Shown here: piece after piece, positions 1 to 64,000 of the stretch | Layout of the letters: every line of letters begins with the position of its first letter | How positions within the stretch are numbered: the stretch's first letter is position 1 | Origin: a virus | Strand: one strand, 5' to 3' | Virus record (IMG/VR): IMGVR_UViG_3300042545_001134 | Location: 56,600-120,599 of that record | Length of the DNA stretch: 64,000 nucleotides | Notes under the pieces: model-generated | Databases searched by the model: none | Seen by the model: the letters and a program-made list of their open reading frames with translations, nothing else | What the model was told of the DNA's origin: nothing | Program-made: the position numbers and the translations under genes

Positions 1-26
1 AGAAAAAAACAGACGGGACAGCAGCA

Positions 27-48
27 ACCGAGAATTTGCTTGGCAAAC
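27..48 (+). repeat. Degenerate copy of the GATTTTGTTTGGCA-family element (AATTTGCTTGGCAAA)
   Basis: Sequence gagaatttgcttggcaaac resembles the 15-nt core that recurs in this region. The match is partial. Confidence 0.3.
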
Positions 49-72
49 TTTTAAAATTTAAAAACAGAATAC

Positions 73-561
73 ATGGGACGAGTAAATAAGACAATTGAGG
101 GGGTTTTCACAAACATCGTAGGTACCTCAAGTGAAATCAGTACTTACAATCAATTCATTAATCAAGGTGAGGATTTAAATATTTCTAAGGAACTACAGGA
201 CCTCACTGACACATATGTGAAGTTAGTTAACGAAAGTAAGAACACATTCGAACAGTTGGCATCTTTGGAGGAGATTATCATGCAAATGAGAATCAAGGAG
301 AACTTAGATGATATCAAATTATCATTGGTTCGTGAATACATCTACGCAAGGACTCCATTCTATCGCAAGGATAAGAAGGCCAAGGATGTTAGGGTCATAG
401 TGAACAAAGTGGAGTTTCATCCTGAGGTGGACAGTGAAGGAATCGAGATTTTGTTTGGCAATGAGGAATTCATGGCAAGAGCAAAAGAGAAGTTGGTTCA
501 GTCAATGGACAGTGAGATAAAGGAGAACATCCGATTACTAAAACAAATGTTGAACAATTAA
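73..561 (+). CDS. Hypothetical protein (162 aa)
   Basis: ORF-track frame with no recognisable motif. It contains an internal copy of the intergenic repeat element at 424-461. Confidence 0.5.
   Translation: MGRVNKTIEGVFTNIVGTSSEISTYNQFINQGEDLNISKELQDLTDTYVKLVNESKNTFEQLASLEEIIMQMRIKENLDDIKLSLVREYIYARTPFYRKDKKAKDVRVIVNKVEFHPEVDSEGIEILFGNEEFMARAKEKLVQSMDSEIKENIRLLKQMLNN
424..461 (+). repeat. Copy of the CCTGAGG..GATTTTGTTTGGCAA element, located inside ORF 73-561
   Basis: cctgaggtggacagtgaaggaatcgagattttgtttggcaa aligns with the intergenic copy at 711-751 across about 40 nt. Confidence 0.55.
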
Positions 562-710
562 ATTTGGAGTCATGGACGAAAGAGCACAATTCATTAGAAT
601 CGCAATGGCAAGATTAAACTCTGTGTACATTTTTAAACCACAGAGGTTGGCGGTTGCGGCAAAGATGTACCGAAAGTACTTGGAACGGAAAGAACAGAGA
701 AACGACTAAC

Positions 711-751
711 CGTCCTCAGGATGGTGACAGGTGGTCGATTTTGTTTGGCAG
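711..751 (+). repeat. Intergenic element: GC-rich segment + GATTTTGTTTGGCAG
   Basis: cgtcctcaggatggtgacaggtggtcgattttgtttggcag lies about 73 nt upstream of the ORF 823 start. Confidence 0.6.
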
Positions 752-822
752 AAAAAAATATCATAAAAGATTTGGAATATTCTAGAATTAATATTAACTT
801 CGTACTTTAAAACCAAAATATT

Positions 823-1140
823 ATGTCATATAAACAACAAGTACAGGATTTACAGAATGATATTATAAAAAATATCAAACGATTCGTGGGTGAACTCGGT
901 CAAGATGAATTACATTTTAACGAGATGTTTAGAGTTTGGGTAACGATATCAACTTGGGACGATGATTATGTTCGTGTGTCATACGCGGCAGTCGGGTTAC
1001 GGGGTGAGTTTGTTATCTGCACCAGTGAGGTTGAGGAAGAAGAAATTCAATTAGGGGAACTCGACATATATGAGTTGTCATACATTTTAGATTTACTAAT
1101 ATCAAATCAATTTAAAACCGATAACAATGGACAAGATTAA
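823..1140 (+). CDS. Hypothetical protein (105 aa)
   Basis: ORF-track frame co-oriented with its neighbours. No motif recognised. Confidence 0.5.
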   Translation: MSYKQQVQDLQNDIIKNIKRFVGELGQDELHFNEMFRVWVTISTWDDDYVRVSYAAVGLRGEFVICTSEVEEEEIQLGELDIYELSYILDLLISNQFKTDNNGQD

Positions 1141-1708
1141 ATTAAACAGTAAGGTCGTTGTATCCGACCCTTGTTACACAATTCCAACTTGGTGTCAGGC
1201 CATAGTTGATGGTGTATTACCTGGCAACTATAATGTGTTCTGTAAAAGACACGACTTAGGTGACTGGGGAGTTCGTAACTCAATGTTACTTATAGTACAC
1301 GAGGACCACACAAACGACACTCTTGAGTGGGAATCACATCCCGCAACAATTGGTGTTGACTCTGGTCAGTGTGGATTCTTCTCAAGTGAATCATATCGTA
1401 ATGACTCTCACCCAATTGAAAAGGGTGGGGCTGACTTCTCTTGTTCTCGAGGTGAAGAAGGTGATGAGTTCTATGACAAGATGGGACAGAGAACTTTGAC
1501 CACAGAGTCATATGGTGTGTATGACGAGGGTGCGGTGTGTTCATCAGGTATAGGAGATGGTTCATATATGTTGTTTACGGCAGAGGATGATTTTGGTAAT
1601 GTAATAGGAATGGCGGTGGACTTCTTAATTGAGGGTCCTGAAGACGAGGAGGATGATACAAACAACTTCATCGATTTCGAATTCTATAAAGAAGAACTTG
1701 TAAAATGA
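1127..1708 (+). CDS. Hypothetical Cys-rich protein with acidic C-terminus (193 aa)
   Basis: ORF-track frame. The C-terminus is EGPEDEEDDTNNFIDFEFY. Confidence 0.5.
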   Translation: MDKIKLNSKVVVSDPCYTIPTWCQAIVDGVLPGNYNVFCKRHDLGDWGVRNSMLLIVHEDHTNDTLEWESHPATIGVDSGQCGFFSSESYRNDSHPIEKGGADFSCSRGEEGDEFYDKMGQRTLTTESYGVYDEGAVCSSGIGDGSYMLFTAEDDFGNVIGMAVDFLIEGPEDEEDDTNNFIDFEFYKEELVK

Positions 1709-1769
1709 TAGTAATAGGAATCATCATCGTTATCGTACTTTTGTCGATACTAAAAGAAATAAAGAAGAA

Positions 1770-2036
1770 ATGAAAAAGTTATTCATAGTGATGGGATTGG
1801 CAATCGGTGGTTGCCAATCACCACAAACCTTAATCATGAAGTCGGACTTCACCGCAGTAAATCAGGACTCCACTAAGTTGTGGATTAAGGATACTGAATT
1901 TGGTAAACATCTGTACAACGCATGGAAGACAGGAGTTTATGGGGACGACACGAAAGTATACCTGTTGGACAGCACAGAATTCAACAATTTGGTTGGCACA
2001 AAATCAAAGTCCAAGAATCCGACGGTGAGTCTGTAG
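1770..2036 (+). CDS. Putative lipoprotein (88 aa)
   Basis: N-terminus MKKLFIVMGLAIGGCQSP carries a signal peptide with a lipobox-like LAIGGC. Confidence 0.5.
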   Translation: MKKLFIVMGLAIGGCQSPQTLIMKSDFTAVNQDSTKLWIKDTEFGKHLYNAWKTGVYGDDTKVYLLDSTEFNNLVGTKSKSKNPTVSL

Positions 2037-2058
2037 ACCCCCCGATTTTGTTTGGCAA
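2031..2058 (+). repeat. Intergenic element: short hairpin (GTC-tgta-GAC) + GATTTTGTTTGGCAAG
   Basis: 15-nt core at 2044-2058, 26 nt upstream of the ORF 2084 start. Confidence 0.55.
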
Positions 2059-2083
2059 GAAATATTAATTTAAATAAATCCAT

Positions 2084-2521
2084 ATGGAACCGAATTTAAT
2101 TATCAAACCATCCCAATGGTTAAACCTTGGGTGGTACGCATTAACAGTGGGAGGATTATACATCCATGAGTACTTGGGGTTATTCTTCTTAGTAATCCTG
2201 ATTTATAAAATCTTGGACATCTACTGTTGGAGTTACAGGTTCTACGACGATATCATTGTGGAGAAGAGAGGAATCCTGAATGTGACCCAAGAAGAGGTTC
2301 ATTACTTCAGAATCAAATCCATGATGGTGGAGGAACCATTCTTCCAACGTTTATTGGAACTGTCGACCATCAACATGTCTACATCTGAACATCTCAAACA
2401 GAACTTCGTTCTACATGGTATTTTAAAGGCAGAGGAAACTAAAGAATACCTTGCGAAGATGACCAAGACTAAGAGACGTAGTAATGGAATCCGCGAGATG
2501 GATATCATCAACGGGTACTAA
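2084..2521 (+). CDS. Membrane protein with bacterial PH-like (bPH_2/YdbT-like) domain
   Basis: Two N-terminal hydrophobic helices, then RGILNVTQEEVHYFRIKSMMVEEPFFQRLLELSTINMSTSE. This resembles the bPH_2 family pattern. Confidence 0.45.
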   Translation: MEPNLIIKPSQWLNLGWYALTVGGLYIHEYLGLFFLVILIYKILDIYCWSYRFYDDIIVEKRGILNVTQEEVHYFRIKSMMVEEPFFQRLLELSTINMSTSEHLKQNFVLHGILKAEETKEYLAKMTKTKRRSNGIREMDIINGY

Positions 2522-2530
2522 CCCTGATGG

Positions 2531-2561
2531 ACCTGAAGACAGGTGACGATTTTGTTTGGCA
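2531..2561 (+). repeat. Intergenic element: hairpin ACCTG-aaga-CAGGT + GATTTTGTTTGGCAGG
   Basis: 5-bp perfect stem followed by the conserved U-rich core. This is the first of three tandem copies. Confidence 0.6.
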
Positions 2562-2580
2562 GGGATTACCGTCCGACGGG

Positions 2581-2608
2581 ACCTGAGATGGTCGATTTTG
2601 TTTGGCAA
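2581..2608 (+). repeat. Intergenic element: hairpin GACC-tgagat-GGTC + GATTTTGTTTGGCAAGG
   Basis: Stem-loop then conserved core. This is the second tandem copy. Confidence 0.6.
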
Positions 2609-2620
2609 GGGTTAACCTTC

Positions 2621-2657
2621 CTCAGGACGACCCCGGAATCAGGATTTTGTTTGGCAA
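2621..2657 (+). repeat. Intergenic element: GC-rich segment + GATTTTGTTTGGCAAT
   Basis: Third tandem copy, about 80 nt upstream of ORF 2739. Confidence 0.55.
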
Positions 2658-2738
2658 TAGTTTTTTGAAATATTTTGTAACGGGATTTGGAAATGTCAGA
2701 TTTATTGGTTATATTTTATATATAAAACTGATAATATT

Positions 2739-2924
2739 ATGGCAAACAAAAAAATCACTCAGAGACAACCAGGTAAGGTAACTGCATACGAACCTGTGTC
2801 GCATCACATCTACCACGATGGTTATTCATATCGTGTACGTGTGATTAAGAACGGTACCCGTTACAGTCAGAATTTCTCTAGTAGAAAGAAGGCAATGGAT
2901 TTCCGCAAGTCATTGTTATCTTAA
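2739..2924 (+). CDS. Small basic hypothetical protein (61 aa)
   Basis: ORF-track frame followed by a strong terminator hairpin. Confidence 0.45.
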   Translation: MANKKITQRQPGKVTAYEPVSHHIYHDGYSYRVRVIKNGTRYSQNFSSRKKAMDFRKSLLS

Positions 2925-2973
2925 TAGGATAACTTTACGTGGGTTCTCCATTCCACAATGGGGGACCACTAGA

Positions 2974-2999
2974 CCCGTGGTAACCCCACGGGTTTTTTT
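2974..2999 (+). terminator. Rho-independent terminator
   Basis: Hairpin CCCGTGG-taacc-CCACGGG followed by TTTTTTT. Confidence 0.7.
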
Positions 3000-3016
3000 C
3001 GTTACCACAGAAACCT

Positions 3017-3050
3017 GACTCAGGATGGTATCCTGGATTTTGTTTGGCAA
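3017..3050 (+). repeat. Intergenic element: hairpin CAGGAT-ggt-ATCCTG + GATTTTGTTTGGCAAGG
   Basis: 6-bp stem immediately 5' of the conserved core. Confidence 0.6.
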
Positions 3051-3060
3051 GGACACCCGT

Positions 3061-3098
3061 GTTGTAACATCTAACACTGTCGATTTTGTTTGGCAAGG
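3061..3098 (+). repeat. Intergenic element: hairpin GTGTT...AACAC + GATTTTGTTTGGCAAGG, abutting the ATG at 3099
   Basis: Conserved core at 3082-3096. The gene start (atgtgtatgaca) follows directly. Confidence 0.6.
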
Positions 3099-3866
3099 AT
3101 GTGTATGACAGAACTATTTATATGTATGACACAGAAACTAATAAACCTACTGAATGAGGACGATACTCAAAAGGTAGAACAAATGATACAAGACTTCGAG
3201 GGGTACAACCAAAATGGTATCGAGGTGGTTATGGTGAAGAAAGGTGATAGTGGTGGGGCCATAATGATGATACGGATAACATCCCCAACAATAACAGATG
3301 ATATAGTAAACGAAAAGTTAGAGGTCATCTCAAAGGACTTACAGTCCAAAGGGTATGGTGACCTAATTTTACTTTTCGTAGTTAGTGCCGTATACTATAC
3401 ACCTGAAGGTGTGGATTTAAAAATCGATGTGATGAACTATCAACCACACCAAATCAAAAATAACCTGAGATATGAGTACCCTTCAATTCAGGATATACTA
3501 ATGGGTAATGTGGACTTTACTATACAATCCAATGTAATACCTACGGTTAATCAGGACACCGCAGAGTGGATTCGTATTAAGAAGAAGAGATGTATGACAG
3601 TATATCAGGTACTCCAAAAAGGTTCAGTTAATGGTGTGTCATACACACTAGGTCCCATCCATGGGATGAGTGAGGTGGAACCTACGGTTACTCCGAACTA
3701 TAAAAAGACCTTACAGAGGGACACCATTAATCAACTTCTGTTATCCGTCGAATTAAACGTCCGTATTACAGAGGTCTCCGACCTCAATAGAAAGGACGAA
3801 GTCTCATACGGTATCAAAGAGAAGTTCGAAAAGTTTGGTGTCAACGTGGAAGTCATGGTGAACTAA
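3090..3866 (+). CDS. Hypothetical protein (~255 aa)
   Basis: ORF-track frame. The track start at 3090 is TTG inside the repeat core, so the ATG at 3099 is the more likely start. Confidence 0.5.
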   Translation: MARMCMTELFICMTQKLINLLNEDDTQKVEQMIQDFEGYNQNGIEVVMVKKGDSGGAIMMIRITSPTITDDIVNEKLEVISKDLQSKGYGDLILLFVVSAVYYTPEGVDLKIDVMNYQPHQIKNNLRYEYPSIQDILMGNVDFTIQSNVIPTVNQDTAEWIRIKKKRCMTVYQVLQKGSVNGVSYTLGPIHGMSEVEPTVTPNYKKTLQRDTINQLLLSVELNVRITEVSDLNRKDEVSYGIKEKFEKFGVNVEVMVN

Positions 3867-3894
3867 AACACATATACATATTTACATATATAGA

Positions 3895-3918
3895 CCCTGT
3901 CATACGACGGGGTTTTTT
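3895..3918 (+). terminator. Rho-independent terminator
   Basis: CCCTGTC-atac-GACGGGG (one G-U pair) followed by TTTTTT. Confidence 0.65.
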
Positions 3919-4153
3919 ATTTTAGGACCGATATAACGATATCCATAGTATACATTTCCAGGAAATTTAAATTTATGTCCTTACTTCACACAAGGTACAA
4001 TCCCAGGGTAAATGTCACTGAGTGGTAAAAAGTGGGGGAAAGTGGCATTGTAATACGCCCAGCCCAAAAACCGGTCATTTTGACCTGACAAAAGTAGGGG
4101 ATTTTCGTTACGACAAAAAATGTCTGGATAGTAGGGTTAAAAACGGGGTTTTT

Positions 4154-4498
4154 TTAGGGGTTATTTTTAGAATCATAAACCAATGGTTCCTCACATACCG
4201 GACACTCATCCAGTACAATCATATTGTTCCTGCGGAACGACCAACGTTCCACGGTAGGTAATTCATCTACTGTAAGAACCGTATAACCATCCATACATTT
4301 TACTTCACCATCTATATCATAGTACCTACCTTTATACCTTGTTACTATATGGTTTTTTCTTTGAGAAATATATGGGGTACAATCTTTATACATCTTCTTT
4401 AGTAGGATATGAAACCTATAACATCCTCCTTCGGTATAGATGTATCTTATGTACCCATCTGTATTTCTCAGTTCATCTATGAATGTTAGTATATTCAT
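4154..4498 (-). CDS. Hypothetical Cys-containing protein (114 aa)
   Basis: ORF-track frame with C-terminal CPVCEEP, a possible zinc-ribbon half-site. Confidence 0.4.
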   Translation of the reverse strand: MNILTFIDELRNTDGYIRYIYTEGGCYRFHILLKKMYKDCTPYISQRKNHIVTRYKGRYYDIDGEVKCMDGYTVLTVDELPTVERWSFRRNNMIVLDECPVCEEPLVYDSKNNP

Positions 4499-4519
4499 TT
4501 TATACTTTATGGTATTATA

Positions 4520-4804
4520 CTATATGGTATTATTGGAATCAACTATCCTTCTATACAATTCATGTTGTAATCTATAAGTCTCTAATCTTTGTTGTTCTTC
4601 ATTAATAGTTATGGTATTATTCTCAATTGGATTGTGTCTTCTTCTATATCGTTCATGACGTATTCTATAACTTTCTTCTTCTGCCTCTATACCATACCTT
4701 AACGTATCTCTTATTCTTCTTCTTACAGATTCTTCTAATTCATTGGGATATACTTCTATTATACTATTATCAATATATCCCCTGCCAAGTTTAAAATTGT
4801 TCAT
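4520..4804 (-). CDS. Small hypothetical protein, MNNFKLGRGY family (94 aa)
   Basis: Shares its N-terminus MNNFKLGRGY and ~37 bp of start-region DNA with the next ORF. Confidence 0.45.
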   Translation of the reverse strand: MNNFKLGRGYIDNSIIEVYPNELEESVRRRIRDTLRYGIEAEEESYRIRHERYRRRHNPIENNTITINEEQQRLETYRLQHELYRRIVDSNNTI

Positions 4805-4813
4805 ATATATGGT

Positions 4814-5116
4814 TTAAGACATAAGACTGTCTATTATTTTATCCTGTAATTCAAATATACTATCCATGTTGATATTATCATAATTCAATTCCTCCATAAC
4901 GTATTCTGCCCAAACAATATAGTGGGTAAACGTGAGATTATCCTTTATTGATACAATATCCGTGGCAACCCTATTAAACCCCTCATATTTTATCTCAATA
5001 CGGATTGTGGTTTCATCTATATGATATAGTATTATCGATAACCCATATTGGGATATGATTTTGGTATTATATCCCCTGCCAAGTTTAAAGTTGTTCATAT
5101 ATATGGATTTCTTCAA
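4814..5116 (-). CDS. Small hypothetical protein, MNNFKLGRGY family (100 aa)
   Basis: Tandem paralogue of 4520-4804. The duplicated start region is tatcccctgccaagtttaaa(a/g)ttgttcatatatatgg. Confidence 0.45.
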   Translation of the reverse strand: MKKSIYMNNFKLGRGYNTKIISQYGLSIILYHIDETTIRIEIKYEGFNRVATDIVSIKDNLTFTHYIVWAEYVMEELNYDNINMDSIFELQDKIIDSLMS

Positions 5117-5195
5117 TTTATAGGTTTTAACCCCCTCGATTTTATATCTACACCATAAACAACGTAGAGATACTTATATTATAAAAGTAATCACA

Positions 5196-5273
5196 GTTGT
5201 ATATACCTTTCAAATTGTGATTATAAACAACTGCAGAACAAATATCAACCTGTGTAGAACAGTTGTATACACC
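5196..5273 (-). CRISPR. Solo repeat-spacer unit: degenerate 36-nt repeat, 30-nt spacer, 12-nt partial repeat fused to scaffold A
   Basis: 5196-5231 gttgtatatacctttcaaattgtgattataaacaac vs array consensus gttgtatacacctttcaaataagaggtatttacaac. Spacer is 5232-5261. 5262-5273 gttgtatacacc is the repeat 5' end. Confidence 0.7.
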
Positions 5274-5390
5274 AATAAAAAGTATTTAGTGAGTGGGTTA
5301 TTACCCCGAGATTATCTCCTCCTGTTTATTCAGGGAATCACTATGGGTTGTACAACCAACCCCATCACTTGTGGTGATGAAAATATCTTG
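5274..5390 (-). ncRNA. Conserved omega-RNA/tracrRNA-like scaffold, copy A, overlapping the 3' end of the nuclease CDS
   Basis: About 85% identical to 7151-7273 in its conserved blocks. Contains hairpins CCTG-tttatt-CAGG and GGGTTG-tacaac-CAACCC, the latter with a compensatory change in copy B. The strand is inferred. Confidence 0.65.
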
Positions 5391-6728
5391 TTTTTTCTGT
5401 AGACCTTTTAATAGTCTACCTTTCTTACTCTTACCTTTTACTTCGTTACCTTCAGCGTAAGTTATATTATATGCCCCAACAATATCGGCATCCTTTAGTT
5501 TACCGTAATCGTCACACTCAATGTTAATACAGGTGAATTTGGTTTTATCCTTATCCTTTCTATTCTCCTTATCCACATTCTTACAAGTTGGACATGTAAT
5601 AGATGTATCTTTTGGATTCACCCACAGGATTTGAATCCCCACCATCTTTGCTTTATATTCAATATCCGTTTGAAGTTGATAATATGCCCACGATTTTAAA
5701 AACAAATCTTTAGTGTTTGTGGTTATACCAGTTAAGTCCTCCATCTTAATAATACCCACATTGTATTGTTGGGCAATATCAATAACATCCCTACTGATAT
5801 CGTGATTCATTAACACGGACCAATTGTGTTCCTTTTCCTTTAATCTTTCCATTCCCAACATCTTTCTTGTTCTTCCATGTCCACCCTTGGCAAACTTCAT
5901 GGATTGTTGAAGTGCTCTTCGTATCTTATAGAACTTCATTCTCTCAGTTTGAATCTTTTCACCGATTGAAATCTGTGATGGTTGATGTTTCTCCCCGTCA
6001 ATGTATATTGATACTGGTCTGTTTATACCCAAATCAATTCCCATTACCTTATCAGGAATCATATCCTTTGATTTTGTATCAGGTACTGTACATGTTAATA
6101 ATAAAATAAAATCTTCATCCTTAATTTGAATAGAACTGGTGTTCATTTTGTATTCACCATTCAATATTCTATTGACAATTTTTTCATTACCACTTCTATC
6201 CCTTCCGTAATGTAATTTGAATTTAATTCCTTTGTGAATACTTCTCTCTGATGACGATAATGGTAAGTTAAAAACATAATCCTCCCCTTCTTTACTCACC
6301 ACAGGTTCTTTATTTACCGTACCTTTAAATGGTATTGTTAATGATGTTTTTCTAAATGATGGTATTGACATCTTTCCTTGTAAAATATCATAAAAACTCT
6401 CATCAATAGTTTTATATATCTTTTGACAAAACGACGATTTTATGTTCGATGATATGATGGTATTTTTCTTCATTAAGTTATAACCCATATTCTCCACCAT
6501 CGCCCCGTATTTTTCCTTGAAAATCTCTTTTGATTTAACTTTAGTAATATTAGTTGAATTTTTTATCTCATCCAACTCGTACTGGTTACAAACAGTTAAC
6601 CTAATAACTTCGTTTCCAATTTGAACCAAGTCAGATGCAATTCTTTTTACGTAATTGTACGATGCAGTTCTGTCCTTGCTGGTTTCACCAACCGCAATCA
6701 ATTTGATTTTTCTTGTGATTATTGACAT
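5301..6728 (-). CDS. TnpB/Cas12-like RNA-guided RuvC endonuclease (475 aa)
   Basis: RuvC-I GIDLGINRP, RuvC-II IIKMEDLTG, YKAKMVGIQILWVNPKDTSITCPTC..CINIEC zinc finger, RuvC-III DADIVGAYNI. This is the canonical TnpB/type V order. Confidence 0.85.
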   Translation of the reverse strand: MSIITRKIKLIAVGETSKDRTASYNYVKRIASDLVQIGNEVIRLTVCNQYELDEIKNSTNITKVKSKEIFKEKYGAMVENMGYNLMKKNTIISSNIKSSFCQKIYKTIDESFYDILQGKMSIPSFRKTSLTIPFKGTVNKEPVVSKEGEDYVFNLPLSSSERSIHKGIKFKLHYGRDRSGNEKIVNRILNGEYKMNTSSIQIKDEDFILLLTCTVPDTKSKDMIPDKVMGIDLGINRPVSIYIDGEKHQPSQISIGEKIQTERMKFYKIRRALQQSMKFAKGGHGRTRKMLGMERLKEKEHNWSVLMNHDISRDVIDIAQQYNVGIIKMEDLTGITTNTKDLFLKSWAYYQLQTDIEYKAKMVGIQILWVNPKDTSITCPTCKNVDKENRKDKDKTKFTCINIECDDYGKLKDADIVGAYNITYAEGNEVKGKSKKGRLLKGLQKKQDIFITTSDGVGCTTHSDSLNKQEEIISG

Positions 6729-6753
6729 ATCATGTTCTATTTTATGTTCATCG

Positions 6754-7093
6754 TTATATTAAAAACTTCAAGTAAGAGGTATTTACAACATAAATCCCAT
6801 TAGTTCGTATGGGTTCGTAGTTGTATACACCTTTCAAATAAGAGGTATTTACAACGTACTTGATGACCTGCAACAGGTCCATCAGTTGTATACACCTTTC
6901 AAATAAGAGAAACCCAAAGTACATGTTGTATACACCTTTCAAATAAGAGGTATTTACAACGTTTTCTCTTTCCCATGAGGTGCATCACCTGTTGTATACA
7001 CCTTTCAAATAAGAGGCATTTACAACTATTAACGGATGTACCAAAAATTAACATATAGTTGTATACACCTTTCAAATAAGAGGCATTTACAAC
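6754..7093 (-). CRISPR. CRISPR-like array of 36-bp repeats and 29-31-bp spacers
   Basis: Repeat GTTGTATACACCTTTCAAATAAGAGG(T/C)ATTTACAAC at 6820, 6925, 6991, 7058. Truncated copy at 6885-6910 and degenerate copy at 6754-6789. Spacers are unique. Array lies 25 nt upstream of the nuclease start codon. Confidence 0.85.
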
Positions 7094-7126
7094 ATGGTTA
7101 ACCCCATCTTATTATGAATCAACATA

Positions 7127-7273
7127 TTGTGAATGATTCCCTTATTAAAAAATAAAAGGTATTTAGTGAGTGAGAAGTTAATCTCCAGAAAAATTCCATC
7201 CTGTTTATTCAGGATTCACTATGGGCTGTACAACCAGCCCCACCAAAGTTTTACCTCTGATGAAAATATATTG
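7127..7273 (-). ncRNA. Conserved omega-RNA/tracrRNA-like scaffold, copy B, with a degenerate repeat at its array-proximal end
   Basis: Blocks AATAAAAGGTATTTAGTGAGTG and CCTGTTTATTCAGG..TCACTATGGGCTGTACAACCAGCCCCA..TGATGAAAATAT shared with copy A. An AT-rich promoter-like region follows at 7274-7340. Confidence 0.65.
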
Positions 7274-7465
7274 AAGTTTCCAATATTTCAAAGAACAATA
7301 CAAAGATACGTGTATTTTTTAGATATCCAAATTTTTTTTTAAAAATATTTTTTTATTCATCATCCTCCAACGAATCACTGTATGTGGGTTTATCCTTTGG
7401 GACATAGTCCTCATCACAATTATCAATATGGTCCTCGTCGTTCATAATAGATTTATTTTAAATAA

Positions 7466-7761
7466 CACCCTGATTTATCCAACTTACAGGTGTCGTGGCT
7501 GTCCCCGTTACCGGGTTAGAAATAGACTTTTGGATAGATAGTCAATCTAAATAGAGCCTTTCCCTATCAGAAGTTCCATATGGTTATCACACCACTTCTC
7601 ATCGTATTGGACATACTATCCGGTGATTAACCGAATCGCGTAGTCAGGACAGGAATCGAACCTATAACCAGTTTTCTAAGCCCTACGTGCAGGATTTTCA
7701 CTGCCTCGTACTGGTGTCTAATCGAGCATACACAGCGTTTAACCAATTCCGCCACCTGACT
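7466..7761. repeat. Segmental duplication, copy 1 (tRNA-like gene plus ~170 nt flank)
   Basis: 7580-7761 is near-identical to 9325-9506. 7466-7580 is about 70% similar to 9205-9325. Confidence 0.7.
7641..7761 (-). tRNA. tRNA-like element, atypically long (121 nt)
   Basis: Minus strand reads AGTCAGG..GGCG-GAATTGGTTAAA-CGCT (D-arm with GG)..ATAGG-TTCGATT-CCTGT (T-arm)..CCTGACT-A. The anticodon arm is not canonical by eye. Confidence 0.45.
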
Positions 7762-7949
7762 ATTAGCGTTCTATTAAAAATGGAAGTTATTGCGCCTATA
7801 CCATTTCGTTGATACCACCAATATGGCGTTCATTTTATTCCATTGTTCAAGTTTTGTGAACATTTTCAAATATAGATTTTTATTCCATCATTGCGCCTAT
7901 TTTTCTTGCTTTGCGCCTATTTTTTCCACCATAAGGCTAAAATTAGAAA

Positions 7950-8189
7950 TTATTTTCCAAATGTTTCGTTGTAGTATTGTTGAGAGCCAATTACATATTC
8001 ATCTGAAATGCCAAATTTGTAAGCATTCATTATCTCCTGCTTGTGCATTTCTTTGGCTTCGTCAACATCCACTAAAAAATTATCTATCATTGTTGTTCTA
8101 ACAATTCCATCTGGTTCAGATTCTATTATTAAAATTCTTCGTTTCAATTCAGATATTAACCATTCTATACTGCTTTTTTGTTTTTCCAT
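7950..8189 (-). CDS. Small hypothetical protein (79 aa), YYNETFGK-tail family
   Basis: C-terminus YYNETFGK shared with 8326-8544. Conserved upstream motif. Confidence 0.45.
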   Translation of the reverse strand: MEKQKSSIEWLISELKRRILIIESEPDGIVRTTMIDNFLVDVDEAKEMHKQEIMNAYKFGISDEYVIGSQQYYNETFGK

Positions 8190-8325
8190 TTTATTTGTTG
8201 TTTAAATGTTTTCTATTTCTTTTTTAATTCTTCATAAATACCACCTAAAATAATCATTATGATTAGTTGTATAAATGTAGTTACCCAATAATAAGCGTGT
8301 TCCATAAGTTTTTTTGTTATTTAAG

Positions 8326-8544
8326 TTATTTTCCAAATGTTTCGTTGTAGTATTTTTCTGCTGTTTCGTATGGCTTATCTCTAAAATGCCACGATTGATT
8401 ATAGCAATTGATGATTTGTTGCTTCTCCATTTCTTTGGCTTGTAAAAGAATATCTTTATACATTTTCCTTAATTCTTCTGAATCAAAAGATACTAATCCT
8501 AATAATTTTAATTCAATAAATCTTACTGCTGTTTGTTTTTTCAT
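8326..8544 (-). CDS. Small hypothetical protein (72 aa), YYNETFGK-tail family
   Basis: Paralogue of 7950-8189. Confidence 0.45.
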   Translation of the reverse strand: MKKQTAVRFIELKLLGLVSFDSEELRKMYKDILLQAKEMEKQQIINCYNQSWHFRDKPYETAEKYYNETFGK

Positions 8545-8933
8545 TTTGTTTGTTGTTTAAGTTTTACAATCTCAATCAGTTTTTTAATACACTCAAGCTC
8601 TGCTTCTTTATAAGTACCATTAAATTTTAAAGGTTCAGTTCCACATAGTCTATTCCATTTATCATTAATAATTAGATAAGAAAACTCTTGAGTACCAACT
8701 TCAATTAATCCTGTTAATCTATATTCTTCTCTAAACCATCTAAATACTTGTTGGTAAATTGGGGCTTTAATAAGATTCTTTTCTAATAAATTAGAATCAA
8801 ACATTTGTATTAGTATTTCACCAGTTGGCTCTTCCCATTCGGTAACAATACAATATCTACCAAAACAAGGTTCATCAAATCCTAATTCTTTTAAAGCTAA
8901 TGCTTCTTGGTATGGCATAAATTCTTTTTCCAT
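8541..8933 (-). CDS. Hypothetical protein (130 aa)
   Basis: ORF-track frame. Shares the same conserved upstream sequence as the two preceding genes. Confidence 0.45.
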   Translation of the reverse strand: MEKEFMPYQEALALKELGFDEPCFGRYCIVTEWEEPTGEILIQMFDSNLLEKNLIKAPIYQQVFRWFREEYRLTGLIEVGTQEFSYLIINDKWNRLCGTEPLKFNGTYKEAELECIKKLIEIVKLKQQTK

Positions 8934-9122
8934 TTTGTTTGTTGTTTAAGTTATATAATTTGTTAAATGTTTTTTTGGTGCTTGTTAAATGTTTGTATAA
9001 ATTTTTAGTAACGTTTCATGCACTTTGTCCAGTTAATTCATTAAAAGACTGGACATTACACGCCTTTAAATGCTTAAGCCTATTGGCTTTTGTTAATTGT
9101 ACCTATGGTACTTTGTTAATTG

Positions 9123-9201
9123 TAGTCAGGGCCGGACTCGAACCGGATAAACAACCATTTTATTGGACTTGGGCACCATCCCGCATTACGCCCACCTGAC
9201 T
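9123..9201 (-). tRNA. tRNA-like element (79 nt)
   Basis: AGTCAGG acceptor, T-arm TCCGG-TTCGAGT-CCGGC, CCTGACT-A at the 3' end. D and anticodon arms are ambiguous. Confidence 0.4.
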
Positions 9202-9204
9202 ATA

Positions 9205-9506
9205 TAACACCCTATTTTATCCAACTACAGGTGTTAAGGCTGTCCCTATTGCTAGGTTAGGAATAAACTTATTTAAATTAGATAGTCAATCTAAATAGAA
9301 CCTTGTCCTATTAGCAGTTCCATATGAGGAATCACCTCACTTCTCATCGTATTGGACATACTATCCGGTGATTAACCGAATCGCGTAGTCAGGACAGGAA
9401 TCGAACCTATAACCAGTTTTCTAAGCCCTACGTGCAGGATTTTCACTGCCTCGTACTGGTGTCTAATCGAGCATACACAGCGTTTAACCAATTCCGCCAC
9501 CTGACT
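9205..9506. repeat. Segmental duplication, copy 2
   Basis: See 7466-7761. Confidence 0.7.
9386..9506 (-). tRNA. tRNA-like element, identical second copy of 7641-7761
   Basis: 121/121 identity with the first copy. Confidence 0.45.
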
Positions 9507-9927
9507 ATTTTTTCTTATTCTTCTTTAATTCTACCACCTTCTCATACTCCTCAGATTCAATTAAATTATCAATAACCATCTTTTCAAATATGTTTTTGTC
9601 ACTTTCATTATCCGATAATTCGTGATGTGCACCACTTTTGAAAAGTTGGTACATACTTTCAAGTGACTTAGAATCGTTCTTCATTTGATAATTTAATGAA
9701 TAGAGCATTAAAGAGTTTAATAAACCAAACCAAGTATGTTCAGATTCGGTAAATTCGGATTCGTCTTTACCTTTGGATAATATTTTATTCCCAACTTCAA
9801 AGATATCATCAATATCAATTGGAGATTTTAATCTGACATCACTGTTTTCAATCAAATCAATCATAATCTGAGGTATGTGTGTATATTTTTTCATGGCACA
9901 AAGATAATCAATATATTCTAAAAACAA
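9505..9927 (-). CDS. Hypothetical protein (140 aa)
   Basis: ORF-track frame. Confidence 0.45.
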   Translation of the reverse strand: MFLEYIDYLCAMKKYTHIPQIMIDLIENSDVRLKSPIDIDDIFEVGNKILSKGKDESEFTESEHTWFGLLNSLMLYSLNYQMKNDSKSLESMYQLFKSGAHHELSDNESDKNIFEKMVIDNLIESEEYEKVVELKKNKKK

Positions 9928-9954
9928 AAAAATATTTTTTTGTTCATCAAAATG

Positions 9955-10584
9955 TTACTCGTCGTTTATTTTTAATTCAAATTTTTTAATTTTAAAAAAT
10001 TTTTCAAAATATTCCCGTTTAAAGAGCCATCCACGAGTTTTTTTAAGGTTACCACCGGAAACGACGGACCAAATATGTTCTTTGGCAAGGTTTATTATCC
10101 TTATTGGAGTATTAATCCAAATTTCACCAATAAAAACGTATATAGTGATAAAATAATCTGAGGTCGTAGCAATAACTCCAGAATCTTGTTGTATACCATT
10201 TTCATCTTCGCATGAAATTTCTATAAACCCATTACCTGTATCTTTATCGGCAGATAATTGCCTCTCAAAATGTTGCATTTTTAATACCCTTTCATATTTA
10301 CCGGGGTATGCCTTCAAGTCTAATTTTACTTCAAATTTTCTTATTTTCCCATACTTACTGGCAACAATGTCAAATTTCTTTAATTCACCAGTCGGTAAGT
10401 TAGTTCTAAAACATGATATAATAGTCCAACCATAATCAATTAATAGTTGAATAATAATTTTTTCACCAATATCACCAACTCTACTATCTTTACTAAAAGA
10501 ATAATCATTGGGGTATTGTTGCCTTAACCTACCCATTTTATGGATAAAATTATAATCATCTTCGGTTAAGTAAACTTTTTTCAT
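9955..10584 (-). CDS. Hypothetical protein (209 aa)
   Basis: ORF-track frame. Confidence 0.45.
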   Translation of the reverse strand: MKKVYLTEDDYNFIHKMGRLRQQYPNDYSFSKDSRVGDIGEKIIIQLLIDYGWTIISCFRTNLPTGELKKFDIVASKYGKIRKFEVKLDLKAYPGKYERVLKMQHFERQLSADKDTGNGFIEISCEDENGIQQDSGVIATTSDYFITIYVFIGEIWINTPIRIINLAKEHIWSVVSGGNLKKTRGWLFKREYFEKFFKIKKFELKINDE

Positions 10585-10717
10585 GGCACAAATATAATAG
10601 GTTATTTAGAATATTCCAAATTATTCTTCAATGTTTTTTGATTTGAACCATAGGAGTATAACCCCCACGATTCCGTAGACAATTAAAAATGTCAATATGT
10701 GTTCAACGATTATCATA

Positions 10718-10987
10718 TTATTTTCCATCAAGATGAATGTCGGTTGCGTAATTCTTTTCCTTATTGAATAAAGGTTCTTGGTCTACCAACTCGTCATGTA
10801 GTGTCCAGTCATCATATGTTTTTTCACCATCGTTGAAACTCATATTATCTGAATTCTCTTTTAGGTATTCCAGCACCTGTTCTTCTTCCATACCCTGAAG
10901 TTCAGGATAGTTATCCGTGTCAATCTCAATTGATTTCTTTAGAATCCATGTGTGAAACCCTTCGCTTAATTGAATTTTTAGTTTCAT
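10718..10987 (-). CDS. Hypothetical acidic protein (89 aa)
   Basis: ORF-track frame. Confidence 0.4.
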   Translation of the reverse strand: MKLKIQLSEGFHTWILKKSIEIDTDNYPELQGMEEEQVLEYLKENSDNMSFNDGEKTYDDWTLHDELVDQEPLFNKEKNYATDIHLDGK

Positions 10988-10990
10988 AGT

Positions 10991-11254
10991 TTAAAAATTG
11001 TCCGTTGAATTCATTTTAATGTTCTCATCATATTTGGTTTTACCATAATGTTGAGCGTTAATTGTTTCACCGGTTGTTGTGAAGTAATGATGTTTACCCC
11101 CATCAAAGAATCGGTACATCTTTATACCATCCTTCTCGAATAGAAACTCAACTTGGAATCCATTACCCTCTGTTGTTGATGATTGTGGGTCCTTGTAACA
11201 TCCTGTTAATAGAACACCCGCCAATAATAATCCTAATATTTTTTTCATTACCAA
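10991..11254 (-). CDS. Putative lipoprotein (87 aa)
   Basis: MVMKKILGLLLAGVLLTGCYKD is a signal peptide with a lipobox. Confidence 0.5.
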   Translation of the reverse strand: MVMKKILGLLLAGVLLTGCYKDPQSSTTEGNGFQVEFLFEKDGIKMYRFFDGGKHHYFTTTGETINAQHYGKTKYDENIKMNSTDNF

Positions 11255-11481
11255 TTATCTAAGTCTGTTAAATCTAATTCTGTTTTTGTGTTATGACTGT
11301 ACACAACAATTTCACTACCAATACCCGTAGGGGTTACTTTCCATGTGAGTAGTCCGCACTCACCATAGATTGCCTTGATATGTGATTTCCACTCATTAAA
11401 TTTATTTTGTTGCTCGTCGCTTAACTCAACAGTTATAGTGTTGTTTTTATTTTTCATAATACTTCGGTTAATACTCTCCAC
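11248..11481 (-). CDS. Hypothetical protein (77 aa)
   Basis: ORF-track frame. Confidence 0.4.
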   Translation of the reverse strand: MESINRSIMKNKNNTITVELSDEQQNKFNEWKSHIKAIYGECGLLTWKVTPTGIGSEIVVYSHNTKTELDLTDLDNW

Positions 11482-11837
11482 TCTTTTAATACGTTACCAT
11501 CAAATATTACTTCAACGGGAATACCTTTTAGTTTATCAACACTACGTACCTTCGCGTCTTTAAGAAGTTTAGAAAGGAACCTCATAGTTTCTGAGTATCC
11601 TTTATCCCTATCTTCTTCTGTCCACTTACAGTGTTCACTCCACTTAATTGATTCAGCGTCCCAATTACCCTTGAAGTCTCCAACTGCCCAACCACCATCA
11701 CCAAGAGTGATAGATAATCCAAGTTGAGAATCTTGATAACCACCAAGACCAAATTGTACCAATTCGATTTTACCTAATTTCTTTTCCATATTTTTTTTAT
11801 TTTTAGATTCCACGGAATAACCATGAAACAAATTCAA
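11454..11837 (-). CDS. Hypothetical protein (127 aa)
   Basis: ORF-track frame. Confidence 0.45.
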   Translation of the reverse strand: MNLFHGYSVESKNKKNMEKKLGKIELVQFGLGGYQDSQLGLSITLGDGGWAVGDFKGNWDAESIKWSEHCKWTEEDRDKGYSETMRFLSKLLKDAKVRSVDKLKGIPVEVIFDGNVLKEWRVLTEVL

Positions 11838-11900
11838 TCATTAAGTAACACATCAAAGATATACTACCCAACACTAATAGTGTTGCTAAAATTTTATCTT

Positions 11901-12173
11901 TCATTTTACTTTAGGCATTAATTCACAATCAAATTTATAAAGTTCATTCACCACCGGAGTGTAACCCTTTATTTTTGTTTTAATTACAATTTCTTTCCTA
12001 TCCTCCAACATCAATCCAACAACCACACTATCATTCCATTGAAATGTCATAACATATGTAATCAGACCAGTGCACGATTTTGGTTTAACCTTTGTTTTTT
12101 CTTTTGGAACATCCTTAAAACTTGATAGTGTTACTATAACAACCATCAATAATAATGTGTGTTTTATTCTCAT
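11901..12173 (-). CDS. Putative secreted protein (90 aa)
   Basis: N-terminal hydrophobic signal-like segment. Confidence 0.4.
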   Translation of the reverse strand: MRIKHTLLLMVVIVTLSSFKDVPKEKTKVKPKSCTGLITYVMTFQWNDSVVVGLMLEDRKEIVIKTKIKGYTPVVNELYKFDCELMPKVK

Positions 12174-12179
12174 GTTGTT

Positions 12180-12362
12180 TTATTGACCAATCTGTTCACC
12201 AATCTGTATTGATAACGCCGCAATGAATGAAACTAACGCGATTCCACCAAATACCATTCTAACAATAAATCGAACCTTGCGGTTTTTAATGTTATCAACC
12301 AACACCCACATCGATAATAAAAATACCCAACCAATAATGTTTAAAAATGTTACTGTTAACAT
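12180..12362 (-). CDS. Small membrane protein (60 aa)
   Basis: Two predicted transmembrane helices. Confidence 0.4.
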   Translation of the reverse strand: MLTVTFLNIIGWVFLLSMWVLVDNIKNRKVRFIVRMVFGGIALVSFIAALSIQIGEQIGQ

Positions 12363-12363
12363 A

Positions 12364-12546
12364 TTATTTTCTTAGTTCGTTTAGTTTATCTGAAAGTAAG
12401 TCAACCTCAGTTTTTGTTTCGAGTTCTCCTTCTTCATTTATTTTACCCCACGTTTTTATTAAATTACCCGATATGATTTCATCAAACGTTAATCCACTGT
12501 AACTACTGTACTGTGAAATTGTGCCCAATATAGATTCTGTTTCCAT
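12364..12546 (-). CDS. Small hypothetical protein (60 aa)
   Basis: ORF-track frame. Confidence 0.35.
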   Translation of the reverse strand: METESILGTISQYSSYSGLTFDEIISGNLIKTWGKINEEGELETKTEVDLLSDKLNELRK

Positions 12547-12669
12547 AATATTTTATTCTTTTAATTTGTTAGCAACCCATTCAGGGTCATTTTTAAATTC
12601 TTTCCATGTGTCGAAGTCCTTCAACGACTCAATGATTTCTAATAATCTATCTATTGTATCCATAATATT

Positions 12670-13602
12670 TTAAAAAGGTAACGAGTCATTATCATAAATT
12701 TCCGATGCTCGGTTTGTTTCATCATCTAATCTTCTCATTATTTCCTCAACCCTAATTCTTTCCTGCCATTGAAGTCCTTCATTTCGTTCTTGATATTGTT
12801 GTTCTTGATTTAATTCATTGGCAATTCTTCTAACATCATCAATATCAATATCATCACGAAAATGTGGAGGTAATGGTGCATTTTGTTTTTTACTTTGTTG
12901 TATGGTTACCGCGATTCCATGGTTTTTTGCCAATTCAATAACTGACTCTCTTTTTTTAACCTCCTCAATCAACACACCCATAACTTCATTTGGTATTGAC
13001 CATAACATTGGATTACTTTCCTTGTCGTTGGCCAACCATCCCTGTACTTTATCTTCGGTTGTTGAAGATGATACCGCATATTTTACATTACTCTTCTTAT
13101 TGATGATGTAAATCAATTTGTATTTTGATTTGTAATCGTCCCAATGTCTCTCCTGGGTTGTACACCACTTCGTATTTGCACCATACATCTTTGATGCCTC
13201 AAATGATAATGGAATTATAACCAACCAAAAATCGGTTTCATATAATTTCTTAACCTGTTTCTCAAGTTCCTTTAGTTTAACAACATCATCCGCTCGGTTT
13301 ACTTCCTTCTTGATGTCATTAAAATTTTTATAATGACTAATGTCGGGATTACTCAAACGGTTTGCTCGAGAATGTTTTTCAAAATCAATAAGTAATGCCA
13401 AATTTTCATATTCGAATAGTTTAATTACTATACTCCTATGTAACGCCTGAACATCTCCCTTCTTATAGTACTCGTTTTTGAGTATCTTGATAAGAAACCC
13501 CATATACTTGTAGGTCTCTGATGGTTCAACTGATGCAATAATGTCAATCAGTGAAACATTTAATTCCGGATGTTGTTCTTTTAACTTATCTAATCTTGAC
13601 AT
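12670..13602 (-). CDS. Hypothetical protein, TKWCTTQE-motif family (310 aa)
   Basis: ASKMYGANTKWCTTQERHW aligns with SSRKYGSSTKWCTTQENNP in 27936-28955. Paralogues. Confidence 0.5.
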   Translation of the reverse strand: MSRLDKLKEQHPELNVSLIDIIASVEPSETYKYMGFLIKILKNEYYKKGDVQALHRSIVIKLFEYENLALLIDFEKHSRANRLSNPDISHYKNFNDIKKEVNRADDVVKLKELEKQVKKLYETDFWLVIIPLSFEASKMYGANTKWCTTQERHWDDYKSKYKLIYIINKKSNVKYAVSSSTTEDKVQGWLANDKESNPMLWSIPNEVMGVLIEEVKKRESVIELAKNHGIAVTIQQSKKQNAPLPPHFRDDIDIDDVRRIANELNQEQQYQERNEGLQWQERIRVEEIMRRLDDETNRASEIYDNDSLPF

Positions 13603-13604
13603 AT

Positions 13605-13904
13605 CTACTTAGGTATTCTATCCAACACTCTTTCCACCATATCTTCTCTTATCCGATAGTTGTTTTCATTGTCGAATGACTGTTGCGATATGTACTCACC
13701 GGCACGATTCTTAAACCTCGCGTAGATACCATTACTTTGGTGGGTAAAACCATTCGTCTCCAAATAATCTTTAACATAATCCTTACCACTAAATCCTTGT
13801 TGTTTAACGGTTACGAAAAAAAGTCTATCCGCAAAACTAATCGATACATCCGAAAACTTTATGTATGAATGTAGGTGTTCGTGTACTTGAATGTTACTAT
13901 CCAT
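13605..13904 (-). CDS. Hypothetical protein (99 aa)
   Basis: ORF-track frame. Confidence 0.45.
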   Translation of the reverse strand: MDSNIQVHEHLHSYIKFSDVSISFADRLFFVTVKQQGFSGKDYVKDYLETNGFTHQSNGIYARFKNRAGEYISQQSFDNENNYRIREDMVERVLDRIPK

Positions 13905-13956
13905 GATGGTTTATTTTTATAAAGGATAAGAAATTTTTCCGAATATTCCAAATTGT

Positions 13957-14694
13957 TTACCAATAACCCACATCTTTTTTAAAGAAATCGTTATTGCCCC
14001 TGTTTCTGTAACTCTTAATGAGTAACTTAATCATACCAAAATACCCCATCTTTTTAAACCTCCTATCATCTTGACCAATATAGTGATTTGAAATTTTAAA
14101 GTTTTCGGGGTAAAACTTCTTACTCAATACATAATCCTCAGAGTGATTTAATGTTTCATCAAACCCACCGAAAAGATTAAACATCTTTCTATCAACCATG
14201 AAATAGGTTCCAACTGCAAAGGGGGTGACCTTACTAACAAAGTAATTCACGATATTAAACATTTTAAACATAAGTGAAGTTCTAAAATCATTACCATATG
14301 ATTCTAATTTACAGGTTAATAGTTGTAATTCCCTCTCTTCCATTTCATTTAATGTATTTTTAATGGTATGGGAGTCATCTAAAATTACATCACCGTCAAT
14401 GAATAAGATATATTTGGTATCAACCAATTTTGCCCCATTGTTTCGACCAACTGATACGGTACCCCCATCAATCAATTCTATCTTTAGTTTCTTCTGATAA
14501 AAGAATGATTGTTTTTTAATTACCTTTCGAGTTCCATCATTACTATGATTGTCCGCAATTATCACTCTTGTTCCCCGTATACCGGTTTGGTTATGTATTG
14601 AATGTAATGTACGCTCAATGTAATTTGCTTCGTTATATGTTGGGATAACGATTGTAAGGTTATTTTTTATTGAAGTGTTTTGTGAATTTGCCAT
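13957..14694 (-). CDS. Glycosyltransferase family 2-like
   Basis: N-terminus TIVIPTYNEANYIERTL and a DGD motif. Confidence 0.55.
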   Translation of the reverse strand: MANSQNTSIKNNLTIVIPTYNEANYIERTLHSIHNQTGIRGTRVIIADNHSNDGTRKVIKKQSFFYQKKLKIELIDGGTVSVGRNNGAKLVDTKYILFIDGDVILDDSHTIKNTLNEMEERELQLLTCKLESYGNDFRTSLMFKMFNIVNYFVSKVTPFAVGTYFMVDRKMFNLFGGFDETLNHSEDYVLSKKFYPENFKISNHYIGQDDRRFKKMGYFGMIKLLIKSYRNRGNNDFFKKDVGYW

Positions 14695-15427
14695 TGTTAT
14701 AAATTATATATGAATTATTTTCTATCCAGTCACCGCAATTGACGTATTCAATATCGTCGATGACTTTTATTATGGGATGATGAATATGCCCACAGACAAC
14801 TTTGGTACAGTTTCTTTTTTTCGCTTGGTAAACTATTTGGTCCTCAAAGGATGTGATGAATTTAACCGCCTCCTTTACTTTATCCTTTAAGAACTTAGAT
14901 AAAGAACGTTTAAACCCCAATCTTTTAAGGTATCTATCAACTACAATTGCCAAATCGTAACCGACGGAACCAAGAACACCCAACCATTTTAATTTTACAA
15001 CACCATCATATAGGTCTCCATGTGTGATGAAAATATCTTTGTAAATGTATTCATTGTGAAATTCGATATTCCCAAATGATAAGTCATCATAATCCCTCAA
15101 GAACTCATCATGATTACCAGTGATGTAAATTACTTTCGTACCATTTTTTGAATAGGATAGAATTTTTCTTATTAAGTTGGTGTAAGATTGTTTCCAGTAA
15201 AATCTCTTTTTTAATAACCAACCATCAATTATGTCACCAACCAAGAAAAGGTATTCCGGTTGATATTTTTTTAAGGTCTCAAGGACCTCTTCAGCATTAC
15301 ATCCCTTTGAACCGAGGTGAACATCTGAAATTAATAACGCTTCAATTTTTTTCATTTTAAAATAGTTTTCCTTGTATGTATTCCATTGCTCTTCTATACC
15401 TACTGATTGGTTTGTGTTCCTCACCAT
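14660..15427 (-). CDS. Metallophosphoesterase (LpxH-like)
   Basis: LISDVHLG..LFLVGDIIDGW..ITGNHDEF motif pattern. Confidence 0.5.
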   Translation of the reverse strand: MVRNTNQSVGIEEQWNTYKENYFKMKKIEALLISDVHLGSKGCNAEEVLETLKKYQPEYLFLVGDIIDGWLLKKRFYWKQSYTNLIRKILSYSKNGTKVIYITGNHDEFLRDYDDLSFGNIEFHNEYIYKDIFITHGDLYDGVVKLKWLGVLGSVGYDLAIVVDRYLKRLGFKRSLSKFLKDKVKEAVKFITSFEDQIVYQAKKRNCTKVVCGHIHHPIIKVIDDIEYVNCGDWIENNSYIIYNNGKFTKHFNKK

Positions 15428-16082
15428 CTAAGAACTTCTCCAATACTCTCTTTACATTAATCTCTTCGGGGTCATAGATGTCTCTAACAATATTATTCCC
15501 GTCAATTATGTGTGGTCGGGCGTAGTATGTTAACTTCTTAAATGAATCACCGTACTTGTGAAACTGTTCTTTGAATAACTCGGACGCCATCTCTTTAATT
15601 TTGATTTTAAATTGATAGTACTCGTCACCAATCTCTTTAGTCCACCCGTATTCCCAACTGGTAAACAAATAAACTTTCTTTTCTGATTTGTGGAAGAACG
15701 TAATGATTTTATCTTCTCCCGGTGAACCGGTGTTCCACTCTATCTTTTCTTCGTTGTTAGATTTATCTTCAATACCAAAGATTCCATTTGGTGTTACGAA
15801 CAAATAATCAGGAGATGACTTACTTCCGAATGGTTCGTGAATAACAAAGTATCCACCGCCCAATTTATCGGAGGTGAATACACTGTGGTCGTATTTGAAA
15901 TAGAAGTTTTTTAATTCGTCTTTATTCTTCTTATCTTCAATGTAGAATTGACCGTCTTTCAACCATGGTAATTCTAAGAACTTGGTCATCGTAAATGATT
16001 CTCTCTCTTTACTGTTCCAATCGTTCTCAATCTCGTTAACTATACCTGATAGTATACCTTTCAATTCTTCACTTTTTTTCAT
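15357..16082 (-). CDS. Hypothetical protein (241 aa)
   Basis: ORF-track frame. Confidence 0.45.
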   Translation of the reverse strand: MKKSEELKGILSGIVNEIENDWNSKERESFTMTKFLELPWLKDGQFYIEDKKNKDELKNFYFKYDHSVFTSDKLGGGYFVIHEPFGSKSSPDYLFVTPNGIFGIEDKSNNEEKIEWNTGSPGEDKIITFFHKSEKKVYLFTSWEYGWTKEIGDEYYQFKIKIKEMASELFKEQFHKYGDSFKKLTYYARPHIIDGNNIVRDIYDPEEINVKRVLEKFLDGEEHKPISRYRRAMEYIQGKLF

Positions 16083-16291
16083 TAAGATTCTCTTTCTTTT
16101 CTATCTATGTATCTATGTACAATAATTAACAATATCATTACGATTATACTTTGCTGTGCTGGTATTGGTAAAAACATCACTAACGCCATGCAGATACCAT
16201 AAAGAAAATCGTTCCAATCCTTCTTGATGAGTGACCCTAAAATATAGAGACCCCATATAATTCCAATCACTATGTTGAAGACTACTAACAT
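16082..16291 (-). CDS. Small membrane protein (69 aa)
   Basis: Two hydrophobic helices. Confidence 0.4.
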   Translation of the reverse strand: MLVVFNIVIGIIWGLYILGSLIKKDWNDFLYGICMALVMFLPIPAQQSIIVMILLIIVHRYIDRKERES

Positions 16292-16385
16292 TGTTCCAAA
16301 TATAAAAGATTATTTTGAATATTCCAAATAATACCCTGATTTTTTTCAAAATCGGTATATATATGGATTATAAAAACTTATAACA

Positions 16386-16790
16386 TTGGACAAAATAGAA
16401 GTATTTGAACCCTATCATCAACACCTATTATTAAAGTGTTGGATGACTAATCCTCCTAAGAAGGAAGAACAACTAAATAAATGGTTTATACACCTCGTAG
16501 ATTCGGTTGGAATGAGGGTAGTTGCTGGGCCAACCAGTGTCTATGTATCCGACCCAGGTAATGAGGGGTTAACGGGAACCGTAACATTAGCCACATCACA
16601 CGGGTCAATACACATTTGGGACCATTATGAGTTACCAATGGCACAGTTTGACATCTACAGTTGTAAATGTTTTAACTTGGGTACCGTATTAAAGTGTTTT
16701 GAACCTTTCGGTATGGTAAAGGCAGAATGGGTTATGATTGACAGGAATGGTAGTCCTGTAATCACCGAATCGGGAGTGTGGGAAGGTTAA
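16386..16790 (+). CDS. speH: S-adenosylmethionine decarboxylase proenzyme (SpeH/SpeD class 1b-like)
   Basis: TLATSHGSIHIWDH and DIYSCK match the AdoMetDC pyruvoyl cleavage region (ESH..SIHTWPE) and the DIFTCG motif. Confidence 0.55.
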   Translation: MDKIEVFEPYHQHLLLKCWMTNPPKKEEQLNKWFIHLVDSVGMRVVAGPTSVYVSDPGNEGLTGTVTLATSHGSIHIWDHYELPMAQFDIYSCKCFNLGTVLKCFEPFGMVKAEWVMIDRNGSPVITESGVWEG

Positions 16791-16877
16791 TTTATTTATA
16801 TTTTCCGAATAAATCTATGTAATATTGGTGGTGTTCTCAATATAGGGGCGGTGATATTTATATATAAATAAAAAATT

Positions 16878-17438
16878 ATGGGTGGAGATATACGTAAAAT
16901 GATTGATAAAGTAAAAAACTTTAAACATTTTGTGAATGAAAGATTGGAATTAGGTAGTCAAGAAAGAATTCATCTAAGTAAAACACCAATTGATAAAATT
17001 GAAAACGGAGTTAAAAATCAAGATGTTCACGGAAAACCGGGAGGTTTATGGTATGGATTCGGTGATAATTGGATTAATTTTAAAAAATATGGTGTTACTT
17101 GGGATACCAAGGAAAACGTACCATTAAAGGGTGTGATGAATAGTGAGGTTTATATTTATAAATTATATTTAGATATGAGTGAAATTATGATTCTGAATAC
17201 AGAAGATTTATTTAAAGAGTTTACAGAAAAATATAGTACACACCAAAATTATCCACACAATATTAATTGGGATTTAGTTTCAAAAAAATATAAAGGTATC
17301 GAGTTTCCAAATTATGAAGAGATTGGTGTTAGAAATTTACATCAAGAATCAAAAGAATATTATTGGGCATATACCATTGATGCAAATTCTGGTTGCATTT
17401 GGGATGTATCAGCAATAAAAAAATTTAGATTATTATAA
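16878..17438 (+). CDS. Hypothetical protein (186 aa)
   Basis: ORF-track frame. Confidence 0.45.
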   Translation: MGGDIRKMIDKVKNFKHFVNERLELGSQERIHLSKTPIDKIENGVKNQDVHGKPGGLWYGFGDNWINFKKYGVTWDTKENVPLKGVMNSEVYIYKLYLDMSEIMILNTEDLFKEFTEKYSTHQNYPHNINWDLVSKKYKGIEFPNYEEIGVRNLHQESKEYYWAYTIDANSGCIWDVSAIKKFRLL

Positions 17439-17457
17439 AAAATTGTGGATGAAGATA

Positions 17458-18177
17458 TTAATGAGAAATAACTAACTCATCTCTAAGTTTCGCGGCCATT
17501 TCATAGTTCTCATCTGCAACCGCAATGAGTAATCTCTCTTGGAGTTCCTGTTTTGATTCTCCAGATAAATCTTCTTGAATTGGTTCTCTTTCTTCTTGTA
17601 GAATGGAAACCCACGCCTTCAAATAAAGAATAACATTCCCCTTTTTAGAATAGTAGTTGTGGTCTTGAGTGGTTGTGGTAACCATTTTCTTCACTTCAAC
17701 CATTTTGGTTCTTCCAAACAATCTACCGAAGAAAGTATTAACTGGGATATAATCGTAATGGTCAAATACTTCAGTTGTTACTTTATGATGGGTAGATATC
17801 CCTGAACGTTTTAATATTGCGGAATTTTCCAAATACTCTAAGTGTGCGATGTCATCAGTAGTTAATCCAGCATCGTTTAAATCGTCGAAAATCTGTTTCA
17901 TTGGTACTCCCGTTATTGGGCACCATGCACTTATAAGGCTCTTCCAAGTTTTTGCCACCTCAGGTTTATCTTTAACCTTCTCAAAGATTGAGTGTGTAAA
18001 GATATCCTCATCTTTAAGTCGTTGTTTCAACTCGGTACCTGTTATCCCTAACATTGCTTGAGATACAACACCACAGTTACAACTTTCTTGTTCCTGCCAA
18101 TTGTAAATTACTGTTCCATTTTCAAGTGCTCTGATTGCACCCATTAAAGATTTGGTTAATTTTTCTTTACGGTTCAT
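17458..18177 (-). CDS. Hypothetical protein with C-terminal UVR motif
   Basis: C-terminus NYEMAAKLRDELV resembles the UvrB/UvrC UVR domain. Confidence 0.45.
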   Translation of the reverse strand: MNRKEKLTKSLMGAIRALENGTVIYNWQEQESCNCGVVSQAMLGITGTELKQRLKDEDIFTHSIFEKVKDKPEVAKTWKSLISAWCPITGVPMKQIFDDLNDAGLTTDDIAHLEYLENSAILKRSGISTHHKVTTEVFDHYDYIPVNTFFGRLFGRTKMVEVKKMVTTTTQDHNYYSKKGNVILYLKAWVSILQEEREPIQEDLSGESKQELQERLLIAVADENYEMAAKLRDELVISH

Positions 18178-18188
18178 AGTATGTAGAT

Positions 18189-19061
18189 TTATAATATTTC
18201 TTTTAAAGTTATTTCTTGTGGTGAATTTATAATTTTAGGACCTTCTCTAAACCATTTAGTGATGATGTTTTTTTCACCCGAGATAACCGGTAGTCCGCAA
18301 TGTTTTGCGTATTCATTTGGTTTTCCATTTCTTAAAATATTAGACCAAACAACGGCAGTTCCGGTATTCGGAATTAATGTTTTATCGATTTTTGTGAAGT
18401 GTGTTTCACCACCCTCTTCCACATCATTAAGATAAACCATGAATGTCCACGTTCTTTGACCAAGATTAACTAACCCCACTTTATTGGGTTCGTAATTCTC
18501 ATCAAAATAATCACCGTGTTCTTTAAATTGTTGACCAACTAGATACTTCTGACCTTGTGGTATTTCACCCAACTCGTGGGGTAATTTCATAAACGAATGT
18601 ATCTTATCATTTACGGATTTATAGATTGGATTATCTAAAAACATATCACAGGTTGAACTGGTTCTAACGTCTTCAACATTAGTATTTGTAACCACTGTTG
18701 ATTGTCTCAACTTACCAACCATCTGTTCTATTAACTCCCCACATTCTTCACCCGATAAGAAGTTTGGTATTGTATAAATTTCCAAAAACTCAGTCTCGAT
18801 TCTATAAACACCTGAGTTATCACACAACGGTTTATAGAGAGGTTGAATGGTAAATGGTGGTGTTTCATTAAGGGCTACTTGGGTATCCTTTCTTTTTTGT
18901 ATCAAAGGATTTGAAGGTGTCATATCTAATTCTTTAGAAATTAAATCATATTCAAATCCATGATTTAATAATACGTTAAAGATATTTTCTTTACCTAAAC
19001 CATTTACTACGTTTGTCCAAATCCAAACTTTCCATTCCGGTGATAAACTTTTGATAATCAT
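18189..19061 (-). CDS. 2OG-Fe(II) oxygenase, prolyl 4-hydroxylase-like
   Basis: HGDYFDE..TWTFMVYLNDVEEGGETHF is a P4Hc-like H-x-D..H pattern. Confidence 0.55.
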   Translation of the reverse strand: MIIKSLSPEWKVWIWTNVVNGLGKENIFNVLLNHGFEYDLISKELDMTPSNPLIQKRKDTQVALNETPPFTIQPLYKPLCDNSGVYRIETEFLEIYTIPNFLSGEECGELIEQMVGKLRQSTVVTNTNVEDVRTSSTCDMFLDNPIYKSVNDKIHSFMKLPHELGEIPQGQKYLVGQQFKEHGDYFDENYEPNKVGLVNLGQRTWTFMVYLNDVEEGGETHFTKIDKTLIPNTGTAVVWSNILRNGKPNEYAKHCGLPVISGEKNIITKWFREGPKIINSPQEITLKEIL

Positions 19062-19331
19062 TTTTATTTATATTGATTGAATAAATCTATGTAATAATCC
19101 ACCTTTTCGGGACGGACTGTCATTGAGAAATAAAATTGTTTTTCTTTAATTCCTTTTGGGAATTTTGTGCGCATTAGATTAAATAACTCTCTTCTTTCGA
19201 CAGTAGGGTTATGATATTCGTGTTTCATTTTTTTGTTTATAAACTACAATATACAATAACAGAAACAAGTACCATCCACAGTACGAGTACTCCGGCAATT
19301 GCCCAATCCGTAGATTTCCAATTCTTCATTT

Positions 19332-19619
19332 TTATAAACTTTTTAAATGGCAGTATCGATTCGCCGCCACGATTATCTTGAGGTTTTTCAGACAGTCTTG
19401 GTCTGCACGGTTGACTGCCTCGAATAAATTGTTATCAACGATTGACTGAACAAAACTCCCACCCATCGGACCAACACCATCTCGAGTTACCATCACTGAT
19501 ACAATGATATCAATAATGTGTTCACTTACATTTACTTCGTACTTTTTTACAAACTCTCTTGCGGTTTCGTAAAATTTGTTTCCTCTATCTATCATAACTA
19601 TTTTGTTTTTAATTATCAA
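19332..19619 (-). CDS. Hypothetical protein (95 aa)
   Basis: ORF-track frame. Confidence 0.4.
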   Translation of the reverse strand: MIIKNKIVMIDRGNKFYETAREFVKKYEVNVSEHIIDIIVSVMVTRDGVGPMGGSFVQSIVDNNLFEAVNRADQDCLKNLKIIVAANRYCHLKSL

Positions 19620-20088
19620 ACCAAAAAACTACTCTAAATCCATTTTCTTTAATCGTATGTCGATTGTCATCATCAATCCAAAACTCATTTTTAAATCTTT
19701 CATTCATTGGGTTAACAAAAAAAGATAATGTTTCAATAAGTTCTTTATTATCTGAATTATTGTAAATGTAATCTTTGAGTTCTTTCATTGTATAGTAAGA
19801 AGGTGTATGTACCTCATCCCATTTTTCATACTCTCTTTTGGTAACGTCACTCACATCTTCAGGTAAACCTCTCGGCTCCTTAATTGGGTCTTCAGAACTT
19901 CTCACACCAGCAAGTATTCCGAACAACTCATAATTTCTTCCAATGTAAAATGAAACTTGGTCGTATTCATTTTTAGAGTCGTCCAACCCAAAGTGTGGAT
20001 TTATTTGCCAGTAGTCAACGTTGACCCATTTATTTTCACCGTTAATCGATGTGTATTTTTCTAAGTAACTATGTATATCGCATCCCAT
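19609..20088 (-). CDS. Hypothetical protein (159 aa)
   Basis: ORF-track frame. Confidence 0.45.
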   Translation of the reverse strand: MGCDIHSYLEKYTSINGENKWVNVDYWQINPHFGLDDSKNEYDQVSFYIGRNYELFGILAGVRSSEDPIKEPRGLPEDVSDVTKREYEKWDEVHTPSYYTMKELKDYIYNNSDNKELIETLSFFVNPMNERFKNEFWIDDDNRHTIKENGFRVVFWFDN

Positions 20089-20133
20089 ATTTCAAATATA
20101 ATTAATTTTTTCCAATTATTCGGTTTTACCAAA

Positions 20134-21015
20134 TTAAACTTTTAATTTTTTTATTATTATTTCCGCAGTTGCTCTCGGACTCAAAAATTCTTCGTAAAAT
20201 TTTTTATTATTTAATCCCATTTGTTCCAATTTTTTAGGATTTTTGAGTAAGTTTCGTGCGATTTTAATTCCATCACTCCAATTTTCTACTTTTATAACTG
20301 GAATATTTTTATAGTATTCCCTATCGGGTAATTCTTCTGTTATAACTACACAACCATACTTCATGGCCTCATACAATCTAAATGTTTCTGAATTTGTCCA
20401 ACCTCTTGGACAAAGTGCTATTTTACTATGTTGTAAAAAGTATTGGTATAATTCCGAGTCCATTCCTTTGTTAAAATCTTCGTTGAATTGAAACAAATCT
20501 CTATTCCATTTCCATTGAAGGATTTTATTCAAAATTTTCAAAGTTTTATTTTTGTAGAATGATAATCCCATGGATAACCAAAACTTACGAATACCACTCA
20601 ACTCACTTGCCAATACCAATCGGTTTCTATTTAAACAACCAATAAAAGATATGTTGTATAGTCTTTCACCCATTGGTATTATTTCGGAATTTATACTTTC
20701 AGTAAAATAACCCAAAGGTATTGATGTTGTATTTTTGGTATTCCAATAGTAATTTGAAAAAATATGAGTGTAATCGTTTTTTATCTCATTTATATTATTT
20801 CTTTTGTTTTCACTACTATGCCAAATTAAAACTTTTTTGGAATGATTGATTCGTTTGGGTAGTGGAGTAGGAGTTTTACTTCCATTAGTAGAATACATCA
20901 CAAACAAAAATTCATCAAAATTTTTAAGTTTCTTTTTTAGATACTTAAACATTTCTCCCGTGTACCCTCCTTTGTATTTTTGCTCATTACCCAACTCATC
21001 AATAACATTTTTCAT
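20134..21015 (-). CDS. Glycosyltransferase, exostosin (GT47)-like C-terminal domain
   Basis: CPRGWTNSETFRLYEAMKYGCVVI resembles the exostosin CPRG..EAL..GCIPV region. Confidence 0.4.
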   Translation of the reverse strand: MKNVIDELGNEQKYKGGYTGEMFKYLKKKLKNFDEFLFVMYSTNGSKTPTPLPKRINHSKKVLIWHSSENKRNNINEIKNDYTHIFSNYYWNTKNTTSIPLGYFTESINSEIIPMGERLYNISFIGCLNRNRLVLASELSGIRKFWLSMGLSFYKNKTLKILNKILQWKWNRDLFQFNEDFNKGMDSELYQYFLQHSKIALCPRGWTNSETFRLYEAMKYGCVVITEELPDREYYKNIPVIKVENWSDGIKIARNLLKNPKKLEQMGLNNKKFYEEFLSPRATAEIIIKKLKV

Positions 21016-21054
21016 ATTTTTAATATAATTAAAGTTTTTTAAAAAACAAAATGA

Positions 21055-22320
21055 TTACACCATTGAGTTGTAATATGTGTGTGATTTTATGATTGCGTTT
21101 TCAATAACACCAATGATACTGGTAAGGTTAAATTCATCAATATTACCAATTGAAATTCTAAACCAACCCTTGTTTTCTTTTGAACCAAAGTATTCAAATG
21201 GTACAATACCCAAACCACACGTATTGATTAAGTAGGATATGTAATCCTCAGTATTGGCAAATGAGTGAGTGTATTCTATATAAACTGAAATGTATATTCC
21301 ACCTTCAGGTCTTTGACAGTCAACTCTGAATCCTTTACCTTTCATCTTATCAAACATATCACAAATAGAATGTGTAATGTGTTTGTATTTGGTGGTAACA
21401 TTTTGAGTGTGGTGGGTGAACTCAGGTAAAGTATCTGACATAAATTTACCAACCGCATTTTGTTCCGCCTTTGGTGCCCACGCTCCGATGTGTGAAAATA
21501 TCTCGGTTAGTTTTCCAATAATATCTTTAGGTCCAAACGCCCAACCAACACGAACACCGGTTGCATTAAGTGACTTGGAGATACCATCAACACAAATCAA
21601 ATAATCTTTAATCTCAGGACATAGTGTTAATGGATGAACAAACAAATCATCTTGAGTTAAATCAGAATAGATTTGGTCAAAGAAAAGGTACAGAGGTCTC
21701 GAATTTATGTGGTCTTTCCTAACGTTATTTTCATTTACAATTAAATCACAAATATCTTTTAAAACTTCAGGGTCTATAACACGACCTGTTGGGTTCTGTG
21801 GTGAACAAATACAAACCAATGATGTGGTCCTTTTAATTTTAACGTCAATATCCATTACACTCGGGAAGAATGAGTTCTCAGGTTTACATTCGATAACATC
21901 TTTAACCGCATTATGTAAGAATGAGTAGTGATTGTTATTCCACGATGGAACCGGATAAATAACAGAGTCACCATCATTTACGGTACCTTTGAATATGGTA
22001 TAGATTAATGGTCGAACACCTCCACCAATTAATATCTCTTCGGGTGAATAGTCAATGTCGTGTTTTGTTTTCATGTAATCACTAACCGACTTTCTCAAAT
22101 CTAGTTCTCCCTGTGATGCCGGATAGTTGGTTAGGTCTTCGTTGTACGCATCTTGAATGAAAAACTTTAACCTCTCAGGTATTGGCCATTTCTTCGAATC
22201 AAAATCACCTATTGTTAAATTGGCAACGGGTTTAGTTTTTGATATTTCTTTAATTTGTTGTGAGATTTTAATAATCTCTGAGCCGATGATTCCGTTTCCA
22301 ATTTTCGATAATCTTTTCAT
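21055..22320 (-). CDS. PLP-dependent aminotransferase (class I/II fold)
   Basis: GISKSLNATGVRVGW lysine region and overall AAT-like pattern. Confidence 0.6.
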   Translation of the reverse strand: MKRLSKIGNGIIGSEIIKISQQIKEISKTKPVANLTIGDFDSKKWPIPERLKFFIQDAYNEDLTNYPASQGELDLRKSVSDYMKTKHDIDYSPEEILIGGGVRPLIYTIFKGTVNDGDSVIYPVPSWNNNHYSFLHNAVKDVIECKPENSFFPSVMDIDVKIKRTTSLVCICSPQNPTGRVIDPEVLKDICDLIVNENNVRKDHINSRPLYLFFDQIYSDLTQDDLFVHPLTLCPEIKDYLICVDGISKSLNATGVRVGWAFGPKDIIGKLTEIFSHIGAWAPKAEQNAVGKFMSDTLPEFTHHTQNVTTKYKHITHSICDMFDKMKGKGFRVDCQRPEGGIYISVYIEYTHSFANTEDYISYLINTCGLGIVPFEYFGSKENKGWFRISIGNIDEFNLTSIIGVIENAIIKSHTYYNSMV

Positions 22321-22349
22321 TGTTTTTTATGGGTCTTTATGTTTTAAGT

Positions 22350-22853
22350 TTATTCGTAATTTTCACTGAAAGTCTTATTCAACCCATTAATAACATTTTG
22401 TTGTTTATCTTTCAATGCATTATCGATTAAATACTTTTCATTTTCTATTGCCCACAATCTTTCGTAATTTTCATCCAAAGTACCTTCTATTGTTTCAATA
22501 TCCTTTTTCTTACACAAGTAAATAGTGTCATCATTTTGATAACCGTAAGTTAAAAATTCAACGGGATAAATCAAGAAAAGGGATAAAATTTGATGACCTT
22601 CTCTTTGATAATACTTTAAAGACCATTTTTTTATGTAAAATACGGAACCATCCCAATTATTCTCAGTTAACTCATAAATTGGGTTGACTTTGGTTCGGTA
22701 TTTCTCAGATATTTTAAACTTGTGTACATATTTTATCTTATCGTATAATGATAATTTGTTTAATAACGCGTACACAAGTATTCCGAATACTAACAATATC
22801 GATAATAACAGGAAACCTCCAAGTATTAATGTAGCAAAATCTGATAGTGTCAT
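22350..22853 (-). CDS. Membrane-anchored hypothetical protein (167 aa)
   Basis: N-terminal transmembrane helix. Confidence 0.45.
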   Translation of the reverse strand: MTLSDFATLILGGFLLLSILLVFGILVYALLNKLSLYDKIKYVHKFKISEKYRTKVNPIYELTENNWDGSVFYIKKWSLKYYQREGHQILSLFLIYPVEFLTYGYQNDDTIYLCKKKDIETIEGTLDENYERLWAIENEKYLIDNALKDKQQNVINGLNKTFSENYE

Positions 22854-22874
22854 AATAGTTTTATTTTAAATTGT

Positions 22875-23669
22875 TTAACTTAAAGAGTTAGGTAAGTATA
22901 GTAATGTTGGATTCTTTTTTTGTATATCTAATTCGGGATAGTTCTCTTTGAATTTCATAACATCAAACTTTTTAGTAATTAAGTGATGACCATTCTTAGT
23001 TGGAATAACCGCCTCGAGTTTCGGTCCCACTTTATAACCTATTGGCATACCCGCACTGTCGAACTCAACTTCAGTAATTGGTTTACATTCGTATTCAATA
23101 AATGCAACCATAAGAGGACTCATTTCTTTTATGTCATCAACATCAATAATCCATCTCTTCTCCTGTGTTTTAATTTGACCAACAACTGAATCAAATAACC
23201 CCTTTTGGTTGTGTTGACCATTCTGAATACGTTGTGCCAAATCAACCATCATGTTTAATGACACATCAAAATGGTTTTGTTTCTGAACGTGGATGTACGC
23301 TCTCGCCTTAAACATCTCACAGAGTTGTTTAATCTCTTCATACCTACGTTCAAGATGTTCGATACTTTCAATACAGTAAGTCTTAATTGTCCTTACCGAT
23401 TGGTGATTATCTCTTTCACCTTCGGGTTGGTCTTTCTTACGTTTAAAAACATATAACATGTAGAAGTCCCCACTTTTTTCAAAGTTCAAGAGAGGTCTAA
23501 TTAAATCTATATTGTCCATACTACTTTGTTTATTGTTTGTCATTCTTTTTTCTTTTAACCATTCGTTTAATGATTCACTTGTTTCGTTACTTAACGCATT
23601 GTCAAGTTTTTCTTCGAGTTTGTTTAAGTCTAAGTTGCTCACTATTGTTCCATTGTTGGTTTTAACCAA
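22875..23669 (-). CDS. Hypothetical protein (264 aa)
   Basis: ORF-track frame. Confidence 0.45.
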   Translation of the reverse strand: MVKTNNGTIVSNLDLNKLEEKLDNALSNETSESLNEWLKEKRMTNNKQSSMDNIDLIRPLLNFEKSGDFYMLYVFKRKKDQPEGERDNHQSVRTIKTYCIESIEHLERRYEEIKQLCEMFKARAYIHVQKQNHFDVSLNMMVDLAQRIQNGQHNQKGLFDSVVGQIKTQEKRWIIDVDDIKEMSPLMVAFIEYECKPITEVEFDSAGMPIGYKVGPKLEAVIPTKNGHHLITKKFDVMKFKENYPELDIQKKNPTLLYLPNSLS

Positions 23670-24376
23670 AGAGTATTATCTTTGAAGATGTAGTTCCTTA
23701 ATGCTGGGTATTCATGTAATGTCTTCAATGTTTTAACGGTATCGTGTTTAAAACATTTGAATAATTCCTCTCTAATTCTTTCAGTTGATACAACACCCAT
23801 CTTACCAACATAATCATAATCTTGCATAATACTATCCATCGCCGGTCCTATCCAAAATCCTTTGGTTATACAGAACCTGATTGCTCTCAGAATACGAAGT
23901 GGGTCGTCATCAAATGTATCGGTACATGGTAATGGTGTACGAAGATACCCTCTCTTTAAATCCTCAATCCCATTAAAGTAATCTATGATATTCCCATCAC
24001 CGTCTTTTGCCAACGCGTTCAATGTAAAATCCCTACGTTCTAAATCGTCATATAAGGTCCCTGGTTTAACGATAGGTATTCGGGTACCACTTATGTATCC
24101 AACTTCCTTTCGAGCCATTACGAAGTCTGCAACACCTTGGTAACGGTGTCCCTCAGGGAACCGTGCTCTAATGGTGAAACATGATGGTGTTTCCAAGAAT
24201 ATTTCAAACTTTTCAGAGACAAGATAATAGTGTAAAACCGTGAACATATCCTCCGCCTCAGTGTATAAATCCAATAAAGATTGGGTGGGTACTGCAACAT
24301 AATCCACATCTTTAGATGTTAACCCCAAGATTTCGTCCCTTACTTTTCCCCCAACTTCGTAAAATGTAAAACTCAT
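23642..24376 (-). CDS. tRNA nucleotidyltransferase / poly(A) polymerase head-domain protein (CCA-adding type)
   Basis: GGKVRDEILGLTSKDVDYV matches the GGxVRD..D.D motif of class II nucleotidyltransferases. Confidence 0.6.
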   Translation of the reverse strand: MSFTFYEVGGKVRDEILGLTSKDVDYVAVPTQSLLDLYTEAEDMFTVLHYYLVSEKFEIFLETPSCFTIRARFPEGHRYQGVADFVMARKEVGYISGTRIPIVKPGTLYDDLERRDFTLNALAKDGDGNIIDYFNGIEDLKRGYLRTPLPCTDTFDDDPLRILRAIRFCITKGFWIGPAMDSIMQDYDYVGKMGVVSTERIREELFKCFKHDTVKTLKTLHEYPALRNYIFKDNTLWLKPTMEQ

Positions 24377-24437
24377 AATATTTTTTATGGTACAAATATA
24401 AGAGATTACTTCGAATATTCCAAATTATTTGTAAATA

Positions 24438-24466
24438 AAAAACCCCCATAAACTATGAGGGTTTTA
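24438..24466 (-). terminator. Rho-independent terminator (minus strand)
   Basis: Minus strand CCCUCAU-aguuu-AUGGGGG followed by UUUUU, downstream of gene 24582-25148. Confidence 0.55.
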
Positions 24467-24581
24467 ATTCTAAAAAACAAATTTAACCAATATGACAGAA
24501 AGTGCGGTAGTCACCGATACACATACTCAGGGTAGTGTTATGATAATGATAACAAATTCTATTTGGTTTTTAAAGTCATTT

Positions 24582-25148
24582 TTAAAATAATTCTTTTAGT
24601 TTGTGTTTTTCTATCACATCTTTCAATGAGGTAACATATTTGTCCCCCGACTCGGCGTAACTACCACTGAGGTAAGTGAAATATTCCTGTTCGTTACGAA
24701 TAGATGAAAGGTATCGACATTGATAGAATGCGTAATCGTAAACAGATTCATACCAGTTCTCATAGTATGCATGACCATTCTGTGTACCCTTAGCGGTGTT
24801 GATTCGAATAGTTGCCTGTTTCATTCCAAATAAGTTGTGGTTCTCTTTGAATATGTTACTTTTAAATGCACCTGTCTCAAGAATAGATTGTGCCATTACT
24901 ATATGAGGAAAACGAACATTCAATCGTTTAAGTTCATCGGCAAATTTATCTTCAGTGAATTCATTTTTTTGTTGGTCGAGACTAACAACCAATAGTTCCA
25001 TTTCATGTTCATCTAATGTTGTGAACCTATAGAATCTACCAAGTAGGAACGTTGCGAACATTAAGACCACAACGACTGATAATGCAATCTTTGTTTTCTT
25101 TAAATCTTTCCTCCACACTAATGTATTTGTATCAAATTTATAAAACAT
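24582..25148 (-). CDS. Peptidoglycan hydrolase, glucosaminidase (FlgJ C-domain-like) with N-terminal TM anchor
   Basis: FPHIVMAQSILETGAFKSNIFKENHNLFGMK matches the glucosaminidase PF01832 core. Confidence 0.6.
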   Translation of the reverse strand: MFYKFDTNTLVWRKDLKKTKIALSVVVVLMFATFLLGRFYRFTTLDEHEMELLVVSLDQQKNEFTEDKFADELKRLNVRFPHIVMAQSILETGAFKSNIFKENHNLFGMKQATIRINTAKGTQNGHAYYENWYESVYDYAFYQCRYLSSIRNEQEYFTYLSGSYAESGDKYVTSLKDVIEKHKLKELF

Positions 25149-25425
25149 AATTTTAGGTTTTTAGGGTTAAACAAACATCGGACCAAACTCAATTGTTCAA
25201 TTTACTGTAATGAAATTCATAATATTCCTTACTCATTAAATGACCAACGATAATCTTGGTCATCCTTAACGCCTCGTCAAACGTTTCGTAGTAAAACGTT
25301 TTACCATTGTCGGTGACAATTACCCAATTCTTTATATTTTTTAGGTCATTCATTGTGAATAGTTTTAAACTTCACTACAAATATAGTAAGGTTTTTGGAA
25401 TATCCAAAAAAAATTAAAAATATTT

Positions 25426-25839
25426 TTAAATTCTAGAATTTAGTTCCCGAGTAAGTCTCTCACGAACTTTATCACTAATTGGTATTGCGTTACCATCCTC
25501 GTCAACACGAACAAAGGTGATGTTGGTGGATAGTATAACATCTTCTTCGTGTGTGTACACGTTGAACGACCTTGCCTCCAAGTAAAGTGTTATAGATGTG
25601 TTACCAATTTTAACAACATCACCATATATTTTAAGTAACGAACCTTCTCTTGCTGGTTTTTTAAAAATACATTTATCGATACAGATGGTTACCATTCGTC
25701 TATTGTGACAAATCTCCATCGCATACGATGCAGCTGATGAGTCTATCCAACTAGTAAGTTTGCCCCCGAAGAGGTTCCCATGAAATCCTAAATCCGATTT
25801 CTTAATTGGGTGTGTGTTGATTAAGTTCAATTTGTTCAA
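25426..25839 (-). CDS. Acyl-CoA thioesterase, hotdog fold (YciA-like)
   Basis: HGNLFGGKLTSWIDSSAASYAMEICHNRRMVTICIDKCIFKKP..GNTSITLYLE aligns with YciA. Confidence 0.7.
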   Translation of the reverse strand: MNKLNLINTHPIKKSDLGFHGNLFGGKLTSWIDSSAASYAMEICHNRRMVTICIDKCIFKKPAREGSLLKIYGDVVKIGNTSITLYLEARSFNVYTHEEDVILSTNITFVRVDEDGNAIPISDKVRERLTRELNSRI

Positions 25840-25850
25840 GATTATTTTAT

Positions 25851-26228
25851 TTAATTGGAAACGATTAACTGGTCCACTATCATCTTGGCAGTGGCGTAGT
25901 TTGTTGCTAATGGTACTTCGTGAACATCACAAACTCTCATTAACATTTGTACATCGGGTTCATGGGGATGTCTATCCAACGGGTCTCTAAAGAATATAAC
26001 CGCAGTCATTTCTTTTCTTGCGACCATTGCTGCGATTTCAGCATCACCACCCATAGGACCTGAGTTGACTGTGTCCACTTTAGTTATGCCAGCAAACATA
26101 ATTCGTTTACCTGTTGTACCTGTGGCAACAATATCAACATCTTCTCGGTTGAAGAAATATAATCTCTTCATCACAAAGGCAACCATGTCCGCCTTCTTCC
26201 CATCATGGGCAATCAATGCAATCTTCAT
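25851..26228 (-). CDS. mgsA: Methylglyoxal synthase
   Basis: IALIAHDGKK..ATGTTGKRI..NSGPMGGDAEIAAMV..AVIFFRDPL..HPHEPDVQMLMRVCDVHEVPLATN shows near-motif-for-motif similarity to MgsA. Confidence 0.8.
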   Translation of the reverse strand: MKIALIAHDGKKADMVAFVMKRLYFFNREDVDIVATGTTGKRIMFAGITKVDTVNSGPMGGDAEIAAMVARKEMTAVIFFRDPLDRHPHEPDVQMLMRVCDVHEVPLATNYATAKMIVDQLIVSN

Positions 26229-26229
26229 A

Positions 26230-26709
26230 TTAATATAAGTAAAGTTTTATACCACAGAATAAGTTATGTTCGTTTTTCATATTCACATAACTTACTGAAG
26301 CATAAAATGGGTATGTTAGTTTATAGTCCGCACTTACTCTAAACATTGTTTTAGTATAGTCCCTAACATCAACACCCAACCCAATTGTTGGTACAAGTCT
26401 CTTAATGTCTTTATGTCTAAAAACATAGTTACCACCAACGTAAACATCATCACTGTATGCGTTAAAAACAAATGGTTCGTTGTTTACCATATACAAACCG
26501 GCGGACATTCTCCTGTGTCCAATTTCAATATTAGACATTCCGTACCTATTGGATAATGAATACCCAACTGAATAGAACGAACCACCACCTCTATTCCCGT
26601 AGGATAATGAGTAGTTGAACGCCTTTTGAAACGGTCTACTCAATAAAGATGATGGTTGCCCAAACAACTGTAGAGGTAAGATGAACAGTAATGTTATTAA
26701 TAATTTCAT
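26230..26709 (-). CDS. Putative outer-membrane beta-barrel protein (159 aa)
   Basis: Signal peptide MKLLITLLFILPLQLFG, alternating amphipathic strands, aromatic C-terminus. Confidence 0.4.
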   Translation of the reverse strand: MKLLITLLFILPLQLFGQPSSLLSRPFQKAFNYSLSYGNRGGGSFYSVGYSLSNRYGMSNIEIGHRRMSAGLYMVNNEPFVFNAYSDDVYVGGNYVFRHKDIKRLVPTIGLGVDVRDYTKTMFRVSADYKLTYPFYASVSYVNMKNEHNLFCGIKLYLY

Positions 26710-27104
26710 ACACTTTTGGGGTCGATTCCCACTTTAGCAAAAACATTTTCACATCTTTCTCTGAATACCGAATCAGTACCAAATAAATCTTCAAACGTTC
26801 TAATGGAATGAATGATTGTTGTGTGGTCTTTACCGCCCACCATCTCACCAATCTTCGCTAAAGAAAATCTCGTCTTTCTTTTAATAATGTACGCAATTAA
26901 ATGTCTTGATTCGACACACTCTCTCTTTCTTGAACGAGAGATAATTTGTTCTTTTGTTAATCCATAATCCCGACCAACAATTTCAAAAATTTGTTCTTCT
27001 GTAATAACCATTTTGGATTTCTTCAAATACGGATGTTTTCTTGAATCTAAAAATTCAATCTTCAAACCCGGATATATGTAAGGACTTATTTTTTTGTTAG
27101 GCAT
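26706..27104 (-). CDS. DnaA C-terminal (domain IV) helix-turn-helix protein
   Basis: ESRHLIAYIIKRKTRFSLAKIGEMVGGKDHTTIIHSIRTFEDL matches the DnaA_C signature ..GGRDHTTVLHA.RKI. Confidence 0.6.
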   Translation of the reverse strand: MPNKKISPYIYPGLKIEFLDSRKHPYLKKSKMVITEEQIFEIVGRDYGLTKEQIISRSRKRECVESRHLIAYIIKRKTRFSLAKIGEMVGGKDHTTIIHSIRTFEDLFGTDSVFRERCENVFAKVGIDPKSV

Positions 27105-27310
27105 TAATCAACAATTTTTCTGACGAAATAAGTGTGACCTGAGTCGGTATTGGCATTCAATAACTCGACCATTTTGTTTACCTCTTCTTCTGACTCAAAC
27201 TCTTCAACTTCACCTAGTGAATCATTCATAATGATGTTGATGTAGTGAGGTTCCCCGTCTCCGTGGAACTTGTTAGAAACCATTTTTTTTACGATGATGT
27301 ATTTTCCCAT
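27104..27310 (-). CDS. Small hypothetical protein (68 aa)
   Basis: ORF-track frame. Confidence 0.4.
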   Translation of the reverse strand: MGKYIIVKKMVSNKFHGDGEPHYINIIMNDSLGEVEEFESEEEVNKMVELLNANTDSGHTYFVRKIVD

Positions 27311-27311
27311 G

Positions 27312-27860
27312 TTATTTTGTTAAATAAAGTCTGTTGTGATTGTAAAGTGCAACGGGATTGTTGTCTGCAATTTCACCATACTTACTCATTACGTGTTCGT
27401 ATGCCAAATCCTGCGGTTCATTAATAACTTCCGATAAGATATTACAGAAACCAAAGTTAGATTCATCAACGGAATCTTGTTTTGTACCGGGTAAACCACA
27501 GTAGTATGCCTCCCCAACTTCGCTGATGAACATTCCACTATAGAAACCTTTCAATCCAAATGGTTGAACGAATCTATCGGCGTTACACCAAATGAATACT
27601 GAGTTGTCTTTCTCACTTAATACGGGTACAACGTTTTTATCAATAATGTATGGACCATACCCTTTGAATGTACCAACCGAGAACAAACCACCGGGTGAAC
27701 CGTGACCCATCATCATAACTCTATCGTGTTCTCTGATTAGTTCAATCAGTTCTTGTTGACTTACACCACCAGTTATTACTGTTTTGTTTGGTATAGGATT
27801 ATAGACAATATCCAAGAATGATGTTGAACTGTCTTTCGGATGTACTATTAATGTTTTCAT
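27312..27860 (-). CDS. Hypothetical protein (182 aa)
   Basis: ORF-track frame. Confidence 0.45.
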   Translation of the reverse strand: MKTLIVHPKDSSTSFLDIVYNPIPNKTVITGGVSQQELIELIREHDRVMMMGHGSPGGLFSVGTFKGYGPYIIDKNVVPVLSEKDNSVFIWCNADRFVQPFGLKGFYSGMFISEVGEAYYCGLPGTKQDSVDESNFGFCNILSEVINEPQDLAYEHVMSKYGEIADNNPVALYNHNRLYLTK

Positions 27861-27935
27861 TGTACAAAGGTATGTTTATTTTCGAATATTCCAAAAATAT
27901 TCTAATATTTTTATTATAAAACTATTTTGGTTATA

Positions 27936-28955
27936 TTAACCTCGAGCCATACCAATATCAAATCCTGTGTTATACGCTGCGGTGCCCCCTCTCATATCTC
28001 CAACAGTTAGTTCACCGTGATAACGATTTTCTACGCGCATATCAAGGGCAGACTCTTCAGTAACTTCCATATCAGTCGGACCTTCGTCAACCATAGGTGA
28101 TTCCATTGCCACTTCCATTGGTTCTTCACGAGATATGAGATATTTTTCTCGTCGATTCATAAGTTCCTCTTGTTTTTTCAAGTCTTCCTCACTTAATAAT
28201 AATAAGTTCGATACTGGATTCTTAAAAACTTCTTCTTTGATACATTCCATTATGAATAATGGTAATTCACTTTCAATTGAATCGATTCTTGTATCCGCTT
28301 GATTCCAAAATGAGAACTCAGGTTCAAGGTCTAACGATTTAAAACATGCAACTTTTAGACCTGTTACTTTGTTAATCATGTAAAGAAGGATTCCTCTCTT
28401 TGCATAACGAATAAAGTACTCAGGGTTATTCTCTTGAGTTGTACACCATTTAGTAGATGAACCATACTTACGAGACGAATGATAAGTTAAAGGTCTAAGA
28501 ACAATCCACTCATCATCTGAGTATATTACTTTGATTTGTTTTTCCAAATCTTTCTCAAGTGTCTTTACCTCAGCAATACCAGTTGCCACCATAATCTCAT
28601 CAAACGTACTGTAACGAGACAAATCACTTTGTTCAATCAAACCTCTTTCATTGTACTCACAAAACTTCATGAATGACTTCAAATCATTATGGTTAAACAT
28701 AATGTCAATGAAACGGTACATAAACATTAGTTGTAGTGGTGTGAAGTCACTAAGGTCCTCCTCACTAATTCCGTAGTCCTTTTTGTACGATGCGATAACT
28801 TCTTTTTGGTATTCATCAAGATTTTTAGTTTTCTTCATAACACGCATCAATGTCTCAACGTATTTTGTTTTTTTCTCAGGCACAAACAATTCAACAATGT
28901 CAATCATGTTGATGATGTGTTCAGGATTTGTTTTTAAGTTTCTAATTCGTGACAT
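27936..28955 (-). CDS. Hypothetical protein, TKWCTTQE-motif family (339 aa)
   Basis: Paralogue of 12670-13602. Confidence 0.5.
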   Translation of the reverse strand: MSRIRNLKTNPEHIINMIDIVELFVPEKKTKYVETLMRVMKKTKNLDEYQKEVIASYKKDYGISEEDLSDFTPLQLMFMYRFIDIMFNHNDLKSFMKFCEYNERGLIEQSDLSRYSTFDEIMVATGIAEVKTLEKDLEKQIKVIYSDDEWIVLRPLTYHSSRKYGSSTKWCTTQENNPEYFIRYAKRGILLYMINKVTGLKVACFKSLDLEPEFSFWNQADTRIDSIESELPLFIMECIKEEVFKNPVSNLLLLSEEDLKKQEELMNRREKYLISREEPMEVAMESPMVDEGPTDMEVTEESALDMRVENRYHGELTVGDMRGGTAAYNTGFDIGMARG

Positions 28956-28965
28956 AGTATATTTT

Positions 28966-29592
28966 TTAATAGTTCTTTCTTAATAATTCAATTACGTCCC
29001 ACGCATCCTCAAGTGCATTGTGCGTAACAATACCTTCAATGTTGGCTCGTTCTTTACATTTAGTTAGTGAGGGAATTGCCTCATCATTTGACCAATCAAC
29101 AAATAAAATTGATGGGTCGATTATTCTCGAACGAGTTCTTATTAATTTCTTCCACCACGGCAACTCTTCTAAGAATAACTTGTCAAAGGTACCAAAGTTC
29201 TTTCCGGCAACATTGATTGTAATTGGTTTAGTTTGTCCATTAATTACCAGTATAAAACCATCCCCATACCCATTATTGATTAAGAAATAATAGAATTCTT
29301 TTACAACTTCATCTTCAGTATAAAATTTATATCCACTATTATTATTTAATAGTTCTCTAACTTCATCTTTACCCTCAAGATATTCACCCATCATAGAGAT
29401 AATGTTACTATTCATAGTGATTGCTCTTGGTGAACCTTGAATATTGTTTTGAATTACTATTGCGTTGAACTTGGGTAGTTCCTCGTAAGGTAATTTCTTA
29501 GTGGTGTCTTCGATGATTGCACCGATAGATAGGACATTGTTCATATCAGGATTTAAACCTGATGTTTCGATATCAATTGATACATATAACAT
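28966..29592 (-). CDS. DEDD-family 3'-5' exonuclease
   Basis: Exo I motif SIDIETSGL and Exo III-like THNALEDAWD. Confidence 0.65.
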   Translation of the reverse strand: MLYVSIDIETSGLNPDMNNVLSIGAIIEDTTKKLPYEELPKFNAIVIQNNIQGSPRAITMNSNIISMMGEYLEGKDEVRELLNNNSGYKFYTEDEVVKEFYYFLINNGYGDGFILVINGQTKPITINVAGKNFGTFDKLFLEELPWWKKLIRTRSRIIDPSILFVDWSNDEAIPSLTKCKERANIEGIVTHNALEDAWDVIELLRKNY

Positions 29593-29783
29593 TAGTCTAA
29601 GGATTTAATTATCATTACGAATATGATGAATAGAATAATGAGCGCAAAACCACCCCACAAAGGTGCGGTTACCCACCACCAAGACCAATCAATAAAACCC
29701 GTAAGTTTAAGGGTCATGAAAATTAAAAACATCAGTCCGAAGAAACCTATCCCCCCTGATGAACTTGAATTACTGTTCGACAT
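29592..29783 (-). CDS. Small two-TM membrane protein (holin-like topology)
   Basis: FFGLMFLIFMTLKL..WWWVTAPLWGGFALIILFIIFVMII. Confidence 0.4.
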   Translation of the reverse strand: MSNSNSSSSGGIGFFGLMFLIFMTLKLTGFIDWSWWWVTAPLWGGFALIILFIIFVMIIKSLD

Positions 29784-30258
29784 TTTTTTTAAAATTATAT
29801 TTGGTTGTTAATATTTCAATTGTTTTCTCTGCGGATGTGTGTTGTATACCAATACCACCGGCACCAATCCAACCATCGATATTATCTTTTCTATCGTCAA
29901 TTAGAATTGAATTTGGTTCCGCGAAATCTTTCTTGTGTTTAGCACTTCTAAGAATAAGTTGTGTGCCAGGTAATTCTCTTTCAACCCAATCATGTTTGGC
30001 AACACGAGAATCATTCTGCCTTGATGGGGCAGATAAAATAAAGGGGTTATGTGGTTTAATAAAATCCCACAAGATGTGACCATCGTTCATCCATTTTAAG
30101 TTAATCCAAAAGTCATAACCGGCAGAATTAATCGGGTCCCAAAAATTAGTATCGTTTCGATGTTCACCATCCAAATCGTGACCGGTTAAATTCTTATATC
30201 CTTTATTGAAATCAATAAGGACACCATCAAGGTCACAGTATATTTTATAATCACCCAT
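29770..30258 (-). CDS. 5'(3')-deoxyribonucleotidase (NT5C/HAD-like)
   Basis: N-terminal KIYCDLDGVLIDF HAD motif I and NT5C-like length. Confidence 0.55.
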   Translation of the reverse strand: MGDYKIYCDLDGVLIDFNKGYKNLTGHDLDGEHRNDTNFWDPINSAGYDFWINLKWMNDGHILWDFIKPHNPFILSAPSRQNDSRVAKHDWVERELPGTQLILRSAKHKKDFAEPNSILIDDRKDNIDGWIGAGGIGIQHTSAEKTIEILTTKYNFKKNVEQ

Positions 30259-30301
30259 ATTTTAGAGATGTTTTTACAAATATACAAAAATGTTTTTAAA
30301 T

Positions 30302-30330
30302 AAAAAAACTGGTAAGTATTATTTACCAGT
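30302..30330 (-). terminator. Rho-independent terminator (minus strand)
   Basis: CTGGTAA-gtattat-TTACCAG hairpin with a U-tract on the minus strand. It overlaps the last codons of 30323-30661. Confidence 0.55.
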
Positions 30331-30661
30331 TTTCGTCATCGTCATCACCAAAGTCGTCTTTAAAATCGTCATCTTCATAATCATCCTCCTCATCAACATG
30401 TTCGTCCTCCAATTCTTCAATTAGTGATTCATATACTAAATCCTCACTTACCCAATCAGGTAGGTCTTCATCTGTGTTTGATTCATAATTTTTAATGTCG
30501 ATATCCTCACGATTAATATAGTTTGAGTCTCCGTAAGAATCTTCAATTATTTCGGGTTCATTGTACCACGAGTAACTTACATATACCTCGGCTTCGTCAG
30601 AACTATTAGGGTCGTATATTGTGACAACTTTAGTATTCAGTCCTTTTTTTGATTTTCCCAT
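30323..30661 (-). CDS. Highly acidic hypothetical protein (112 aa)
   Basis: C-terminal D/E-rich tail. Confidence 0.45.
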   Translation of the reverse strand: MGKSKKGLNTKVVTIYDPNSSDEAEVYVSYSWYNEPEIIEDSYGDSNYINREDIDIKNYESNTDEDLPDWVSEDLVYESLIEELEDEHVDEEDDYEDDDFKDDFGDDDDENW

Positions 30662-30689
30662 AGTTTAAATTAAGATATTTATTAATAGA

Positions 30690-31238
30690 ATGTTCAAATA
30701 TATATCTGTAATATTATCAAAATTCACTCAAGGTCAAAGAATTATTGCCCTGTTGTTATTATTATTGTCTATAACATTCATTTCTATTGGTCCAAAAATA
30801 GTGGAATCGTTAACTTACAGTGATGTGGAATTGAAATCAAAAGTAGAGTCTCAAACCACACAAATACTTGAATTGAACGACAGAGTAACTGAATTAAATA
30901 CTCAAATTATATCCAACCAAAGACAATGTACAGATGCAATTGTTGAAAGAGAAAAAGAAATCATGGGTGAGATTATTGCACTTGAGGGTAGGGTTAAACA
31001 ACAAACCAATCCACTTGGTGGGTCCGATAATGGTCGTGAGAATGGTTCGGGTACACCACATCAAAGAATGTCGATGAAAACGATAGATACGGTAAACATG
31101 GAAATGATTGTTCTCGAGTCTACACCTCCACCACCCATACAGAAAGAAAAGACCCAACCAACATCATTGATGTTAGATGGGCTAAGTAAAATTAAAAAGA
31201 ATCTAAATAATAGTATTAATTCAAAGAAAAAGAATTAA
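30690..31238 (+). CDS. Membrane-anchored coiled-coil hypothetical protein (182 aa)
   Basis: N-terminal TM helix followed by heptad-like segments. Confidence 0.45.
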   Translation: MFKYISVILSKFTQGQRIIALLLLLLSITFISIGPKIVESLTYSDVELKSKVESQTTQILELNDRVTELNTQIISNQRQCTDAIVEREKEIMGEIIALEGRVKQQTNPLGGSDNGRENGSGTPHQRMSMKTIDTVNMEMIVLESTPPPPIQKEKTQPTSLMLDGLSKIKKNLNNSINSKKKN

Positions 31239-31474
31239 TTTCCTTTAGCAACAACTTCGGGGTTATCGGTATGTGCGTCTTTCACAACATAAAAATTACC
31301 TTCTTCGTCTTGCGCCAAACTTAATAGAACCGCTTGTTCTTCTTCATAACTATCAGCACCCGGTAACTCCTCAGGTTGAACCTTAGTATCGAAATCATCG
31401 AATTCAGCCTCTTTTATTGTCTTTTTTACGATGTTCTCGATATCTGAAATACTCAATTTAACTATTTTAGCCAT
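31235..31474 (-). CDS. Small acidic hypothetical protein (79 aa)
   Basis: ORF-track frame. Confidence 0.4.
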   Translation of the reverse strand: MAKIVKLSISDIENIVKKTIKEAEFDDFDTKVQPEELPGADSYEEEQAVLLSLAQDEEGNFYVVKDAHTDNPEVVAKGN

Positions 31475-31510
31475 GATGTGTTGTTTTATATATAAATATC
31501 ATTTAAAATG

Positions 31511-31531
31511 AAAAACCCCTCCGAAGAGGGG
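31511..31531 (-). terminator. Rho-independent terminator (minus strand)
   Basis: CCCCTC-cgaa-GAGGGG followed by UUUUU on the minus strand, directly downstream of 31538-32461. Confidence 0.7.
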
Positions 31532-31537
31532 TTGTTA

Positions 31538-32461
31538 TTATTTAATACCTATCATTGAACTAGTTTTGTCCCCTAACATCGTTTCGGGTAACTTACCATT
31601 CCATTTGTTAATCCACTCAAGTTGTAACAACATAGGGGTAATTGTCTTTTGTTTTAGACTGTTTGCCTCTGCCTCAGCCTTCGCTGCGGTTAACATTGCC
31701 TGAGCGTTACCGTTGGCGGTTGCGATTTTAATCTTAGCCTGAGCCTCAGCAGTTTTAACTTGATTTTCAGCCATCAAAGAACTTTGTACGGCATTATTCT
31801 TAGCCTCGATTGACTTTTTAAATGTCTCAGGATAAATCAAATTAGAAGTGAATTGATTAATAACAAATCCTTCTTTTTGTAATTGACTCTCCAACAATCT
31901 ACGAACCTCGACTTCAAACACCGCTCTATTTGATATGAGTTCATCTGCGGTATACTTATTGGTTGCCAAACGGAACGCATCGTACACTGCGGTCTTTAAA
32001 AATCCCTCCTCAATCTCGGGTAATGACCTACGATATTTCGCGAAGATGAATGGGACTCTTTCTCGTTGAACCGAATAGTTCACAATTGGGGATACATGGA
32101 ATTCACTACCGTCTTTTGAGTTAACGATAAATGAGTTATCCGCATCTTCTGTCTTGGTGTATTCTTTGTGTTGGATGTAAATCGGGAACTCATAAATTTT
32201 TGTAGTTAATGGATTGTAAAACACCATACCGGTACATTCCGTAACATCATCCACTCCTTTACCTGTTCCATAAAGATTAACTTTAACACCTACGTGTCCT
32301 GCATCGATTCTCTCACATGAGAAGAATAACGTGATAAGTAGAATAAATCCTACGACTCCTAAAATAATTGATTTCATTGTTTTTTTTCTTTTTATTTGTT
32401 CTTGTAATTTACGTTCTTGACGTTCCTTTTCTTGTTGTAAATAATAATTCTGGTAATCCAT
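31538..32461 (-). CDS. SPFH/band-7 (prohibitin/flotillin-like) membrane protein
   Basis: N-terminal TM helix, SPFH-like core, C-terminal alanine-rich coiled coil AEAQAKIKIATANGNAQA. Confidence 0.6.
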   Translation of the reverse strand: MDYQNYYLQQEKERQERKLQEQIKRKKTMKSIILGVVGFILLITLFFSCERIDAGHVGVKVNLYGTGKGVDDVTECTGMVFYNPLTTKIYEFPIYIQHKEYTKTEDADNSFIVNSKDGSEFHVSPIVNYSVQRERVPFIFAKYRRSLPEIEEGFLKTAVYDAFRLATNKYTADELISNRAVFEVEVRRLLESQLQKEGFVINQFTSNLIYPETFKKSIEAKNNAVQSSLMAENQVKTAEAQAKIKIATANGNAQAMLTAAKAEAEANSLKQKTITPMLLQLEWINKWNGKLPETMLGDKTSSMIGIK

Positions 32462-32467
32462 TTATGT

Positions 32468-32842
32468 TTATTTTTTTGGTTTATTTATTACCTCCGTTTT
32501 TGGTTTTCTTTTTTTCTTTGGTTTGACAAAAACAATTTCGGGATAATAATCCAACTCCGTTTCAGGTTCTTTATCGGGTTCAGGTTCGAACAATGGATGT
32601 ACCTTTGGTGTGGTATCCAAAAACGTTACCTTAACATAATATATTACAAATAATAGTACGAACACCGCACCGATACCCGAAAGAATATTATACAATGTGT
32701 TTGCCACGGTTAAACCGGGGAAGATAATAAATTGGAAAAATCCAATTACCCCAGTCATTACAAAGAACGATTGTAAAATTGGGGATTTGATTAGTTCAGA
32801 GAAAACTTTTTTCATGATTGTTTGGTTTTTTAAAATATACAA
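32468..32842 (-). CDS. Membrane protein with basic C-terminus (124 aa)
   Basis: Two TM helices and a KKKRKPK tail. Confidence 0.45.
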   Translation of the reverse strand: MYILKNQTIMKKVFSELIKSPILQSFFVMTGVIGFFQFIIFPGLTVANTLYNILSGIGAVFVLLFVIYYVKVTFLDTTPKVHPLFEPEPDKEPETELDYYPEIVFVKPKKKRKPKTEVINKPKK

Positions 32843-32863
32843 ATTAATTTTTAATTTTCCAAA

Positions 32864-33520
32864 TTACCCAACAACATTTTTCATGTCATCATTGTGATGG
32901 TCAAGAGGTCCCATCTCAGAACCAATTGGTACTTTTAACATTGGGTTCATTACCTCATGAACAAAGTCATATGGTCTAAACTCGGGATGTCCGTCCATAC
33001 CAACATCCATTCTTCTTCCACCACTAACCTTAGCGTGATGAGGTAGGTGACAATGACCATGTAAATGGATACGACCTTTTCTTAGATTGTTCCAAGATGT
33101 GATTGGGTAATGTAACATCTCAAATGAATGACCTTGGTATTCAAGTCTATTGTAGTGACTAACACTGGCAAATAAACTCTTACAGTTTTCACGATTTCTT
33201 TCAATGTGATGGTCATGATTACCTAACAAGATATGAATCTCTTGACAGATGATTCTATTTCTGAATTCCGCAATGTTCTCGAACCCACCGAATGACCAAT
33301 CACCCAAGTGAATCAACACATCATCTTGACCAACAACTTCATTGATGTTGTTTACAATCGCAGCGTTCATCTTATCAAGAGTTGCGAAATCTCTTGTTTG
33401 ACTAACGGGAATACTACCGTCGGGCATTCTCCAATTAGTAATTCCTCTACATATATTAGTATGTGAGTAATGTGTGTCAGATGTTATCCAAACCTTTCTA
33501 CTATTATCTATCCTTAACAT
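32864..33520 (-). CDS. Calcineurin-like metallophosphoesterase
   Basis: HLGDWSFGG..GNHDHH..GHCH motifs. Confidence 0.55.
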   Translation of the reverse strand: MLRIDNSRKVWITSDTHYSHTNICRGITNWRMPDGSIPVSQTRDFATLDKMNAAIVNNINEVVGQDDVLIHLGDWSFGGFENIAEFRNRIICQEIHILLGNHDHHIERNRENCKSLFASVSHYNRLEYQGHSFEMLHYPITSWNNLRKGRIHLHGHCHLPHHAKVSGGRRMDVGMDGHPEFRPYDFVHEVMNPMLKVPIGSEMGPLDHHNDDMKNVVG

Positions 33521-33521
33521 A

Positions 33522-34094
33522 TCAACTAAATTCTGTTGATGTACTTACACGAAGTCCATCGATTATTAAATCATCATATTTTTCATTATCCATCCAAAAG
33601 GCACCATGACCTTTTGCTCTTTGTTCTTTACGATATTCTTCGTTGACAACCCAACCATCGGGTTCACCCCATTCGAGTGCCATGGTAATAAACTCTTCAA
33701 CATTTTCTTCTTCACCATATTCATCTACAACCCTACCTGAACGAATGAACGATAAAAGTTCTTCCTTATTGGAATAATATTTGTCCTTGTGAAAATTCCA
33801 ACAGAACTTCCATCCACCACTTCGTTTACCTAAATGAATATTGGTACCATCGAGAAAATCATCCCAAACAGAAATAGAGTCCCAAGAATCTTCTTTAGTT
33901 ACGCGGAATCCCCTTTCAATATTACTCGGAGTTAAATCTAAATCCATAACTCGTTGGATAAGAACCTTTTTTCTTTCGTCCATCTCACTCTCAAGTGGTA
34001 TATGGTAATAGTTTGTGCCCATAATAATTATATTATGATACAAAGATAAAAAATAATTTCGAATATTCCAAATAATAGCAAAAAAAATCCCCAA
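33522..34094 (-). CDS. Hypothetical protein (190 aa)
   Basis: ORF-track frame. Confidence 0.45.
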   Translation of the reverse strand: MGIFFAIIWNIRNYFLSLYHNIIIMGTNYYHIPLESEMDERKKVLIQRVMDLDLTPSNIERGFRVTKEDSWDSISVWDDFLDGTNIHLGKRSGGWKFCWNFHKDKYYSNKEELLSFIRSGRVVDEYGEEENVEEFITMALEWGEPDGWVVNEEYRKEQRAKGHGAFWMDNEKYDDLIIDGLRVSTSTEFS

Positions 34095-34130
34095 TTTCTT
34101 GAGGATTCTTATTTTATGGGGGAATTGTAA

Positions 34131-34475
34131 TTATTCTTGTACGTAATTTTCGAAAGTTAAATCAGGATTTTCAGTTGAGAATTTACTAATTAAGTAGTCT
34201 TGAACCGATGACAATAACATTTCATATGGGTCAGTTAATGACACATCAAAACTTAATTCCGCTCTGTCAATGTTATTAATGGTAAATTGTGAAACCGTCA
34301 CCAATTGTAGTGAGGTTACATCGGCCGGATTAGTAACTTCTTTTTCAACACATAGTTGACACTGAATATCTAATCTACCCATAGGTATTTGTTGAACGTT
34401 TAATGCGATAACTGCATCTTTAATATAACTGTCGTTGTTTGGGTTTGGAAAGAATCCGTTTACTTGTATTGCCAT
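34131..34475 (-). CDS. Hypothetical protein (114 aa)
   Basis: ORF-track frame. Confidence 0.45.
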   Translation of the reverse strand: MAIQVNGFFPNPNNDSYIKDAVIALNVQQIPMGRLDIQCQLCVEKEVTNPADVTSLQLVTVSQFTINNIDRAELSFDVSLTDPYEMLLSSVQDYLISKFSTENPDLTFENYVQE

Positions 34476-34481
34476 AATATT

Positions 34482-35660
34482 TTATTTCTTTAATTTAGTT
34501 ATCACTCGTTGAACTAATCTGTTTTTAATACTTTCATTAACATCTCTCTTAATTTGGTATTGTTTAACGTTAGCGACTTTTAATGTTTCTTTAGGGTCGA
34601 TTGCCTCGATTTGTGATTTTAATTCCTCAATGGCTTCCATCAATGCGTTAATCACATTGATATCATCCATTACAGTATATGAATTACCATATTCTTTTCT
34701 TGGGTCAAGTTGTGCAGTTTTAGATACTTGGAAGATTTTGTCATCAAGGAAACCACCTCTTAAACCACTCTCTTCTTTCATCTTTTTACCAATCTTGTTT
34801 GTCATTTTAACATTCCACGCAAAACTCTCACCCATTCTTTCACCACTGATTTGAAAATCCATACGAATAGAAACGTCAATGTTCTTTTCTTCAAGACCAA
34901 ACGCATCTAATTTATAGACATCTGTTTTACCAGCGTATTGTTTTTGGTTCTTCTTGTCTGCTGCCCAATTTCTATAGTTTTGGTTAAATTGTCTAGCCAA
35001 GTAATAAGTTTTCATTTCAGGAGTATCTCCACCTTTAACACGTGCAATTGCCGCCTTTAAGAAATCTTGTAACGATTCATAACCGTTGTAGTTATGTGTT
35101 TCGTAATTGATTTTATTGTTATCGTATCGACCGTACATACTAATATGTCTCCTGTCTCTAGCAACGATTGTTGGGATACTTCTTTTGTTAAGAATTTCAC
35201 TGAACTCTTGGTCCCCGAATTCTGTATCAACGATAGAAAATAGTTTTCTTTTGATTTTTTCTCCTTCTGACATATTTTCACCTGAGTGAATATATGATGT
35301 ATCGATAGAACCTTCTTCATCACCTTCTCCACCCGGTAAAGGTTTTACATCCAACTTTCTTCTTGGTTGACATGCCGGTAAATTACCTTGTTCCCATTTA
35401 AGATTTACTCCGAACTTTTCTTTTAGTTCGTCCATCAACTCAGAATTTTCTTCAATGAATTGATTAATATCACTACCACAAGTGAATAAAATTGGGGTTC
35501 CTTGTACATTCCATCCTACAAGATTGTTGGTCTTATCCATTATCTTTTCGAATTTTTTGGTTATCCCGCTCATTTTTTTCCAATCGGCCATCTCACCCAT
35601 ATCTGTAGTGATAGATTCAAAAATGAGATTTTTTAAATATTTTTTGGTTTTATTGTCCAT
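34482..35660 (-). CDS. Hypothetical protein (392 aa)
   Basis: ORF-track frame. Confidence 0.5.
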   Translation of the reverse strand: MDNKTKKYLKNLIFESITTDMGEMADWKKMSGITKKFEKIMDKTNNLVGWNVQGTPILFTCGSDINQFIEENSELMDELKEKFGVNLKWEQGNLPACQPRRKLDVKPLPGGEGDEEGSIDTSYIHSGENMSEGEKIKRKLFSIVDTEFGDQEFSEILNKRSIPTIVARDRRHISMYGRYDNNKINYETHNYNGYESLQDFLKAAIARVKGGDTPEMKTYYLARQFNQNYRNWAADKKNQKQYAGKTDVYKLDAFGLEEKNIDVSIRMDFQISGERMGESFAWNVKMTNKIGKKMKEESGLRGGFLDDKIFQVSKTAQLDPRKEYGNSYTVMDDINVINALMEAIEELKSQIEAIDPKETLKVANVKQYQIKRDVNESIKNRLVQRVITKLKK

Positions 35661-35708
35661 TTAACGATACTTTTTTCTTATATATAAATACAACCGAAAT
35701 GGTTATTG

Positions 35709-36053
35709 TTATCTTTTATTGATGATGTCTCGTACTTTTTTACCGAGTTCCATATCATTTGGAGTATCATTGATTACACTTTTTGGGACACATATAACAT
35801 CCTCATCGATTTGACGTTCAAAACAAGTGAGACATAATTGTCCCATTCCTTCCAAATAACCCATTCTGTGGTCGATGTGTGTTTCGAACTCATATAGGGT
35901 TTCTTTCCCACATGTAACGCATAATTCTTTTGCCATAGTTATTTTTTTAATAAGATATACTTTTTTTTGTAAAAAAAAAATATTATGATAAAGGTTTAAT
36001 TTTAGGACTTGACCCACTATTGTATCCACTAACAACCTGTGCAACCAAATCAC
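35709..36053 (-). CDS. Small zinc-ribbon protein. The true start is probably Met40 (MAKELCVTCGKE) near 35936.
   Basis: CVTCGKE..CLTCFERQ is a CxxC..CxxC pattern. The N-terminal 39 codons overlap the upstream gene. Confidence 0.4.
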   Translation of the reverse strand: MIWLHRLLVDTIVGQVLKLNLYHNIFFLQKKVYLIKKITMAKELCVTCGKETLYEFETHIDHRMGYLEGMGQLCLTCFERQIDEDVICVPKSVINDTPNDMELGKKVRDIINKR

Positions 36054-37296
36054 CTGTACCCCAAGTCTTTAAAGATTCACATTTGGCGATTTTATCCGCA
36101 CCGATATCATTCTTTAAACCGTTAACAATACAACTGTATGTTGTTTTTCTAAGTGTTTTAAGGGTGGCAATCATACCATCCTCAATCGTTTCATAACTTT
36201 TAACACCATGACTATTAACTGAGACAGAACCCGGTAAATCCCAAGTAGTGTTAAATGGATTAAACGTACCACCACTTCCCTCCGCCTGTCTCCAAGCATA
36301 AAGGAATTTAAGGTTCTCTTCACTTACAGGTGCGCCAAGATTTTCAAGTAGTTTTGCGTAGAATGAACTATCGGTAACACCACCTGCCAATACTGTTGGG
36401 TCAAGATATTGTTTAATATCATTGTCCTCAATGTTCTTTGCTTTAAGTAATTCAATTAGTTTGGTTAACATTTCAGGGGTTGCCTTTGTCATCGATGCAC
36501 TTGGTGAACCACCTGATGGTCCTCCAACCGCCTTACCCGCACCATATTGTAAGTGAAAGTGTGGTCCTGTTGCGTTTTTCGATGGGTTAGTGTACTCATC
36601 AATATATGAGAACTTACCGTCTTTAGATTTGTATTTGTTTAATACATTCATGAACGCCTTCGCGTTTTCTGAATTATATGGTTTCAATACAAGGTCAACC
36701 GCTTGACCCATTGTATGTCTACTTTTAGTACCTTTATGGAAATTATCATTACCCGCGGTAACAACAACCTTTACCTTAGGTTTAACCTCGGCATAATCTT
36801 TTAATACGTCACTTACAATACCACTAATTTCATCTGTAATCTGTCCACCACTGGTAAGTTCATTACCTTTCTCATCGTGACCCAAGTCATCCAATGTACT
36901 TCTTAGTTCGGACGCACTTTCATTAAGTTTCTCGACATTCTCAGATGTGAATTTACTAACGGCAGATGCGGTCTCGGGACCAAACAAACCGTCGACACCA
37001 TATTTTGGTAAAGTGTAACCGAGTAATGTTAAACCGATTTGCATAGATTCAACTTCCTTTTGAAATCCCATTGAACCTTTTTGTTGTTGACTTAATCCAC
37101 CCTTACCAACAGCATCCTCTAATGTAATGTATAGTTGTTCAACGTCTTTAGAAACTAAATCCGCTTTCTTTGGGTCGTCTTTCTTCTTTAAACCTACTTT
37201 TGACAAAATATTATCCAAGAAACCTTCGGTCATAACCTCCTTACCGTAAGTTATTTCGTGGATTCTTTCTAATTCTTCTTGGAGTGTCTTCTTCAT
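35983..37296 (-). CDS. Peptidase M15 (VanY/D-Ala-D-Ala carboxypeptidase-like) with peptidoglycan-binding domain
   Basis: PG_binding_1-like LLGYTLPKYGVDGLFGPETASAVSKF. M15 SRHTMGQAVDL (H..D zinc ligands). Confidence 0.6.
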   Translation of the reverse strand: MKKTLQEELERIHEITYGKEVMTEGFLDNILSKVGLKKKDDPKKADLVSKDVEQLYITLEDAVGKGGLSQQQKGSMGFQKEVESMQIGLTLLGYTLPKYGVDGLFGPETASAVSKFTSENVEKLNESASELRSTLDDLGHDEKGNELTSGGQITDEISGIVSDVLKDYAEVKPKVKVVVTAGNDNFHKGTKSRHTMGQAVDLVLKPYNSENAKAFMNVLNKYKSKDGKFSYIDEYTNPSKNATGPHFHLQYGAGKAVGGPSGGSPSASMTKATPEMLTKLIELLKAKNIEDNDIKQYLDPTVLAGGVTDSSFYAKLLENLGAPVSEENLKFLYAWRQAEGSGGTFNPFNTTWDLPGSVSVNSHGVKSYETIEDGMIATLKTLRKTTYSCIVNGLKNDIGADKIAKCESLKTWGTGDLVAQVVSGYNSGSSPKIKPLS

Positions 37297-37337
37297 GTCT
37301 TAATAAATATATCTAATAAATAGTATAAAACTCCCTT

Positions 37338-37907
37338 TTAGAGTGTCAAAAACTTAATAACCTTCTCCTTTACTCCCGATTGTTTGATGCCTTCATTTCC
37401 TTTTGGTGTTAAAACAAAATTATCTAACCCCCAAGTTTTCCATTCTTCATCATTACCCATGTTTAAATCGTCAATAGAAACCCAATGGGTTATCTCAGGA
37501 TGGTCATGTAGGTATTGTTTAATTTCGATAACCCTACACATCTCCGAGTCCCATTGAGTTGACCATACCCATGTCTTATCATTATACCAAGTACACTCAG
37601 ATAAATCAGGAGTAAACGCAATTGGTTTCTTAATGATTCCTTTGGATTCATAATACTCTCCCATCTCTTCAACATTCGCCCATCGTTTCCAATCTGATGA
37701 GACAACAATCTCAGCGCCTGTTTCTTCTAAGATTTCGTTAAGGATGGTAATCGCCTTTTTGTTAAAGTTGTCGAATCGAGCATCGACCGGTAAAGACAGA
37801 ACGGATTGTGACAGTTTACGTCCAACCTTGGTTTGTTTTTTGAAACGACCGCCCCACTCTGTGGATAAACAGATTACTCCGTCATGGTCTAAAAATATTA
37901 CTTTCAT
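37338..37907 (-). CDS. HAD-superfamily hydrolase-like protein
   Basis: N-terminus MKVIFLDHDGVI has the DxDGV motif. Confidence 0.4.
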   Translation of the reverse strand: MKVIFLDHDGVICLSTEWGGRFKKQTKVGRKLSQSVLSLPVDARFDNFNKKAITILNEILEETGAEIVVSSDWKRWANVEEMGEYYESKGIIKKPIAFTPDLSECTWYNDKTWVWSTQWDSEMCRVIEIKQYLHDHPEITHWVSIDDLNMGNDEEWKTWGLDNFVLTPKGNEGIKQSGVKEKVIKFLTL

Positions 37908-37988
37908 TCTTTTGGTTTAGTGAGACACTCCAAACATATACTTTGCGCAGGTAATAGAATTGGTATTGGGTTACCACATACCTTACAG

Positions 37989-38681
37989 TTATTTATTGAT
38001 TCCATTGTATTTCTTAAATACTTTTACGAACTCAGGTGAATACTTTTTATAAACTATTTCACTCCATTTGGCGTACTTACCAGTTGACATGAATGCCTGA
38101 ATCTCATCATCTATTATTTTCTTATCGTTAACGTAACCCGCCTTGATTAGGTGTTTACCCAAACTGATATATTCGGTCTTCCTGATTTGACTTATCAAAT
38201 AATCCATCTCAACCTTATACTTCAAATCGGTGTAATATAACCCATGGGCCATCTCGTGGTTCATGGTACCTGATTTGATTTTATCTGCACCAATTATGTA
38301 CCACGGTTGGTGCTCTTCACCCTTTCCTTTGGTGTCGTTTTCACAGAAAGAAATAATCTTACCCATGATATTGTCATATTCATTTGGGTAATGTGATTTA
38401 AATTTTTTGTGAGACTCCAAAAGAATGTTTGATGGAATGTTATATCCAACCCAATCGTGTGGGTAACTAAAGTAAGTTGATTTATTACCCTTAGTGTATG
38501 TTCTCATGTAAGATTCAAGACTGAACACATTACCCCTCACTTCAGGGTATGGTGACTCATAATACTCTTGGTATCTACAGAATAACATTGCACGGTCGTA
38601 GTCATCCTTTATTATGACGGCATAGATGTGCGGTTTAATTTCATTTACTTCACCAACCACTAGTGGATGTACTATTTCCAT
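37989..38681 (-). CDS. Hypothetical protein with HExxH motif (possible zinc metallopeptidase)
   Basis: TMNHEMAHGLYY. Confidence 0.35.
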   Translation of the reverse strand: MEIVHPLVVGEVNEIKPHIYAVIIKDDYDRAMLFCRYQEYYESPYPEVRGNVFSLESYMRTYTKGNKSTYFSYPHDWVGYNIPSNILLESHKKFKSHYPNEYDNIMGKIISFCENDTKGKGEEHQPWYIIGADKIKSGTMNHEMAHGLYYTDLKYKVEMDYLISQIRKTEYISLGKHLIKAGYVNDKKIIDDEIQAFMSTGKYAKWSEIVYKKYSPEFVKVFKKYNGINK

Positions 38682-38683
38682 AA

Positions 38684-38878
38684 TTAAAATTTTCCTTCAG
38701 TGTGTGAATTGTTATCCCATTCGTCCTCATCTTCACCAAAAAGGTCCATCCCTTTATAATTGGGGTGGTTTGTTTTCATATAATCAATACCTTCAACCCA
38801 TCTCCACGCAACAATCGTTATTGTTATAACAATTAACACAACATATCCTATAAATCCCATATCCTTAATTATTGTCAA
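38684..38878 (-). CDS. Small membrane protein (64 aa)
   Basis: One TM helix. Confidence 0.35.
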   Translation of the reverse strand: MTIIKDMGFIGYVVLIVITITIVAWRWVEGIDYMKTNHPNYKGMDLFGEDEDEWDNNSHTEGKF

Positions 38879-39047
38879 TTCTCATTTTGGTCCTCTTTTT
38901 TTACAATGACTTTACCCTTTTTGTTTATAATATTACCATCTTTATCTAAAATGTTTCCGTTATCATCCATTATGGGTGCCGTTACCATTTGGTAACACAT
39001 AAACACCATTGATAGAAACATTAGTGATAGGATAGTGTATATTATTG

Positions 39048-39440
39048 TCATTGGTTAAAATATTTTGATTTCCAAAATTGGTACCATTTACGTTTTTGAA
39101 TTGGTCGGCACTCTGAGAATGGATTATCACCAAAATTAACCCTACCCAAATACTTTGACGATAATACATTTAAAAATATCTCATGATATCTCTTAGGGAT
39201 TTCATCAAAGTCTGCCGTGATTTCCACTATAAGTTCGATTGGTCCATTATCATATTGCACAACTATTCGTTCATGAAGTTTCACAATGGTGGATGTTTTA
39301 ATATGAATGGTATCTCCACCCAAAATAAAATCTTGTTGATTTGGGTTATCTGGGTCAATGTTTAACATGTCTTCTTTTACTTTTTTAGGGGTTCTCTTTC
39401 TACTCGGTTTCGTGCTCGAGGTATCGTTCGCATTTGTCAT
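39048..39440 (-). CDS. Hypothetical protein (130 aa)
   Basis: ORF-track frame. Confidence 0.4.
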   Translation of the reverse strand: MTNANDTSSTKPSRKRTPKKVKEDMLNIDPDNPNQQDFILGGDTIHIKTSTIVKLHERIVVQYDNGPIELIVEITADFDEIPKRYHEIFLNVLSSKYLGRVNFGDNPFSECRPIQKRKWYQFWKSKYFNQ

Positions 39441-39672
39441 AGGATTCTTTATCTATTTCTTTTAGGTAGTCAAAAGTCAATTCATATCTACCACTTATTG
39501 TTGACTCATTAAACCATTCAGAATAGATACTATCCTTTTCATTGGTAACCTTCTCCAAATCCATTTTAAGGATTTTATTTTCATTATCTACTTTGGTGTA
39601 CTGTAGTGTCAACCAAATAACAAATAACATCAACAACATCAAATATGTCATTGGTTTTTTTAGGTATTTCAT
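39400..39672 (-). CDS. Membrane-anchored hypothetical protein (90 aa)
   Basis: N-terminal TM helix. Confidence 0.4.
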   Translation of the reverse strand: MKYLKKPMTYLMLLMLFVIWLTLQYTKVDNENKILKMDLEKVTNEKDSIYSEWFNESTISGRYELTFDYLKEIDKESYDKCERYLEHETE

Positions 39673-39945
39673 AGTTAAAATTTAAAAAATTTCTTCGGCG
39701 ATACCCAGTATCTCCGCTAAACACAACATGATAGCCGCACCGGTAAAATTCAAGGTAAAAAGACAATAACATGCCCCGATTCTGATACCTGACTTTACAA
39801 TACTAATCCTGAAATGGACATTTGTTTTTGATTCTTTTTCTTGCATAATAAAATGTACTTAATTTTTTTGACATTACAAAATTAGAAGACAAAAATAGTT
39901 AGAATATCCACATATCCAAAATATTTTTAAAGATATTTTGAAAAA

Positions 39946-41355
39946 TTACGAAATAAAGTCAAACTTTTCCTTCCTTAATTGAAGACCCGAATATTCCGAC
40001 ATCTTTTTGTTTAATATTTGTATTGATTTGTTAAACAAAACATCCACTGAGGTATTTGCCTTACCGTATTGTTGACTTAAACACCCCTTCCTGTATTGTA
40101 AATTAATTCTTTTTCTTTTGTGGGTCATGGCAATATAAACATAGAGTAGTCCGTTGGTAAATTGTTTACCCATACAGTTTTTCATTTTATACCCCTCCAA
40201 TGAAAATTCGTCTTCAGTTTTCAATATTGTGACGTTAAATGTTTCCCCGTCAACTACGATATCTTCTTCTATATGTGAAATAAAATCATCAGGTAACGCA
40301 TACCTAATACGATAACCTTTTTTAAAATGGTTCTTATATCCTTCCCACTGTTTCAATAATATTTCAAAACTATTATCATCATTTGCTTTAAACTTTAAAT
40401 CTAAATTATTATTTAATAATGATTCACGAATAGATAGTAATTCGTTTAATGAAAATACTAACGAATCGTTTTGTAATCCATCTTTTTCCCAATTGTTAAA
40501 CAACTTAACCATGAATCGTTTTTCAGATTCATTCTTTAATGTGTGGTACCTTTTGTTTGGAACTGTCACTGTGCAGTAATCAATCCATTTAATTTGTTTG
40601 AGGTAATCAATATAATTCTCACCAAATAAACCACACACATAACTTATCGTTCTGATATTAATGTAATCTTCCGATTTGTTGATTTCACCAATTAAGTATT
40701 TTGATTTGATACCGTATGAATCCAATATTGCTGGCAGATATTTGTAATCGTTTAACTTCAACCATTTTGGTTTTGGATAATCATATTGTATTGAATGGTA
40801 CACATCATCGTGTGCTCTGATTTTTTTTCTATCTAAATGAAAGTCAACAAGTAAATCGAACAGAGGATTGATGTGTGGTTTATGTTCATATAGTTTTGTT
40901 TTATAGTATTCGGATTGAAGTATTGGGACAATCTTACTCAACAATATTTTCATAATTGAGTCGCACGCTCTTGTGTATTTTACACCCCAGTAGTTTTGTC
41001 TTTTTTCACCTTTAAAAAACCCTGATTCGGTAAAATCAAAAAGTGTACTAAAGTTATTTGTTTGTCTTTTGATTCTACCTTTGGTTGTACGATTATCATC
41101 GATACCGTCGTTTGATAATTGGTAATTTGTTGTAACATTACCATTCTTTAGATTAATAGTTAAACCGTGGCTAACAACCATCTTTCTACGGGTACCGTAC
41201 CTATTATAATCAAATGAAAATTCGGCAATGTATTGAATTAAGTTATCGTATTGATATAACATTAATTGACAGTTAGAGGTTAAACCTCCTTGTTTGTCGA
41301 TTACTCCCCTTTCTTTTTTATTTTGACTATGATTAAACAATAAGTCCATATACAA
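39946..41355 (-). CDS. Large hypothetical protein, paralogue family B (469 aa)
   Basis: LDSYGIKSKYLIGE..VCGLFGENYIDYLKQIK aligns with LDSYGILSKLTNK..FCGFFGNEYTKHIGNLK of 41388-43259. Confidence 0.5.
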   Translation of the reverse strand: MYMDLLFNHSQNKKERGVIDKQGGLTSNCQLMLYQYDNLIQYIAEFSFDYNRYGTRRKMVVSHGLTINLKNGNVTTNYQLSNDGIDDNRTTKGRIKRQTNNFSTLFDFTESGFFKGEKRQNYWGVKYTRACDSIMKILLSKIVPILQSEYYKTKLYEHKPHINPLFDLLVDFHLDRKKIRAHDDVYHSIQYDYPKPKWLKLNDYKYLPAILDSYGIKSKYLIGEINKSEDYINIRTISYVCGLFGENYIDYLKQIKWIDYCTVTVPNKRYHTLKNESEKRFMVKLFNNWEKDGLQNDSLVFSLNELLSIRESLLNNNLDLKFKANDDNSFEILLKQWEGYKNHFKKGYRIRYALPDDFISHIEEDIVVDGETFNVTILKTEDEFSLEGYKMKNCMGKQFTNGLLYVYIAMTHKRKRINLQYRKGCLSQQYGKANTSVDVLFNKSIQILNKKMSEYSGLQLRKEKFDFIS

Positions 41356-41387
41356 AATATATACGGACTTTTTGGAATTATGTAGTC

Positions 41388-43259
41388 TTAAAATCCAAAC
41401 AAATGATGGTTGGGTAAGTTTAAACCATTTCCTCCCTGTAATTGGGCTATTGGGACTTCTTTACCATTAATCTTTACCCTAACTTTTTTTGTTTCTAAAT
41501 GGGTTAGGAGTCTTTGGTGTGAGAATCGTTTAACTTTCCCTCTCAATAACCTTAATGGTTCTGTAAAGTGTTCAGGTGGTATACGGTTACAGAAATGTCT
41601 TTCTTGAATACATTCACCGGTTTTCTTATCGAACTCACATGTCACCCTATCTTTTTCGTCGTCGGTCCTTAATGAGATAACTATTGATGATTCCTTATTC
41701 GCGTAACTAGCAACGCAGTGATGCATGAATGAACCTTCTTCGGAATACTCCTCATCTCTTTTTAAGATGTGGGGTGTGAATTTTCTTTCAACCAAATCCG
41801 CACCTAACAAATTAAAAGGTTCCTCAACCTTTCTAACCATTCTGTTATCAAAAACATATTCGGTTGACCAACCTTTTCTAATCGTGGCAATCATCTTTGA
41901 TAACTCAATATGTTCAGTATGGAAGTCATCATAGTTTGTTGCCCTCATTCTAAAGTTTGGGTCAAACTCTCTAATCTGAGTTATCATATCCAAGTGGTCA
42001 ACAAATAAACTATAGATACCACTCACTGAACGTAATGGGTCACTAACTGATTTGGTATCAACCAGTGAATTGGTGATTTTAATTATATTCTCCTTCTCAC
42101 TATCTTCAAGGTTAAATCTTCGATAGTTCTTTCTTTCTTTGATTGGTTCGGCACTGTATGGTTGTGAGGTTATTGACTTGAAGTAATCGTACGCTCGGGG
42201 TTTTAAATTACCGATGTGTTTTGTATATTCATTACCAAAAAATCCACAGAACAATGCCAAATGTTTAATGTCAATATCCACATGGGTATGTAACATTTTG
42301 TTTGTTAGTTTAGATAATATTCCGTAACTATCTAACGACGATTGTATTAATTTCCTACCATTCTTCTTGAGGTATACTTCGCCCGGATAGTACATGGTTA
42401 TCAATTTATGGTAATCATTGGGCGTTTTAATTTTCTTATGTTTAACAAGAAAGTCTATAAATCTAAGACGTAATTTTAATTTATCCTCATTATCAATCAA
42501 CGTAATTGGGGTGTCGTTGTGTTGACCAATCTCAATTAATAATCTATCCAAAAAGACATCATCATCCATTTCTTTTTTAAACTCATTAAAAACGGGAGAA
42601 TTTTTACTTACATTGTTAGTTATTTTAAAAAAACCATTTGAACCAATTAGGTTTTCAATTACACCAAAAGAATTTCTTCTAAACCTATTTGTTTTAACAC
42701 CTTTATTTCTTCTATTAGATTCCCCAACATTTATATCCCCATTATTTAAATTAAAGGATATGACTTCACTATTCGTTCTAATCTTAAAATATTTAGAGTT
42801 AAGGTCCCTTGACCTTGTTCTTTTGTATGTGCGAGCAATGACTTTACCATCAACCAATTTAATGGTCCTTTCTGTTGTGACAATTAAAATACGAGCAAAA
42901 GGATTTACATAATGTTTTTTTATGTGTCTATCTTTAGTGGTGAAAAACTCCCCATCTATTCCACCTGAAAATGTGTTTTTAAATGCCAATTCAAATGGTA
43001 TCTTCAATGACTTTTCATCACCCAAATCCTCGTTAGTATAATAATATTTGGTTTTGGCCCCTTTTTCGTGTTTAAATAATGGGATGGTAAGATATTTTGG
43101 GGATAATGACATTGGGAGTTTAAAAACATCAAAAAAAACATTATCAAGTTCAGTGGGGATTACGAGTTTTTTAATTGGGTCACCTTGATGTGGGAACTTA
43201 CAATAGTTCTTAACCACAGTTATAATAGCATAAGTTATCGATTGTCTTAAAATTTCCAT
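41388..43259 (-). CDS. Large hypothetical protein, paralogue family B (623 aa)
   Basis: See 39946-41355. Confidence 0.5.
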   Translation of the reverse strand: MEILRQSITYAIITVVKNYCKFPHQGDPIKKLVIPTELDNVFFDVFKLPMSLSPKYLTIPLFKHEKGAKTKYYYTNEDLGDEKSLKIPFELAFKNTFSGGIDGEFFTTKDRHIKKHYVNPFARILIVTTERTIKLVDGKVIARTYKRTRSRDLNSKYFKIRTNSEVISFNLNNGDINVGESNRRNKGVKTNRFRRNSFGVIENLIGSNGFFKITNNVSKNSPVFNEFKKEMDDDVFLDRLLIEIGQHNDTPITLIDNEDKLKLRLRFIDFLVKHKKIKTPNDYHKLITMYYPGEVYLKKNGRKLIQSSLDSYGILSKLTNKMLHTHVDIDIKHLALFCGFFGNEYTKHIGNLKPRAYDYFKSITSQPYSAEPIKERKNYRRFNLEDSEKENIIKITNSLVDTKSVSDPLRSVSGIYSLFVDHLDMITQIREFDPNFRMRATNYDDFHTEHIELSKMIATIRKGWSTEYVFDNRMVRKVEEPFNLLGADLVERKFTPHILKRDEEYSEEGSFMHHCVASYANKESSIVISLRTDDEKDRVTCEFDKKTGECIQERHFCNRIPPEHFTEPLRLLRGKVKRFSHQRLLTHLETKKVRVKINGKEVPIAQLQGGNGLNLPNHHLFGF

Positions 43260-43458
43260 ATCATCACAATTTCTACAAAGATAGTATTTTTTTGGATATA
43301 CAATATTTATTTGAAAAATATTAACATGGCAAAATCATCAAAAAGTAGTTCAAACTCTGTAAAGGTTAATTTTGGTAAAAAAACTTCGGGTAAATCGAAA
43401 AAAAATATCAACAAACATACCAGTAAAGTGAAGAAATACAGAGGTCAGGGTCGCTGAA

Positions 43459-43758
43459 TTACTCTCTTTTTGGAACATAAAGCGTGTAAAACGCAGTAAT
43501 CTCCTCATTGGGGACTATGTCTTTAATTGCCCTAATCATTATAAATCTACCTTCTTCATACACCTCACAATTGGGTGTTTCCGAATGATTAAAGAACCCA
43601 CCAAGTGGTGTTCTACTATACCCATTTTCAAACTCATCATCTCTAATGTGGGTGATTCCAAACACATGATGTTTGAGAATGTTTTCTGTTGCGAATAGAC
43701 CTAATCCGTCTATATCACTGTTTCTAATTGTTACGTTTTTTGGTAATGGTCTGTACAT
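43459..43758 (-). CDS. SET-domain protein (minimal, ~99 aa)
   Basis: FFNHSETPNCEV matches the NHSCxPNC motif. EEITAFY matches the ELTFDY-like post-SET region. Confidence 0.6.
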   Translation of the reverse strand: MYRPLPKNVTIRNSDIDGLGLFATENILKHHVFGITHIRDDEFENGYSRTPLGGFFNHSETPNCEVYEEGRFIMIRAIKDIVPNEEITAFYTLYVPKRE

Positions 43759-44087
43759 TAACTTATCATCTGTAGTAGGATATAAGATAGTTTATAACCG
43801 GCAAATGCACCGAGAGCGGATGGTATTGGAAATACAATCATTTTACCCAAATCGGTCACATACTTTGGTCTGTTAACAATTGTACCCATAAAGTAATAGT
43901 ATATGATATAACCAAACAAAACCGCAATGTCGGTTCGTGTTGAAATGAATACTACTAAAGTTGCCCCAATGAATCCAAAGGTGAAGTTATCACGGATACC
44001 TTCCCAAATTTCATGTGTGGTTGCGCTCTTATATTCCTTTATTATTTTATTTAATTTAATTCCACCCTTCTTAATGCTACTCTCCAT
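43758..44087 (-). CDS. Membrane protein (109 aa)
   Basis: Three hydrophobic helices. Confidence 0.45.
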   Translation of the reverse strand: MESSIKKGGIKLNKIIKEYKSATTHEIWEGIRDNFTFGFIGATLVVFISTRTDIAVLFGYIIYYYFMGTIVNRPKYVTDLGKMIVFPIPSALGAFAGYKLSYILLQMIS

Positions 44088-44092
44088 TTAAT

Positions 44093-44632
44093 TTAGTCTA
44101 CGTTTATCTTTATCTTTGTTTTTTCTCCGTTTGGTTGTGAATACACCGCATGTTGTGGTGTTAGTTCGTAATTTAAACCTATCATCTTCCTAATGTACTT
44201 ATTACCCGTTCCCGGTTTAAGATATGCCACGGTTAAATGTGGGTGGTAATCAGGATAATCGTTTGTGTGTGGATACCCTCTCAATTCACCATTTGCATCA
44301 TGAAGACTGTCACCCTCAACATCGAACTTTAATACATCATATTGTTTGTTCTTAAACAATGACGGGTTATGTACTTTACATGATGGGTATGTGTGTTTAT
44401 TCAATACATTTTTTACATCATCAATGGATACACCATCGTGTAAACCATATAGTAATGTGGTATGTGGTTCTGTCTCCAATCCGAATGAACCATCTTCTTC
44501 TTCGGTGTAAACATCGTTAGGGTCAATCATACCGTGGATGTACTTCATTTCAGGAAATGCGAAGTACAACATTGCACAACCAAATTCGTACTTTGGTTTG
44601 TTTTCTTCATTAATAATATCCATTAGTTTCAT
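44093..44632 (-). CDS. 2H phosphoesterase (LigT/2'-5' RNA ligase-like)
   Basis: Two H-x-T/S-x motifs: HTTLLYGL and HLTVAYL. Confidence 0.55.
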   Translation of the reverse strand: MKLMDIINEENKPKYEFGCAMLYFAFPEMKYIHGMIDPNDVYTEEEDGSFGLETEPHTTLLYGLHDGVSIDDVKNVLNKHTYPSCKVHNPSLFKNKQYDVLKFDVEGDSLHDANGELRGYPHTNDYPDYHPHLTVAYLKPGTGNKYIRKMIGLNYELTPQHAVYSQPNGEKTKIKINVD

Positions 44633-44874
44633 TATCTAGTTTTTGTTATTTGTATCGTTATCCCTGCGGGTCCCGATGACATACTATATGTATTGAATCG
44701 GTTATCATTAAACCAACCATAATCCTTAAAATTAAATAAAATACAATCTCTACCCTCAAACCAAACATGGATTGCGTTTGTTGCATAATCTATTGAAGGT
44801 TGGGATATGTACCCCAATTTCCAAGATTCTCTAAACTCTTCTACAAATTCGTCAGGTGTGATGTGGATAAACAT
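44632..44874 (-). CDS. Small hypothetical protein (80 aa)
   Basis: ORF-track frame. Confidence 0.4.
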   Translation of the reverse strand: MFIHITPDEFVEEFRESWKLGYISQPSIDYATNAIHVWFEGRDCILFNFKDYGWFNDNRFNTYSMSSGPAGITIQITKTR

Positions 44875-45122
44875 TAATCCAAATTAAATAATCCTTTCAG
44901 GTAATCATCATAAGACATTTTCATTACGTGTTCGTATTGGTCTTCGTAACTTACTCTCTGCATGGTTTCCCAAATGTCTTCTGCCGGTTGTTCACCTATT
45001 TTATCTTTAAGGTCTTGGAACTCGGTTGTATTTCCAAAATTCTTATATCCTTGTACAATTGCGTCCACTTTATCGTGTGCTGCAACTTTGAAATCTTCAA
45101 ATGTTAATTGATTGTTTTCCAT
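44874..45122 (-). CDS. Small acidic hypothetical protein (82 aa)
   Basis: ORF-track frame. Confidence 0.4.
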   Translation of the reverse strand: MENNQLTFEDFKVAAHDKVDAIVQGYKNFGNTTEFQDLKDKIGEQPAEDIWETMQRVSYEDQYEHVMKMSYDDYLKGLFNLD

Positions 45123-45130
45123 ATAGATAA

Positions 45131-45418
45131 TTACTCAACTTCGGGCGTTTCTTCCGTACTATTTAATATAATAATTTCCTTATGTTCCTTATCAACTAAC
45201 AACGCAGTTACTGGTTTATCGACCCTATAGAAATGTTCTCCATCGAGTATTCCTTCTTCTCCATTAACCATTGAGTATTCCATAAACTCCTCAGGGAGTT
45301 TGTTAATCCATTCTTTTAATTCTTGTAGTATCATAATTCTAATTTGATAAATGTTTCTTTTTGTGTTGTAATAGATTACCATACCCACCAATTTGTTTGC
45401 TACAAATATCACAAACAA
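45131..45418 (-). CDS. Small hypothetical protein. The likely start is an internal Met near 45334.
   Basis: ORF-track frame. The 5' part overlaps the homing-endonuclease gene. Confidence 0.35.
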   Translation of the reverse strand: MFVIFVANKLVGMVIYYNTKRNIYQIRIMILQELKEWINKLPEEFMEYSMVNGEEGILDGEHFYRVDKPVTALLVDKEHKEIIILNSTEETPEVE

Positions 45419-46001
45419 ATTTTTCTAAAGTTTTACCTTTGTTCCATGTAGGTTTTCCCTTTTTGGTTTCACTTATTTTTTTACTATGTTCTTTTGTTCT
45501 TGGTGGTTTTGGTTTCCTTAATTTTTCTCTATTCTCTTCTTTTTTCATTGGATTATTATCACCTGATAATGCAATACTCATTTTATATCTATACTCATCA
45601 GATTTATGAAATCCATGTGATATTCTTTTTTGTATTGTTTCTTCAGATTGCGTTACCCCAATTTGATACTCTCTTAATTTTTGTTTATGCTCTTCTGTTT
45701 TTGGGTATCTTAACTTTTCTCTAACTTCATCTGATGGATTGAATAACCCCTCACCGCCATCTGTCATATTTGTCAATGTATCTCTACCATATTTTTGAAT
45801 TAAATATTTTTCAGTATCACATGCACCTTCCCATTCAATATCCGATTCAATAATTTCAACATCATATCCATATTTAGCAACAACGTTTTTCCAATGTATG
45901 TTTCTATTTCTATAAGAATAAGCTCTTTCTTCATAAAGGCCAATCCCAACATAAAAAACTTCATTAGTATTTTTCTTTTTGTGTAAATAAACAACTGCCA
46001 T
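45339..46001 (-). mobile_element. GIY-YIG homing endonuclease with NUMOD3 repeats, free-standing next to thyA
   Basis: VVYLHKKKNTNEVFYVGIG is GIY-YIG. Repeated HKQKLREYQ / YRYKMSIALSGDNNP / REKLRKPK / HSKKISETKKGKP are NUMOD3-like. Confidence 0.7.
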
Positions 46002-46072
46002 ATATTATTTCTTTTAGTATAAATATATAAAAGTTGTGAAAAAGGTGCTTTAATTGTTGGTTATTTTTCATA

Positions 46073-47365
46073 TCAATTGGACAAGGGCGCCTTAATTGTT
46101 GAATGCGATTGGTAATTATCCGTTTTAAAAGTGATATCCACATCTAAAGTATTAATAACCTCATCTACGGTTAATAAATGCCAATTTTCATTACCTGAAT
46201 TGATTTTTAATGTGGGTAATTTAAATGGTTCTCTTGTGTGATTTGGTATTTTGTAAGAATTATAATACTCACTTAAACCACCACCGAATGGTACTTGTTC
46301 ATCAACCGCTGTTTTATAAAAATCACCCATTGCGGTCTTTAACAATTCTGTTCTCTCTTCGTGAGTGTATTTTCTTCCAATCTGTTCTTTAGCCTGTTCA
46401 ATATGATTTGAATACAAATGTACATCACCTAAATTACCAATCAACTCATCAGGTACCATATTAACAGTTTTAGCAATTATTTCCAATAACAATCCATAAG
46501 ATGCAATGTTGAATGGTAAACCTAAGAATGTATCTACTGAACGTTGATTCCACATTAATGAGATTGCTCTTGTTGGGATATTATGATTGTTTAGAACTTC
46601 TAATGTCCTTTCTTCAGGAATTACTGTCCCATAATTACCACCTCTTCTAAACTCAGAAGGGTCTAAATCTCTTTTTGTAAATTCTAATACTCTATCATTC
46701 AAACTCAACTCTCTTGTATAAACTTGAAATCCATAATGACAAGGAGGTAAAGTCATTTTATCCAACTCCCCCACATTCCAAGCACTAACCATTAATCGTC
46801 TTGAGTCTGGATTTGTTTTAAGGTCGTTGATTAGATTTTGGATTTGGTCTATTGGTGGGTATTTGAAATATGATACCCCATCGAGATATTCATCCTCGGT
46901 TTCCCAACTTCTCCATTGTTTACCATATATTGGACCTAACTCACCCCATTTCTTAGCAAACTCATCATCGGTTTTGATTTTGTCAATAAATTCTTCTATT
47001 GTAAATGGTTCAGTTAATGTTCTATTTTTCTTAGAATTCTCTAATAATTTGGTTTTACCAACATATTCACCTTTATTATATCTTTTAATATAGGCTTGGT
47101 AAGCATCACCATTCCAAATGTGACAATTGTTATCAACTAAATATTTAATGTTTGTATCACCACGTAAGAACCATAATAATTCAGTTACAATAGTTTTCCA
47201 AGCCATCTTCTTGGTTGTAAGTAAAGGAAACCCTTCACTCATTTTATGACGTATTTGTCTACCAAATACTGAAATGGTACCACCATTTCTTGTTTCTTTC
47301 TTAACTCCATTATCAAGAATGTCTTGTAGGAGTAATTGATATTGTTTATCTATGTTATTCATCAT
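46073..47365 (-). CDS. thyA: Thymidylate synthase (ThyA family) with three insertions, 430 aa
   Basis: FPLLTTKK..ELLWFLRGDTNI, LPPCHYGFQVY (active-site Cys), DTFLGLPFNIASYGLLLEIIAKT, DVHLYSNH. Confidence 0.75.
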   Translation of the reverse strand: MMNNIDKQYQLLLQDILDNGVKKETRNGGTISVFGRQIRHKMSEGFPLLTTKKMAWKTIVTELLWFLRGDTNIKYLVDNNCHIWNGDAYQAYIKRYNKGEYVGKTKLLENSKKNRTLTEPFTIEEFIDKIKTDDEFAKKWGELGPIYGKQWRSWETEDEYLDGVSYFKYPPIDQIQNLINDLKTNPDSRRLMVSAWNVGELDKMTLPPCHYGFQVYTRELSLNDRVLEFTKRDLDPSEFRRGGNYGTVIPEERTLEVLNNHNIPTRAISLMWNQRSVDTFLGLPFNIASYGLLLEIIAKTVNMVPDELIGNLGDVHLYSNHIEQAKEQIGRKYTHEERTELLKTAMGDFYKTAVDEQVPFGGGLSEYYNSYKIPNHTREPFKLPTLKINSGNENWHLLTVDEVINTLDVDITFKTDNYQSHSTIKAPLSN

Positions 47366-47802
47366 TCAAATGTTTGTATTTTGGCATCTACTTCTTTTAA
47401 TTCTGACCATGTTCCAAGATATGTGATTGCCCTAACTTTCCTGTTATCAATCCACACATACTCTTGTCCGTCTTTGATTCTTGGTTTGTCCATAACCAAT
47501 CCATGGTATTTAAAACCTTTTTCTTTTAACCACGTTTCGGTAACTTCTCTGTCTTTACTTTCTCTTGCAGTAAAGAAGGTAATGATATGACCTTCATCAT
47601 ACCATTTATTGATTATATCCAATGCGTTTGGGAAATGATTTGCGGTTACATATAAATGACTGTCTTCGTTTTTGATGTCATCACAGATTGTTCCGTCGAT
47701 ATCGATTAAAAATACCTTACCCATTTTATTATTCTTCGTCTTTTTTATACTCTTCAAATAATTCATCGTTTGAAAGTGTTCCGTATTTTGTTGACAAGTC
47801 AT
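47362..47802 (-). CDS. HAD-like hydrolase (146 aa)
   Basis: KVFLIDIDGTICDD motif I. Confidence 0.4.
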   Translation of the reverse strand: MTCQQNTEHFQTMNYLKSIKKTKNNKMGKVFLIDIDGTICDDIKNEDSHLYVTANHFPNALDIINKWYDEGHIITFFTARESKDREVTETWLKEKGFKYHGLVMDKPRIKDGQEYVWIDNRKVRAITYLGTWSELKEVDAKIQTFE

Positions 47803-48859
47803 CGGTTTTAATTTCAGCGTACATTACATGTAATGTATTTTTTAACTCATCTGCTAATGATAGTGATTTACAAATAACAGTTAAGATTCTGTAAGGGTCA
47901 GCGTTTGAACCGGGTCGTCTATCTTCAAGATAACCCCTCCACGTTTCTCCGACGGTTTTTGGAACCCTAATTGATGCACCTCTATCAGATACACCCCAAC
48001 TGAATTTATCAATTGATTGTGTTTCAAATTTACCCGTTAATCTTAAATGATTATCGGAACCATAATTTTCAATATGAATTTTTGTCCTACTTTCAAATGT
48101 TTTAAAGATTGCGTTGAAGTATTCTTCCCCACCTGTCTCTCTCATTTTTTGGTTTGAGAAATTGGCATGTAAACCTGAACCATTCCATTCACCTGTCGTA
48201 ATTGGTTTAGGGTGTAACTCAATTGCCACCGAATATCTTTCAGAAATTTTATTTAAGAAGTAACGAGACATCCATAAGTCATCAGCACCTTTAAGTTTAC
48301 CTTTAGCAAAGATTTGATATTCCCATTGACCCAATGCAACTTCTGCGTTTGTTCCTTCAAGATTGATACCATAGTTTAAACACATATCTAAATGTTCATC
48401 ACTAATAAGTCTACCAACAACATGACCACCAACACCGCAATAGTATTTTCCTTGTGGGTCAATCATCCCACCATTTTCAAAACCCAATACAGGTTGGTTA
48501 TGTCCTGAACGAATAAAATATTCTTGTTCAAATCCAACCCAAAAATCGGTATCTTCTTCCCCAACTTTTGCTCGGTAATTTGATGGGTGAATCTCATTGT
48601 TTCCGTCAAGTACTTCACACAACACATAAACTGTTGGGTAATCATCTTTACTGTTATTGTTTTTATAAAACCTAACAGGTTTTAAGTAACAATCGGAGAA
48701 GTTACCCTCCGCCTGCATTGTTGAACTTCCATCGAATCCCCAGTTAGAGATGTCATCAATGGTTAACTCGCCGTTATAGTCAACGACTTTAATTTTACTT
48801 CTAAGATTTGGTTCGGGTGAATATCCATCCAACCAAACGTACTCAAATTTAATTTTCAT
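47729..48859 (-). CDS. glnII: Glutamine synthetase, type II-like
   Basis: YVWLDG..NLRSK N-domain, GFEQEYF, KPITTGEWNGSGLHANFS, RGASIRVPK, YLEDRRPGSNADPY. Motif-for-motif with eukaryote-type GSII. Confidence 0.8.
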   Translation of the reverse strand: MKIKFEYVWLDGYSPEPNLRSKIKVVDYNGELTIDDISNWGFDGSSTMQAEGNFSDCYLKPVRFYKNNNSKDDYPTVYVLCEVLDGNNEIHPSNYRAKVGEEDTDFWVGFEQEYFIRSGHNQPVLGFENGGMIDPQGKYYCGVGGHVVGRLISDEHLDMCLNYGINLEGTNAEVALGQWEYQIFAKGKLKGADDLWMSRYFLNKISERYSVAIELHPKPITTGEWNGSGLHANFSNQKMRETGGEEYFNAIFKTFESRTKIHIENYGSDNHLRLTGKFETQSIDKFSWGVSDRGASIRVPKTVGETWRGYLEDRRPGSNADPYRILTVICKSLSLADELKNTLHVMYAEIKTDDLSTKYGTLSNDELFEEYKKDEE

Positions 48860-49082
48860 TCTGTTGTTTTTTTAATTTATCTATGCATTTGTAAATGCAA
48901 TATGATTCTTCGATTGTGAACGCACCTTCTTTGTTCGCATGGGTAAGTGCGATATCGATAAGTTTTAATGCGTTTTCAGGTTCAATAGTTTCAAGGAATT
49001 CTTTAAAGTCCGATTCCTCTTCATATTCAAAGTCCCCGTTAAAAAGTGTACTCATATCAAAAATATAAGAAATTATTTTCAA
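48849..49082 (-). CDS. Small hypothetical protein (77 aa)
   Basis: ORF-track frame. Confidence 0.4.
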   Translation of the reverse strand: MKIISYIFDMSTLFNGDFEYEEESDFKEFLETIEPENALKLIDIALTHANKEGAFTIEESYCIYKCIDKLKKQQNEN

Positions 49083-49104
49083 ATTTCCAAGTAATTATTG
49101 TAAT

Positions 49105-49467
49105 ATGTCAGTAATAATTAACGATAAACAGTACGTGGCGGAATATCTGTCGACTCCCGAGGAAATAATGAAGGGAATGATGGGTAGAGACACCCTTGAG
49201 GGTTGTATAGTCTTCAAGATGGGAATGGGTCACCATTCGTTTTGGATGAAGAACTGTTACATACCATTGGACATTGTATTCGTGAATAAGAATAGAATTT
49301 CACATATCCATAAAAACTGCGAACCCGCCGGAAATAAACTTAATCCACCGAGATACACCGGTATCGGGGACCATGTCATTGAATTTCCAACGGGAACCGC
49401 TAATAACTTTAAAGTGGGTGATAGGGTTGCCATGTACTTAGGTGCACCTGTGAACCCCGTTCGTTAA
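49105..49467 (+). CDS. DUF192-family protein
   Basis: EGCIVFKMGMGHHSFWMKNCYIPLDIVFV pattern. Confidence 0.45.
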   Translation: MSVIINDKQYVAEYLSTPEEIMKGMMGRDTLEGCIVFKMGMGHHSFWMKNCYIPLDIVFVNKNRISHIHKNCEPAGNKLNPPRYTGIGDHVIEFPTGTANNFKVGDRVAMYLGAPVNPVR

Positions 49468-50321
49468 CCTTCGTATTCGGGGAACAAATTATAATCAAAC
49501 TGATTGATTCTCTGACGAGAAATCTCGGTGTACTTTTCAGATAGTTCAAATCCGATATAGTTTCTACCCAATTTCTTTGCCGCAAGTGCCGTGGTTCCCG
49601 AACCTGAGAAACAATCCAATACCAAATCATTTTTAAATGAAAGGATTTTAATTGCCTTAACCGGAATATCCATTGAGAAGGTTGCCTTAGTTAATGACTT
49701 CGTATCGTTGAAGTATTTCCACTGACCGAACACCAACTCCATAAACTCATTCTTATCTTTATCAGAATAGATTCGTTTAGTTCTTGTTTTGGGGTCTTCA
49801 CCTTCTTCCACCTCAACGTCAACTTGTGCTTCAGTATATGACCACGTTGAGATACCTTTATCTTTCTTCTTGTAGTCTTTCTTATATGCAAGAATAACAC
49901 ATTCTTTTGGATTATATATGTACGGTGCTGACGGTGACATCCACGAACCCCACGCAGTTGTTTTAGAACGGTGTGGAGAATCTTCCTCTAAATCGACAAC
50001 ACCAAAGAAACCGAATCCAATCTCTTTCATTATCTGCCAGTATTCAGATACGATGAATACACGACCGCCACGTTCCCTTACGTTTACTTCATAAGGTATG
50101 TTAATCGCAACACGACCATCGTCCTTTAATGTTCTGTAAACTTCAGATAACCAAGTTCTACACCACTCAAAGTAATCACCCATAGGTACATCGTCTATAT
50201 GTGTATCATATGCGATACCAACATTATATGGTGGTGATGTGACCACTAAATCTATTGTGTTATCACCCAATTCTTTGAATAGTTCAACACAATCTCCGTT
50301 ATAAATTTTATTCGATTCCAT
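49464..50321 (-). CDS. DNA methyltransferase (N6-adenine/N4-cytosine, beta-class)
   Basis: N-terminal IDLVVTSPPYN (DPPY motif IV), later FSGSGTTALAA (motif I). Confidence 0.75.
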   Translation of the reverse strand: MESNKIYNGDCVELFKELGDNTIDLVVTSPPYNVGIAYDTHIDDVPMGDYFEWCRTWLSEVYRTLKDDGRVAINIPYEVNVRERGGRVFIVSEYWQIMKEIGFGFFGVVDLEEDSPHRSKTTAWGSWMSPSAPYIYNPKECVILAYKKDYKKKDKGISTWSYTEAQVDVEVEEGEDPKTRTKRIYSDKDKNEFMELVFGQWKYFNDTKSLTKATFSMDIPVKAIKILSFKNDLVLDCFSGSGTTALAAKKLGRNYIGFELSEKYTEISRQRINQFDYNLFPEYEG

Positions 50322-50410
50322 TTACAATTACGTTTTTATCGGTTATCTTCTGATAAAGTATAAGGAATTAAAACCAATAAACCAAATATTTAATAAAAAA
50401 GAAAAACATT

Positions 50411-50583
50411 ATGGGATGCGGATGTAAAAAGAAGAACGTTCAAACAACAGTGAACCCTTCACCAGCGACAATAACATTAAACGAAACATTTCAACCAACA
50501 ACTACTATGGACCAACAGGTTCAACAGTTGGTACAGAAGATTGAGGAGATTAACGAAACTCTTGATTCTCAGGGGGAACAATA
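50411..50583 (+). CDS. Small hypothetical protein (57 aa, not in ORF track)
   Basis: ATG at 50411 (MGCGCKKKNVQTT..), followed by a terminator hairpin. Confidence 0.35.
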
Positions 50584-50602
50584 ATATATTATCGGTTTTA
50601 AG

Positions 50603-50638
50603 ATAACGGATAGAGTAAAAACTGTCCGTTATTTTTTG
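50603..50638 (+). terminator. Rho-independent terminator
   Basis: ATAACGGA-14 nt-TCCGTTAT followed by TTTTTT. Confidence 0.55.
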
Positions 50639-50670
50639 ACCATATAATATATATAAATTTATATACTTAT

Positions 50671-50868
50671 ATGAAAGCACAGACAAAACTTACGAGTGTT
50701 CACATTTTAGATGATGTGTACAAAAAATTCAAAATCAACACGATAGATGGTTCAATTAACCTACAGAAGTTAGTTAATAGGGCTCTTGATTTATACAATA
50801 CAAGAGAGGATTTTAGAGACCAGATAAACAACCATAACGGTTTGGCAACAACGGGGTCTAAATTCTAA
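50671..50868 (+). CDS. Small hypothetical protein (65 aa)
   Basis: ORF-track frame leading the glycan module. Confidence 0.4.
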   Translation: MKAQTKLTSVHILDDVYKKFKINTIDGSINLQKLVNRALDLYNTREDFRDQINNHNGLATTGSKF

Positions 50869-50870
50869 CT

Positions 50871-52229
50871 ATGAAGAAAAAGATTCTATTATTATCTGAT
50901 GATTTAAGAATGACATCGGGTGTTGCTACTATGTCAAAAGAATTGGTAATGGGTACTATTCACAAGTACGATTGGGTACAGTTGGGTAGTGCAATCAACC
51001 ATCCTGAGGCAGGTAAAATTGTAGATATAAATGCGGACATTAGGGAGAAGACAAGAGTACTTGATGCAAACCTTAAAATCATTCCAAGTAATGGATATGG
51101 TAATATTTTTACATTGAGGTCTCTTATTGAGTCTGAGAAACCTGACGCAATATTACACTTCACCGACCCACATTACTGGCAATGGTTGTACGAGGCGGAA
51201 CATGAGATTAGACAACAAATTCCAATTCTATATTACCACGTGTGGGATAACCTACCTGACCCAACCTATAATAGAAACAATTATGAAAGTTGTGATTGGA
51301 TTGGTTGTATCTCCAAACAAACATATGGTTTAGTCCATAGAGTGGGTAAAATGGATAACGAACCAACCTTCAAACCTTTGGAGGATTGGCAAATCAGTTA
51401 TGTTCCTCACGGTATTAATTCAGATGTGTTCAAACCAACAGATAGTGTTGCTGATGATTTAAAGAAATACATTTACGAAGATAAAGAATATGATTTTATT
51501 CTATTCTATAACAATCGTAACATCAAAAGAAAACAACCGGGTGATGTGATATTATCATATAAATTATTCTGTGATTCTTTACCTAAAGAACAATCCGATA
51601 AATGTTTATTGTTAATGCACACCACACCAATCGATGAGAATGGTACCGACCTACCGGCGGTGGCTAAAAGTGTTTGTCCCGACTATAATATTAAGTTTGT
51701 TAACTTAAAATTGGAACAGAATAAATTGAATGAGTTGTATAATATTGTTGACTGTACAATTAACATTGCGAACAACGAAGGTTTTGGTTTGGGTACCGCC
51801 GAAAGTATAATGGCTGGCACACCAATCATTGTTAATGTCACAGGTGGATTACAAGACCAATGTGGTTTTGATTACACCGCAGACAATTACATAACATTCG
51901 GTTCACTCCACAATAGAAAGAAACACGGTTCAACTTTACATGGTGAATGGGTTGTACCCGTTTGGCCATCCGTTAACAATCTAAATGGTTCGGTCCCAAC
52001 TCCTTTCATTTATGAAGACAGAGTAAACAATAATGATGTTGCCGGTGCAATTTCTGAAGTTTATGGTTGGGGTAAAGAAGGAAGAAAAGAACGAGGATTA
52101 AAAGGTAGAGAATGGGCAATCGAAAACCTATCAAGTAAAGTGATGTGTGATTCATTAATTGATGGAATTGAAACAACTTTCAAAAACTATAAACCTAAAA
52201 AGAAATTTGAATTATATCGTATAGTATGA
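50871..52229 (+). CDS. Glycosyltransferase, GT4-like
   Basis: EGFGLGTAESIMAGTPIIV is an E-x7-E-like motif. Confidence 0.55.
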   Translation: MKKKILLLSDDLRMTSGVATMSKELVMGTIHKYDWVQLGSAINHPEAGKIVDINADIREKTRVLDANLKIIPSNGYGNIFTLRSLIESEKPDAILHFTDPHYWQWLYEAEHEIRQQIPILYYHVWDNLPDPTYNRNNYESCDWIGCISKQTYGLVHRVGKMDNEPTFKPLEDWQISYVPHGINSDVFKPTDSVADDLKKYIYEDKEYDFILFYNNRNIKRKQPGDVILSYKLFCDSLPKEQSDKCLLLMHTTPIDENGTDLPAVAKSVCPDYNIKFVNLKLEQNKLNELYNIVDCTINIANNEGFGLGTAESIMAGTPIIVNVTGGLQDQCGFDYTADNYITFGSLHNRKKHGSTLHGEWVVPVWPSVNNLNGSVPTPFIYEDRVNNNDVAGAISEVYGWGKEGRKERGLKGREWAIENLSSKVMCDSLIDGIETTFKNYKPKKKFELYRIV

Positions 52230-53473
52230 GTAAACCTTTTTTATTATTTAGAGGACCCGTTGAAACATTAAGTGGGTATGGAGCACACTCGAGAGATTTA
52301 TTGAGGTCTCTTCGTGACATGGACTTATTTGAAATAAGGGTGGATTCGTGTCATTGGGGTTCAACACCAAAAACGGCATTACAAGAGGATACCGAATATA
52401 ATAAGTGGATACTTGCGCATATCGTTAAAGTGATACCCGCAACTCCCGATGTTTATGTTCAGGTTACAGTACCAAATGAATTCCAAAAGATTGGTAGGTT
52501 CAGTATCGGTATAACTGCCGGTATTGAAACAACAATGGCATCAAAGGAATGGATTGATGGTTGTAACAGAATGGATTTAATCATCACAACTTCAACCTTC
52601 TCCAAGGAAGTACTACTTCAAACCGTTTACAATGAAACTGATAACCTAACCGGTAAACTAATTAAACAACATAAAATTGAGAAACCTGTTGAGGTTCTTT
52701 TTGAGGGTGTTGACACTGAAATTTATAATGATAAATTTTCAGGGTTAGATGTTGGAATTAACGAAGATTTTTCTTATCTTTTTGTTGGTCACTGGTTAAA
52801 AGGTAATTTAGGTCAGGATAGAAAAGATGTTGGTATGTTAATTAAGTGTTTCTCTGAGGCATTTAAGGATTCGGAAGAACAACCCGCATTAATTCTTAAA
52901 ACATCTTCAGCATCTTTTTCGATAAAAGAAAGAGAAAACTTTAAGAAGAAAATTTCTGATTTGGTTAAGGGAATTGAAAACCCACCGCCAATCTATCTTT
53001 TATTCGGTGAGTTAACAGACAAGGAAATGAATGAGTTATACAATCACCCAAAAGTGAAGGCAATGGTAACCTTAACAAAAGGCGAAGGATTCGGTAGACC
53101 TCTACTTGAGTTCTCAATGACAGGTAAACCTATTCTTGCATCTAATTGGTCGGGACATAAAGACTTCTTACCAATGGATAAGGCAGTAATGTTAGGTGGT
53201 TCATTGACTGATGTTCATGAGAGTGTTGTTGATTCATTTATCATCAAGGGGTCAAAATGGTTTACACCAAACTATGGTGAAGTTGTTGAGATTATGAGAA
53301 TGGTTAAAAATGAATATGACACGTTCTACGGTAACTCTCAAGTTTTGATGGAAGAGAATAGAGAAAAATATTCGATGTCAAAAATGACCGAGAAGTTTGA
53401 ATCAATCATAACACCATATGTGGTTAAACCTAAAGAAGTTAAATTAAAAATACCTCAGTTAACAAAACTATAA
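52226..53473 (+). CDS. Glycosyltransferase, GT4-like
   Basis: GEGFGRPLLEFSMTGKPILASNWSGHKDF. Confidence 0.55.
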   Translation: MSKPFLLFRGPVETLSGYGAHSRDLLRSLRDMDLFEIRVDSCHWGSTPKTALQEDTEYNKWILAHIVKVIPATPDVYVQVTVPNEFQKIGRFSIGITAGIETTMASKEWIDGCNRMDLIITTSTFSKEVLLQTVYNETDNLTGKLIKQHKIEKPVEVLFEGVDTEIYNDKFSGLDVGINEDFSYLFVGHWLKGNLGQDRKDVGMLIKCFSEAFKDSEEQPALILKTSSASFSIKERENFKKKISDLVKGIENPPPIYLLFGELTDKEMNELYNHPKVKAMVTLTKGEGFGRPLLEFSMTGKPILASNWSGHKDFLPMDKAVMLGGSLTDVHESVVDSFIIKGSKWFTPNYGEVVEIMRMVKNEYDTFYGNSQVLMEENREKYSMSKMTEKFESIITPYVVKPKEVKLKIPQLTKL

Positions 53474-53754
53474 TGGGATTACTTGACAATTTTAAATTAG
53501 GTAGAGAAAATGAAGACAATTCATTTTTATTTACGAACCATAACCTTCAATTATTTACATTACAACCGACAGTTACATTTAATCAAACCGAATGGATGTT
53601 TCAATTTGATGAAGGTGAACCGACGGTTTTCGCAACACAACAAGAAGAATCCAATTTAACGATAACACTCAACAACACCAATCACGCATCGATAGAATTT
53701 ACGGGACCCAATAATCAAAAATTTAAAATATTCGCAAGAGAAAGACAACAATGA
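53473..53754 (+). CDS. Hypothetical protein (93 aa)
   Basis: ORF-track frame. Overlapping-stop architecture with its neighbours. Confidence 0.4.
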   Translation: MGLLDNFKLGRENEDNSFLFTNHNLQLFTLQPTVTFNQTEWMFQFDEGEPTVFATQQEESNLTITLNNTNHASIEFTGPNNQKFKIFARERQQ

Positions 53755-54377
53755 AAATAAGTTATGCAATTACCGTTTGTGATGAGTTACAAGAAATCAA
53801 AAGACTTGTACCGTTTCTTTTAGAACATAAAAGACCTGAAGATGAAATCATAGTTTTATATGACCAAAAAAATGGGTCGGATGAGGTAATTGATTTCTTA
53901 TTACCATTTAATAGATTCCCACATGTTCAAACATGGAGAGGTATGGTTTTCGTAAATGATTTTTCTATTTGGAAAAACAAATTAAACGATTACTGTGGTG
54001 GTGATTACATTTTACAATTGGATGCGGATGAAATGATTACCGAGGAACTAATTAAAATGTTACCGGCAATACTTGAATCAAATCCTGAAGTTGATTTGTT
54101 TGTACTTCCTCGAATAAACACGGTGGATGGTATAACCGAAGAACACATTAACAAGTGGGGATGGAAACAAGATGAACAGGGTAGAATTAACTTCCCTGAT
54201 TGGCAGGGTAGATTATACCGTAAAGGTTTAAACTGGTATGGTAAAGTTCATGAAAAAATTATAGGGGCAAAGAAATATTCGATTATGCCTGAAGATGAGG
54301 GATTTTGTATCCTTCATCCTAAAACAATCGAGAGACAGGAAAGACAAAATAATTTTTACAGTAAAATTCAAAAGTAA
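53751..54377 (+). CDS. Glycosyltransferase family 2-like (208 aa)
   Basis: QLDADEMI DxD-type motif. N-terminus KISYAITVCDE. Confidence 0.45.
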   Translation: MKISYAITVCDELQEIKRLVPFLLEHKRPEDEIIVLYDQKNGSDEVIDFLLPFNRFPHVQTWRGMVFVNDFSIWKNKLNDYCGGDYILQLDADEMITEELIKMLPAILESNPEVDLFVLPRINTVDGITEEHINKWGWKQDEQGRINFPDWQGRLYRKGLNWYGKVHEKIIGAKKYSIMPEDEGFCILHPKTIERQERQNNFYSKIQK

Positions 54378-55135
54378 TGAAGTTAATTTTAGCAACTGGG
54401 TCCGATATAAATTATATGACCAAGATGAGACCATACTTTAAATCAATTGAGAAAAACTCAAACTTCGATAAGAATGTTTTGGTTTTTGTTGGTGATGGGG
54501 AAGGTTTATCATTACCATTTAAAACTATCGATATCGCAACATTATCGATTTCAGACGTACAGGCATTGAATAATAATAAGTGTGTTCAACACGGGGATTT
54601 CTTAAACTCCAATCACTTCAATTCAATAACCCAAGATGATGACGTTATCTTCTATACTGACGGTGACATCATCCTTCAACGTAACATGACTGACGAAGAG
54701 TTAGAACAATTCAGAAACTTCAAAGATGGTGACGTTTATGTTGGTTATAATGCATCACCAACTGACACATTAATGATTGAATCGGGTAGATTAGGTCAAA
54801 CGGGTGTTAAGGTTGACGGTGTGAGTGACAAACCGTGGGATAAGATTAAAGTCTATAACACCGGTGTTCTCGCAATGAATAAAAGAACTTGGGCTAAACT
54901 ACTAAGTGACTATGTTGAATTGTATCCGTCAGTTGAACCAATGTTTGCGCATTACGCAAAACAACAATGGTTGATTTCATTTTTGATTGGCACAAGAGAA
55001 GATTACAATATAATCGAAATGCCGTACCATATCCATAATCATTTACATTTCCCAAGTCCTGAGGGTACAATCCAAGATAAAAACGGTGATGTATTTTTTA
55101 ACAATAAAAAAGTATTATTCAAACACAAATGGTAG
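54377..55135 (+). CDS. Putative nucleotide-sugar transferase-like protein (252 aa)
   Basis: FYTDGDIIL DxD-like motif. Weak evidence. Confidence 0.35.
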   Translation: MKLILATGSDINYMTKMRPYFKSIEKNSNFDKNVLVFVGDGEGLSLPFKTIDIATLSISDVQALNNNKCVQHGDFLNSNHFNSITQDDDVIFYTDGDIILQRNMTDEELEQFRNFKDGDVYVGYNASPTDTLMIESGRLGQTGVKVDGVSDKPWDKIKVYNTGVLAMNKRTWAKLLSDYVELYPSVEPMFAHYAKQQWLISFLIGTREDYNIIEMPYHIHNHLHFPSPEGTIQDKNGDVFFNNKKVLFKHKW

Positions 55136-55785
55136 AAATTTTTAAAAGGATATCTGAAATTGATATCAAAGAAATCGATTTAAATGTTTTAGAAACAATT
55201 CTCCCCACATTTGGTATGAATGGTGAGAATTCGAGAGAGTTACCTTCAGAATTGTCTGAACACTTTAATGAAGGTATTCGTTTTTGGCAGTACCCAAATC
55301 AATTTGCTCCGTATCTTAAACAAATATCAAAATATAGAATTAAATCGTATCTTGAAATTGGTTGTAGGTGGGGTGGTACGTTTATTATAACAAAGGAAAT
55401 ATTAACCAAAATAAATGGTGAAGTTAATGGATTCGCGTGTGACTTTATGCCACAATCAAGGATGCTTGACGAATACCAAAAATATGGTAATTTTAACTAC
55501 TTACAAACTCATAGTCAAAAATTAAAAAGAGAATCAATAAATCAAGATATTGATTTAATTTTAATTGATGGTGACCACAGTTATGAAGGGTTAAAAAGAG
55601 ATTTTGAAATCTGTAAACAATATAACCCCAAATACGTATCTTTTCATGATATATGTAGTGACGCATGTCCTGGCGTTGTTAAGTTTTGGAATGAAATTAA
55701 GGAACAATATAAACACTATGAATTTATGAGTCAATATGATAGTGTTGACGGTAATTTTTTAGGTATTGGTTTAATAGAGATTTAA
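55129..55785 (+). CDS. Class I SAM-dependent methyltransferase (TylF/MycF-like)
   Basis: YLEIGCRWGG motif I-like. LILIDGDHSYEG. Confidence 0.5.
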   Translation: MVEIFKRISEIDIKEIDLNVLETILPTFGMNGENSRELPSELSEHFNEGIRFWQYPNQFAPYLKQISKYRIKSYLEIGCRWGGTFIITKEILTKINGEVNGFACDFMPQSRMLDEYQKYGNFNYLQTHSQKLKRESINQDIDLILIDGDHSYEGLKRDFEICKQYNPKYVSFHDICSDACPGVVKFWNEIKEQYKHYEFMSQYDSVDGNFLGIGLIEI

Positions 55786-55786
55786 T

Positions 55787-56884
55787 ATGGAGTACGATTA
55801 TCTAATAGTTGGTGCCGGTTTCTTCGGTTCCATATGTGCCCACGAATTAACTAAGTCAGGTAAAAAAGTTTTAGTTATTGATTCAAGAGAACACATCGGT
55901 GGCAATTGTTACACCGAGAATAAAGATGGTATCAATGTTCAAGTATACGGTGCACACATCTTCCACACATCAAACAAAGAAGTGTGGGATTGGATTAACC
56001 AATTCGCTGAGTTTAACAACTATAGACACCATGTGATTGCCAACTACAAAGAAGAATTATATTCACTTCCTTTTAGTATGTGGACATTCAATAAACTGTG
56101 GGGAGTTAAGACACCTCAACAGGCGAAAGATATGATTGCAGAACAATCAAATGATATTGAAGAACCGAGCAACTTAGAAGAACAGGCAATCAAACTTGTA
56201 GGTAAGGATGTTTATGAAAAACTCATTAAGGGTTATACTCATAAACAATGGATGAAAGACCCCAAGGAATTACCAAAGGAAATCATTAAGAGGTTACCAG
56301 TTCGTTTTACCTATGACAACAATTATTTCTTTGACAAATATCAAGGTATCCCAATTGGTGGTTACACTCAGATTTTTGAAAAGTTATTAGAGGGAGTTGA
56401 GGTTAGATTGGGTGTGGATTATTTTAAAGGTAGTTTACCTAAACATAACAAAGTAATATTCACAGGACCAATCGATAAGTTCTTCGGTTACAAGTACGGT
56501 AAGTTAGAATACAAAACAGTTAGTTTCGAACACCAGTATTATAGTTCACCAAACCTTCAGGGTGTCCCTGTAATGAACTATACTGATGTGGATGTACCAT
56601 TCACTCGTATCATTGAACATAAACACTTTGAGGGTTTAGAAACGAATGGCTCGTGGATTACATATGAATACCCACAAGAGTATGTGGCAGATAAAACTGA
56701 CCCATATTATCCTGTGAACGATAAAGAGAACAATGAAATGTTTTCAAAATATAAAGAAGAGGCGGAGAAAGTTAAGGATTGTGTATTGTTTGGTGGAAGA
56801 CTTGGTGAATACAAATACTATGACATGCATCAGGTTGTCGAATCAGCACTAAACTTTATTAAAAAGGAAATCGATGGAAATTAG
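55787..56884 (+). CDS. glf: UDP-galactopyranose mutase
   Basis: YDYLIVGAGFFGS..IGGNCYTE..YGAHIFHTSNKEVWDW..LPFSMWTF..IKRLPVRFTYDNNYF..IIEHKHFE..YYPVND..GRLGEYKYYDMHQVV tracks E. coli Glf end to end. Confidence 0.85.
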   Translation: MEYDYLIVGAGFFGSICAHELTKSGKKVLVIDSREHIGGNCYTENKDGINVQVYGAHIFHTSNKEVWDWINQFAEFNNYRHHVIANYKEELYSLPFSMWTFNKLWGVKTPQQAKDMIAEQSNDIEEPSNLEEQAIKLVGKDVYEKLIKGYTHKQWMKDPKELPKEIIKRLPVRFTYDNNYFFDKYQGIPIGGYTQIFEKLLEGVEVRLGVDYFKGSLPKHNKVIFTGPIDKFFGYKYGKLEYKTVSFEHQYYSSPNLQGVPVMNYTDVDVPFTRIIEHKHFEGLETNGSWITYEYPQEYVADKTDPYYPVNDKENNEMFSKYKEEAEKVKDCVLFGGRLGEYKYYDMHQVVESALNFIKKEIDGN

Positions 56885-57977
56885 TTTTGTACTTGCGGTA
56901 TTCAATAAATTAGACCTCACCAAGGATTGTTATAAAAGACTTCGTGAAATCTATCCCGATGCACCATTAGTAATCAGTAGTGGGGGTTCAACAGATGGTA
57001 CCAAAGAATGGTTAGAGTCTTTAGATGACGATAATCTTTCATTTGTTCACGATGATGATAGGTTAACCTTCTCAGAAACGTATAATGCTGCAATTAAGAT
57101 TGTAGATACGGAGAAACTTGTCCTTATTCACAACGATATGGTCATTGGGAGACACTTTCTCGAGAATTTGAATAGATTACTCACACCAGACACTTTGATG
57201 TGTTATACGACCTTAGAACCACCCATTTTTGCTGGTCACCAAAGACCCGGTAAAGTGATAATGGACTTAGGTAGTTCGTTCCACGATTTTAAATGGGAAG
57301 AATTTGATTCATATGTTGAAGAGAATAAGAACAACTGTCAGATATATGATGGTGGTGTGTTCTTTATGAGTGGTTATAAGAAACTATTCGAGGATGTGGG
57401 TTACTTTGATGGATTTAGTTTTGTACCAGCGTTTGCTGAGGATGATGACTTCTTAATCAGAACCAAACTGAAGGGATATAAATTAAAAACCACATCATGC
57501 GCAATCACATATCACTTTGTTTCACAGACTTCTCGTTTCAGTGATGATTACAAGAAAGATAGATTTAAGTATGAGGTTAACTCAAATAGAAACTTTGTTC
57601 GTAAATGGGGCATATCAATTCCATCATTCAATGAATTAAGATATTGGGAGGATAATCTATTTGTTTATAAGACTTTCACCATGGGTTTAACCACTCGCAG
57701 TCGAGCAAGGTTATTTGAGATAGAACCGTTCTTCGATAAAATCGATTTAGGGACAATTCCCGAGGATTACATCGAGAATGAACAGAAGAATACTCGTTAT
57801 GATTTAAGGTCGAAATTTGTCCTTACAGATATCGTAGATGTGATGGTTTATGAAGTTCAACCAATGACTGATGATGACATCTACACGTTACAGAAATTGA
57901 GGTTATCAATTCCATATTATGAACCGGGTGAATACCAAGTAGGTTCATTAAAGATAGAAATAAGAAAGGGGGTATAA
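56874..57977 (+). CDS. Glycosyltransferase family 2
   Basis: N-terminal ISFVLAVFNKLDLTKDC and a D.D region (FVHDDD). Confidence 0.55.
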   Translation: MEISFVLAVFNKLDLTKDCYKRLREIYPDAPLVISSGGSTDGTKEWLESLDDDNLSFVHDDDRLTFSETYNAAIKIVDTEKLVLIHNDMVIGRHFLENLNRLLTPDTLMCYTTLEPPIFAGHQRPGKVIMDLGSSFHDFKWEEFDSYVEENKNNCQIYDGGVFFMSGYKKLFEDVGYFDGFSFVPAFAEDDDFLIRTKLKGYKLKTTSCAITYHFVSQTSRFSDDYKKDRFKYEVNSNRNFVRKWGISIPSFNELRYWEDNLFVYKTFTMGLTTRSRARLFEIEPFFDKIDLGTIPEDYIENEQKNTRYDLRSKFVLTDIVDVMVYEVQPMTDDDIYTLQKLRLSIPYYEPGEYQVGSLKIEIRKGV

Positions 57978-57990
57978 ACCCCCTTTTTTT
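57965..57990 (+). terminator. Rho-independent terminator at the convergent junction
   Basis: GGGGG-tataaa-CCCCC followed by TTTTTTT. Confidence 0.7.
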
Positions 57991-58462
57991 ATTCGTTTGT
58001 TTCAGTTGGTTTTGATACCAATTGGAATAAGATTGAATAGTTGTCGGTAGTATCACCGGCGTTCTCCAAATCCTCTACTGTCAACGGAGTGTACTCAACT
58101 TCTTTCTCCTCGTTTAACAACTCACCGTATTCTTTTTGGAAATCGATGTATTTTGGATTTAACTCACGAGAAATAACTGCATCGTTCTCATCTTTCTGTT
58201 CAATGAACATACCGATTTGAATTCCACCTTTACCATCGTCTTCACCATGTTTTTGGATGATATCATCACGAAGTGTTTCAACTGACTTGCGTTCTGCAGA
58301 CAATCTCTCACCAAGTTCTGTCAACCAATATTTGGTTTTAAGTGCTAATTTATGTTTTCTAAAACCGATGAAAATTTCTTTTCCTGTTTGTGGATTAACC
58401 AAACCGTTAATCTCACTCTCCAATTGTAGGATTTCTCCAAGTTTAAGCGTTCTTTTTGCCAT
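57989..58462 (-). CDS. Hypothetical protein (157 aa)
   Basis: ORF-track frame. Confidence 0.45.
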   Translation of the reverse strand: MAKRTLKLGEILQLESEINGLVNPQTGKEIFIGFRKHKLALKTKYWLTELGERLSAERKSVETLRDDIIQKHGEDDGKGGIQIGMFIEQKDENDAVISRELNPKYIDFQKEYGELLNEEKEVEYTPLTVEDLENAGDTTDNYSILFQLVSKPTETNE

Positions 58463-58517
58463 AATTGTTTAATTTGATTTTTATTAATTATACATTTAAT
58501 TTTTTAAATTGTCAAGT

Positions 58518-59237
58518 CTATTTCCCCAATAATTGAACTTTTGTTACCCCCGTCATCTTATCTTTTAATAAGGTTGTTAGATTCTTATCCTTTTCAATAT
58601 TGATTGACGATAATTTTGAGGCAATGGTAATTGAGATACCTTCACCAGATGCAATAATCTTACCTCCATTGATTAGACCACAATATTCTTTTGCGACTTG
58701 TAATTTTTCATAGATGTTATAAAAATGTTCTTGATTGAAACCATTTTTATTAATGGCAATAAAGTATTCCCACAACATCTCAAGTTCATTATAACTCGGA
58801 TACAATACATCTATATAATTTTTATAGTGAATCCACTCGTGTTGAGTCAAATCCATTTCATCCACATATTCTTTTTTGATTGGGTGATTAACCAAGGTAT
58901 CAATATATGATATACCCTCTTTAAATGAATATGATTTTAAATCATCTAAGAATGTGTAATCGGAAATCTCGGTATCGGCATCAATCAGTATTGAGATGTC
59001 GTGATTTTTAAGAATGTATTTTGGAAGTATCATTTTATCATGATACGATTTTTGGGACCTTTCATATGGAATTACATGAAGGTATAAAGAAGTTAAAAAG
59101 TCTTTAAAGTATTCGGGGTTATCAGTTAGAACGTAACAATGATAACCCCCATTAAGAATTTGTTTTACCTTATCGGATGTGATTTTATAATAATAATCTT
59201 CACCGAAACAAAAAATTCCAAATCCTATATTGTTCAT
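58518..59237 (-). CDS. Hypothetical protein (239 aa)
   Basis: ORF-track frame. Confidence 0.45.
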   Translation of the reverse strand: MNNIGFGIFCFGEDYYYKITSDKVKQILNGGYHCYVLTDNPEYFKDFLTSLYLHVIPYERSQKSYHDKMILPKYILKNHDISILIDADTEISDYTFLDDLKSYSFKEGISYIDTLVNHPIKKEYVDEMDLTQHEWIHYKNYIDVLYPSYNELEMLWEYFIAINKNGFNQEHFYNIYEKLQVAKEYCGLINGGKIIASGEGISITIASKLSSINIEKDKNLTTLLKDKMTGVTKVQLLGK

Positions 59238-59565
59238 AGGATATAATTTAAGGAAAAAATTTTAAATTACAAAGTGTTAGATAAGAAATTTGCGTAGTTT
59301 GTTGCGGTCTCTTCCTCACCAAATGGTTCGGTTGTCTCCAACACACCATTACGTTTAAATTCAACATACCATACGTTACCATTTTGGTAAACTCTTACAT
59401 CAGTTATAGTGTTCATATTATGAATTTAATTTTAAACTAAAATTAATTGCATGTTGTTCTTCCATATATGGATTACTTATGATAGTTTCACCGTCCTGTA
59501 TGTATTTTACGTACCAACAGGTGTTTTCTAAATAAATTTCTATGTTATCGATTTCTGGCATAATA

Positions 59566-59940
59566 TTATGAATTTATATCAAATACAGTTAATGGTCTTT
59601 GAACCACAATCCATTGTTGATTAGTTTCATCCCAAATTGCGGCCTGAGTGTTTGTAATCGATGGTCTCTCAATTGGTGAATCCCAACATTTTAATTCAGT
59701 ATTAATAACCCAAGAATTGTAAGGTTTTGGAGGTAAGAATACATCTAAAACCTCATTGTATGTGAAACCAACACCAGCGAACATTCCTCTAATGGTTCCA
59801 TTATAAGATGTTTGAATCCATCTTCCACCTAAACCTAAGTCAATCGATAGGTATTCCTCACCTCTGTGTTCTTCCTCATTAGGAACAACTAAAACTTTGG
59901 TTACAACGTTATTTAAATCTATTTCTGCAAAATGTGCCAT
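59566..59940 (-). CDS. Hypothetical protein (124 aa)
   Basis: ORF-track frame. Confidence 0.45.
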   Translation of the reverse strand: MAHFAEIDLNNVVTKVLVVPNEEEHRGEEYLSIDLGLGGRWIQTSYNGTIRGMFAGVGFTYNEVLDVFLPPKPYNSWVINTELKCWDSPIERPSITNTQAAIWDETNQQWIVVQRPLTVFDINS

Positions 59941-59944
59941 ATTT

Positions 59945-61612
59945 TTATTTGTATTTATATCTAATTATTACGATACCACTTCCACCATTTCCTCCTTGGT
60001 TATTTCCATTGTAATGAGAACCCCCGCCACCGCCACCACCGGTGTTGGTACCTCCATTTCCTCCCGGAACGTTTGCCCATGAACAACACGCACCGTATGC
60101 TCCGGGTACTCCCCACATGATTGAATCTTTTCCCCCTTCACCTTGTCCAAGAGCACCTCCACCCCCGCCACCACGACCTCCATATCCACCCGCATCATTT
60201 GAGTAAGCGGAACCTCCTCCGCCACCGCCCCAATAATATGGTCGGCCTAATATACCTGAAAATTTACCTGAACCACCGTTTGGTCTTGAAGGTGAGTTGG
60301 TACCAACTGCACCAGCACCTCCACCTCCACCTGAATAGTATTGTCCACCACCTTGACCACCATTAAATCCTTGACCCGATATTCCTGTACCTCCACTTCT
60401 TATATTTCCATCACTATATCCACTTGGTGCCCCTCCCGAACCACCATTACCTGGTGTACCGTAGTTAGGGGTATAACCATAATATGAACTTGCTCCAAAT
60501 CCACCACCTGTGGATGTTAACCCTAATGCAGATGAACTATCACCTTGGGATGCACCTATTTGAAATTGATGAAATTGTGGTTGTCCCGGTGTATTTGCTG
60601 CAGGTGCTCCCGCACCACCAGCCCCAACTGTTATGGTATAAGTGGTTTGATTTAAAACGGTTCGTCCCGATAAGACACCTCCGCCACCTCCTCCGCCGCC
60701 CATGTCCATACCTCCACCGCCACCACCGGCAACGATAAGATATTCCACTTCCAATAATGAAGCGTCGGCAGTTGATGTGATTGCGAATGTACCACTACTA
60801 TTAAATCTGTGAACTCTCCATTCACCCACTTCGGTGATAACACCACCAGTGGCAATTACTCTATGATGTTTAAATGAAGAACCTGAAGTGTTTATTGTTA
60901 AGGATTCTAATTTGTTTTGTCTGTTATTATCTAATAAGTTTTGTATTGTTGGTTCTGAACCATCACATAAATCAACTCGTGGGTCAAAAAATTGTAATCG
61001 TGTTGTATTGTCACCGCAATAGTAAAGATAAGTTCTATGATTTAATCCATATGTACTTGGTCCTGATTTACAATCACTACCAATATTACAACCATTAATA
61101 CTTCCAACTTTTCCTCCTGTTGTTGTCCAAAATCCAGTATCGGGGTGTCCACCCAATCCTTGTGGATAGTCAAATGGAAAACAATGACCAACAACTAAGT
61201 ACCATTGGTCTTGTGTTAAACCTCCCGAACCACCACAATGCCAATATGGGTTACACTCCTCGTTTCCGTCGGATAGTCTTATAACACATTGACCAATACC
61301 ATTTGTACCTAAATAAAATGTTCCACCAGCACTAACGGATGTTCTTTTAACCCAAACAGAATGTCTATATAATTTTGTGTTGTCGATATAAAACCAATCG
61401 GTGTTCCATCCACCGTCGGGGTTTCCATTACCTGATGGTCTTGTTTCCCAAACAACGGCGGAATTACCCCACGGGTCGGTACCAACTACTCTTGCATTCT
61501 CATCGCCATTTTCATTGGCAGAAAAATTACCAAGGGGTGTGGCAAAACTACTTGAACCCGTTGTCCAATCGTTTCCCGTTATTTTACTCGATGTTTTATA
61601 ATATACTGGCAT
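59945..61612 (-). CDS. Glycine-rich fibre-like structural protein with N-terminal jelly-roll-like domain (555 aa)
   Basis: C-terminal half dominated by GGGGGG/GNGG runs. N-terminal half Trp/Cys-rich and globular. Confidence 0.5.
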   Translation of the reverse strand: MPVYYKTSSKITGNDWTTGSSSFATPLGNFSANENGDENARVVGTDPWGNSAVVWETRPSGNGNPDGGWNTDWFYIDNTKLYRHSVWVKRTSVSAGGTFYLGTNGIGQCVIRLSDGNEECNPYWHCGGSGGLTQDQWYLVVGHCFPFDYPQGLGGHPDTGFWTTTGGKVGSINGCNIGSDCKSGPSTYGLNHRTYLYYCGDNTTRLQFFDPRVDLCDGSEPTIQNLLDNNRQNKLESLTINTSGSSFKHHRVIATGGVITEVGEWRVHRFNSSGTFAITSTADASLLEVEYLIVAGGGGGGMDMGGGGGGGGVLSGRTVLNQTTYTITVGAGGAGAPAANTPGQPQFHQFQIGASQGDSSSALGLTSTGGGFGASSYYGYTPNYGTPGNGGSGGAPSGYSDGNIRSGGTGISGQGFNGGQGGGQYYSGGGGGAGAVGTNSPSRPNGGSGKFSGILGRPYYWGGGGGGSAYSNDAGGYGGRGGGGGGALGQGEGGKDSIMWGVPGAYGACCSWANVPGGNGGTNTGGGGGGGSHYNGNNQGGNGGSGIVIIRYKYK

Positions 61613-61619
61613 GTCTTAT

Positions 61620-62408
61620 TTATATTTTAAAACGAACTCTTCCGTTATTAAAGTTTTGTGTTATTTCAGATTCTGTTAGTGCTCGATTATATATATGAAC
61701 CATTGGAATATATGCATCCATAAAGTGATTACTATTTACACAACCAACAAAAAATTCATTGGTTGGGGTTCCCCCAACTCCAACTGCAGCTTTAGAGTCA
61801 ACTAAAACACCATTTACATATAATCTAACATCACCACCTGAGTCAAGTACAAATCCGTTATAATACCAAATTCCAGTTTCAAAAGTATAATTATATAAAC
61901 CACTGTTATTACCCGCACCAGCATAAAAATATCCCTGACCTCCATTTTGAATACCAAGATACGTGTAACCTGCAGCGTCTTGTGTTCCGGTAAGTGAATA
62001 ACCACCCGTACCGTCTAAATTTTTATATTTAATCCAAATAAAATAACTTCGAGCACCAGATGGTCTAATTTGACTTCGACATTTAGAACTCAATGCCGAT
62101 TGAAAGTTAGCACTACCATTACCTTGGTCATATATGATTTGTGCTCCCGATTCAATAGTTGCATCGTAACCGTAACCACTCATATCTCTCCATATTGTGT
62201 TACAATTGACACATCCGGGATTTGATGAATAATATTGACACCCATAACCACAATCATAATAATTGGACGTATTTTTAAAAGAATAATCATTGGCCGCGTC
62301 TAACCATAAGGTAATTCCTCTAGTTACTAATTCGGGTGGATGTATCGTTGTACCCGTTGGGCTAAAATCATCCGCACCTAATACGTTACCTCCAATTGCT
62401 ATTGACAT
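61620..62408 (-). CDS. Putative fibre/receptor-binding protein with ConA/LamG-like lectin fold (262 aa)
   Basis: Gly/Tyr/Asn-rich beta-sandwich-like composition, contiguous with similar genes. Confidence 0.4.
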   Translation of the reverse strand: MSIAIGGNVLGADDFSPTGTTIHPPELVTRGITLWLDAANDYSFKNTSNYYDCGYGCQYYSSNPGCVNCNTIWRDMSGYGYDATIESGAQIIYDQGNGSANFQSALSSKCRSQIRPSGARSYFIWIKYKNLDGTGGYSLTGTQDAAGYTYLGIQNGGQGYFYAGAGNNSGLYNYTFETGIWYYNGFVLDSGGDVRLYVNGVLVDSKAAVGVGGTPTNEFFVGCVNSNHFMDAYIPMVHIYNRALTESEITQNFNNGRVRFKI

Positions 62409-62424
62409 ATTATATTAATTATAG

Positions 62425-63195
62425 TTAAAAATAGTTATTAACTGTAGCGTTATAGTTCTCTAAAATTTCATATGGATTTAAAATTCTATTGTAGAGACTA
62501 ATCATTGAAATGTCGCCCCAATATTGACTTGCATTGTTAACATCATTTTGTGAACCATTGTTGTATGCACCTATGGAACAAAATCCGTGTTTAAATCTTG
62601 AATTTATACTACTAATACTACCACGTTTAAAACTCGCACTATCGTTATATCCAAATTCATAATAAGGTGCCTCCGTATCAAAAAATCTCCAAACCATGAA
62701 AACCCACGATGATGGGTAACCCGGTAAACTCTGTTGACTAAATCCTGAATTGTTAAAACCTGTTCCATTTGTGTTATCGTACATTCCAATGTCCCATGCA
62801 CCCGATTGTATAATGACATGGTGGTCTTGTCCTGAACTTAAACCCCTAAGTAATGTTCTCCATTCCGCAGTACTGTTTTTAACTCTAGTCCAAAGACAGA
62901 TTGTCACATTACCTGACACAATTAAATCCGAACTCTGTTTTTTTGCACAACCATATGAACCATTAAAGTCCATATATTTAATTGCGGTTGCTGAATTAAA
63001 CGCCGATGCATTTATTTCAAAATTATTTCCGAGAGGACTTAAATCAAACCACGTTGTTCCACTACCAGGATATGAATCTTTATCGGTTGCATCCAAATGT
63101 AGTATCAATCCATCTCTATTATATTTTTGTTTAAAAACTCCTGTTGATGTAATATCGGTACTAGTGATTTCATTATTTTTTAGATATAACGCCAT
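62425..63195 (-). CDS. Putative fibre/receptor-binding protein, LamG-like (256 aa)
   Basis: Similar composition to its neighbours. Confidence 0.4.
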   Translation of the reverse strand: MALYLKNNEITSTDITSTGVFKQKYNRDGLILHLDATDKDSYPGSGTTWFDLSPLGNNFEINASAFNSATAIKYMDFNGSYGCAKKQSSDLIVSGNVTICLWTRVKNSTAEWRTLLRGLSSGQDHHVIIQSGAWDIGMYDNTNGTGFNNSGFSQQSLPGYPSSWVFMVWRFFDTEAPYYEFGYNDSASFKRGSISSINSRFKHGFCSIGAYNNGSQNDVNNASQYWGDISMISLYNRILNPYEILENYNATVNNYF

Positions 63196-63196
63196 A

Positions 63197-63988
63197 TTAA
63201 ATTTCTTCCAAAGTTATGCGGTATTTCTTACCATTTAAGTTATTGATTATGTATAGGTTTTCATCACCCTCTTGGATTGTCCACGTACCACTTGTTCCGT
63301 CAATATCGTTACCTTCGGGTTTATTCATGTTACTTAGGTGTAAGTCATTCGTGTAAATGTTTCTCCAACCTAATGATGCTGAACCCAAATCGTATGCGTT
63401 ATTTGTGGTTGGTAAGAAGTGTCCTGTTGTATTCCAAGAACCATATATTGTACCACCATATGAACCACCATAGTTCACTCTAACACCCCATCCACCGATT
63501 TCATTTAATATTCCAATACCCGCAGCGTCCCAATAGAAACTACCTTTGTAGGTTCCTTGGTGACCCAATCTCATTCTTATTTCACCGTAAGATGCGTTTG
63601 TAGAACCAACTGTCCAACTTGCGTTGTTTTCTGAATACCAATGGTTATTCGTAGCCTCATTATAAAGACCTTCATTTACCTGATTATTTCTAAACCAATT
63701 GTTGGCATAAATGTCAACAAATGTTGGTGAGTTACTAGTTGATACTCTTTGATTCTCTAATGGTTGGAAACGAGCATCTGACTCTGTTTCTGTAAAGTAT
63801 CTGTCGTCATGAGTGTGTGATGACTCAGCGTATTTTCCATCGATATCAACTGTTACAGTTCCACCGTCATTTCTTGTCATGGTGATAACACCGGTTGACG
63901 TATTGAATGTTGCTCCGGTCACATAATAGTTTGTATCGACATATGATGTGATGTATCCACTGTTGTTTGTGAACTGAGAAATGTTCAT
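63197..63988 (-). CDS. Putative fibre/structural protein (263 aa)
   Basis: Similar composition. ORF start lies near the window end. Confidence 0.4.
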   Translation of the reverse strand: MNISQFTNNSGYITSYVDTNYYVTGATFNTSTGVITMTRNDGGTVTVDIDGKYAESSHTHDDRYFTETESDARFQPLENQRVSTSNSPTFVDIYANNWFRNNQVNEGLYNEATNNHWYSENNASWTVGSTNASYGEIRMRLGHQGTYKGSFYWDAAGIGILNEIGGWGVRVNYGGSYGGTIYGSWNTTGHFLPTTNNAYDLGSASLGWRNIYTNDLHLSNMNKPEGNDIDGTSGTWTIQEGDENLYIINNLNGKKYRITLEEI

Positions 63989-64000
63989 TGAGGTTAGTGC

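What the first reader, a model, noticed from the sequence alone, without database searches (positions are those of the whole stretch)
5274..7273. Two direct copies of a ~120-nt conserved element flank the nuclease and array, with a compensatory base-pair change (structured RNA)
5274-5390 and 7151-7273 share long identical blocks: AATAAAA(A/G)GTATTTAGTGAGTG, CCTGTTTATTCAGG, TCACTATGGG, TGATGAAAATAT. A central ~25 nt is diverged between them. The hairpin GGGTTG-tacaac-CAACCC in copy A is GGGCTG-tacaac-CAGCCC in copy B. The T to C change on one arm is matched by A to G on the other, a classic covariation signature of a functional RNA helix. A second hairpin, CCTG-tttatt-CAGG, is invariant. Copy A overlaps the last ~30 codons of the nuclease ORF, exactly where IS200/605 omega-RNAs sit relative to tnpB. 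The element therefore looks like an omega-RNA/tracrRNA-type scaffold present in two copies. The loop TACAAC and the palindrome GTTGTACAAC could also pair with the repeat termini (GTTGTA...TACAAC).
Basis: seen in the sequence. Interest (0 to 1): 0.88.

Follow-up and report, generated by a model that had tools for sequence, protein, structure and literature searches.

The report
Duplicated Cas12f guide-RNA scaffold in phage
The two conserved ~120-nt elements are real copies of a structured guide-RNA scaffold for a small phage-encoded Cas12f-type nuclease. One copy is a free-standing tracrRNA ahead of a CRISPR array, and the other is embedded in the end of the nuclease gene and joined directly to its own guide, so split and fused guide forms sit side by side.

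Summary
A covariance model built from homologues finds exactly two matches in the 64-kb window: 7151-7276 (125 bits) and 5274-5393 (109 bits), both on the minus strand.

Across 37-43 homologous scaffolds the shared fold is strongly supported. It has hairpins P1-P5 and a long-range closing helix. About 94-96% of cells are paired, against 36-48% in slid controls, and 16 of 21 pairs show compensatory changes.

The hairpin loop GUUGUA pairs with the 3' end of the CRISPR repeat (UACAAC). The scaffold tail AUACCUUU pairs with the repeat segment AAAGGUAU. Both pairings covary.

The nuclease (475 aa) has a Cas12f fold: TM 0.71-0.81 to Al3Cas12f and AsCas12f, about 0.5 to ISDra2 TnpB and LaTranC. The scaffold is homologous to the experimentally validated Al3Cas12f/MG119 tracrRNA.

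Copy B is a split tracrRNA: it ends in a U-run and is followed by a leader and a 6-repeat array. Copy A overlaps the last 30 codons of the nuclease ORF. It is fused through a 7-8-nt loop to the repeat 3' handle, a spacer and one more repeat, making a natural single-guide RNA.

Both copies are orthologously conserved in six related phage lineages. This is a new variant of a known kind and is moderately interesting. No targets were found, and there is no expression evidence.

The parts
7147..7276 (-). Scaffold copy B, tracrRNA-type and split. Elements: P1 at 7241-7262; P2 at 7223-7240 with loop at 7229-7234; closing helix 7216-7220 with 7165-7169; P3 at 7198-7215; P4 and P5; anti-repeat tail plus U-run at 7147-7164.
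   Evidence: CM hit 7151-7276 at 125 bits. The MFE fold gives this architecture with z -4.46. Covariation is shown.
7277..7296 (-). 5' extension of copy B. It holds the P0 hairpin and the conserved motif GTTCTTTGAAATATTGG (7280-7296). This motif precedes every free-standing scaffold in the family, including the Al3Cas12f orthologue, but not the ORF-embedded A copies. It is either a promoter element or the 5' end of the RNA.
   Evidence: A sigma-70-like match TTGAAA-17-TATTTT lies at 7291->7263. This is a consensus match only.
7094..7146 (-). Leader between copy B and the first repeat. It is conserved in related loci (ATTCACAATATGTTGATTCA...) and contains a weak promoter-like match.
6754..7093 (-). 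CRISPR array of module B. The 36-nt repeat is GTTGTAAATACCTCTTATTTGAAAGGTGTATACAAC on the minus strand. Repeats lie at 7058-7093, 6991-7026, 6925-6960, 6885-6908 (only the 3' 24 nt), 6820-6855 and 6754-6789 (degenerate terminal repeat). Spacers lie at 7027-7057, 6961-6990, 6909-6924 (16 nt), 6856-6884 and 6790-6819.
5301..6728 (-). Cas12f-type RNA-guided nuclease, 475 aa. RuvC residues D232, E330 and D415 and the zinc-finger cysteines C379, C382, C400 and C405 are invariant in 48 homologues. Residues after about 446 are merely the translation of scaffold A.
   Evidence: Family and fold. C-terminal tail.
5274..5393 (-). Scaffold copy A, overlapping the last 30 codons of the nuclease ORF. Elements: P1 at 5363-5379; P2 at 5345-5362 with loop at 5351-5356; P3 at 5321-5334; tail at 5274-5287.
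   Evidence: CM hit at 109 bits. The MFE fold gives the same architecture with z -3.24. Orthologues exist in 5 other lineages at 91% mean identity.
5262..5273 (-). Repeat 3' handle (GGTGTATACAAC) fused in cis to copy A. Its last 6 nt complement the P2 loop.
5166..5261 (-). Mini-array of module A. It comprises a 30-nt guide/spacer at 5232-5261, a full repeat of a different subtype at 5196-5231 (GTTGTTTATAATCACAATTTGAAAGGTATATACAAC on the minus strand), and a possible second spacer at 5166-5195 with no closing repeat.

Best explanation
The locus is a phage-borne type V-F-like (Cas12f-type) CRISPR system without adaptation genes. Its guide-RNA scaffold gene exists in two old, separately conserved copies on the minus strand.

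Copy B is a tracrRNA. It is transcribed on its own and ends at a U-run just after its anti-repeat tail. It pairs in trans with crRNAs from the adjacent array through two short duplexes. The tail AUACCUUU pairs with the repeat segment AAAGGUGU. The P2 loop GUUGUA pairs with the last six repeat bases, UACAAC, next to the spacer; this is a pseudoknot-like contact.

Copy A is the same scaffold embedded in the 3' end of the nuclease mRNA, in the position of a TnpB omega-RNA. It is covalently joined by a 7-8-nt loop to the repeat handle and a spacer. It has the topology of an engineered Cas12f sgRNA, and one more repeat follows it.

The nuclease has intact RuvC and zinc-finger motifs. Loaded with either RNA form, it would cut DNA complementary to the spacer, presumably next to a 5' PAM.

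Shown here: the two copies, their fold, the covariation of the intramolecular helices and of both scaffold-repeat contacts, homology to a validated tracrRNA, and RNA-level rather than protein-level constraint on copy A.

Inferred: transcription and termination, processing of copy A from the mRNA, activity of copy A, the PAM, the dimeric state, and the biological targets.
For: Two copies only: the CM matches in the window are 125 and 109 bits.

Fold:
- On the MAFFT alignment of 37 scaffolds, 94.0% of cells pair, against 36-47% in slid controls. 16 of 21 pairs have compensatory change, and the covariation score is 0.518 against at most 0.122.
- On the CM alignment of 43 scaffolds, 96.3% of cells pair and the score is 0.559.
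- Each copy folds on its own into this architecture.

Scaffold-repeat contacts:
- The loop/repeat-end helix is 98.1% paired, with compensatory variants at 2 of 6 pairs.
- The tail/repeat helix is 92.1% paired, with compensatory change at 6 of 9 pairs.
- Slid controls give 31-55%.

Nuclease:
- phmmer gives E 1e-48 to Al3Cas12f.
- Foldseek TM is 0.71/0.75 to Al3Cas12f and 0.72/0.81 to AsCas12f, against 0.50 to ISDra2 TnpB and 0.49 to LaTranC.
- The catalytic residues are invariant.

Homology to a validated guide:
- The Al3Cas12f and MG119-3 tracrRNAs align with the scaffold at P2, the closing helix and the tail. Their crRNA end UCCAAC complements their loop GUUGGA.
- The model finds the tracrRNA of an 80%-identical Al3Cas12f orthologue at L024 1956-2089.

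Copy A is under RNA constraint:
- There is no third-codon-position excess in the last 33 codons (59/30/34; syn:non 28:78). The gene body gives 154/75/508 and 411:198.
- Relatives without copy A have unrelated protein tails after ...KKQ.
- The tail has pLDDT below 50.

Old duplication kept in six lineages: A-A identity is 91%, B-B is 79% and A-B is 68.5%. At least one compensatory change occurs among the A copies themselves.

Fused, full-repeat-fused and split forms all occur across the family.
Against: There are no expression data, so transcript ends, processing and termination are all inferred.

No protospacer was found for any spacer. This covers the INPHARED phages, one IMG/VR exact scan, the window itself and all fetched loci. 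Targets and PAM are therefore unknown.

Copy A's cis anti-repeat hairpin is weak: about 5 bp, two of them G-U.

Four relatives in the same clade have lost copy A (L268, L273, L274, L275), so it is dispensable.

The loop-repeat helix is mostly invariant. Its covariation rests on a handful of lineages.

The contact alignment A4 was assembled by hand from chosen segments, which favours the proposed pairing.

The nuclease does not reach NCBIfam's curated Cas12f2 cut-off. It is named only 'guided TnpB family'.
Confidence: 0.78

Rival explanations
1. Only copy B is functional. Copy A, with its one-repeat mini-array, is a decaying relic of the ancestral layout 'nuclease - scaffold - array'. It is retained for now because it overlaps the gene end or a downstream promoter.
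For: Most distant relatives have the scaffold and array downstream of the nuclease. Copy A's cis hairpin is weak and its tail carries C-to-U changes. Module A has only 1-2 units. Four clade members lack copy A. A strong sigma-70-like match (11/12) lies inside module A at 5248->5220 and could drive the downstream genes.
Against: Copy A scores 109 bits against the family model and is 91% conserved among six lineages whose nucleases are 75-95% identical. Substitutions there do not follow codon positions, so something other than the protein is constrained. Compensatory changes occur among the A copies. The guide that follows copy A differs in every lineage, which indicates turnover rather than a frozen relic.
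Confidence: 0.17
2. The nuclease gene plus copy A is an IS200/IS605-type transposon. The nuclease is a TnpB and copy A is its omega-RNA, which ends at the transposon right end and guides cleavage of the empty donor site.
For: NCBIfam guided_TnpB scores 147.9 bits, above its cut-off. Sources name the homologues 'IS605 OrfB'. Copy A overlaps the ORF 3' end exactly as omega-RNAs do.
Against: No TnpA or other transposase family is recorded next to the gene in any of the loci fetched with their called genes. The flanking genes are syntenic between related phages; for example, the 257-258-aa gene on the opposite strand is present in the window, L265 and L273. The 'guide' is followed by a CRISPR repeat and differs between orthologues. 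The fold is much closer to Cas12f than to TnpB. The scaffold is homologous to a CRISPR tracrRNA.
Confidence: 0.03
3. The similarity of the two elements is a by-product. It comes either from protein-coding constraint on copy A plus a recent duplication or gene conversion, or from assembly artefacts. It does not reflect a functional RNA.
For: Copy A lies inside an ORF. Within this one window, only a single compensatory pair distinguishes the two copies.
Against: The codon-position pattern is lost over copy A. Same-locus A-B identity (66-72%) is no higher than between loci, and the A and B copies form orthologous groups. The pair of copies recurs on independent contigs from different samples. Family-wide covariation supports the fold.
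Confidence: 0.02

Closest known systems
Type V-F CRISPR-Cas12f with tracrRNA:crRNA, specifically the Al3Cas12f / Cas12f-MG119 family (PMC13186708; PDB 9NZO/9NZR)
   Same: It is the best sequence and fold match for the nuclease. The tracrRNA is homologous, with the same P2 hairpin whose loop complements the crRNA 3' repeat end, the same closing helix (..GAG/CACUC..) and the same anti-repeat tail. The upstream motif, U-run, leader and 36-nt repeat layout are the same in an 80%-identical orthologue. The engineered sgRNA (tracr-GAAA-repeat handle-spacer) has the topology of natural copy A.
   Different: The nuclease shares only about 25-28% identity over the structural alignment. The locus is phage-borne, and no cas1/cas2/cas4 is recorded nearby. 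There are two scaffold genes instead of one. One of them is embedded in the ORF end and naturally fused to a guide. Arrays contain truncated 'handle-only' units.
TnpB with omega-RNA/reRNA (IS200/IS605, e.g. ISDra2)
   Same: The nuclease belongs to the TnpB superfamily. Copy A overlaps the 3' end of the ORF, with the scaffold 5' and the guide 3'. A pseudoknot-like contact next to the guide is a feature of these RNAs; that statement rests on my knowledge of the ISDra2 structures and was not tested here.
   Different: There is no transposase and there are no transposon ends. The genomic position is syntenic. The guide varies between lineages and is followed by a repeat. TM to ISDra2 TnpB is only about 0.50.
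TranC, transposon-CRISPR intermediates (Jin et al., Cell 2025; known to me from its abstract and)
   Same: A compact TnpB-derived nuclease is associated with a CRISPR array and also with a single-molecule, reRNA-like guide. It illustrates the 'functional RNA splitting' idea. No adaptation genes are present. Phage-borne examples have been reported (CauTranC9).
   Different: The fold is Cas12f-like, not LaTranC-like (TM 0.49). Here the split and fused forms are two separate scaffold genes in one locus. Membership of any defined TranC clade could not be tested, because the paper and its sequences are not held.
dCas12f-sigmaE chimeric single gRNAs of Bacteroidetes (PMC12259090)
   Same: It is a Cas12f-lineage protein using a natural single guide whose 3' part resembles a CRISPR repeat. 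The authors propose that the guide split (TnpB to Cas12f) and then collapsed again. The only close genomic relative found here is in a Flavobacteriaceae MAG, so the host phylum may be the same.
   Different: The nuclease here has an intact RuvC triad. No rpoE association was seen. A conventional array and a tracrRNA are retained alongside the chimeric guide.

Membership tests
Cas12f (type V-F) effector complex | Compact RuvC nuclease with the Cas12f fold | tested here: met
   Foldseek TM is 0.71/0.75 to Al3Cas12f and 0.72/0.81 to AsCas12f. phmmer gives E 1e-48. The model has mean pLDDT 82.7.
Cas12f (type V-F) effector complex | Intact RuvC D-E-D triad and zinc-finger cysteines | tested here: met
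   D232, E330, D415 and C379, C382, C400, C405 are invariant in 48 homologues.
Cas12f (type V-F) effector complex | Adjacent CRISPR array transcribed with the repeat-derived handle 5' of the spacer | tested here: met
   There is an array of 6 repeats with the degenerate repeat at the nuclease-proximal end. Fused forms show the order scaffold-handle-spacer.
Cas12f (type V-F) effector complex | A tracrRNA with anti-repeat complementarity to the repeat | tested here: met
   Two covarying contacts were found. The scaffold is homologous to the validated Al3Cas12f tracrRNA.
Cas12f (type V-F) effector complex | Curated sequence-model membership (NCBIfam CRISPR_Cas12f2) | tested here: not met
   The score is 90.6 bits against a cut-off of 450. 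The protein passes only the broader guided_TnpB model.
Cas12f (type V-F) effector complex | Asymmetric homodimer on one guide RNA; 5' T- or C-rich PAM | not testable with these tools
   This needs biochemistry or structure determination. No protospacers were found from which to infer a PAM.
Cas12f (type V-F) effector complex | Adaptation genes (cas1, cas2, cas4) in the locus. These are common but not universal. | tested here: not met
   No such Pfam family appears among the called neighbours in the fetched loci. The ORFs flanking the window locus are small. They were not scanned against any protein-family library here.
IS200/IS605 TnpB-omegaRNA transposon | TnpB-family nuclease with the guide RNA overlapping its 3' end | tested here: met
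   guided_TnpB scores 147.9 bits. Copy A overlaps 30 codons.
IS200/IS605 TnpB-omegaRNA transposon | Mobile unit with TnpA and/or defined ends; guide equals the flanking DNA at the right end | tested here: not met
   There is no transposase in the neighbours. The context is syntenic. The guide is followed by a repeat and varies between lineages.
TranC (transposon-CRISPR intermediate) | TnpB-like nuclease that has both a CRISPR array and a single-molecule reRNA-type guide | tested here: met
   Met at the sequence level only: module B is a tracrRNA plus array, and module A is a fused scaffold-guide.
TranC (transposon-CRISPR intermediate) | Placement in one of the published TranC clades | not testable with these tools
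   The paper is not held, and the preprint's supplements are not held. The only structural representative, LaTranC 9jfq, matches at TM 0.49.
dCas12f-sigmaE RNA-guided transcription | Nuclease-dead RuvC | tested here: not met
   The catalytic residues are intact. The match to dCas12f 9n9c is weaker (TMq 0.59).

The most novel reading that the evidence does not exclude
This phage Cas12f lineage keeps two functional states of one guide scaffold side by side. One is an mRNA-embedded natural single guide that couples nuclease expression to a privileged spacer. The other is a free tracrRNA that serves an array. Across the family, guides convert repeatedly between fused and split forms. Arrays grow or shrink by copying 'handle + spacer' mini-units without Cas1-Cas2. 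If so, the family is a living series of intermediates for how CRISPR arrays arise from omega-RNA-type guides, or collapse back into them.
Probability: 0.3. Interest if true: 0.75.

Novelty: new variant of a known kind. Interest (0 to 1): 0.58.

Why it matters
Two recent proposals concern how type V guide RNAs evolved. One holds that type V CRISPR systems arose when a single TnpB guide RNA split into a tracrRNA and a crRNA. The other holds that some Cas12f descendants later re-fused them.

This locus and its relatives show both states, and forms in between, for one homologous scaffold. In one clade both states sit in the same locus and have been conserved since before six phage lineages diverged. 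That makes the transition testable with natural sequences: does the nuclease use both RNAs, and does the fused copy compete with the array or regulate it?

There is also a practical result. The work yields a covariance-supported guide design for a family of about 450-475-aa phage nucleases, including a natural sgRNA linker. Finally, the locus adds a case of a phage carrying a CRISPR effector and arrays without adaptation genes.

Tried and rejected
- **Rfam.** An E-value-mode scan of 4000-9000 and a gathering-threshold scan of the whole window gave no family for either copy. The scaffold class is not in Rfam.
- **DNA similarity.** A search of the locus against 50,697 phage records gave no match.
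- **Protospacer searches.** All were negative: six spacers against INPHARED at E up to 1; a 23-nt seed of spacer 2 against IMG/VR; all window spacers against the window with up to 6 mismatches; 185 spacers from all arrays against 1.9 Mb of fetched loci. The last gave only self-matches and one unexplained 22-nt A-rich match (L011 spacer 1 to L078).
- **IMG/VR motif scan.** The 17-nt degenerate scaffold motif returned mostly chance loci. Only contigs already known, plus L186, were confirmed by nhmmer and the CM.
- **TranC literature.** The TranC paper could not be read, and the preprint's sequence tables are not held. TranC clade membership is therefore untested.
- **Promoter and terminator scans.** They gave no more matches than shuffles. 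Promoter statements are inference only.
- **Repeat fold.** My first fold of the repeat used coordinates shifted by 3 nt (third and fourth sequences). It is not used as evidence.
- **Rejected readings.** These were an IS605 transposon, a protein-coding artefact, and recent gene conversion. Reasons are given under the rival explanations.
Full report

Read on the minus strand, the region has the following order:
- copy B (7276->7147);
- a 53-nt leader;
- a CRISPR array of six 36-nt repeats (7093->6754);
- a 475-aa ORF (6728->5301);
- copy A (5393->5274), which overlaps the last 30 codons of the ORF.

A covariance model built later from 37 homologous elements matches the 64-kb window at exactly two places: 7151-7276 (125 bits, E 5e-27) and 5274-5393 (109 bits, E 3e-23). 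The next best match has E 0.15.

- GGTGTATACAAC, the last 12 nt of the repeat (5273->5262);
- a 30-nt spacer (5261->5232);
- a full 36-nt repeat of a different subtype (5231->5196).

Each copy therefore heads its own guide module.

**2. The protein**

The ORF passes NCBIfam's 'guided TnpB family' model (147.9 bits, cut-off 100) and Pfam's Cas12f1-like TNB domain. It does not reach the curated Cas12f2 cut-off. More than 580 homologues exist, and the sources that name them call them 'IS605 OrfB' or 'putative transposase'.

In an alignment of 48 homologues the RuvC residues D232, E330 and D415 and four zinc-finger cysteines are invariant.

By sequence, the closest solved structure is Al3Cas12f (9NZO/9NZR, E 1e-48), followed by AsCas12f, OsCas12f and CnCas12f.

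An AlphaFold2 model (mean pLDDT 82.7) superposes as follows:

| Target | TM |
|---|---|
| Al3Cas12f | 0.71/0.75 |
| AsCas12f | 0.72/0.81 |
| ISDra2 TnpB | 0.50 |
| LaTranC | 0.49 |

The nuclease is therefore Cas12f-type and predicted to be catalytically active.

**3. Context**

Relatives come overwhelmingly from IMG/VR viral contigs and freshwater metagenomes. Among 185,579 species genomes only one close relative was found, in a Flavobacteriaceae MAG. Large ORFs in the window match phage protein families.

In the loci fetched with their called genes, no neighbour carries a Cas1, Cas2, Cas4 or transposase family. Flanking genes are syntenic between related phages. The system is a resident phage locus, not a mobile insertion sequence.

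**4. The RNA fold**

Iterated nhmmer recovered 38 distinct scaffold instances, 37 of which were aligned; the covariance model later raised the set to 43 from related loci. RNAalifold and single-sequence folds agree on one architecture:
- a variable hairpin P1;
- hairpin P2 with a 6-nt loop;
- a single-stranded tail, AAAUACCUUUU.

Pair counts support the fold on both alignments:

| Measure | MAFFT alignment, 37 sequences | CM alignment, 43 sequences |
|---|---|---|
| Cells paired | 94.0% | 96.3% |
| Cells paired, partner slid 1-3 columns | 36-47% | 36-48% |
| Pairs with compensatory change | 16 of 21 | 16 of 21 |
| Covariation score | 0.518 | 0.559 |
| Covariation score, slid | at most 0.122 | at most 0.098 |
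| Shuffles reaching the observed values | 0 of 500 | 0 of 500 |

In that helix 5 of 6 pairs covary. The 'invariant' CCTG/CAGG hairpin covaries at all 6 pairs once relatives are included.

**5. Contacts with the repeat**

For 35 distinct modules I joined three segments: the P2 region, the tail, and the 3' 22 nt of the module's own repeat (or of the cis handle). I then counted two proposed intermolecular helices.

The loop GUUGUA pairs with the last six repeat bases, UACAAC. 98.1% of cells are paired. Matched variants occur in four lineages:
- GUUGUG/CACAAC in L085 and L010;
- GUUGGA/UCCAAC in L088;
- GUUGUU/AACAAC in L011.

The tail AUACCUUU(U) pairs with AAAGGUAU in the repeat. 92.1% of cells are paired, and 6 of 9 pairs show compensatory change. 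Examples are CAACC/GGUUG in L085, AUACUAU/AUAGUAU in L007 and L241, and AAAUUCUUC/GAAGGGUUU in L268. Slid controls give 31-55%.

There is a caveat. This alignment was assembled from segments I chose, and the loop helix is mostly invariant, so its support rests on a few lineages.

**6. Link to a validated RNA**

The supplement of PMC13186708 gives the working sgRNAs of Al3Cas12f and Cas12f-MG119-3. Their tracrRNAs align with the window scaffold at three places:
- P2 (GGGCGC-GUUGGA-GCGCC);
- the closing helix;
- the tail.

Their crRNA ends in UCCAAC, which is complementary to their loop.

The model R1 was built only from the phage family. It nevertheless finds a match at L024 1956-2089, just downstream of a gene 80% identical to Al3Cas12f. 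That stretch is 77% identical to the published Al3Cas12f tracrRNA. L024 also shows the same upstream motif (GTTCTTTGAAA), a U-run after the tail, a leader and a 36-nt array. The scaffold is therefore a Cas12f tracrRNA by homology to an experimentally active one.

**7. What distinguishes the two copies**

Across the family the scaffold's 3' end takes three forms:
- **Split.** The tail ends in a U-run and is followed by a leader of about 50 nt and an array. Examples: window copy B, L001_B, L265_B, L273, L268, L083, L084, L088, L093 and the Al3Cas12f orthologue.
- **Fused to a complete first repeat.** Examples: L002_B, L267_B, L275, L009, L010.
- **Fused through a short loop to the repeat's 3' handle and a spacer.** Examples: window copy A and its orthologues, L087, L005, L006, L008, L011, L241.

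Copy A has the topology of the engineered sgRNA (tracr-GAAA-handle-spacer), with UUUUUAUU in place of GAAA.

The upstream motif GTTC(T/A)TTGA precedes every free-standing scaffold but not the ORF-embedded A copies. This fits an own promoter or 5' end for B, and release of A from the nuclease mRNA. Both points are inference.

**8. Is copy A constrained as RNA?**

Among six orthologous genes, substitutions in the gene body show the usual third-position excess. For codons 300-400 the counts by codon position are 154/75/508, with synonymous:non-synonymous 411:198. In the last 33 codons the counts are 59/30/34, with 28:78.

Clade members that lack copy A share the protein up to ...KGLQKKQ and then have unrelated short tails. 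The model's residues 454-475 have pLDDT below 50. The C-terminal 'peptide' is therefore just the translated scaffold.

Identities point to an old duplication without gene conversion:

| Comparison | Identity |
|---|---|
| A copies with each other | 91% |
| B copies with each other | 79% |
| A with B | 68.5% |
| A with B in the same locus | 66-72% |

Compensatory change also occurs among the A copies themselves. Independent two-scaffold loci exist in L085, L241 and L008. Four clade members have lost copy A, so it is not essential.

**9. Arrays and targets**

Spacers differ completely between the window and a locus whose nuclease is 95% identical. The guide after copy A differs in every lineage. 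Content therefore turns over, even though no adaptation genes are present.

Arrays often contain truncated units that keep only the 3' 15-24 nt of the repeat, with short spacers. The window has one such unit, at 6885-6924. This fits the view that the handle is the functional part.

No protospacer was found anywhere I could search. Targets, PAM and biological role remain unknown. Inter-phage or plasmid competition is the obvious guess.

**10. Comparison and verdict**

The closest known system is type V-F Cas12f with its tracrRNA:crRNA (the Al3Cas12f/MG119 family). The position of copy A mirrors the TnpB omega-RNA.

The coexistence of a single-molecule guide with an array is what Jin et al. (Cell 2025) call TranC. 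I know that paper from its abstract and from citing papers. This protein, however, is Cas12f-like rather than LaTranC-like, and clade membership could not be tested.

Hoffmann et al. (PMC12259090) describe chimeric single guides for nuclease-dead Cas12f in Bacteroidetes and propose a split-then-collapse history.

The present locus is a new variant of these known kinds. It has a nuclease-active, phage-borne Cas12f with two conserved scaffold genes, one split and one naturally fused, within a family that shows every intermediate. The interest is moderate (0.58), because the concept is anticipated by recent work and because function and targets remain inferred.

Noticed in passing
window 7641-7761 (- strand); duplicate region 7535-7764 vs 9279-9509: Rfam calls a tRNA (37.3 bits) that spans 121 nt for a 71-position model, so it carries an insertion of about 50 nt. 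ARAGORN finds no tRNA anywhere in the window. The whole ~230-nt region is duplicated 1745 nt away: 179 nt at 99% identity and 48 nt at 90%.
   Followed up: partly
L083 3328-3446; L084 3096-3420; L281 2184-2451; L241 2894-2972 and 4454-4545; window 6885-6924: Arrays in this family often contain or end in mini-units. These keep only the 3' 15-24 nt of the repeat and are separated by spacers of 12-25 nt. In the Flavobacteriaceae MAG locus L241 the whole array is of this kind, with a ~17-nt repeat AAAATAGTATATACAAC.
   Followed up: partly
window 5220-5248 (- strand): The best sigma-70-like promoter match of the region (TTGATA-17-TATAAT, 11 of 12) lies inside the spacer and repeat of module A. It points toward the downstream small ORFs at 4814-5116 and 4520-4804. 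It may be chance, or module A may double as their promoter.
   Followed up: no
window 4780-4815 and 5074-5109 (- strand ORFs 4520-4804 and 4814-5116): The two small ORFs just downstream of module A begin with nearly identical sequence (...CCCTGCCAAGTTTAAAnTTGTTCATATATATGG on the + strand). They look like tandem paralogues of unknown function.
   Followed up: no
L011 5013-5040 vs L078 3478-3499: The cis-fused first guide of L011 matches 22 of 22 nt just upstream of an unrelated, distant TnpB-like gene in L078. The sequence is A-rich and its significance is unclear.
   Followed up: no
window 3036-3099 and 2547-2657: Short direct repeats turned up in a crude k-mer scan, for example GATTTTGTTTGGCAAGGA twice, 45 nt apart, just upstream of the ORF at 3090-3866. 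They could be an operator or regulatory repeat.
   Followed up: no
window 10586-10705 (- strand): A weak third match to the scaffold model (19.6 bits, E 0.15) is most likely noise.
   Followed up: no
module B repeats, e.g. window 7058-7093 (- strand): The 5' half of the module-B repeat (GTTGT-AAATACCTCTTATTT) nearly copies the scaffold's P2 loop plus its tail (AAATACCTTTTATTT). Each repeat therefore looks like a duplicated 'tail-loop-handle' end of a fused scaffold. Module A and L002-type repeats share only the 3' 20 nt.
   Followed up: partly

Follow-up and report, generated by a model that had tools for sequence, protein, structure and literature searches.

A probable type V-F1 (Cas12f-like) CRISPR operon of a phage, with its guide-RNA scaffold present twice

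The window, the whole stretch of 64,000 nucleotides of viral DNA analysed here, carries on its minus strand, in this order, a promoter motif, a guide-RNA scaffold (scaffold B), a CRISPR array with five spacers, a nuclease gene, a second scaffold (scaffold A) overlapping the end of this gene and a mini-array with two spacers. Coordinates are given on the plus strand and sequences are read on the minus strand (Table 1). No adaptation genes were found nearby. A search of positions 4000-9000 against Rfam gave no match, nor did a 24-kb part of the window have one among GenBank phages by megablast.

Table 1. Features of the locus and their positions in the window
Feature	Position	Strand	Remarks
Promoter, Bacteroidota-type, TTTG-N19-TATCTTTG	7301..7331	-	Read from sequence
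Promoter, -33 TTTG	7331-7328		Followed by 19-nt spacer
Promoter, -7 TATCTTTG	7308-7301
Scaffold B, tracrRNA-like RNA	7154..7287	-	Covariance model R1, 130.9 bits
Scaffold B, P1			Hairpin CAUCAGAG/CUUUGGUG
Scaffold B, P2	7234-7229 (loop)		GGGCUG-GUUGUA-CAGCCC
Scaffold B, three-way junction			Closed by GUGA/UCAC; then CACUCAC motif
Scaffold B, anti-repeat TAAATACC	7165-7158	-
Decayed cis arm of scaffold B, AUUUUUUAAUAAGGGAAUCAUUCACAAU	7126..7153	-	Positional comparison
S0, ATGTTGATTCATAATAAGATGGGGTTAACCAT	7094..7125	-	Invariant 32-nt 'fossil guide' or leader segment
CRISPR array, repeat family D1	6754..7093	-	Six repeats, five spacers
Full array repeats	7058-7093, 6991-7026, 6925-6960, 6820-6855	-
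Internal 5'-truncated repeat	6885-6909	-	Follows 15-nt spacer
Degenerate terminal repeat, gene-proximal	6754-6789	-	71% identity to reference
Array spacers	7027-7057, 6961-6990, 6910-6924 (15 nt), 6856-6884, 6790-6819	-
Cas12f-like nuclease (type V-F1, former V-U3), 475 aa	5301..6728	-	Profile matches
Scaffold A, natural single-guide scaffold	5262..5404	-	R1, 125.9 bits for 5277-5404
Scaffold A, P2 loop GUUGUA	5356-5351
Scaffold A, anti-repeat TAAATAC	5288-5282
Scaffold A, loop UUUUUAUU
Scaffold A, cis arm GGUGUAUACAAC	5273-5262
Downstream mini-array	5128..5261	-
Guide SA1	5232-5261	-
Type-2 repeat GUUGUUUAUAAUCACAAUUUGAAAGGUAUAUACAAC	5196-5231	-	Matches array repeats of L007, L099, L181, L105
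Spacer SA2	5164-5195	-
Degenerate terminal repeat of mini-array	5163 (start)	-	Begins GUUGUUUAUGG

The protein family was assigned by profile searches. The PADLOC profiles Cas12u3 (9.3e-82, residues 3-428) and Cas12f of CAS-V-F (1.4e-80) matched over the full length, and Pfam Cas12f1-like_TNB gave 1.4e-14. The NCBIfam model guided_TnpB was passed (5e-43, 147.9 bits against a cut-off of 100). The cut-offs of the named Cas12f models of NCBIfam were missed (NF049972, Cas12f2, 90.6 bits against 450); as these 'exception' models cover narrow subgroups, this leaves an assignment to V-F1 possible. The best matches among solved structures were Al3Cas12f (9NZO, 1e-48) and AsCas12f (4e-36). In an alignment of 44 homologues, out of 558 found at E <= 1e-10, the RuvC residues D232, E330 and D415 and the zinc-finger cysteines C379, C382, C400 and C405 are invariant. 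The nuclease appears to be active.

The scaffold of about 130 nt is, judged by its sequence, the tracrRNA of the system and a homologue of the tested Cas12f tracrRNAs of Al3Cas12f and MG119. Its structure was computed here: scaffold B folds at -43 kcal/mol (z = -5.0), 12 of the 19 consensus pairs show compensatory changes, and such changes also separate the two copies (for example GGGUUG/CAACCC in A and GGGCUG/CAGCCC in B). A weak model match at 10589-10710 (20 bits, E = 0.35) without the CACUCAC motif was set aside. Scaffold A overlaps the nuclease gene over its final 34 codons (442-475) and runs on into 12 nt that are identical to the repeat 3' end, GGTGTATACAAC (5262-5273). As read here, scaffold A is a natural single-guide RNA: a short natural loop would join the handle and the 30-nt guide to the anti-repeat, giving an omega-RNA-like product within the 3' end of the nuclease mRNA.

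At the place where scaffold B ends in a remnant, relatives carry a loop and AAAGGUAUAUACAAC. The remnant is called a cis arm because the intact arm of relatives (L100_B, L099, L007, L102 and L105 were compared) occupies its position; the MAFFT alignment of the scaffold ends was poor and was taken as a loose positional comparison only. Taken alone, the remnant, which ends in CACAAT, resembles the repeat weakly. Its predicted duplex with the scaffold B anti-repeat reaches -4.4 kcal/mol, compared with -10.8 kcal/mol for the handle of an array repeat. Since the anti-repeat and the P2 loop are intact despite the decay of its own arm, scaffold B probably works in trans with the array, and its anti-repeat would be free for array handles on the same transcript. 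It counts against this model that each transcript has only one scaffold for several spacers. In more distant relatives the order is promoter, tracrRNA with a free anti-repeat, 30-90 nt, array and gene, with no cis arm.

The region ahead of the first perfect repeat had been described in the initial annotation as a degenerate repeat-like stretch and a 33-nt spacer-like segment. The former stands as a remnant by position, whereas the latter (S0) has 32 nt and is not a fresh spacer, because it is unchanged while the array spacers all differ: it is identical in the related loci L179 and L180, which have a nuclease of 95% identity, and differs by one indel in L002 (nuclease 76%).

The 5' half of the repeat, TAAATACCTCTTATTT, agrees with the end of scaffold B (7150-7165) at 15 of 16 bases and with the end of scaffold A (5273-5288) at 13 of 16. 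The local alignment scores, 31 and 27, exceed the maximum of 24 among 12,592 background windows, which bears out the likeness reported earlier. With up to three mismatches the 16-mer is found 11 times in the window (2.7 +/- 1.6 expected; reached in none of 100 shuffles), and eight of these sites correspond to the six repeats plus both scaffold ends. The earlier statement that the shared segment is not an anti-repeat has to be reversed: TAAATACC(UUU) is the anti-repeat, as its register in tested sgRNAs and its compensatory changes indicate. The repeat, GUUGUAAAUACCUCUUAUUUGAAAGGUGUAUACAAC, is indeed an extended hairpin, predicted to fold at -10.9 kcal/mol (z = -3.7), and since it is self-complementary, a sequence that resembles its 5' arm is also complementary to its 3' arm.

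The ~17 nt at the 3' end of each repeat, AAAGGUGUAUACAAC, would form the crRNA handle and dock on the scaffold twice. The anti-repeat at the scaffold 3' end, UAAAUACCUUU, would pair with AAAGGUGUAU, and the P2 loop GUUGUA would form a pseudoknot with the last six repeat bases, UACAAC, beside the guide. Both pairings were computed over 35 sequences in an alignment hand-assembled from motif-anchored segments, in which the trans cases use the commonest repeat of each locus, a choice favouring the proposed register. In this alignment the anti-repeat helix is 90.4% paired with double changes at seven of its eight pairs, so that pairing of the anti-repeat (TAAATACC...) with AAAGGTGTAT is backed by covariation. 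The pseudoknot is paired in 97.6% of cells, with the matched variants GUUGUA/UACAAC, GUUGUG/CACAAC, GUUGUU/AACAAC, GUUGGA/UCCAAC and AUUUUA/UAAAAC. The observed values were reached by none of 500 shuffles, and pairing falls to 33-54% when the partner is slid by 1-3 columns. The register of the anti-repeat on the repeat 3' arm is that of the tested sgRNAs of Al3Cas12f, MG119-2 and MG119-3.

Across 18 arrays the mean pairwise identity is 0.49 in the repeat 5' arm versus 0.86 in the 3' 15 nt (the handle), and several arrays contain handle-only units. The scaffold elements complementary to the handle are the P2 loop, the junction A and the anti-repeat; scaffold and repeat are alike because these elements and the repeat 5' arm (GUUGUA-A-AUACC) both partner one conserved handle. 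The shared sequence is thus the repeat-pairing segment of the scaffold, and the locus is a known system in an unusual layout, with the guide-RNA scaffold present once fused to a guide and once free before the array.

Pairing of the type-1 repeat to the scaffold has to compete with its self-pairing (-10.9 kcal/mol as a fold, -13.4 kcal/mol as a duplex). It is conceivable, at a low probability, that the 5' arm of the upstream-array repeat forms the repeat:anti-repeat stem in cis, mimicking the P2 loop, junction A and anti-repeat, and that the array crRNAs are self-contained hairpins attached to the scaffold weakly or via the protein. The 5' arm does contain both contact elements in one unbroken stretch together with the conserved junction A, and its duplex is stronger than the -10.8 kcal/mol of scaffold pairing (hairpin z = -3.7). 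However, GUUGUA of this arm placed on UACAAC blocks the P2 pseudoknot, which covaries family-wide; scaffold B retains its anti-repeat and P2 loop though its own arm has decayed; the same scaffold serves non-hairpin repeats in most relatives; and the tested sgRNAs of relatives omit the repeat 5' half.

Minus-strand transcription through promoter, scaffold B, array, nuclease, scaffold A and guide, as suggested in the initial annotation, is supported by co-orientation, G-U pairs and the promoter motif. All 23 strong scaffold matches of the covariance model (66-131 bits) lie on the strand of the gene. G-U pairs are frequent in the helices and stand at the base of P2 in 13 of the 35 sequences; as they would become C-A mismatches on the other strand, they point to the minus strand. 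The repeat folding energy was undecisive as a strand indicator (-10.9 versus -10.2 kcal/mol), and co-orientation and G-U pairs were used instead.

The promoter expected upstream of scaffold B was called from the Bacteroidota motif compared across loci and not from a generic sigma-70 scan, which together with a terminator scan gave nothing above chance. In 14 related loci the motif TAnnTTTG stands equally far from the scaffold on its upstream side, in most cases preceded by TTTG, and the candidate in the window shares it; the predicted transcription start lies near 7294. The T-run after the anti-repeat of scaffold B was rejected as an intrinsic terminator because no GC hairpin precedes it. No promoter motif was found before scaffold A, since this scaffold sits within coding sequence. 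The locus is probably a phage-borne type V-F1 (Cas12f-like) CRISPR operon on the minus strand with one Bacteroidota-type promoter. Its transcript would presumably be processed, and the RNA-protein complex would cut matching DNA via the intact RuvC site, the targets presumably being competing phages or mobile elements.

Degenerate repeats at both array ends had been noted and were found again, as the gene-proximal repeat and the weak arm-like remnant before S0. The proposed polarity also holds, the degenerate terminal repeat sitting at the gene-proximal (3') end, but its decayed part is the 3' half on the transcribed strand. Behind scaffold A, in place of the 'solo guide' described earlier, a type-2 repeat separates two spacers, and a degenerate terminal repeat follows. 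Spacer turnover was computed by comparing strains: with nucleases 95% identical, the array spacers and the scaffold A guide are wholly different. L179, where the locus occupies the same genomic place, has another guide behind scaffold A than the window has; the array repeat recurs in L002 and L179 with other spacers.

No target was found for any of the seven spacers in GenBank phages or in the window itself, for exact 20-mers of three spacers in IMG/VR, or for a degenerate 28-mer from L179 in IMG/VR. When 104 candidate spacers of relatives were compared with the window and the relatives' loci, one credible match was obtained, from L108 to L175. For the spacers of the window, these searches gave no protospacer that would indicate a PAM.

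Empty target searches would also fit scaffolds and arrays that no longer function and are left over from a domesticated or dying TnpB/Cas12f element, their likeness being residual, as would the degenerate repeats, the truncated repeat with a 15-nt spacer, the invariant fossil guide and the handle-only mini-repeat runs in relatives. Such decay is very improbable given that near-identical strains have completely replaced spacers, every helix is maintained by compensatory changes, the promoter is conserved, the catalytic residues are intact in the 44 homologues and the family is widespread. Still less probable, to the point of being hardly credible, is a mobile element in which the gene and scaffold A form an IS200/IS605-type OMEGA module with a guide for transposon homing and incidental arrays. 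PHROG labels the nuclease as a transposase, the guided_TnpB cut-off is passed, and scaffold A has the omega-RNA traits of overlapping the gene 3' end and carrying a 3'-terminal guide; yet TnpA and a serine recombinase are absent nearby, the window holds a single copy, the scaffold A guide varies between strains at one genomic site and is followed by CRISPR repeats, and arrays go with the gene throughout the family.

That the array arose through iteration of the scaffold hairpin, as suggested in the initial annotation, is possible. We consider its direct form, in which the array is a serial duplication of the scaffold terminal hairpin plus guide and the repeat 5' half a true copy, to be rather doubtful; direct descent has also been proposed in general terms (PNAS 2023; PMC10691335). 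In most relatives the terminal arm of the scaffold stands in register as a 'repeat 0', followed by a guide of ~30 nt and the array. The 15/16 match to scaffold B extends beyond the paired bases into the loop, the anti-repeat and the repeat 5' arm have the same imperfection (A opposite A), and the G/A variant of the cis arm is, genome by genome, also that of the array handles (GGUGUAU in the window, GGUAUAU in L099 and L100).

Against a direct copy, the repeat starts with GUUGU, which in the scaffold does not adjoin the anti-repeat. Type-1 and type-2 repeats have an equal length of 36 nt, align without gaps and have GUUGU and UUUGAAAGG in common, so that type 1 looks like a substituted type 2, and the L100 array contains the intermediates GUAUCUACCCAC, GUGAGUACCCUC and GUAAAUACCAC. 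Compared across relatives, the anti-repeat-like 5' arm is the variable and derived part of the repeat, and stable hairpins are found in few lineages, having arisen at least two independent times (the window clade and L110). The family is moreover nested among Cas12f systems with a separate tracrRNA, and the fusion could therefore be secondary. In view of the variable arm, the few hairpin lineages and the L100 intermediates, complementarity reached by gradual convergence is no less likely than direct copying.

It has been proposed (PMC10691335; PMC13472631; Jin et al. 2025, as cited by others) that type V arrays and tracrRNAs arose by splitting of the TnpB omega-RNA, that arrays came from its duplicated 3' part and that the two RNAs were re-fused in some Cas12f descendants. 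The present phage family is a dense natural series of split states around one nuclease, from a scaffold fused to a guide and then an array, through a decayed cis arm, to relatives with a fully free tracrRNA, and makes the direction and the functional effects of the split testable. As a tentative and rather improbable joint reading, the fused form (A) and the split form (B, with fossil handle and guide) would both be in use, the hairpin repeats of the upstream array, with their built-in copy of the P2 loop, junction A and anti-repeat in one stretch, would act as an intramolecular switch of or substitute for tracrRNA pairing, and spacers would be exchanged without Cas1-Cas2 by recombination at the handle that they share. 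Both states of the TnpB-to-CRISPR guide-RNA split would then be preserved side by side. The natural single-guide design principle is already known; this branch supplies compact (447-476 aa) Cas12f proteins with a short natural single-guide design.

Among known systems, Al3Cas12f/Cas12f-MG119 (PMC13186708) and AsCas12f belong to the same protein family, at about 30-35% identity. The sgRNAs of Al3Cas12f, MG119-2 and MG119-3 contain, in an order matching that found here, P2, CACUC, the anti-repeat, an engineered GAAA linker and a handle ending in CCAAC or AAAAC (PMC13186708, supplementary file 3). Shared with these are the P2 loop pairing with the last repeat bases, the CACUC motif and the anti-repeat register; 36-nt repeats ending in CAAC agree with V-F1, and in gut relatives tracrRNA, array and gene follow one another on one strand, as they do here. 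A natural link joins anti-repeat and handle in this locus, in contrast to the engineered GAAA loop. The present locus also differs in its two scaffolds, one fused with coding overlap and one free with a decayed arm, in the full-hairpin repeat of the upstream array, and in being carried by a phage.

In ISDra2 TnpB, one long RNA, co-oriented with the nuclease gene, runs over the gene's 3' end and carries a 3' guide and a pseudoknot beside the guide. Scaffold A has a layout matching this omega-RNA (reRNA, IS200/IS605), and no transposase was found among ten neighbouring ORFs; neither IS ends nor multiple copies came to notice. Unlike the omega-RNA, scaffold A has a variable guide of ~30 nt followed by CRISPR repeats, and a second scaffold with a promoter of its own is present.

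TranC (Jin et al., Cell 2025), represented here through citing papers, comprises compact TnpB-lineage nucleases with arrays and a guide RNA split into tracrRNA and crRNA, some of them phage-borne and without adaptation genes; the present protein was assigned to V-F1 by profile. The locus appears to encode both an omega-like fused form (A) and a free tracrRNA form (B), which may both be used. In the texts consulted, no operon combining a fused with a split scaffold was described.

A natural junction of tracrRNA and half repeat occurs in the nuclease-dead Cas12f-sigmaE of Bacteroidetes (PMC13472631) and the sigma-TnpB clade (PMC10691335), where a Sphingobacterium locus with full guide RNAs plus CRISPR arrays has been described. 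These share with the present locus a Bacteroidota Cas12f lineage and a natural chimeric single guide RNA; no rpoE/sigma-factor or HTH gene was found among the neighbours. Here, in contrast, RuvC is intact, the guides have ~30 nt versus 14-16, the guide RNA heads an array that is turning over, and the carrier is a phage.

The locus is read on the minus strand in the order listed in the table. A promoter motif lies ahead of scaffold B, the first of two tracrRNA-like copies, and no comparable motif was found in the window before the nuclease gene or before scaffold A, the second copy. Transcription of the whole operon as one RNA would be the simplest reading.

Features between 7340 and 5120, in minus-strand order
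Feature	Position	Remarks
AT-rich stretch		First in 7340-5120
Promoter motif	7331-7301	TTTG-N19-TATCTTTG, ahead of scaffold B
Scaffold B	7287-7154	Structured element of ~130 nt
Repeat-arm remnant	7153-7126	Weak
S0	7125-7094	32-nt segment
CRISPR array	7093-6754	Four full repeats (36 nt), one truncated at its 5' side, and a degenerate one at the end
Nuclease gene	6728-5301	475 aa
Scaffold A	5404-5277	Second copy of the element, over the gene's final 34 codons
Copy of repeat 3' end	5273-5262	12 nt
Guide		30 nt, after the 12-nt repeat copy
Type-2 repeat	5231-5196	Second kind of repeat, after the guide
Spacer		32 nt, 3' of the type-2 repeat, then the start of a degenerate repeat

15 scaffold copies from eight loci were aligned, giving 19 consensus pairs, 12 of them with compensatory changes. 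A covariance model built from these copies was run on the window and its relatives and gave 23 strong matches (66-131 bits), all 23 on the strand of the nuclease gene. G-U pairs are common (the base of P2, the scaffold hairpin with loop GUUGUA, is a G-U pair in 13 of 35 sequences), so that only the gene strand fits. Minus-strand transcription, as proposed in the initial annotation, is thus supported. Weaker matches, consistent in position, adjoin Cas12f genes of gut metagenomes that are more distantly related. One further match in the window (10589-10710, minus strand; 20.3 bits, E = 0.35) fills an intergenic gap exactly; it has no CACUCAC motif and probably arose by chance.

The 5' half of the array repeat, TAAATACCTCTTATTT, agrees with the scaffold B end in 15 of 16 bases and with the scaffold A end in 13 of 16. 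With up to three mismatches the 16-mer occurs 11 times in the 64 kb (2.7 +/- 1.6 expected; none of 100 shuffles reached 11), and eight of these 11 matches are the repeats and both scaffold ends. When the whole repeat was locally aligned with these ends, scores of 31 and 27 were obtained, against a background maximum of 24 in 12,592 windows. The likeness noted earlier between scaffold and repeat therefore exceeds the window background, and the repeat is predicted to fold as the extended hairpin described (-10.9 kcal/mol, z = -3.7). Degenerate repeats had been reported at both array ends; the gene-proximal one is clear (71% identity), and the stretch on the scaffold B side is weak and recognizable mainly by its position.

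The initial annotation had held that the shared segment is not an anti-repeat. It is one, as judged from covarying pairing with the repeat 3' arm in the register of tested sgRNAs. Those of Al3Cas12f, MG119-2 and MG119-3 are given in a published supplement (PMC13186708), the first as ...GAGGGCGC-GUUGGA-GCGCCUUAG...ACACUCAAAAAAUUCACUUGA-GAAA-UCAAGUGAAUAUCCAAC-guide (PMC13186708). Scaffold A reads ...GGGUUG-GUUGUA-CAACCCAUAG...CCACUCACUAAAUAC-UUUUUAUU-GGUGUAUACAAC-guide, identical in element order and pairing register, with a natural loop at the site of the engineered GAAA. Pairs were counted in 35 'virtual sgRNAs', three published sgRNAs among them, in each of which the P2 hairpin is joined to the 12 nt that follow the CACUC motif and to the final 17 nt of the repeat or cis arm of the locus. 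In this alignment, assembled by hand from motif-anchored pieces, 99% of the cells of the P2 stem are paired. The P2 loop pairs with the last six repeat bases in 97.6%, through the matched variants GUUGUA/UACAAC, GUUGUG/CACAAC, GUUGUU/AACAAC, GUUGGA/UCCAAC and AUUUUA/UAAAAC. The anti-repeat and the repeat 3' arm are 90.4% paired, with double changes in seven of eight pairs. None of 500 shuffles reached any of these measures, and pairing fell to 33-54% when the partner was slid by 1-3 columns.

The two scaffolds differ in state. In scaffold A the cis handle (the last ~17 nt of a repeat) is intact. The guide that follows differs between the window and L179, a related locus with a 95% identical nuclease, so this position behaves as a spacer slot. 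Scaffold B keeps the anti-repeat and P2 loop, and its cis arm has decayed; the predicted duplex energy of its anti-repeat is -4.4 kcal/mol with its own arm versus -10.8 kcal/mol with the array handle. The 32 nt after it are invariant between strains in which all array spacers are replaced, as a fossil guide or leader would be expected to look. Scaffold A would thus act as a natural single guide, and scaffold B would serve the array in trans, or by long-range cis pairing on the same transcript. In L179 the guide after scaffold A (TGAATAATTTGGTTGGCCAACACAGAGG, ~2140-2170) and an upstream-array spacer (TGAACACTTTGATTGGCAAACACAGAGGA, ~3968-3995) are variants of one sequence, reflecting either two guides aimed at variants of one target or spacers moving between slots. 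The first (cis) guide behind the scaffold of another relative, L108 (4513-4542), matches exactly (22/22) part of a TnpB-like gene, only distantly related, on a different contig (L175:2978-2999). This is the only credible protospacer found, and one RNA-guided element may here target another.

The 5' arm of the window repeat resembles whatever pairs with its 3' arm because the repeat is self-complementary; GUUGUA-A-AUACC is a contiguous image of the P2 loop, the conserved junction A and the anti-repeat. The repeat could possibly have come from a scaffold end by copying or gene conversion: the match runs on into the loop, an A-opposite-A imperfection is common to both, and cis arm and array handles agree within genomes. 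Against this, the 5' arm is the variable part of the repeat. Over 18 arrays the mean pairwise identity is 0.86 in the 3' 15 nt and 0.49 in the 5' arm. A stable extended hairpin is seen only in the upstream arrays of the window clade, L100 and L110. No significant fold was obtained for the type-2 repeat, which is the common form and also lies downstream of scaffold A in the window. The type-1 (upstream-array) and type-2 repeats are equal in length and share GUUGU and UUUGAAAGG, and the L100 array holds intermediates between them. These sequence comparisons therefore favour a 5' arm that became complementary step by step over direct copying of the scaffold end. Descent of arrays from duplicated omega-RNA ends is a published hypothesis (PMC10691335), and the reverse path, re-fusion of tracrRNA and half repeat, has likewise been put forward as a hypothesis; the present data would fit either direction.

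In the family the commonest order is gene, Bacteroidota-type promoter (TAnnTTTG, usually with a TTTG about 19-21 nt upstream), scaffold, terminal hairpin (anti-repeat, loop and AAAGGTATATACAAC), ~30-nt guide and array of 36-nt repeats. More distant relatives have a free anti-repeat only, then 30-90 nt and the array. The extra upstream scaffold-array unit, with the downstream scaffold inside coding sequence, is confined to the window's subclade. L105 carries two complete scaffold-array units in tandem (835-960, 1340-1463) downstream of one nuclease gene, and a duplication of this kind could be the source of the upstream unit. Runs of very short units (L003:2829-2950, L004:2560-2925, L082:2880-2975 and 4440-4545) consist of the repeat 3' handle alone (AAGGTATATACAAC or ATAGTATATACAAC) with 13-26-nt spacers, and appear to retain only what pairs with the scaffold.

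Over its whole length the nuclease matches the PADLOC profiles Cas12u3 (9e-82) and Cas12f (1.4e-80); it passes the general NCBIfam model for RNA-guided TnpB and not the narrow Cas12f2 model. The closest solved structures are Al3Cas12f (9NZO, 1e-48) and AsCas12f. A 44-sequence alignment shows no variation at the RuvC D/E/D residues or at four zinc-finger cysteines, and 558 metagenome homologues were found at E <= 1e-10. In the window clade the ORF runs on through scaffold A, gaining ~25-30 residues (474-476 aa in the subclade versus about 447-459 aa in other relatives), so 5301-5404 is both coding sequence and structured RNA.

No transposase or adaptation protein was found among ten neighbouring ORFs, one of which encodes a phage YunG-like protein; other window ORFs match phage families, and IMG/VR viral contigs carry several of the relatives. 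Directly after the mini-array that follows scaffold A, a 42-nt repeat (95% identical; 4774-4815 and 5068-5109) spans the start of each of two small adjacent ORFs, which are paralogous neighbours; in L179, too, the locus is followed by this start sequence. A ~23-nt motif, (C)GATTTTGTTTGGCAAGG (family D3), occurs six times at 2040-3100, within short intergenic stretches or close to them, and may be a phage regulatory or promoter element. The minus strand of 7640-7930 contains a tRNA-like T-arm sequence, GGTTCGATTCCTGTCC, and two tmRNA fragments in the correct order (model 82-140 at 7925-7868, 350-360 at 7662-7652), each falling far short of the gathering score. ARAGORN predicted neither a tRNA nor a tmRNA anywhere in the window; a highly divergent phage tmRNA or tRNA-like gene may lie here. 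Three tandem units of ~355-390 nt at 7947-8960 (families D4, D10 and D11) span small minus-strand ORFs (7950-8189, 8326-8544, 8541-8933) that look like paralogous genes and have no Pfam match.

The system would work like type V-F1 Cas12f, with which it shares profile, array and tracrRNA; comparative sequence evidence supports this mechanism well. Unlike the mobile elements of TnpB/OMEGA it has no transposase among the ten neighbouring ORFs, and unlike dCas12f-sigmaE systems it has intact RuvC residues and no rpoE among its neighbours. The carrier is a phage, with a probable Bacteroidota host given the promoter type and one relative in a Flavobacteriaceae MAG. What is new is the layout: a natural single guide at the head of an array, fused and split scaffolds either side of the gene, one of them overlapping coding sequence, and hairpin repeats that imitate both scaffold contact elements.
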